Source of the DNA: Candidatus Rifleibacteriota bacterium
GTDB lineage: Bacteria > Muiribacteriota > Ozemobacteria > Ozemobacterales > Ozemobacteraceae
Direction: 5' to 3'
Length of the DNA: 23,466 nucleotides
Assembly (NCBI GenBank): GCA_051747585.1
Contig: JBNJGH010000049.1
Location: 1 to 23,466 of the forward strand
Shown here: piece after piece, positions 1 through 23,466 of the stretch
How positions within the stretch are numbered: the stretch's first letter is position 1
Layout of the letters: each line of letters starts with the position of its first letter
Notes under the pieces: model-generated
Seen by the model: the letters and a program-made list of their open reading frames with translations, nothing else
Told to the model about the DNA's origin: nothing
Database searches by the model: none
Position numbers and translations under genes: made by a program

Positions 1-1
1 T

Positions 2-1033
2 GCTCTTCAAACTCAACCTACAGAACCAGTTAATTTCGCTATTCAGCAAATAAAAAACTATTTTGCCAAAACAAATTTTGATTTCAGCAAAATAAGTTTA
101 GATCTGAGCTCTTGCAATAACTTTGCAAAGAAAATTTACAAAACTTTACAAAAAACCGAACCGGGAGACACCGTAAGTTACAAAACACTCGCTCTTTCCA
201 TCGATAAGCCCGGGGCATCAAGAGCTGTCGGAAAGGCAACGGGAGCCAACCCGATTCCCTTAATTATTCCATGCCATAGAGTAATTAAGTCAGATGGAAA
301 AATTGGAGGCTTTTCATCAAGCGAAGGTATCAGCCAGAAAATTGAAATGCTGGAAATCGAAGGGGTAAGACTAAACAGTAAAAAAAATCTGGTTTTGCCT
401 CCCGAAACTCTTTCTGAACAGAATATTGCGACAGGAATTGAATTCATTTGCAAACAGGATTCGAAGCTAAATAAATTTGTGAAACAATTACCGGAATTCA
501 AACTTAATGTAGATACAATTTCATCACCTTTTCAGTCTTTACTAGAGGCAATTGTTTACCAACAGTTAACCGGCAAAGCAGCTGAAACCATTTACAAAAA
601 ACTTCTTGATCTCTTCTGCTCAAACGGAAAGGTGCAGCCCCTTGATATTATAAGAGCTCCTGACAATGAGCTCAGAGAAGTCGGCCTTTCGCAAAACAAG
701 ATTCTGGCTGCCAAAGATCTTGCCGAAAAAACCTTCGAGGGAATTGTACCAAATTTACACCAATTGGAGCGGATGTCTGATTTTGACATAATAAGCTCCC
801 TGGCGAAAATTAGAGGTATAGGTCGCTGGACCGTTGAAATGCTGCTGCTTTTTAAATTGGGGCGCCCTGATATTCTGGCAATCGATGATTATGGACTCCG
901 CAAAGGTTATGCAATATTAAAGAATAAAGAAAACCTTCCTTCTCCGGTTGAGTTAAAGAAGGAAGGTCGGGCCTTCAGGCCATGGCGGACAATTTTATCA
1001 TGGTATTTGTGGAGAATAGCAGAAACAGGATAG
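2..1033 (+). CDS. ogt-alkA: Fused methylated-DNA-protein-cysteine methyltransferase (Ogt/MGMT) and DNA-3-methyladenine glycosylase II (AlkA family); 5' end outside window
   Basis: The frame of the 347..1033 ORF is open back to nt 2. It reads ...PGDTVSYKTLALSIDKPGASRAVGKATGANPIPLIIPCHRVIKSDGKIGGFS..., with RAVG and the active-site PCHRV at 269-283. It continues without a stop into the AlkA-like SPFQSLLEAIVYQQL and the HhH region LAKIRGIGRWTVEMLLLFKLGRPDILAIDDYGLR...RPWRT. Confidence 0.9.
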   Translation, partial: ALQTQPTEPVNFAIQQIKNYFAKTNFDFSKISLDLSSCNNFAKKIYKTLQKTEPGDTVSYKTLALSIDKPGASRAVGKATGANPIPLIIPCHRVIKSDGKIGGFSSSEGISQKIEMLEIEGVRLNSKKNLVLPPETLSEQNIATGIEFICKQDSKLNKFVKQLPEFKLNVDTISSPFQSLLEAIVYQQLTGKAAETIYKKLLDLFCSNGKVQPLDIIRAPDNELREVGLSQNKILAAKDLAEKTFEGIVPNLHQLERMSDFDIISSLAKIRGIGRWTVEMLLLFKLGRPDILAIDDYGLRKGYAILKNKENLPSPVELKKEGRAFRPWRTILSWYLWRIAETG

Positions 1034-1043
1034 CTTAAACGAA

Positions 1044-1802
1044 TCAGCTTTTCTGATTTGCCCTAAGCTTTTCGGTCCAGACCTGGTAACCATTTTTCAT
1101 TCTGGCGAAAATCGAATTGCGACGACGACTTATAGATTTGGGGAATTTGGCAGGTGCAGCATTCTGTAATTCTCGACATCTCGAAACGTATGCACGTTCC
1201 ACATCACTCTTTGCGGCATTTGGACTAACTTGCAGAAGCCTGAAAAAGTCTCTTAAGGCAAGTTCTTCTTTTAAACGTCGTGCATTACCGAAATAGTCGA
1301 AAGGCTTTCTTGCAAAGAAAAGAGGTTTTTGTTTATCTTGTTTCGAAAACCCAAAAACAATAATTTCAGGCATTTTTGTTTCAGTTTTTCTTTTGAGCCC
1401 AACACTCTGTACCAGAAAACGCCAGATCGAAGGTAGGATCCAACCTTGATCCGGAATAAAAAGCTCAGTTTTTTCCTCTTTTCCATCAGACAAGTTTACA
1501 AACCTCCCGGAAAGCGCAAAATCTGCAATATGATCTGGGCTGCCAATAAAAGGTTCAAATAACTCAAGGGTTTCCATATCGGCCAGAAAAGTAATCAAGA
1601 AAACGCTGTCTGGAAAGTTATCTGCCGGTTTAAGACTGGTTATTATTCTAATTCCTTCCAACCTGGTTTCGCTGGCTTCAAAAAATATATCTTTTATTTC
1701 GATTTCAGTATTATTTTTTTCTTTGATCGAACCGAGAGTCGAGAACCAGTTCCCGAAGTCGCGCCATTTGAATGGCAAAACGAACCTCTCCGAATCAATC
1801 AT
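1044..1802 (-). CDS. Hypothetical protein with C-terminal DnaJ/J-domain-like region lacking HPD
   Basis: 252-aa ORF with a purine-rich RBS (GAAAGGGGG) upstream. The C-terminus DFFRLLQVSPNAAKSDVERAY...FARMKNGYQVWTE parallels J-domain helices I-III. Confidence 0.6.
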   Translation of the reverse strand: MIDSERFVLPFKWRDFGNWFSTLGSIKEKNNTEIEIKDIFFEASETRLEGIRIITSLKPADNFPDSVFLITFLADMETLELFEPFIGSPDHIADFALSGRFVNLSDGKEEKTELFIPDQGWILPSIWRFLVQSVGLKRKTETKMPEIIVFGFSKQDKQKPLFFARKPFDYFGNARRLKEELALRDFFRLLQVSPNAAKSDVERAYVSRCRELQNAAPAKFPKSISRRRNSIFARMKNGYQVWTEKLRANQKS

Positions 1803-1973
1803 ATTTTGCCCCCTTTCTAGTTTTATTGTACACGCAAAATTTAAATTACGCCACGAGGCTTGAATTACAAAATATTACTTTTTGGTTTACATCCCCTGTT
1901 TTCGGGTAATAAAAAAATAAAAAAATGTTAATATTATATATTGCCAATTAGTATTTGTCGGAGCATTAAAAAA

Positions 1974-3116
1974 ATGAAAAAATATTCCTTGTTGTTTCTC
2001 TTGTTGTTAATACCTTTAATTCAAGTTTTTTCTGCAGATTTTTCCAGTAAAATTACCAGTATTAATGCCGCTGGTTTTCCGAGCATTGAAATAATGCTTA
2101 AAATTTTTAACCCCGAAGAGCAGATCATTAACGCAGACCATTTTGCAATAAGCGAAGATTCCAACCCAATAAAAGACTTTGCTCTGACTGCCAGAATGAA
2201 CACAATGTACATGACCCTGATAATCGACAGATCTTCAAGCATAAAACCTGCTATGAACCAGGTTAAAAAGGCAGCTGCACAATTTATTAAAAGCATGGCA
2301 AAGCATGCCCGGATCTCAATTTTATCTTTTGCCAGCGATCTTGATTATTGCCATGACTTCTCGCAGAATGTCAGAAGCCTGATTCAATCTATTGTTAAAA
2401 TTCGCCCCTGGGGAGGTACAGCTCTTTATGATGCTTTATACTCAGCCTGCGAAGAAATTCACATGAAAGCAGGGCGCAACGACCTGAAAACGGTTATCTG
2501 CCTCACTGATGGAAGAGACAGCACCCCAGGCGGAAAAAGCCCATTTTCGACTCATTCAGCTGATGAGGTAATAAGTTACGCGCAAAAATACAAAGTGAGA
2601 ATAATAACAGTTGGGCTTGGGAATAATCTTAACGCAAGGCTGTTAAAAGAATTTGCAGAAAAAACCGGCGGCTGGTATTTACAAACCGCTTCAGCCCAGA
2701 GGCTTACTGAGCTTTATGCCGCCTTAAGCAACAGAATGAAACTCGAAAAATATTACAGCTTAACCTATACATCGCCCAAACCCCAGCCAGATGACACAAC
2801 TCGAATAGTTCAAATTCATAATGAACTAAAAGGAAAAAAAGACCAGGTTCAGGGTAAATACACGGCACCAAAAAGGTCGGTTCACATTCCGCAAAAAGAA
2901 GAGAAGGAAACTAAGAAAAATAAGTTCAACTTGGACAAGAAAACCCTTGAAGATATCTTTGAAGGAAATTCATACCTGGATCAATCTGTAGATACTGAAC
3001 TTAAAGAACTGCCTCTTAAAGAGGTAATTGAAAATGAATTAGAAGATAATTCAGACTTGAATGAACCGGCTGAAAAAGAGGTTGAAGAAATTCCCTTAAT
3101 AGATATTATTGATTAG
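1974..3116 (+). CDS. Secreted von Willebrand factor A (VWA) domain protein with acidic C-terminal tail
   Basis: Likely start is ATG 1974 (GGAG at 1960-1963, followed by signal peptide MKKYSLLFLLLLIPLIQVFSA). Intact MIDAS motif: DRSSS, GGTALYDA, LTDG. Confidence 0.85.
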   Translation: MKKYSLLFLLLLIPLIQVFSADFSSKITSINAAGFPSIEIMLKIFNPEEQIINADHFAISEDSNPIKDFALTARMNTMYMTLIIDRSSSIKPAMNQVKKAAAQFIKSMAKHARISILSFASDLDYCHDFSQNVRSLIQSIVKIRPWGGTALYDALYSACEEIHMKAGRNDLKTVICLTDGRDSTPGGKSPFSTHSADEVISYAQKYKVRIITVGLGNNLNARLLKEFAEKTGGWYLQTASAQRLTELYAALSNRMKLEKYYSLTYTSPKPQPDDTTRIVQIHNELKGKKDQVQGKYTAPKRSVHIPQKEEKETKKNKFNLDKKTLEDIFEGNSYLDQSVDTELKELPLKEVIENELEDNSDLNEPAEKEVEEIPLIDIID

Positions 3117-3792
3117 CCTTTGATTTATTCAAATAATGTCTAAGTAGATTAATAGAAAAACTTTTGCCGTGCCCCGGATAAATACGCCGGATTTTCATGC
3201 GGGAAATATTTTTCCAGCTTTGCATCAGCTCAGTCTGATTATCTGCAAAAGGTGGATATATTTTACCAGGCAGCAGATGAAAAAAGGTATCACCACAAAA
3301 AAGCTCAGCTTCGAACTCTACACATGCAGAACCCTTTGTGTGTCCGGGTGTGTGAAAACAGCGTATAGTTTTGCCGCCAAATGGCAAACTTATACTCTGA
3401 CTAAAAGTATAATCACAACTAACAGGTTTAAACTTGATACAACTGTTAAAAAGCAGACAACCCAACCAGGAAACCTGTTTAGCAAACCAGATAGTACCTG
3501 CCGGAACCGGGCTTTCGCCTTTGAGAAGATTTTGTGCTGCCAGCTTTTGCGCAATCACAGGCACAGAAAATTCTTTTTGCAGCCGGGATATACATCCGAC
3601 ATGATCGTAATGAGCATGGGTAACAAAAATATATTTAAGAGCGGCAGAAGGCACAAGGTCTTCTGCCGCTCTTAGAATTTTACTGCTTTGCTGGCCTAAT
3701 CCGCCATCGATAAGTGCAAGGTCATTGTTGCAGGCTAATAAATAAGCATTTGAATTTCCCAGAAACAGCTGTTTTATTTTAACCTTACTCAT
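3106..3792 (-). CDS. MBL-fold metallo-hydrolase (glyoxalase II-like)
   Basis: Metal-binding motifs LIDGG, THAHYDH, HTPGHT, GDT and PGHG. Confidence 0.9.
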   Translation of the reverse strand: MSKVKIKQLFLGNSNAYLLACNNDLALIDGGLGQQSSKILRAAEDLVPSAALKYIFVTHAHYDHVGCISRLQKEFSVPVIAQKLAAQNLLKGESPVPAGTIWFAKQVSWLGCLLFNSCIKFKPVSCDYTFSQSISLPFGGKTIRCFHTPGHTKGSACVEFEAELFCGDTFFHLLPGKIYPPFADNQTELMQSWKNISRMKIRRIYPGHGKSFSINLLRHYLNKSKANQ

Positions 3793-3821
3793 AGCAACTT
3801 ATCTTCAAACAATTCAGACGA

Positions 3822-5768
3822 CTACTTGCGAATCAGCATAATATGCGCGGGCTCGTCTTTGGGGTCGAGCTCGACATAATTCTTGCTGCCTCTCCACAAA
3901 TATCTTCGATCAGTCAGCAGGTCATGAACCTGATACTCGTCACTTTCTTTTAAGCCAAATTTATTTACCGGCAAATAAACGAAAGAATTCTGAGTTTTAA
4001 ACGGATCAAGATTAACAATAATGATCAAATGCTGGTCACCCAGAGATTTGCCATAGAAGAGAACCTTATCGTTGTCGGCGGGATAAAATTCCAGGTTATC
4101 GAGTTCCTGCATTGCGGGAAAATCCTCGCGAATCTGATTCAATCTGGAAATCAGTCCTTTAATATTGCCCGGCGCGTTCCAGTCGCGGGTTCGAATTTCG
4201 TATTTATCGCTATGCATATATTCTTCGCGACCGGGTATAGGTTCTCCTTCGCAAAGTTCAAAGCCCTGAAACATTCCGTAAATACTTGACAAAGTAGTTG
4301 CAAGCACCGCTCTTATTTTGTAGGCAGGCCGCCCTCCATTCTGGAGAAAGGGTGGAAAAATATCAGGTGTATTGGTAAAAAGATTGGGTCGGTAATACCA
4401 ACATTCCGGCGGTGTGGTTAACTCTTCAAAGTAATCTTTAAGTTCGTGTTTTTCATTTCGCCAGGTAAAATAAGTATATGATTGAGTAAAGCCCAGCTTA
4501 GCCAGTGCCTTCATAACTTTTGGCCTGGTAAAAGCTTCTGCAAGAAAAATAACATCAGGATATTTTTTTTGCACCTCATGAATAACCCATTCCCAGAAAG
4601 CAAAGGGCTTGGTATGCGGGTTATCTACTCTGAAAATTTTAACACCTTTTTTTGCCCAGAAAAGCAGAAGCCTTCGCATTTCTTTCCAGATGCCTTTGGC
4701 ATCATGGGAATCGAAGTTTAAAGGATAAATATCTTCATATTTCTTAGGGGGATTTTCAGCATATTTTATTGTTCCATCCGGTCTTTTGCTGAACCATTCC
4801 GGATGCTCCTTAAGATAAGGATGATCGGGAGAACAGTTAATGGCAAAATCAAGAGCGATCTCGAGACCATGTTTTTTGCATTCCTTAACCAGTTTAGAAA
4901 AATCTTTGAAGTTTCCCAGAGCGGGTTCGATGCTGTCGTGCCCACCATGTTCATTTCCGACAGAATAAGGGCATCCGGGGTCGCCTGTTGCGGATTGCAG
5001 ACTATTGTTAGGCCCTTTTCTTTTTGAATAACCAACCGGATGTATCGGAGGAAAATACAAAACATTAAAACCCATTCCTGCGATATCGGGAAGTCTTTTA
5101 ATAACGTCCTTAAATGTGCCTCCGACCCCGGGAGTGTATCCACAAGATCTGGGGAAGCATTCATACCATGCAGCGTATCTGGCTCTTATACGATCAACTC
5201 TTACTGCATATTCCCGGCTTTCTACTCTTGAAGCAGGGTTCGGGTGAAATGCAAGAAGATTCGTAAGTTTTGGGGAACTCAAAATATGCCACTTCTGCAA
5301 AAGACCGGGAGCTACTTCAATTTTTTCCAGCAACCCCTTTACCATTTCCTGCTCTATATCTGGCAGCCAGGTCATATATTGCTTTATCAGCCTTAGGCCC
5401 TCGAGAATATCAGACTCAAAATCGGTATCAGCTTCGATTTTTTTCCCTGTATCAATGACCCAGGTCTTGTAATCATCACAATAAGCTACTATCTGATATT
5501 TATGATAGCCGATTTTATCCATTTCGCAGCTGGCTTCCCATAGATCGAGACCGGGATTTGTGCACTCCATCTTTATCTGCTGCCAATGTCTTTTACCCGG
5601 ACTTTTGAGCTCAACTCTGGCACAAATTTTTTCATGCCCGTCTCTAAAAATATCTGCAGCGATTTTAAGCTGATCGCCTTCTTCAAGCTTTATTGGATAA
5701 CGTCCGTTATCTATTAAAGGTCTGACATTTTCAATTAAAATTCTTTTTCTATGCTTGTTGCTACTCAT
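3822..5768 (-). CDS. glgE: Alpha-1,4-glucan:maltose-1-phosphate maltosyltransferase (GH13_3)
   Basis: ADIFRDGHE, WYECFPRS, YFPPIHPVG and YAENPPKKYEDIYP are present. Catalytic motifs are FRVDNPHTKP, FLAEAFTRP and TNTPDI; GFTQSYTYFTWRN is also conserved. Confidence 0.97.
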   Translation of the reverse strand: MSSNKHRKRILIENVRPLIDNGRYPIKLEEGDQLKIAADIFRDGHEKICARVELKSPGKRHWQQIKMECTNPGLDLWEASCEMDKIGYHKYQIVAYCDDYKTWVIDTGKKIEADTDFESDILEGLRLIKQYMTWLPDIEQEMVKGLLEKIEVAPGLLQKWHILSSPKLTNLLAFHPNPASRVESREYAVRVDRIRARYAAWYECFPRSCGYTPGVGGTFKDVIKRLPDIAGMGFNVLYFPPIHPVGYSKRKGPNNSLQSATGDPGCPYSVGNEHGGHDSIEPALGNFKDFSKLVKECKKHGLEIALDFAINCSPDHPYLKEHPEWFSKRPDGTIKYAENPPKKYEDIYPLNFDSHDAKGIWKEMRRLLLFWAKKGVKIFRVDNPHTKPFAFWEWVIHEVQKKYPDVIFLAEAFTRPKVMKALAKLGFTQSYTYFTWRNEKHELKDYFEELTTPPECWYYRPNLFTNTPDIFPPFLQNGGRPAYKIRAVLATTLSSIYGMFQGFELCEGEPIPGREEYMHSDKYEIRTRDWNAPGNIKGLISRLNQIREDFPAMQELDNLEFYPADNDKVLFYGKSLGDQHLIIIVNLDPFKTQNSFVYLPVNKFGLKESDEYQVHDLLTDRRYLWRGSKNYVELDPKDEPAHIMLIRK

Positions 5769-5770
5769 AA

Positions 5771-6976
5771 TTACCCCGTTATTAATGTTTTATATAATTC
5801 GGTTGTCTGTTTGGCAATTGCTTTCCAGCTGAAAACCTCTTCAACCCTTTTTCTGCCGGCTTTTGCCATCTTTTCGCGCAAAGAATCATCTTTCATAACG
5901 CGATTTACAGCGTTAGCCAGATCCCTGGCAAAGACCTCGGGTTCGGTGGCTTCAAACGGAGATTTATCCATTTGCTTCAAGGGTACAAGCAAGCCGGTTT
6001 CTTCATCGACAACTACTTCCGGAATGCCGCCCACAGCGCTGGCAACAACCGGTGTTTCACAGGCCATGGCTTCAAGATTAATTATACCAAAGGGCTCATA
6101 AATAGAAGGACAACAGAAAGCTCCGGCATGTGAATATAGCTCTATCAGAGTCTTTTTATCTACCATCTCGGCTATCCAGAAAACATTGTCACGATCTGCC
6201 GTAGCTTTTTTAAATCCTTCTTCCATTTCTTTTTCGATTTCTGGCGTATCAGGGGCGCCGGCGCAAAGCACAACGGGAATATCAGGATCGAGATGTTTTA
6301 TACTGTTTACAAGATGAATAATACCTTTTTGTCTGGCAATGCGTCCAACAAATAAAAGATAAGGCTTATTCGGATCAATACCATATTTTTCAAAACAGCT
6401 TTTTGTATTAACTTTTACAAATTCTTCAGTATCGATACCGTTATAAATCATTTTAAGCTTTTCAGGAGCAACATTAAAAAACTGGTTTATATCCTTTTTG
6501 GTTCCATTACTCACAGCAATAACAGCATCGGCCATTTCGACAGCAGTCTTTTCGACCCAAAGAGAAAAATCATAACCTCCACCAAGCTGCTCACGTTTCC
6601 AGGGGCGCAATGGTTCAAGCGAATGGGTAGTAACTACGAGTGGAACACCGAAATTAAGTTTTGCCCATATCCCAGCCATGTGAGTATACCAGGTATGGCA
6701 ATGAACGACGTCAGCGTCTATACCGGCACCCACGGCCTGCAAATCTCTATCTATTGTTTTAAATACTGATTGAAGTCCACGGGGAAGCTTTTCATAAGTT
6801 GCTGAAGGTTCAAAACCTGTTACCGAAAACTTTGCGTTTTCGTTTTTTTGATCGCCATAACAGCGAACCTCTACATCTGCGAGCTTTGCTACTTCTTTAG
6901 AAAGATACTCAATGTGAACACCGGCACCACCATAAACATGAGGTGGATATTCGTTTGTTAAGTATAAAACCTTCAT
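5771..6976 (-). CDS. glgM: GT4 glycosyltransferase of the actinobacterial GlgA/GlgM type (probable alpha-maltose-1-phosphate synthase)
   Basis: LTNEYPPHVYGGAGVHIEYL, HCHTWYT, HSLEPLRPWKREQLGGGY, FVGRIARQKG, LCAGAPDTPE and PSIYEPFGIINLEAMAC. RBS AAGGAG upstream; the gene ends 2 nt before glgE. Confidence 0.9.
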   Translation of the reverse strand: MKVLYLTNEYPPHVYGGAGVHIEYLSKEVAKLADVEVRCYGDQKNENAKFSVTGFEPSATYEKLPRGLQSVFKTIDRDLQAVGAGIDADVVHCHTWYTHMAGIWAKLNFGVPLVVTTHSLEPLRPWKREQLGGGYDFSLWVEKTAVEMADAVIAVSNGTKKDINQFFNVAPEKLKMIYNGIDTEEFVKVNTKSCFEKYGIDPNKPYLLFVGRIARQKGIIHLVNSIKHLDPDIPVVLCAGAPDTPEIEKEMEEGFKKATADRDNVFWIAEMVDKKTLIELYSHAGAFCCPSIYEPFGIINLEAMACETPVVASAVGGIPEVVVDEETGLLVPLKQMDKSPFEATEPEVFARDLANAVNRVMKDDSLREKMAKAGRKRVEEVFSWKAIAKQTTELYKTLITG

Positions 6977-7006
6977 ATAATCTCTCCTTGCAATTTATTT
7001 ATATGC

Positions 7007-8461
7007 TTAAAACCCATGAATACTGCATTTAATCTCACTGGCATCGATAATTTCGTATTTTCCGCCATCGGGACACTGAGGAAGATTTTCCAGATATTCG
7101 TTGGCTAATAATTTTTCAAGCGTAACATTTTCTTCAGGATTATCGGAAACAAACATTTCAGTTGTAAGTTTAAGCATGCGACGATTGGCTGCACATTGAC
7201 CAGCCCGGGCAAATTTACGTGCGCGTTTATATCTGGGCATAATCATTTGCATAAGGTTGCCAGTTGCAGAGATAATTCCTGTAGCCAAAAAAGTTTCATT
7301 AATTTTATCGAGTTTGATTTGAAGCCGGCCTTTTGCTATTTCGCATTTTATCGCTTCCAGTGTATCGATTATGGAAACTTTTTCCTCATCAGCAGTCTCA
7401 GACAGCTTATTTAAAACAATATATTTCAATGTCAAAATCTGCTGACGGGCAATAGCCTTCCATTGTTGCAAAGCGGCCTCATCGTTGAAACCTGTTTTCA
7501 AAATGATCGAATTATTTTTGATTAGGAAGTGAAAAGCTTTAAAAGCTTCGATTCTTGGATCAACCATTTTCTCATGATTTAGTTTTATATCTGTTGGGTT
7601 TCTAATAGAACCATGCACAGAACAAACAGATAAATTTTTGTCCGCATCATCAAGAGCATAGACACCACCGGCGGGACAATGGGGCAAGCCTGCAAGAGAA
7701 CCTTTTTCTTTAAGCAGATTCAAATCAAGTTTATTCATGGACTTGCCGTTTTTAAGCAAGTACATATTCAAAGCATCATTAATTTTAATAAGATTCCTTA
7801 CACAAATAGCTTGCTGAGAAACAACATTTCTAGCTGCAAGCAACTCTTTAACTTTATTGAAATCAAGCTCGAACTCCAGCAAACTATCGCTTTTTTCGGG
7901 CAAACAACCTTTTAAAGAAGCTTTGCTCTTATCTGAATAAAAACGAAGCCCGTCGGGCAAAATTTGAAATATAAGATTGAAATTTTGCAAAGGAATTCTT
8001 ATTTCTACTATTTCATTGTTTTTTTTAAACGCTTTTAACTCTGCGGGGCTTTCAAACAGATTAAATAAATATTGATAGAACTCAACAGGATGAACCTTGG
8101 CATCAACCTGCATAAAAGGCTCGTAGTCAGAATTAATGACAAAATACAAGCCCCCGGAAGGTATAAAAAAACCTTTTGCAGTTAAATTTTTAACTTTTTT
8201 CAAAATCAGACTTAAATTAAAATCTGAAAGATTGAATAACTTCTTGAACAGGTTATTGATCTGTTTTCTCTTTAATTGATTCTCTGCTTTTAGTAAATCT
8301 TCTGCCTGTTCGGTGCATAGCTTATAAATAGACGACAAATCAATAAATGAGCGGGCAAGAATACTGTTTTCAATTCTATCAATTGGTGGTTTGGCCAAAA
8401 GGTTGAGTGATCCTGCTACAAACAGCAACAGAACAACAATCTTTGCGACGGCTTTGATCAT
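7007..8461 (-). CDS. Exported hypothetical protein with two pilin-head-like C..N/CPxGGxY/CSxHG modules
   Basis: N-terminal signal-like hydrophobic segment. Internal module AICVRNL...LPHCPAGGVY...CSVHG and C-terminal module GQCAANRR...LPQCPDGGKY...CSIHG. RBS GGGAG upstream. Confidence 0.7.
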   Translation of the reverse strand: MIKAVAKIVVLLLFVAGSLNLLAKPPIDRIENSILARSFIDLSSIYKLCTEQAEDLLKAENQLKRKQINNLFKKLFNLSDFNLSLILKKVKNLTAKGFFIPSGGLYFVINSDYEPFMQVDAKVHPVEFYQYLFNLFESPAELKAFKKNNEIVEIRIPLQNFNLIFQILPDGLRFYSDKSKASLKGCLPEKSDSLLEFELDFNKVKELLAARNVVSQQAICVRNLIKINDALNMYLLKNGKSMNKLDLNLLKEKGSLAGLPHCPAGGVYALDDADKNLSVCSVHGSIRNPTDIKLNHEKMVDPRIEAFKAFHFLIKNNSIILKTGFNDEAALQQWKAIARQQILTLKYIVLNKLSETADEEKVSIIDTLEAIKCEIAKGRLQIKLDKINETFLATGIISATGNLMQMIMPRYKRARKFARAGQCAANRRMLKLTTEMFVSDNPEENVTLEKLLANEYLENLPQCPDGGKYEIIDASEIKCSIHGF

Positions 8462-8536
8462 AAGTTTCTCCCTGAAGTATATCTGATTCTACTACAAAGT
8501 TTGGCCAATTTCGATGAAAAACTGGCAAAAACGCAT

Positions 8537-8573
8537 AAAAAAAGGGCTATTCCTATAACTGGAACAGCCCTTT
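8537..8573 (-). terminator. Rho-independent terminator of the M48 peptidase gene
   Basis: The minus strand reads AAAGGGCTGTTCC-AGTTATA-GGAATAGCCCTTT-TTTT: a stem with one G:U pair followed by a U-run, starting 12 nt after the stop at 8586. Confidence 0.85.
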
Positions 8574-8585
8574 AATTTTTATAAA

Positions 8586-9776
8586 TTAATAACCGGCAGC
8601 TTTACGTAAACGCAGATAGTTTTCTTTGGCCGCCTGGTATTTTTTGAAAACTTCCATGATTTCATTCATTGGAGCCTGCTTTTGAATCTTGTATTGATAC
8701 AATTGTTTATAATACAAATAGGTTTCGTATGCTCTTTTTAGCTCGGCAGAAGTAGGTTTCTTCGAACTGCTCTGTTGGCTATCCGGGGTAGGCTGTCGGT
8801 TGACAACCGAGCCAGAGTTTGAAGACGAATTGCTGCTCGAAGAAGAACCTGAAGGATTTGACTCTGTATAAGAAGAATTTGCCGAATTATTTGAACTGCT
8901 GTTTACTCTTTCGGGGAGTCTGGCAATTTGTTTTTCAGCAGCTTCTATACGGTCTTCGGTTGGCGGATGGGTAGAAAAATATTTGGTTACCTTGCTGAGT
9001 TTATTGTCTTTATTAATCTTTTCAAAAAAGTCTAACAGACCATTTGGATCATAGCCTGCAGCATAACTATACTTTACCGCACATTCATCGGCTTCGAATT
9101 CGTCGCTGCGTGAAAACTTAAGATTTGCAAAATAAGAGGCAATCGCCGCATAGGACGCATATTTTCTAGTTTTTTTATTGAGCCCGAGCCCGGCAACCAG
9201 TAAAGTCATTAATCCGGCTTTTTCTGCCTGTCTTACACTATGCTTACAATCAACATGTCCCATTTCGTGTGCTACAACTCCGGCAAGCTCATCTTCTGAT
9301 TCGACCATATCAAGCAAACCACGGGTAATATAGACATAACCGCCGGGGGCGGCAAATGCATTTACTTCATCTGTATCCAATACGGCAAAATGCCAGGTAA
9401 GATCTTTTCTTTCGACATGCTTTATTAAACGTCTGGCTACAGTGCCAAGACGGCTGAGGGCTCTTTTATTGCGATAAAACCCAGGTTTTTTCTTTAAAGA
9501 CTCGTGAGTCTTTTTGCCCATCGAAAGCTCCCATTTATCTTCGAGACCACCGATAAAGGCCGAAGTTTGCGGAGCTTTCTCTCTGGATTGCTCAATGACT
9601 TTGTAGTTATCTTCGTCTGCACCGCCAAATGTGCGGTTAAGCGTAGCTGAAACTCTATCTAAGGCACCACTGACTTCGCCGAGGAAATCACCGATCGAAG
9701 CCTGGGCCGGAACTATAATTGAAACCTGAAACAGCAGAAGAAGAACCAGAACAAATAAATTTCGTCTGTTTCTCAC
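8586..9776 (-). CDS. M48 family zinc metalloprotease (BepA/YfgC-like) with signal peptide, Ser/Asn-rich linker and short helical C-terminal domain
   Basis: VNAFAAPGGYVYITRGLL, ELAGVVAHEMGH (HExxH), FSRSDEFEAD, AGYDP and STHP...RI. GTG start with GAGGT RBS. Confidence 0.92.
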   Translation of the reverse strand: MRNRRNLFVLVLLLLFQVSIIVPAQASIGDFLGEVSGALDRVSATLNRTFGGADEDNYKVIEQSREKAPQTSAFIGGLEDKWELSMGKKTHESLKKKPGFYRNKRALSRLGTVARRLIKHVERKDLTWHFAVLDTDEVNAFAAPGGYVYITRGLLDMVESEDELAGVVAHEMGHVDCKHSVRQAEKAGLMTLLVAGLGLNKKTRKYASYAAIASYFANLKFSRSDEFEADECAVKYSYAAGYDPNGLLDFFEKINKDNKLSKVTKYFSTHPPTEDRIEAAEKQIARLPERVNSSSNNSANSSYTESNPSGSSSSSNSSSNSGSVVNRQPTPDSQQSSSKKPTSAELKRAYETYLYYKQLYQYKIQKQAPMNEIMEVFKKYQAAKENYLRLRKAAGY

Positions 9777-9809
9777 ATTGTACCTCTTTTTTTATTATGA
9801 ATTATTTTA

Positions 9810-9838
9810 ATTTTATGTATTTATCTTGAAAGCGTCAA
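9810..9838 (-). promoter_or_regulatory. Sigma70-type promoter for the M48 peptidase gene
   Basis: Minus strand TTGACG-17 nt-TAAAAT, about 35 nt upstream of the GTG start. Confidence 0.7.
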
Positions 9839-9844
9839 CTCTTG

Positions 9845-9879
9845 TTGGCATTTTGCTTGATTTTGTGGCAAAATTCACT
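9845..9879 (+). promoter_or_regulatory. Putative promoter of the fadL-like gene with overlapping CRP/FNR-family-like box
   Basis: TTGGCA (9845-9850), 18 nt, then CAAAAT (9869-9874) preceded by TGn. It overlaps TGTGG-N6-TCACT (9864-9879), which matches 8 of 10 positions of TGTGA-N6-TCACA. Confidence 0.4.
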
Positions 9880-9910
9880 AATTAGAAAAATCAAATAGGA
9901 TGCTTGAAAA

Positions 9911-11197
9911 ATGAAAAAATATTTATTTACTGTTTTGATTTCTGCAGCTTTTGTAATTTTGTCTTTTGATTGTGCTTTTGCAAGTGGTTTTCAAATTTAT
10001 CAATCCGGTGGAGCCGATGCCATGGCTCTGGGCGCGGCAACGGTCGGGCGCGACGATCTTGTCTCGAGTGCCTGGTATAACCCTGCTGCAGTAATGGATT
10101 TTAAAAAGCCTCATTATAGTGCAGGAGTTTCGTTGGTAAAAGTAAACTGGGATTACGAACCAGGTAACGGAATAGACAAACTACAAACAAAAAAAGGAAT
10201 CCAATTTGTTCCAAGCTCACATCTTATTTATCCGGTAAATGAAAAATTTACAGCAGCTTTTTCTTTTTATGTCCCTTTCGGACTGGCAGTTGAATGGCAC
10301 GATGAAGACATAAAAAGACTTGCCGACTCGGGTTTGTTTAACAACCCGGCTTCTCCACCGGGAACTATTCTCAGCAAAGGTCTTCCAGCCCAGACAAAAT
10401 TGCAGGCTCCTTATTTTAATTCAACCATTGCAACCAGATTAAATGACAAATTAAGTGTTGCCGGGGGATTAAGTGTTATAAAAGCAAATTTTAAAATGCG
10501 TATTTTATCTCGTGGAACCGCTTTGCCATCAACCCCGTTATGGGATACTTTTATGAAGTATCAAGCGGATGGCTGGGGCCTGGGCTATGTTCTGGCAGCT
10601 CATTACAAGCAAAGCGACAGTCTTAAGTTCGGTTTGCGCTATCTTTCGCACGCAGACGTTGATCTGAAGGGCACGGTCGAGGATCATCCCAAGGTTGCAA
10701 TTGCAAGAGTTAAAGGAACTTTGAAGCTCCCTTCGACCCTTACCATAGGTTTTGTGAAGAATTTTTCAGATCGCTGGCAGGTTTCATGCGATATTATGCG
10801 TAATGACTGGAGTCGCTATGACGAGTTAAGAATTGAACCACGAGATCAGGGTGCTACTCAGGGCGGTCTTCTTGCGCCCAAAAATTGGGAGGATTCTTAC
10901 TCTTATCGTTTTGGTGCTGAATACAAATATTCAGAGAAATGGTCACTAAGAGGTGGTTACGTATTGGACAAGTCTCCTTTACCTACCGAAACCAGAGGTT
11001 TGGAGCTTGCCGCAAGTGATGGTCATATTTTTTCAATTGGGGCATCACGAAAAGTCAGAGATTATTCTTTCGACATAGGTTACAGCTATATGATTCTGGA
11101 AAATGCCGATGCAGGGTCTGTTTCTCTTAACAGTGTGGGCGAATTTACCAATGCTTACAACCATTTTCTTATGTTCAGCTATAATCGAGCATTTTAA
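9911..11197 (+). CDS. fadL: OmpP1/FadL/TodX family outer-membrane transporter
   Basis: Signal peptide ending AFA, mature N-terminus SGFQIYQ...AMALGAA, WYNPAA hatch motif, YVPFGL and W.DSYSYRFGAEY...LRGGYVLDKSP. C-terminal beta-signal SYNRAF. Confidence 0.9.
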   Translation: MKKYLFTVLISAAFVILSFDCAFASGFQIYQSGGADAMALGAATVGRDDLVSSAWYNPAAVMDFKKPHYSAGVSLVKVNWDYEPGNGIDKLQTKKGIQFVPSSHLIYPVNEKFTAAFSFYVPFGLAVEWHDEDIKRLADSGLFNNPASPPGTILSKGLPAQTKLQAPYFNSTIATRLNDKLSVAGGLSVIKANFKMRILSRGTALPSTPLWDTFMKYQADGWGLGYVLAAHYKQSDSLKFGLRYLSHADVDLKGTVEDHPKVAIARVKGTLKLPSTLTIGFVKNFSDRWQVSCDIMRNDWSRYDELRIEPRDQGATQGGLLAPKNWEDSYSYRFGAEYKYSEKWSLRGGYVLDKSPLPTETRGLELAASDGHIFSIGASRKVRDYSFDIGYSYMILENADAGSVSLNSVGEFTNAYNHFLMFSYNRAF

Positions 11198-11264
11198 TCT
11201 AATAGAGATTGAGGTACAATTTAAACTTCAGGTAATTAAACAGGGGTTTTCAGGAGGTTATTAC

Positions 11265-12719
11265 ATGCGCAAATATTACTGGTTTCTGGCTTTAGCAGCA
11301 TTTTTCTTTTCATACGATTCATGTCTGGCACTGGACATGAGTTCAACCGAAATTCTACAAACTAAAGGTCGGGTAGAAGTAAAAAAAGGACCGACGGAAA
11401 TATTTAAAAAACTTCACCGCAATTTAAGACTTGCCGGCTCTTTAAAGCGATTGAACAGCGGCGACAAAGTAAGAACCAGGCAAAAAAGCAGCGCCGAAAT
11501 GGCACTTAAAGAAACCTGTATTCTAGCAGTTAAAGAGCAAAGCCTTTTTGAAGTTCCGCAAACTGTTGGAAAAGAAGCTATGGCAGAGCTTAAAGCACAG
11601 CAAGGATCACTTTTATTTAAAGTGGTTTCGGGAAATGATTTCAAAGTAAAAACTGCCGACGTCATTGCCGGAGTTAAAGGCACCCTTTTTGAAATGGATA
11701 TAGTTGACAGTTTTAACACCATACTCGAAACCCCTTCTATAGAGCTGGGAACAATTGCAGCAGGTGGCACAATGGTCAACGTTTATCGCGGAGAAGTTGA
11801 GTTGACGCACGCACAAACCGGGAAGCAAAAAAAACTTAACGCAGGTGAAGGAATTACAGTATTTTCCGGTTCTTTATTGAAGCTGAATGCAGCATTAAAA
11901 AATGGTTTTGGTACATTGCGAAAATTTGACCCCGAAAACCTCTTGAGCCAGAATTTTGGCAATGGAGCATTGGAATTATTGAACCTGGCACCGAATCTTA
12001 CCTCGATGACTGGTTTTGCAGGCACAGGTTCTTTTAAATCGGCACTTGGTGCCCCTGGCGTTAGATTCAACAACCTTTTCACAGGCCTGAGTAAAACAGT
12101 AAAAGACAGCATAAGAATAGATGAACTCGAAAAAGGAATAGATATTATAAATGATTTTAAAGACGAAAAGTTCAAGGCGGATTTTTCTAAATACAGGCCA
12201 ATAAAGTCTTCTAAGAACTTGAATAACCGTAAATTTCAAGAAATCTATCTTGGTAAAAAAACTTTTGCCGCCTGCAAGGCAGATTTTGGAACACAAAGAT
12301 TAAAAGTAGAACCCGGTATTGAAGGTTTAAGCCTTATAGAAGGAAACGGAACCTTTAGGGTTATAAGATTCAAAAATGCCGGTAAAGACCTTGAATTTCT
12401 GGTCAGCTATTATGAAACCGGCAACCAGAGAATAACAGCAGTTAACGTTCTCAAAGGCGAACTCTACGGTCGTCTGCCGGGCGAAATAGAATATTTTAAA
12501 ATTCCGGCTGGCGAGGTAGCTTTCGTTTGCAACGCTGAAAAACCCCAGGGAACATGGACAAAAGCTCAGCAAAACAGCTTTGTTCCACAACAAAAAAGAT
12601 ATGTCTTCAGGGTTGCCGAAGAAATTTCCCAAAAACGGGAAGCTGTAGAAAAAAGAAATACCAAAAAGAAAATTAAAGGTGTAAAGAAAATACTTAAATA
12701 TAAAGGTTTCGGCTTCTAA
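11265..12719 (+). CDS. Exported FecR-domain protein
   Basis: Start corrected to ATG 11265 (AGGAGG RBS, then signal peptide MRKYYWFLALAAFFFSYDSCLA). FecR pattern GDKVRT...SSAEM, QGSLLFKV, FKVKTADVIAGVKGTLF, VNVYRGEVEL, LNAGE. Confidence 0.8.
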   Translation: MRKYYWFLALAAFFFSYDSCLALDMSSTEILQTKGRVEVKKGPTEIFKKLHRNLRLAGSLKRLNSGDKVRTRQKSSAEMALKETCILAVKEQSLFEVPQTVGKEAMAELKAQQGSLLFKVVSGNDFKVKTADVIAGVKGTLFEMDIVDSFNTILETPSIELGTIAAGGTMVNVYRGEVELTHAQTGKQKKLNAGEGITVFSGSLLKLNAALKNGFGTLRKFDPENLLSQNFGNGALELLNLAPNLTSMTGFAGTGSFKSALGAPGVRFNNLFTGLSKTVKDSIRIDELEKGIDIINDFKDEKFKADFSKYRPIKSSKNLNNRKFQEIYLGKKTFAACKADFGTQRLKVEPGIEGLSLIEGNGTFRVIRFKNAGKDLEFLVSYYETGNQRITAVNVLKGELYGRLPGEIEYFKIPAGEVAFVCNAEKPQGTWTKAQQNSFVPQQKRYVFRVAEEISQKREAVEKRNTKKKIKGVKKILKYKGFGF

Positions 12720-12721
12720 GA

Positions 12722-15700
12722 ATGACCGGTAAGTTTACCCGGAAATTTAACCGCAATATATCCGATAATGGTAAAAGAGCCTTTCTGGTTCTTTTACCAA
12801 TTTTGTTTATCTCTTTTCTTCCTTTTGTAAATAATCTGTTCTCCTGGCTGGATGCAAAAGTTGTCGACCTCTTTTTTGCACTCAAACCATACACAGATCA
12901 AACCGCTCCCAATCACACCGCTTTAACAATTGTCAAAGATCAGACTTTCTTTAAACGATTTGGCCGAGACCCTGATCGCAGAGATTTTGCCAGATTGGTA
13001 AATCATCTCAAAGAAGCTGATGTTAAGCTGGTTGCTTTTGATTTCATTTTCAGCTCGGCAACTGATCCCGAAAAAGACAAATCGCTGGTTAATGCTTTAG
13101 ATGAATTTCCTTATACTCTGGTAGCGCAGCACTTTGTTTCAAGGGGTCGGCAAACCTTTGAAACAGACAATCTTTATGACAACCAGGCATTCAGACCACC
13201 CTGGCCTGTTAAGCTATGGCCGCCACTTGCAAAAGCTGTTTCGCTTAAAGGCCTGATTAATCTGGTTGCAGATTTTGATTCAACGGTAAGATATGCGCCA
13301 ATAGCATTTCACCCGACAGAGATGAGTGAATTTTTACCATCTTTTGCCTATGCTGCCTATATTGCAAGACTATTTTCTGATTCAACTGAAAATCTGGACT
13401 TAAACAGCATACAACCAGACTTTTCTAACTGTGAAAATACCCTGCTACAAACTATCAATCAAGGCCCGTTTAAGTTTAATTCTTCCGGACACAAGGGAAT
13501 AGATATTATGACCCGAAGGCTGGAAATAAAACTTCTTGCCGATTATCTGGCGCGTTTTAATCCTCAAAAAAAAAGCCGGTTGGAAGCTGCCGCACAGAAT
13601 TTAAACCTGAGCCTTTTAAACAAAAGCACCTGGCTTGAGCTTCCCTCAGATGCCCTACCTCTGACCGGCAATTATGATATGCCCTGTATCAGGCTTAATT
13701 TTTATAAGTCACAGCCGCCACAAAAAAGTGACACCATTAAAAATTTGTCTATGAGTTTGCTCTTAAAAACAAAAGAAGACCAAAAATGGGCAAACCGTTT
13801 ATACAAGTATGATTTAAACATTAAAGAAAGCCAGGCAAAAATACCCCTTGCCTTCAACTGGCAAGCGCCCGGCGAAAGCAAAATAACAGGCAATGTTGAA
13901 TTCTTTAACAACCGGAAGACTGAGAACCTTGTTGTAAGACTGGAAATGTCTGATGGGGCATATTGGGATATTGTTAAAACCGACGAAACAGGAAAATTCA
14001 TTTTCGACAAGGTGCCCGCAGGCAATTTTATAATCACTGTAATTAACAAAACTTCAAATGGCTACAGTAAAAGTAGCCTGAGCGGGAAAAGTGAACCCGG
14101 CCGGATCATCAATCTGCCGAAGCTTTACGGCTTCAGCCCGGATTACAAGGTAAATTTTAAAGACAAGCTGCCACCAGAAACAGATGAAATCTTTATTTTT
14201 GGAGAACCGCTTCATCTGATAAAAACTGACAAGAAGGGGTTATGCAATGCCTCTCTGCCCGATGAATTTGAACTTTTCTGCCTTGATGAAAATATTGAAA
14301 ATTTCAAAATCAATGATGGCATCTTCACCGACTCAAATGGAGAAGCATTAACAGAAAAAGTTTTTGCCGCAATAAAAACAGATCCCCTCTGGAATCACGA
14401 ATTCTTATTCAAATTCAAGCCCGGTCAAAAAATCAAAGTTCCATCAACTATTAATAGTCAGCTAATTCTTTTTTCCGACAAAACCGGCAACTCAAAGCAA
14501 AAAACAACAGAATTAACTGTTTATCCAGAAACAGATAATCTCGTTACAGAAGTTCCTGAATTAACTCATAAAGAAAAACAGAAAATTAGAGCCGGCTTTA
14601 AGCACAAAAATCCCCTGAATGAATTATTTGCAATCTCTGAAACCGAAAACAGAATCAAGCTTACTACTGACAGCGAAATACTTTTAGAACCGGGAAAGTA
14701 TAATTTTTTTGCCACGAAGGGTAAGTTAAGGGGCAAATTTAACCGCCTCAAAGCGCAGATTGGCAACCGAACCCCTTTTATTGGAACTTCTCTGGCTGAA
14801 GACCAGGATTTTATAACCACTCCGATAAATTTTCTTGATTCTTCATTTAACCGATTACCCGGAGTTAACCTGCACGCCAACCTGTTTTCTGCTTTAATGA
14901 GAAATGATTTTCTTAAACCGCTTTTTATTCATAGCGATTATATGCCTTACAGCTGGCCTTTATGGCAGGTGCTGGCGATTTTGCCATTCCTGCTGATCTG
15001 CAATTTCATATTTTTCAAGCTCGGCGCTTTATGGGGCGGCTTTGCAATTGTTCTAACAGCTTGCGCCTGGTTTTCTACAGCTTTTTTCTGTTTTTTATAC
15101 AGTATGCTGTTGCCGGTTTTTATACCTGTTGTTTCGATAGCCTCATTTGGCATCAGTCGTGGTTACATTGCCTGGGCAATAAGCAAACGCAAAGAACAGG
15201 AAACCCGCTCAACCTTTGGACGATTTATTTCTTCTGCAGTTGTTGAAGATATCTTAAAAACGCCTGAATCATTAAAACCGGGGGGAGAGAAAAAGGAATT
15301 AACAATAATGTTTTCTGACCTGGCGGGGTTTACTACAATTTCTGAAAAGCTCCCACCCGAACAGCTGACAGAACTCATGAACGAATATCTGGGTGAAATG
15401 ACGAAATTGCTGTTTGATTATAGAGGCACTCTGGATAAATATATTGGCGATGCGATAATGGCTTTCTGGAATCACCCGAAAGAACAGGCTGACCACCCTG
15501 AGCTGGCTGCCAGATGCGCAATCGCCATGCAGAAAAAGCTGATAGAATTGCGGCAAAAATGGAAAAAACATGGGCTTCCTGAAGTTCAGGTTCGAGTAGG
15601 TTTAAATACTGCCAATTCAATGGTTGGCTTTATTGGCAGCGATATTCAAATGAATTTCACCTGTCTGGGAGACGGAGTAAACCTGGCTTCAAGGCTGGAA

Positions 15701-16078
15701 GGTGCAAATAAACCATACAATACCCTTATGATGATTTCGGAATCGGTATACAAAAGATTAAACCCGGAAGTGTTCAGCACAAGATTTCTTGATTACCTTG
15801 CAGTTAAAGGTAAAAAGCAGCCAATAAAAGTATATGAATTACGCGGTTATTTGAGTGAAGAAAAAGAAGAATGGTTAAAAGCAGAAAAGTTCTATAATAA
15901 AGGAATAGAAAGCTACTTAAATAGAGATTGGAACAAAGCTATAGAATTATTTGAAAAGGTGCTGAAATTTGTTCCTCAAGATTCGCCAACCAGGATTTTT
16001 ATTGAAAGAAGTCTGGCTTTCAAAAAAAATCCCCCACCCGAAGACTGGGATGGAAGATTTATTTTAACAAGCAAATAG
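12722..16078 (+). CDS. CHASE2-sensor membrane adenylate cyclase (class III) with large periplasmic insertion and C-terminal TPR-like region
   Basis: N-terminal TM, then CHASE2 motifs (RRDFARLV..L...VAFDFIF; GLIN...D.DSTVR; FIGT...DFITTP...PGVNLHAN) and three TMs. Cyclase motifs FSDLAGFTTISE, DKYIGDAIMAFW, TCLGDGVNLASRLEG and VKGK. Ends with a TPR-like segment and PPPEDWDG. Confidence 0.92.
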   Translation: MTGKFTRKFNRNISDNGKRAFLVLLPILFISFLPFVNNLFSWLDAKVVDLFFALKPYTDQTAPNHTALTIVKDQTFFKRFGRDPDRRDFARLVNHLKEADVKLVAFDFIFSSATDPEKDKSLVNALDEFPYTLVAQHFVSRGRQTFETDNLYDNQAFRPPWPVKLWPPLAKAVSLKGLINLVADFDSTVRYAPIAFHPTEMSEFLPSFAYAAYIARLFSDSTENLDLNSIQPDFSNCENTLLQTINQGPFKFNSSGHKGIDIMTRRLEIKLLADYLARFNPQKKSRLEAAAQNLNLSLLNKSTWLELPSDALPLTGNYDMPCIRLNFYKSQPPQKSDTIKNLSMSLLLKTKEDQKWANRLYKYDLNIKESQAKIPLAFNWQAPGESKITGNVEFFNNRKTENLVVRLEMSDGAYWDIVKTDETGKFIFDKVPAGNFIITVINKTSNGYSKSSLSGKSEPGRIINLPKLYGFSPDYKVNFKDKLPPETDEIFIFGEPLHLIKTDKKGLCNASLPDEFELFCLDENIENFKINDGIFTDSNGEALTEKVFAAIKTDPLWNHEFLFKFKPGQKIKVPSTINSQLILFSDKTGNSKQKTTELTVYPETDNLVTEVPELTHKEKQKIRAGFKHKNPLNELFAISETENRIKLTTDSEILLEPGKYNFFATKGKLRGKFNRLKAQIGNRTPFIGTSLAEDQDFITTPINFLDSSFNRLPGVNLHANLFSALMRNDFLKPLFIHSDYMPYSWPLWQVLAILPFLLICNFIFFKLGALWGGFAIVLTACAWFSTAFFCFLYSMLLPVFIPVVSIASFGISRGYIAWAISKRKEQETRSTFGRFISSAVVEDILKTPESLKPGGEKKELTIMFSDLAGFTTISEKLPPEQLTELMNEYLGEMTKLLFDYRGTLDKYIGDAIMAFWNHPKEQADHPELAARCAIAMQKKLIELRQKWKKHGLPEVQVRVGLNTANSMVGFIGSDIQMNFTCLGDGVNLASRLEGANKPYNTLMMISESVYKRLNPEVFSTRFLDYLAVKGKKQPIKVYELRGYLSEEKEEWLKAEKFYNKGIESYLNRDWNKAIELFEKVLKFVPQDSPTRIFIERSLAFKKNPPPEDWDGRFILTSK

Positions 16079-16088
16079 CTACTGCTAT

Positions 16089-16526
16089 TTATAGTTGTAA
16101 TTCCATCGGCACATGGTCAATACCGGCCTCATCAAACACCGGCCCCACAGTAATAAAACCAAGCTTTTTATACATGGCTTCAACCAGACATTGAGCGTGA
16201 ATGTCAATTCTGGTACACCCAAGCTCGTTAGCTTTTTCGATAAGTTTTTTAACAACCCTTCTGCCCATACCCTGGTGGCGGTGTTCGGGCAAAACGGCAA
16301 CTCTTCCAAGTATTGCTACAGACGGATTTTCAGCATCTTTGTACACTCTTCCGGTTGCAACGGGTTCTTTACCTTTCAGGGCAACTACATGCCAGGCCAG
16401 GTCGTCGAATTCATCTTTTTCAAGCTCCTCTGGAACCTTCTGTTCATTGACAAACACTCTGTAACGAACCCGCATGGCGAGTTCGAATTCCCGAGTTTTA
16501 CCTTTAAAGAAATGAAACTTGATCAT
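16089..16526 (-). CDS. GNAT family N-acetyltransferase (ElaA/YjcF-like)
   Basis: RYRVFVNEQKVP..LEKDEFD, GRVAVLPEHRHQGMGR, HAQ...YKKLGF...G.VFDEAGIDHVPM. The start overlaps the RND stop (ATGA). Confidence 0.92.
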   Translation of the reverse strand: MIKFHFFKGKTREFELAMRVRYRVFVNEQKVPEELEKDEFDDLAWHVVALKGKEPVATGRVYKDAENPSVAILGRVAVLPEHRHQGMGRRVVKKLIEKANELGCTRIDIHAQCLVEAMYKKLGFITVGPVFDEAGIDHVPMELQL

Positions 16527-19500
16527 ACAGCATCATTTTGGGATTTTTTCTCTTCAGTGTTGCCAAAACCGGAAAAAAGGTTTTTAAAGAAACTTATAAT
16601 TTTTTCGATTGAGATGAATACGGTTGGCACAAAAGTCAAAGTAAGAACAGTTGAAACCAGCAATCCCCCGGTAACAGATATGGCAAGTGGCTGATAAAAG
16701 TCGGCCCCGGCACCAAGCCCGAGCGTTAAAGGAGACATGCCCAGCAGAGTTGTGCACATAGTCATCAAGATCGGACGAAACCTGAGTGTGCCTGCGCTTA
16801 TTGCAGCATCATAATCATTTTCTTTCCATTTGTTTCTTCTTAACAGAATATATTCTACCAGAATAATACCATTGTTAACCGCAATTCCGGCCAGCATAAT
16901 AATACCTATCATCGCCGTAACCGAAAAAGCAAAGCCCGAGATCCGAAGCCCGGCAACAACACCCATATATGAAAGGGGTATGGTAAACATTATGATAAAA
17001 GGATAAAGAATAGATTCGAATTGCGAAGCCATAATCATATAAACCAGCAATATCGAAGCGACCAGTGCTACTGCAAGATAACCAAAAGCTTCTTTCATAT
17101 CTTCGTTTTCACCGCCATAGTTAATCGAATAACCCGGCGGTAATTTAAGATCTGCCAACTTTTCATCAATATCAGTCATGATGGCGCCTATTGGCCTTTG
17201 ATCGGGATCGGCCTGAACAATCAATCTTCGAGCCATATTTTTACGCTCTATGGTACTGTAGCCATTTGCGGGCTCAAAATGGGCAACCTGCGAAAGTTTA
17301 ACAAATCTGTTTTTATCAAGAGATATTTCCAGCTCCTGGAAACGTGCAATTTTGTCTTTTGCCTCATCGGTAGCTTCTACTCTTATGTCAAATTCATCAT
17401 TACGTTCGCGATATTTGCCTGCCAGAGACCCGTAAACATAACTTCTTGCCATTTGTGCAATCTTACTTAAACTCAAGTCAAGATCACGAATTTTTTCGCG
17501 GTCAAACACAAGCCTGAATTCAGGACGACCTTTTTTAATTCCATCCTCTAGATCTTTAAGACCGGGTATATCTTTGACTCTATTATACACCTCGGCACAA
17601 ATTGCTTCGATCTGGTCAAAATCATCACCCATAACCTCGATCTGAATAGACTTGCCCCGTGAGGGTTTGCCCATAGAAGGTTTTTTATAATTGATGGTTC
17701 TTATTCCGGGAATAATAGAGACTTTTTCTCTGACTTCACGAATTATATCCTGGGTAGTTTTTTCTCTACTCTCGGTAGGCAAGAGTATAACAGAAAGGTT
17801 ACCTTCGCCTACTGCTGAGTTAGTAATTATTTTGTCGACCTGAGAGTACTGTTGTAGAACATACTCTATTTTTTCGGTTATTTCGTCTGTTTTTTCTACG
17901 CTTGTTCCTTCGGGAGTTTCAAAAGAAATATTAAATTCGCCCCGGTCCATGTCGGGAAAAAATGCCATTGGAGGCTGCTGAAACAAGCTGAAAACAAACA
18001 AGACAAGAACCAGAACTATATAAGAAAGTCTAAAATACCAGTGCCTGATTAATATTCCGAGAACTTTAATATAAGCGCCTCTTATAATGTAAATAAGAAT
18101 AAAATCAAATACAGGTTCCAGAATTCTTTCAACAATGAAGTTAAAAACAAAAAACAAAACCGCTATAAGTAATGGAAACAATAAAACAAAGGCTATTAAA
18201 CCTACAGAAAAGCCCAAACTAATAGCTTCGGTTGAATAAACTGAAAGCAGGCTTGAAGCGCCGGTTTTTTGCAAAAGCTCGGTTATTGCCTGATTTTTCA
18301 AGCCAAAAAATACGATTAGAGCCGGGGTAAGAAATGCACAAAGAACGCCGGCAATTGTTTTGAAAATATTTTTCTGACACCAACGAAACAAAGATTTGTA
18401 CATTCTTACGATTATCTCTTCGAGATAAGCACTTTTAAGCTTGAGAAATCTGGAGCAAAGCATTGGAATCAGGGTTACGGCAACAAGCAAAGATGCCAGC
18501 AAAGAAAATATTATAGCCAGTGACATGTTAAAAAATATCTCGCCGACTATTTGCGGCACAAAGCCTATTGGTAGAAAAACCGCAACCGTGGTTCCGGTTG
18601 AGGCAATAATTGGCATAAGCACTTCTTCAGCCGCGCTGGCAGTAAGATCTTTGCGGTCTTTATCGGGATGATCGGCAATGAATCGATATATATTCTCCAT
18701 TACCACGATAGCATTATCGATCATCATTCCTATGCCAAGGGCAAGGCCCCCAAGGGTCATAAGGTTTAGAGTAATATCTTCTTTTAATGCCAGAAGACCA
18801 AAAGTTGTAAGAACAGCAATTGGAATTCCTATGCCAATAATAATGGTCGATCTATAATTGCGCAGAAAAATAAAAAGAACAAAAATAGCAAACAAACCAC
18901 CGATGGTAGCATTGTCTTTAACCATCTGAATTGTGTCTCGAATAAAAAGAGTTTCATCTTTGGCTATAATAATGCTCAATTTTCCCTTATACTTTTCTTC
19001 GAGCTCAGGAACCAGTTTCTGAGCCTGATCTGAAATTTCTACAGGGTTGGCACCTGCTTCTTTTTTTATTTCAAGAGTAACCGAGGGTTTTCCGTTCAAT
19101 CTTGAAACGGAATCTATTTCTTTAAAAGAATCTTCTATAACCGCGACTTCAGAAACATAAACAGGTCTTCCCCCAACTTCCTTTATAATTATATCGCCAA
19201 GTTGCTGTGGGTCTGTAACTTCCCCTTCAGAGCGTAAAAGATATTTAAAATTACCTTCTTCAATGTTTCCCAGAGGTGTATCCTGGTTTCCACGGTTAAC
19301 TGCGTTAATAATATCATCTATAGTCAGATTCAAGGCCAGAAGCTTAGCAGGAGCGACTTTAACATGAATTTCTCGCTCTCGACCGCCTTTGATTTCAACA
19401 TTTGCTACTCCGCTTATGCGTTGAAAAGCCGGTTTGATTTCGCGATCTGCTATGTTTCTCAGATCGACAAGATCAAAATCACCGCCAAGAGCGACATTCA

Positions 19501-19915
19501 GTACAGGAAAAGCGTTAATATCAACTTTAGAAACAGTGACCTGTTCTATGTCTCTTGGCAACTCTCTTTTGGCAATATCGACCTTTGCTCTGAGATCAAC
19601 ACTTGCAAGATCGATGTCTGTACCATAATCAAAGCTCACGACAATCTGAGAAAAGCCTTCAACTGAATATGATTCAAGCTTATCTATGTTCTCGACCGTG
19701 TTTACTTCGTCTTCGATTTTTTGAGTAACGATTGTTTCTATCTGAGCAGGGTCAACACCGGGATAAGGCGCCTGAATAAAAGCCACGGGAATATCGATAT
19801 CGGGAAAAAGAGCGACATTCAGCACAAATATCGCGCCGATGCCTATAAGTGCCATGCCAAGCATAAGCATAGTAACGGTAACTGGTCTGTTAATTGAAGT
19901 TCTTGGTATACTCAT
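16523..19915 (-). CDS. RND efflux permease (AcrB/AcrD/AcrF family) with extra hydrophobic insertion
   Basis: SINRPVTV, FPDIDIP, YPGVDP, LNLMTLGGLALGIGMMIDNAIVVMENI, ASTGTTVAVFLP, MASQFES, GIAVNNGIILV and RFRPILMT. Confidence 0.96.
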   Translation of the reverse strand: MSIPRTSINRPVTVTMLMLGMALIGIGAIFVLNVALFPDIDIPVAFIQAPYPGVDPAQIETIVTQKIEDEVNTVENIDKLESYSVEGFSQIVVSFDYGTDIDLASVDLRAKVDIAKRELPRDIEQVTVSKVDINAFPVLNVALGGDFDLVDLRNIADREIKPAFQRISGVANVEIKGGREREIHVKVAPAKLLALNLTIDDIINAVNRGNQDTPLGNIEEGNFKYLLRSEGEVTDPQQLGDIIIKEVGGRPVYVSEVAVIEDSFKEIDSVSRLNGKPSVTLEIKKEAGANPVEISDQAQKLVPELEEKYKGKLSIIIAKDETLFIRDTIQMVKDNATIGGLFAIFVLFIFLRNYRSTIIIGIGIPIAVLTTFGLLALKEDITLNLMTLGGLALGIGMMIDNAIVVMENIYRFIADHPDKDRKDLTASAAEEVLMPIIASTGTTVAVFLPIGFVPQIVGEIFFNMSLAIIFSLLASLLVAVTLIPMLCSRFLKLKSAYLEEIIVRMYKSLFRWCQKNIFKTIAGVLCAFLTPALIVFFGLKNQAITELLQKTGASSLLSVYSTEAISLGFSVGLIAFVLLFPLLIAVLFFVFNFIVERILEPVFDFILIYIIRGAYIKVLGILIRHWYFRLSYIVLVLVLFVFSLFQQPPMAFFPDMDRGEFNISFETPEGTSVEKTDEITEKIEYVLQQYSQVDKIITNSAVGEGNLSVILLPTESREKTTQDIIREVREKVSIIPGIRTINYKKPSMGKPSRGKSIQIEVMGDDFDQIEAICAEVYNRVKDIPGLKDLEDGIKKGRPEFRLVFDREKIRDLDLSLSKIAQMARSYVYGSLAGKYRERNDEFDIRVEATDEAKDKIARFQELEISLDKNRFVKLSQVAHFEPANGYSTIERKNMARRLIVQADPDQRPIGAIMTDIDEKLADLKLPPGYSINYGGENEDMKEAFGYLAVALVASILLVYMIMASQFESILYPFIIMFTIPLSYMGVVAGLRISGFAFSVTAMIGIIMLAGIAVNNGIILVEYILLRRNKWKENDYDAAISAGTLRFRPILMTMCTTLLGMSPLTLGLGAGADFYQPLAISVTGGLLVSTVLTLTFVPTVFISIEKIISFFKNLFSGFGNTEEKKSQNDAV

Positions 19916-19919
19916 AGTT

Positions 19920-20954
19920 TTATTGAATTTTGCTGTTTCTTAGGGTTATTTCTGAGCCATCATCGAGATTATCCTGGCCCACGGTTACAATTTTCATACC
20001 TGCCTTAACTTGTTCTGCGTAGGTTTCTTCGCCCTGCTGCGCAATTATATCTATAGTTATTCGACGTGCTATACCGTCTTCAACCGCAAAAACGAAAATT
20101 TCGCCACGATTGTTTCTTATAGCCTGTGAAGGAAACATGGGAACATCTTTATAATCTTTAAGTATAATTGAGCCTTTTATAAACATTTTATCTTTATAAT
20201 AAACGTCAGGATTGTTAACCTTGATCTTTATCTCGAAAGCTCTGGAACTATCGGCCGAAAGATTGATATGAGCTACTTTTCCTTTAAAGTTGCCATTAAT
20301 CAAACATTCCTGACCAACATCTATTTTATTGATATCCTGCTCTGCAATTTTTGCTTCTACGTAAATAATATCGAGAAAAATAATTTTTCCCATGTTCTGG
20401 CCTCTTGCCATAGCCTGACCAAGATCAATCGAACGGTCTACAAAGAATCCTTTTATAGGCGCTCTTATCACACAACGGTTAAGATCAAGTTCAGCCTTGT
20501 CAAGCTCGGCTCTGGACTGTTTAACATTAACCTTTGCCTGGATATAGGAAGTCTCAACCATGTCAAAAGTTTTACGAGTAATTGCACCTTTCTTAAAAAG
20601 TGTTTCATTTCGCTCAAAATCTCTTTTTTCTTCTTCCAGCTTCTGTTCAGCAATTTCAAGAGAGGCTTGAGCCATTCTCAATGCAATTTTGAAACGCACA
20701 TCATCAATTTTGGCAAGAGGTTGCCCTTTTTCTACCCGATCACCATCTTCAACATATATTTCGGCTACAGGCCCAAATACATCGGCAGCCGCCCAGGCTT
20801 CTACATAAGGAATGGTTTCGCCGCTGAAACGAAGAATTTTGCTGATATTTCCTTTTTTAACATCTTCAGCAATTACATTAACCGCTGCAATAGCAGTCTG
20901 CAGCGAAAAGAAACATAAAAAAATCACAATTAAACTTAATCTCTGCTTTGACAT
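19920..20954 (-). CDS. RND efflux periplasmic adaptor (membrane fusion protein)
   Basis: Lipoyl-like G.VAEIYVEDGDRVEKGQPLAKID, coiled hairpin (ERNETLFKKGAIT) and IRAPIKG. Lies between the TolC and RND genes. Confidence 0.93.
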   Translation of the reverse strand: MSKQRLSLIVIFLCFFSLQTAIAAVNVIAEDVKKGNISKILRFSGETIPYVEAWAAADVFGPVAEIYVEDGDRVEKGQPLAKIDDVRFKIALRMAQASLEIAEQKLEEEKRDFERNETLFKKGAITRKTFDMVETSYIQAKVNVKQSRAELDKAELDLNRCVIRAPIKGFFVDRSIDLGQAMARGQNMGKIIFLDIIYVEAKIAEQDINKIDVGQECLINGNFKGKVAHINLSADSSRAFEIKIKVNNPDVYYKDKMFIKGSIILKDYKDVPMFPSQAIRNNRGEIFVFAVEDGIARRITIDIIAQQGEETYAEQVKAGMKIVTVGQDNLDDGSEITLRNSKIQ

Positions 20955-22315
20955 CAGTTATTTTCTCCATTTGCCAGTTTAAGTTGATTTAAAAGGAATT
21001 CAAATTTCAATGCAACGGGATTATCATCAACCTTGAACAGGCTCTGATAATCCTGAATCAATAACAATATTTCAACAAGTCTTATTCTTTCATCGAAAAA
21101 AGCTCTAATTGCCGTCTGGGCAGAATTGGTCAGAATTCTCTGCGCATCGACGAGCTCGACAATCGAAGAAGCTCCTTCCTGGTATCGAGTAAAAACGATT
21201 CTCATGTTTTCATAGCTTTGCTCGAGAGTTTTTACGGCAAAGTTAATTCTGGCCAGAGCTTCATTGTAGTCTGCCACAACCTTTTCGAGAGAAGCTTTTT
21301 TTATATTCTTCAAATTCTCAAGTTTTAAAGTCGCAATTTTCCTGGACTTTTTAGCCAGTCTAATTGAATTTTCTATTTCATTACCGTTATATATCGGGGT
21401 TGATAAAATAAAAGCAGCCTTTATATCTTTGGTACCTTCAATTGGTCCCACTTTTCGTCCATAATTATAAGAGCCGTCAAAAGTCAGAGTAGGCAGATGT
21501 GCGCTTCGAGCAACTTTTTCGGCTTTACGTAATATCTCTATATCGAGCTTGGCAAGCTTTATTTCCTTATCATTTTCTAAAAGTACAGGCCAAAGTTCAT
21601 CAGCAGTAAAACTTGAAGGGGCAAATTTCAAACCTTCAGGAAGATCTAGTTTAAGCTCTTCGGTAGTATCATAATCAAGAATTGCAGCAAGATCATAATG
21701 TAAATTACTAAAACCATTCTGGTTCTTAAGTAGATTAGTCTTAGTATTGAGACCCTCTACCTCTATTCTCAATATGTCATTTTTCAATACCAGCCCTACT
21801 TCCAGATTAAGATTGGCAATTTTCAACAACTCGTCAATTAAAACAAGGTCTGTCTTGTGAACTTTAATCAATTCCTGCTCGCGCACCAGCTGAAAATAAA
21901 CCTTTGCAAGGCTTTTGATAACAGCTGTTTTTTCATTGGCTTTAGCGGTCTTTCGCATCTGAGTTTTCAGCCTGGCAATGTCTCGCTGAACTGCAGGAAT
22001 CTGACCCAGGCCAGGATAAGTTTGAGTAAGTTTAAGTGAATAGGTCAAAACAGAATCTATGCTGGATGGATTGCTCTTCTGGTAGCTATCTTTAAAAGTT
22101 GTATGTGATTTATTTACATTAAATTTCAAATCGGGAATAAGTTTATTTAATGCATTTTTTTCATCAATAAAGCTCTGCTCAATCTCAAGCTCTGAGATTT
22201 TTAAACTCAGGTTTCTTTCAATAGCCAGCCGGGCTAAATGTTCAAAGCAACTGGCAGACGAACTTGAGGAAATGAGCATTAACATTCCTATAACAAAAAA
22301 AAGTTTTTTATTCAT
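20954..22315 (-). CDS. TolC family outer-membrane efflux channel
   Basis: Two TolC-like repeats (LAIERNLSL...LIPDL; ARSAHLPTL...TPIYNG) and RYQEGASSIVELVDAQ, plus operon context. Confidence 0.9.
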   Translation of the reverse strand: MNKKLFFVIGMLMLISSSSSASCFEHLARLAIERNLSLKISELEIEQSFIDEKNALNKLIPDLKFNVNKSHTTFKDSYQKSNPSSIDSVLTYSLKLTQTYPGLGQIPAVQRDIARLKTQMRKTAKANEKTAVIKSLAKVYFQLVREQELIKVHKTDLVLIDELLKIANLNLEVGLVLKNDILRIEVEGLNTKTNLLKNQNGFSNLHYDLAAILDYDTTEELKLDLPEGLKFAPSSFTADELWPVLLENDKEIKLAKLDIEILRKAEKVARSAHLPTLTFDGSYNYGRKVGPIEGTKDIKAAFILSTPIYNGNEIENSIRLAKKSRKIATLKLENLKNIKKASLEKVVADYNEALARINFAVKTLEQSYENMRIVFTRYQEGASSIVELVDAQRILTNSAQTAIRAFFDERIRLVEILLLIQDYQSLFKVDDNPVALKFEFLLNQLKLANGENN

Positions 22316-22890
22316 GTTGCTTTTACCCCGTAAATTAAATTATCTATAACCTTTTTCAATTCATGGTCTGTGTAAGATATGCCAAGCTTGAATTCTCTAA
22401 ATACAAAATAATGCGCAGTTCCTATAATTGTAGATAAAATTGATTCAGTATCAACTTCTTTAATTTCGCCTGAGCGCTTTGCCATTTCAAGTCTGGGTTT
22501 CATAAAGAAAAATATTTCAAGCAGCTGATTGCTCGATTCCTTTCTTTTGGCCGAACAAAGTCTCATATCTCTTTCAAAACGAATCAATCCTATTTTGTTG
22601 TTCTGGGTAAAAACTTTGATAAAAGTTCTTAATCCGGCAAGCAAATACTCTTCGACAGGCAGCGATTCACGACAGTACTTCTCAAAATTACTCTTGAGAC
22701 TCTTTAAAAAATTCGCATCCAGCTCTTGATAAAGGTTTTCTTTATTATGAAAATAACGATAAAAAGTACCCTTGCCGCAAACAGCCCGATTTACTATTTC
22801 GTCTATGGTTGTTCTTTCAAAGCCCTTTTCCATAAACACATCCAGAGCTGCCTGCATAAGAATTTCTTTTTTTCCGATTTTTCTTTTCAT
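22312..22890 (-). CDS. TetR/AcrR family transcriptional regulator
   Basis: N-terminal HTH AALDVFMEKGFERTTIDEIVNRAVCGKGTFYRYFHNKENL. First gene of the efflux operon, with a 4-nt overlap with tolC. Confidence 0.95.
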   Translation of the reverse strand: MKRKIGKKEILMQAALDVFMEKGFERTTIDEIVNRAVCGKGTFYRYFHNKENLYQELDANFLKSLKSNFEKYCRESLPVEEYLLAGLRTFIKVFTQNNKIGLIRFERDMRLCSAKRKESSNQLLEIFFFMKPRLEMAKRSGEIKEVDTESILSTIIGTAHYFVFREFKLGISYTDHELKKVIDNLIYGVKAT

Positions 22891-22907
22891 ATAAACAATT
22901 AACCTTG

Positions 22908-22923
22908 GACTGACTAGTCAGTC
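22908..22923. promoter_or_regulatory. Probable TetR operator (perfect 16-bp palindrome GACTGACTAGTCAGTC)
   Basis: Perfect inverted repeat 17 nt upstream of the tetR ATG, directly downstream of a putative -10 element. Confidence 0.8.
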
Positions 22924-22924
22924 A

Positions 22925-22953
22925 TTTTTATAATATTTTATTAATTTTGTCAA
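22925..22953 (-). promoter_or_regulatory. Sigma70-type promoter of the tetR-efflux operon
   Basis: Minus strand has a perfect TTGACA (22953-22948), then 17 nt, then TAAAAA (alternatively 15 nt, TATAAA). Confidence 0.6.
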
Positions 22954-23026
22954 CAAATTTTGAAAGTCAGCAGAGCAAAATTTTGAACCCCTACGCTTTT
23001 ATTTGTTAGAAAAAACGACGATTATT

Positions 23027-23064
23027 CTGGATTCCTGATCCGGTTAAAACCGGTCAGGAATGAC
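23027..23064. repeat. REP-like palindromic element (GTCATTCCTGA...TCAGGAATCCAG type)
   Basis: Hairpin ATTCCTGA-T-CCGGTT-AA-AACCGG-TCAGGAAT flanked by CTGG and GAC. It resembles the GTCATTCC...GGAATCCAG family of extragenic palindromes. Confidence 0.65.
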
Positions 23065-23073
23065 GGGCCAGTA

Positions 23074-23182
23074 TGGTCCCTGCGCGGAGCCTGCGCTGAG
23101 CGAAGCTCGTGCTGAGTGAAGTCGAAGTGTCGAAGGGACCAAGTAGACGTTCAACGGTCATTTCGACTAACGCTCAATGACC
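23074..23182. repeat. Inverted pair of REP-like GGTCnnT-GAGCGnAGTCGA-AnnGACC elements, the first with nested internal copies
   Basis: TGGTCCCT (23074-23081) pairs with AGGGACCA (23134-23141) and encloses repeated CTGAGYGAAG and GTCGAAG parts. The second copy, GGTCATT-TCGACTAACGCTC-AATGACC (23156-23182), is in the opposite orientation. Confidence 0.65.
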
Positions 23183-23466
23183 AGTATAACTAGCGCTCAA
23201 ACACCAATATATAATGACAGTTTACAGACTTTCTTGTTTGCCTTAGAGGCTTTGCGTCTTAGTGTGAGACAATTTTTTTTCTGAAACCAGTTGATGGTCG
23301 CTGGCCGGGAATTGCTGGCAAATTTTCAGGAATTCTCGGTCAATCATTATTAGCTGGTTACAAAAACTTCTGGTTTTATTTCTTTCTGTCAAATATAGAA
23401 TTTAAACCACTGAGGCCACCGAGGGCACAGAGTTGATTTTTTAATCTTTTTCAGCCAGGATTTGTC

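Follow-up and report, generated by a model that had tools for sequence, protein, structure and literature searches.

The window, that is, the whole stretch of 23,466 nucleotides analysed here, carries three co-oriented genes at positions 9911 to 16078, which encode an outer-membrane barrel, a likely exported FecR-domain protein and a CHASE2 cyclase and lie beside a divergent M48 peptidase gene. The features are as follows:

8586..9776, minus strand: M48 peptidase gene, a syntenic marker in close genera that is unlinked in deeper genera
9777..11264, no strand assigned: slot of variable content that separates the divergent M48 gene from fecR, occupied by fadL here and by other genes or nothing in relatives
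9911..11197, plus strand: fadL (P0001), FadL/OMPP1-family outer-membrane barrel of 428 aa (PF03349, 196.8 bits)
11265..12719, plus strand: FecR-domain gene (P0002), 484 aa (PF04773 FecR, 30.8 bits, residues 67–146)
12722..16078, plus strand: CHASE2 class III adenylate cyclase gene (P0003), 1118 aa (CHASE2, 84.4 bits; Guanylate_cyc, 85.3 bits)

The open reading frames, their common strand and the two gaps, 67 nt between fadL and fecR and 2 nt between fecR and the cyclase gene (12719 to 12722), were as the sequence-only reading had described them. The most likely start of fecR is the ATG at 11265, which follows an AGGAGG motif located 6 nt upstream and at which the ortholog alignments begin; the longer start given by the ORF finder (11103) is disfavoured, and the fadL–fecR gap is therefore 67 nt. 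This gap holds no terminator-like site, in agreement with the earlier description, and a promoter scan returned promoter-like sites at chance level (21 versus 17.8 ± 5.7 expected). The reported absence of any ECF sigma factor or TonB-dependent receptor was likewise borne out, since a scan of 16 window ORFs returned no Pfam match to sigma-factor or TonB-receptor families. The fecR–cyclase pair is flanked in the window by fadL and by a GNAT gene (Pfam). We examined gene order in four public runs, three of which covered the region in short pieces only. In the remaining run (X1), one contig of 2453 nt runs from the M48 gene through fadL into fecR, of which it covers the initial 134 nt, with 146 differences from the window (~94% identity), indicating that the M48–fadL–fecR order is real rather than an assembly artefact and that a related strain shares it.

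The inner-membrane enzyme P0003 comprises a transmembrane (TM) segment (~17–43), a split CHASE2 ectodomain, three TM helices (745–830), a cyclase domain (857–1040) and, fused to it, a weak TPR-like tail. Hydropathy and the structural model (pLDDT 81) both place TM segments on either side of the ectodomain, which spans ~700 residues. The CHASE2 domain was detected in 19/19 cyclase orthologs. In P0003, it is split, with profile positions 7–158 aligning to residues 32–255 and positions 152–251 to residues ~644–756. The insert of ~390 aa contains β-sandwich domains that resemble pilin-type β-sandwiches; it is poorly conserved (21–24% identity to the query), and a CarboxypepD_reg match was found in 17 of the 19 orthologs. 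The best PDB sequence match of P0003 was CyaB (E 9e-40). Residues D866, K906, D910, T980, N987, R991 and K1029 are invariant in all 19 orthologs and align with CyaB (3r5g). We take D866 and D910 to be the metal-binding aspartates, K906 and T980 to determine adenine specificity, and N987 and R991 to act on the transition state. Based on these residues, P0003 is predicted to be an intact adenylate cyclase that makes cAMP. The genome from which the window derives (G000) encodes ~30 class III cyclase-like ORFs and 10 cNMP-binding matches, which makes the pair one of many cAMP inputs.

P0002 consists of a signal peptide (~1–22), a FecR/CJM β-domain (~23–202), a helical linker (203–300), a second all-β domain (~305–440) and a basic C-terminal helix. 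The protein likely carries a Sec signal peptide, as do all 27 aligned orthologs, whose N-termini were judged by eye. No TM helix was found, in that no 19-residue segment exceeds a hydropathy of 1.6, and only ~22 residues precede the conserved domain. PF04773 was detected in 27/27 orthologs, and the structural model (pLDDT 79) matched PupR (6ovm_R, VIA; Z 15.7, rmsd 2.1, 139 aligned) over chain range 111–265, which is essentially the CJM subdomain. Foldseek also related the FecR/CJM domain to 6ovk (E 3e-5), and PDB sequence searches with P0002 and its alignment gave no meaningful match. The FecR domain is the more conserved of the two β-domains, with 68/180 columns at least 90% conserved versus 12/145 in the second. 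The dipeptide G139-T140 is invariant among the orthologs; its correspondence to the self-cleavage site of E. coli FecR, G181-T182, rests on a weak alignment (hhalign probability of only 0.5%). The basic tail of the orthologs contains 8–14 lysine and arginine residues within the last 30 positions. The anti-sigma domain DUF4880 was absent from all 27 orthologs and present in the E. coli FecR control. The FecR_C/STN domain (PF16344) was likewise detected in 0/27, with limited sensitivity, as the same control scored only 25.1 bits. P0002 also gave no LysM match.

Residues 203–300 of the P0002 model are mostly helical and residues 317–433 are all-β; neither segment forms a β-α-β repeat. For the second β-domain, a whole-model search returned no fold match over Z 5.1. 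Its origin by tandem FecR duplication was considered and rejected, as hhalign related it to the N-terminal domain with a probability of 0.9%. In an Atlas structure search with residues 320–526 of the homologue P0073, FecR-bearing clusters made up 7 of 10 rows, all at TM values of 0.38–0.51, below the bar, and count as no more than a lead.

Strong orthologs of P0002 (E 3e-52 or better) occur in 29 of the 36 other genomes of its family, and the 24 genomes of other families gave domain-level matches only. A scan of a genome collection yielded 41 loci, 14 of them new, two of which are halves of one assembly. The resulting set comprises 43 other loci, all from one family, with relatives carrying Riflebacteria/Ozemobacteraceae labels. 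A cyclase ortholog lies downstream of the FecR gene in 40/40 of these loci that have downstream DNA; in G006, G011 and G022, the first cyclase match starts 383–1416 nt past the FecR-gene stop. Seven family genomes have no FecR ortholog. The cyclase ortholog is also missing in five of them; in the other two, the gene lies 193 nt from a contig start or the genome is 67% complete. In both the FecR tree and the cyclase tree, the latter a quick one, G000 groups with its own genus. The FecR gene and the CHASE2 cyclase gene are a conserved two-gene unit.

FecR–CHASE2 coupling is general beyond this pair. Among 79 CHASE2 genes, 24 have a FecR match within 3.5 kb versus ~1.5 expected, in a count over 11 genomes picked for few contigs plus G000, which are kin and hence not independent. 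After this pair's orthologs were dropped, the count was 19/74. The other 55 of the 79 CHASE2 genes have no nearby FecR match, and three genomes showed no such pairing.

The surroundings of the pair are variable. We considered the M48 peptidase as a module member and rejected it: it lies near the pair in close genera and on other contigs in eight genomes (G007, G008, G010, G011, G017, G020, G021 and G022). In G009, G031 and G035, nothing lies in the slot that separates the M48 gene from fecR; G001 and G005 have a cNMP-binding protein together with a second cyclase there, and G014 has a hybrid kinase. Only in the window's genome is the slot occupied by fadL. No recurrent ORF cluster was found upstream of fecR across the family, and in 29 loci neither a phosphodiesterase gene nor a TPR-protein gene was a recurrent neighbour of the pair.

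P0001 has the features of FadL/OMPP1/TodX proteins, namely a PF03349 match across the mature length, an NPA motif and a terminal phenylalanine. It aligns with E. coli FadL over the full length from residue 2 (23% identity), with the NPA motif in both. Compared with E. coli FadL it has no N-terminal extension, and no STN domain was found (Pfam); the control FecA matched STN. With no STN on P0001 and no FecR_C detected on P0002, the known docking pair is missing from both sides; the two proteins could still make contact in another way.

The sequence-only reading had staked its proposal on fadL being conserved beside fecR and the cyclase gene in related genomes, and this expectation failed. No fadL lies upstream of fecR in any of the 38 loci with enough upstream DNA, five of the 43 having been dropped for less than 1.2 kb upstream; one FadL query was used for the first locus set and three for the loci from the collection scan. 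Close fadL orthologs (49–64% identity) occur in eight other genomes, where they lie on different contigs from the pair or, in G014 with its two contigs, at a distance of 1.17 Mb, and ten further genomes with a FecR ortholog carry a distant FadL on another contig. The search found no FadL-family gene scoring above the Pfam cut-off in 11 of the 29 genomes with a FecR ortholog, and eight of these 11 have a completeness of 90% or more. The neighbours of fadL orthologs differ between genomes; in G001, G002, G004 and G014, the ortholog is flanked by a divergent gene on one side and a conserved 355-aa gene on the other, the G000 counterparts of which are on separate contigs. In the FadL tree, the G000 protein groups with genus g5 (support 80/99), and monophyly of its genus was rejected by an AU test (p-AU 8.9e-6) for a group named after the identities had been seen. 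Hidden paralogy may offer an alternative reading of this conflict. By codon usage, fadL does not stand out as foreign, its GC3 falling at the 22nd percentile and its CAI at the 65th, and the M48–fadL spacer resembles the M48–fecR spacers of relatives only weakly (best E 0.012). We conclude that fadL is very likely a lineage-specific passenger outside the conserved unit. It likely encodes an unrelated uptake channel and came to lie upstream of the pair by moving in there. It probably shares a transcript with the pair in this lineage for no other reason than its insertion between the pair and the pair's upstream region.

We then consider how the two conserved proteins may work together. Complex prediction of the FecR protein with the CHASE2 ectodomain, a check named in the sequence-only reading, covered cyclase residues 40–745 and P0002 residues 22–285 and points weakly to an interaction, with a score of 0.32 versus 0.00 for the best control (runs of 0.36, 0.01 and 0.32). 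At least 16% of contacts were shared, and the pLDDT of the partner was at least 71. Of 157 solved pairs, 116 attained the mark set for the complex score, as did 2 of 215 mismatched pairs; at 0.60 or below, only 18 solved pairs and both mismatches attained it. The reading that we favour, and hold at about even confidence, is that the exported FecR-fold protein acts as a co-receptor: it would dock on the CHASE2 ectodomain and control cAMP synthesis upon an envelope cue. P0002 would be exported by Sec, its basic tail would hold it close to the inner membrane, and its best-conserved portion, the N-terminal FecR/CJM domain, would dock on the ectodomain. An envelope cue, possibly with self-cleavage at G139-T140, would alter the FecR–CHASE2 contact and act through the TM helices on the cyclase dimer, and cNMP-binding proteins encoded elsewhere would read the cAMP. 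Several points speak against a co-receptor: proteins encoded by conserved neighbouring genes do not have to be in contact, one of the three complex runs scored 0.01, smc02177 beside cyaD1 was reported to be dispensable for signal perception (PMC5498481), 55 of the 79 CHASE2 genes have no nearby FecR match, and the G-T alignment to E. coli FecR is weak. A more specific version is possible, although we give it rather low confidence: the FecR/CJM fold would be a dedicated protein ligand of CHASE2 receptors, and the locus a two-gene unit that works without an outer-membrane receptor, in which a tail-tethered, Gly-Thr self-cleaving partner docks and thereby switches cAMP synthesis.

Three other explanations were weighed against this co-receptor. 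Passage of a hydrophobic ligand through the FadL barrel, or its binding there, with relay by the FecR protein to the cyclase, would account for the co-orientation of the genes, the 67-nt gap without a terminator-like site and the conserved order in the related strain. It is at odds with the 0/38 informative loci, the 11/29 genomes without a FadL over the cut-off and the 18 that have FadL elsewhere, with the unrelated genes or empty slots upstream of fecR in relatives, with the missing N-terminal extension and STN match on P0001, and with the different tree positions of FadL and the pair. We therefore regard such a relay as highly improbable and, at most, a recent recruitment in this lineage. 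The FecR protein could instead relay from an outer-membrane receptor encoded elsewhere, in the manner of NsrA, which would keep the signalling trans-envelope with a barrel other than FadL. NsrA is reported to be required for signalling via three CHASE2 cyclases (PMC7529298, PMC13001267), G000 encodes two TonB-receptor barrels and, on contig C1, a weak PF03349 match of 321 aa, and the second β-domain of P0002 could bind another partner. Yet no ORF cluster recurs upstream of fecR across the family, and the FecR_C/STN domain, described as the receptor contact in PupR (PMC7186176), was detected in 0/27 orthologs; we consider an unlinked receptor of this kind unlikely.

The FecR protein might also exert no control over the cyclase and be an effector- or adhesin-like protein of the envelope that is either co-transcribed or induced by cAMP. 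According to the published accounts, smc02177 is a Clr target dispensable for signal perception (PMC5498481), and in vitro binding to host proteins is described for FecR-domain proteins of Leptospira (PMC13719327); the weak FecR–cyclase complex score fits as well. The tight gene spacing and the joint presence and absence of the two genes across the family nevertheless fit a CHASE2-specific partner better, as does the repeated independent pairing of FecR with CHASE2 genes of other outputs, seen in the count above and in print (PMC5192318). An envelope protein of this sort is, in our judgement, quite unlikely, and we retain docking of the FecR-fold partner on the CHASE2 ectodomain as the working model.

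The proposal of cell-surface signalling with a cAMP output thus stands in part: the FecR–cyclase link and a cAMP output without a sigma factor are supported, whereas a FadL-type input is not (0/38 loci). Clusters of FecR and CHASE2-cyclase genes are already in print, and the FadL-type input, the part offered as new, is unsupported here; among the titles of the literature searched, no relevant description of a FadL input to CHASE2 was found. With the failure of a fatty-acid-channel input to cAMP, the locus gives no basis for a FadL signalling system. CHASE2 sensing is poorly defined: it is called unknown in one report (PMC5192318), and the S. meliloti signal is described as needing NsrA (PMC7529298, PMC13001267). 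The ~40 one-to-one receptor–partner pairs in this family lend themselves to co-evolution analysis and to a straightforward test of the two genes in E. coli. If the FecR/CJM fold is indeed a ligand of CHASE2, the strict one-to-one pairing would make the question of CHASE2 binding directly testable.

As the sequence-only reading had noted, FecR–CHASE2 gene pairs occur elsewhere, with reports from Campylobacterota, Burkholderiales and S. meliloti (PMC9239204, PMC5192318, PMC5498481). In the Campylobacterota CHASE2 cyclase clusters, a FecR-domain protein is clustered as here, and a joint pathway was proposed from clustering only (PMC9239204). The cluster described there adds a phosphodiesterase and a TPR protein, whereas the conserved unit here has two genes; here a long insert also splits CHASE2, and an extra β-domain is present in the partner. 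S. meliloti cyaD1 (SMc02176)–smc02177 likewise places a CHASE2 cyclase beside an exported FecR-domain gene (PMC5498481), and the NsrA–CyaK/CyaD1/CyaD2–Clr system is reported to have a cAMP output without a sigma factor, as proposed here (PMC7529298, PMC13001267). In contrast to S. meliloti, the locus in the window has no Crp-family gene and apparently no NsrA-like barrel, and P0001 has 428 aa versus ~1200 aa reported for NsrA (PMC13001267, PMC7529298). The LysM-FecR and CHASE2 histidine kinase operon of Burkholderiales and Pseudomonas also has a signal-peptide FecR protein directly upstream; its described output is a kinase and its FecR protein contains a LysM domain (PMC5192318), whereas the output here is a cyclase and P0002 has no LysM match. 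In magnetotactic bacteria, MtxA, a signal-peptide protein, is encoded just upstream of a CHASE2 adenylate cyclase; it is described with Ig-like and TPR domains (PMC4439547), unlike P0002, and is likened here by gene arrangement.

With the anti-sigma factors FecR, PupR and FoxR, P0002 shares the CJM fold and, in the corresponding position, a G-T motif (PMC7186176, PMC8144685). It differs from them in having no anti-sigma domain, TM helix or detected STN subdomain, and no ECF sigma factor or TonB transducer adjoins its gene. In the solved PupR–PupB complex, the N-terminal STN domain of the transducer is reported to contact the linker and STN subdomain of PupR, both subdomains being needed (PMC7186176). 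The pair is not a cell-surface signalling anti-sigma system. At the gene level, it has the features of FecR/CHASE2 receptor gene pairs, namely a receptor with CHASE2 and an adjacent conserved FecR gene, and the split CHASE2 domain and the extra partner domain are its lineage-specific features.

All 27 aligned orthologs of the FecR-domain partner close with a basic tail carrying terminal aromatic or hydrophobic residues (window 12630-12719), which might anchor the protein in the membrane or act as a sorting signal. Within the first 80 nt of the CHASE2 cyclase gene (window 12769-12799), the + strand has a hairpin of 13 pairs followed by a T-rich tail, which may be incidental. Downstream, the TetR, outer-membrane factor, membrane-fusion protein and RND pump genes (window 16523-22890) form an ordinary efflux operon, retained 3' of the FecR-CHASE2 pair within the genus. 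The fadL ortholog of genome G004 (L106:3440-4827) is broken into two ORFs. A Pfam search returned no family above the cut-off for the window ORFs 7007-8461 (484 aa) and 1044-1802 (252 aa), the former of which is kept between the glycosyltransferase and M48 peptidase genes at seven loci.

In related genomes G001 and G005, two genes adjoin the pair, one for a cNMP-binding/HATPase-like protein and the other for a second, ~430-aa class III cyclase, and in G004 these two genes lie close to the pair. The second cyclase was not found on C176, the contig that carries the cNMP-binding gene in G000, the genome of the window. These loci and further CHASE2 genes of G000 are as follows:

L075:9251-11840; L076:5240-7820; L072:12921-15530, cNMP-binding/HATPase-like and second cyclase genes among G001, G004 and G005
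G000:C176:3233-4534, cNMP-binding gene
G000:C127:2961-5738 (L043), further CHASE2 cyclase gene and downstream gene for a 321-aa protein
G000:C58:11974-14489, CHASE2 gene with short FecR-domain gene alongside
G000:C26:13159-15826, CHASE2 gene with short FecR-domain gene alongside
G000:C22:31381-34266, paralogous CHASE2 cyclase gene

The 321-aa protein on C127 is likely secreted, has no Pfam match in its first 216 residues, and is a candidate FecR-like or unnamed partner of its CHASE2 cyclase. Near each of the C58 and C26 loci, we identified by eye an ECF-sigma-like and anti-sigma-like gene pair. The C22 paralog, 45% identical across the C-terminal 440 aa, is kept throughout the family and, lacking a FecR neighbour in G000, provides a natural control.
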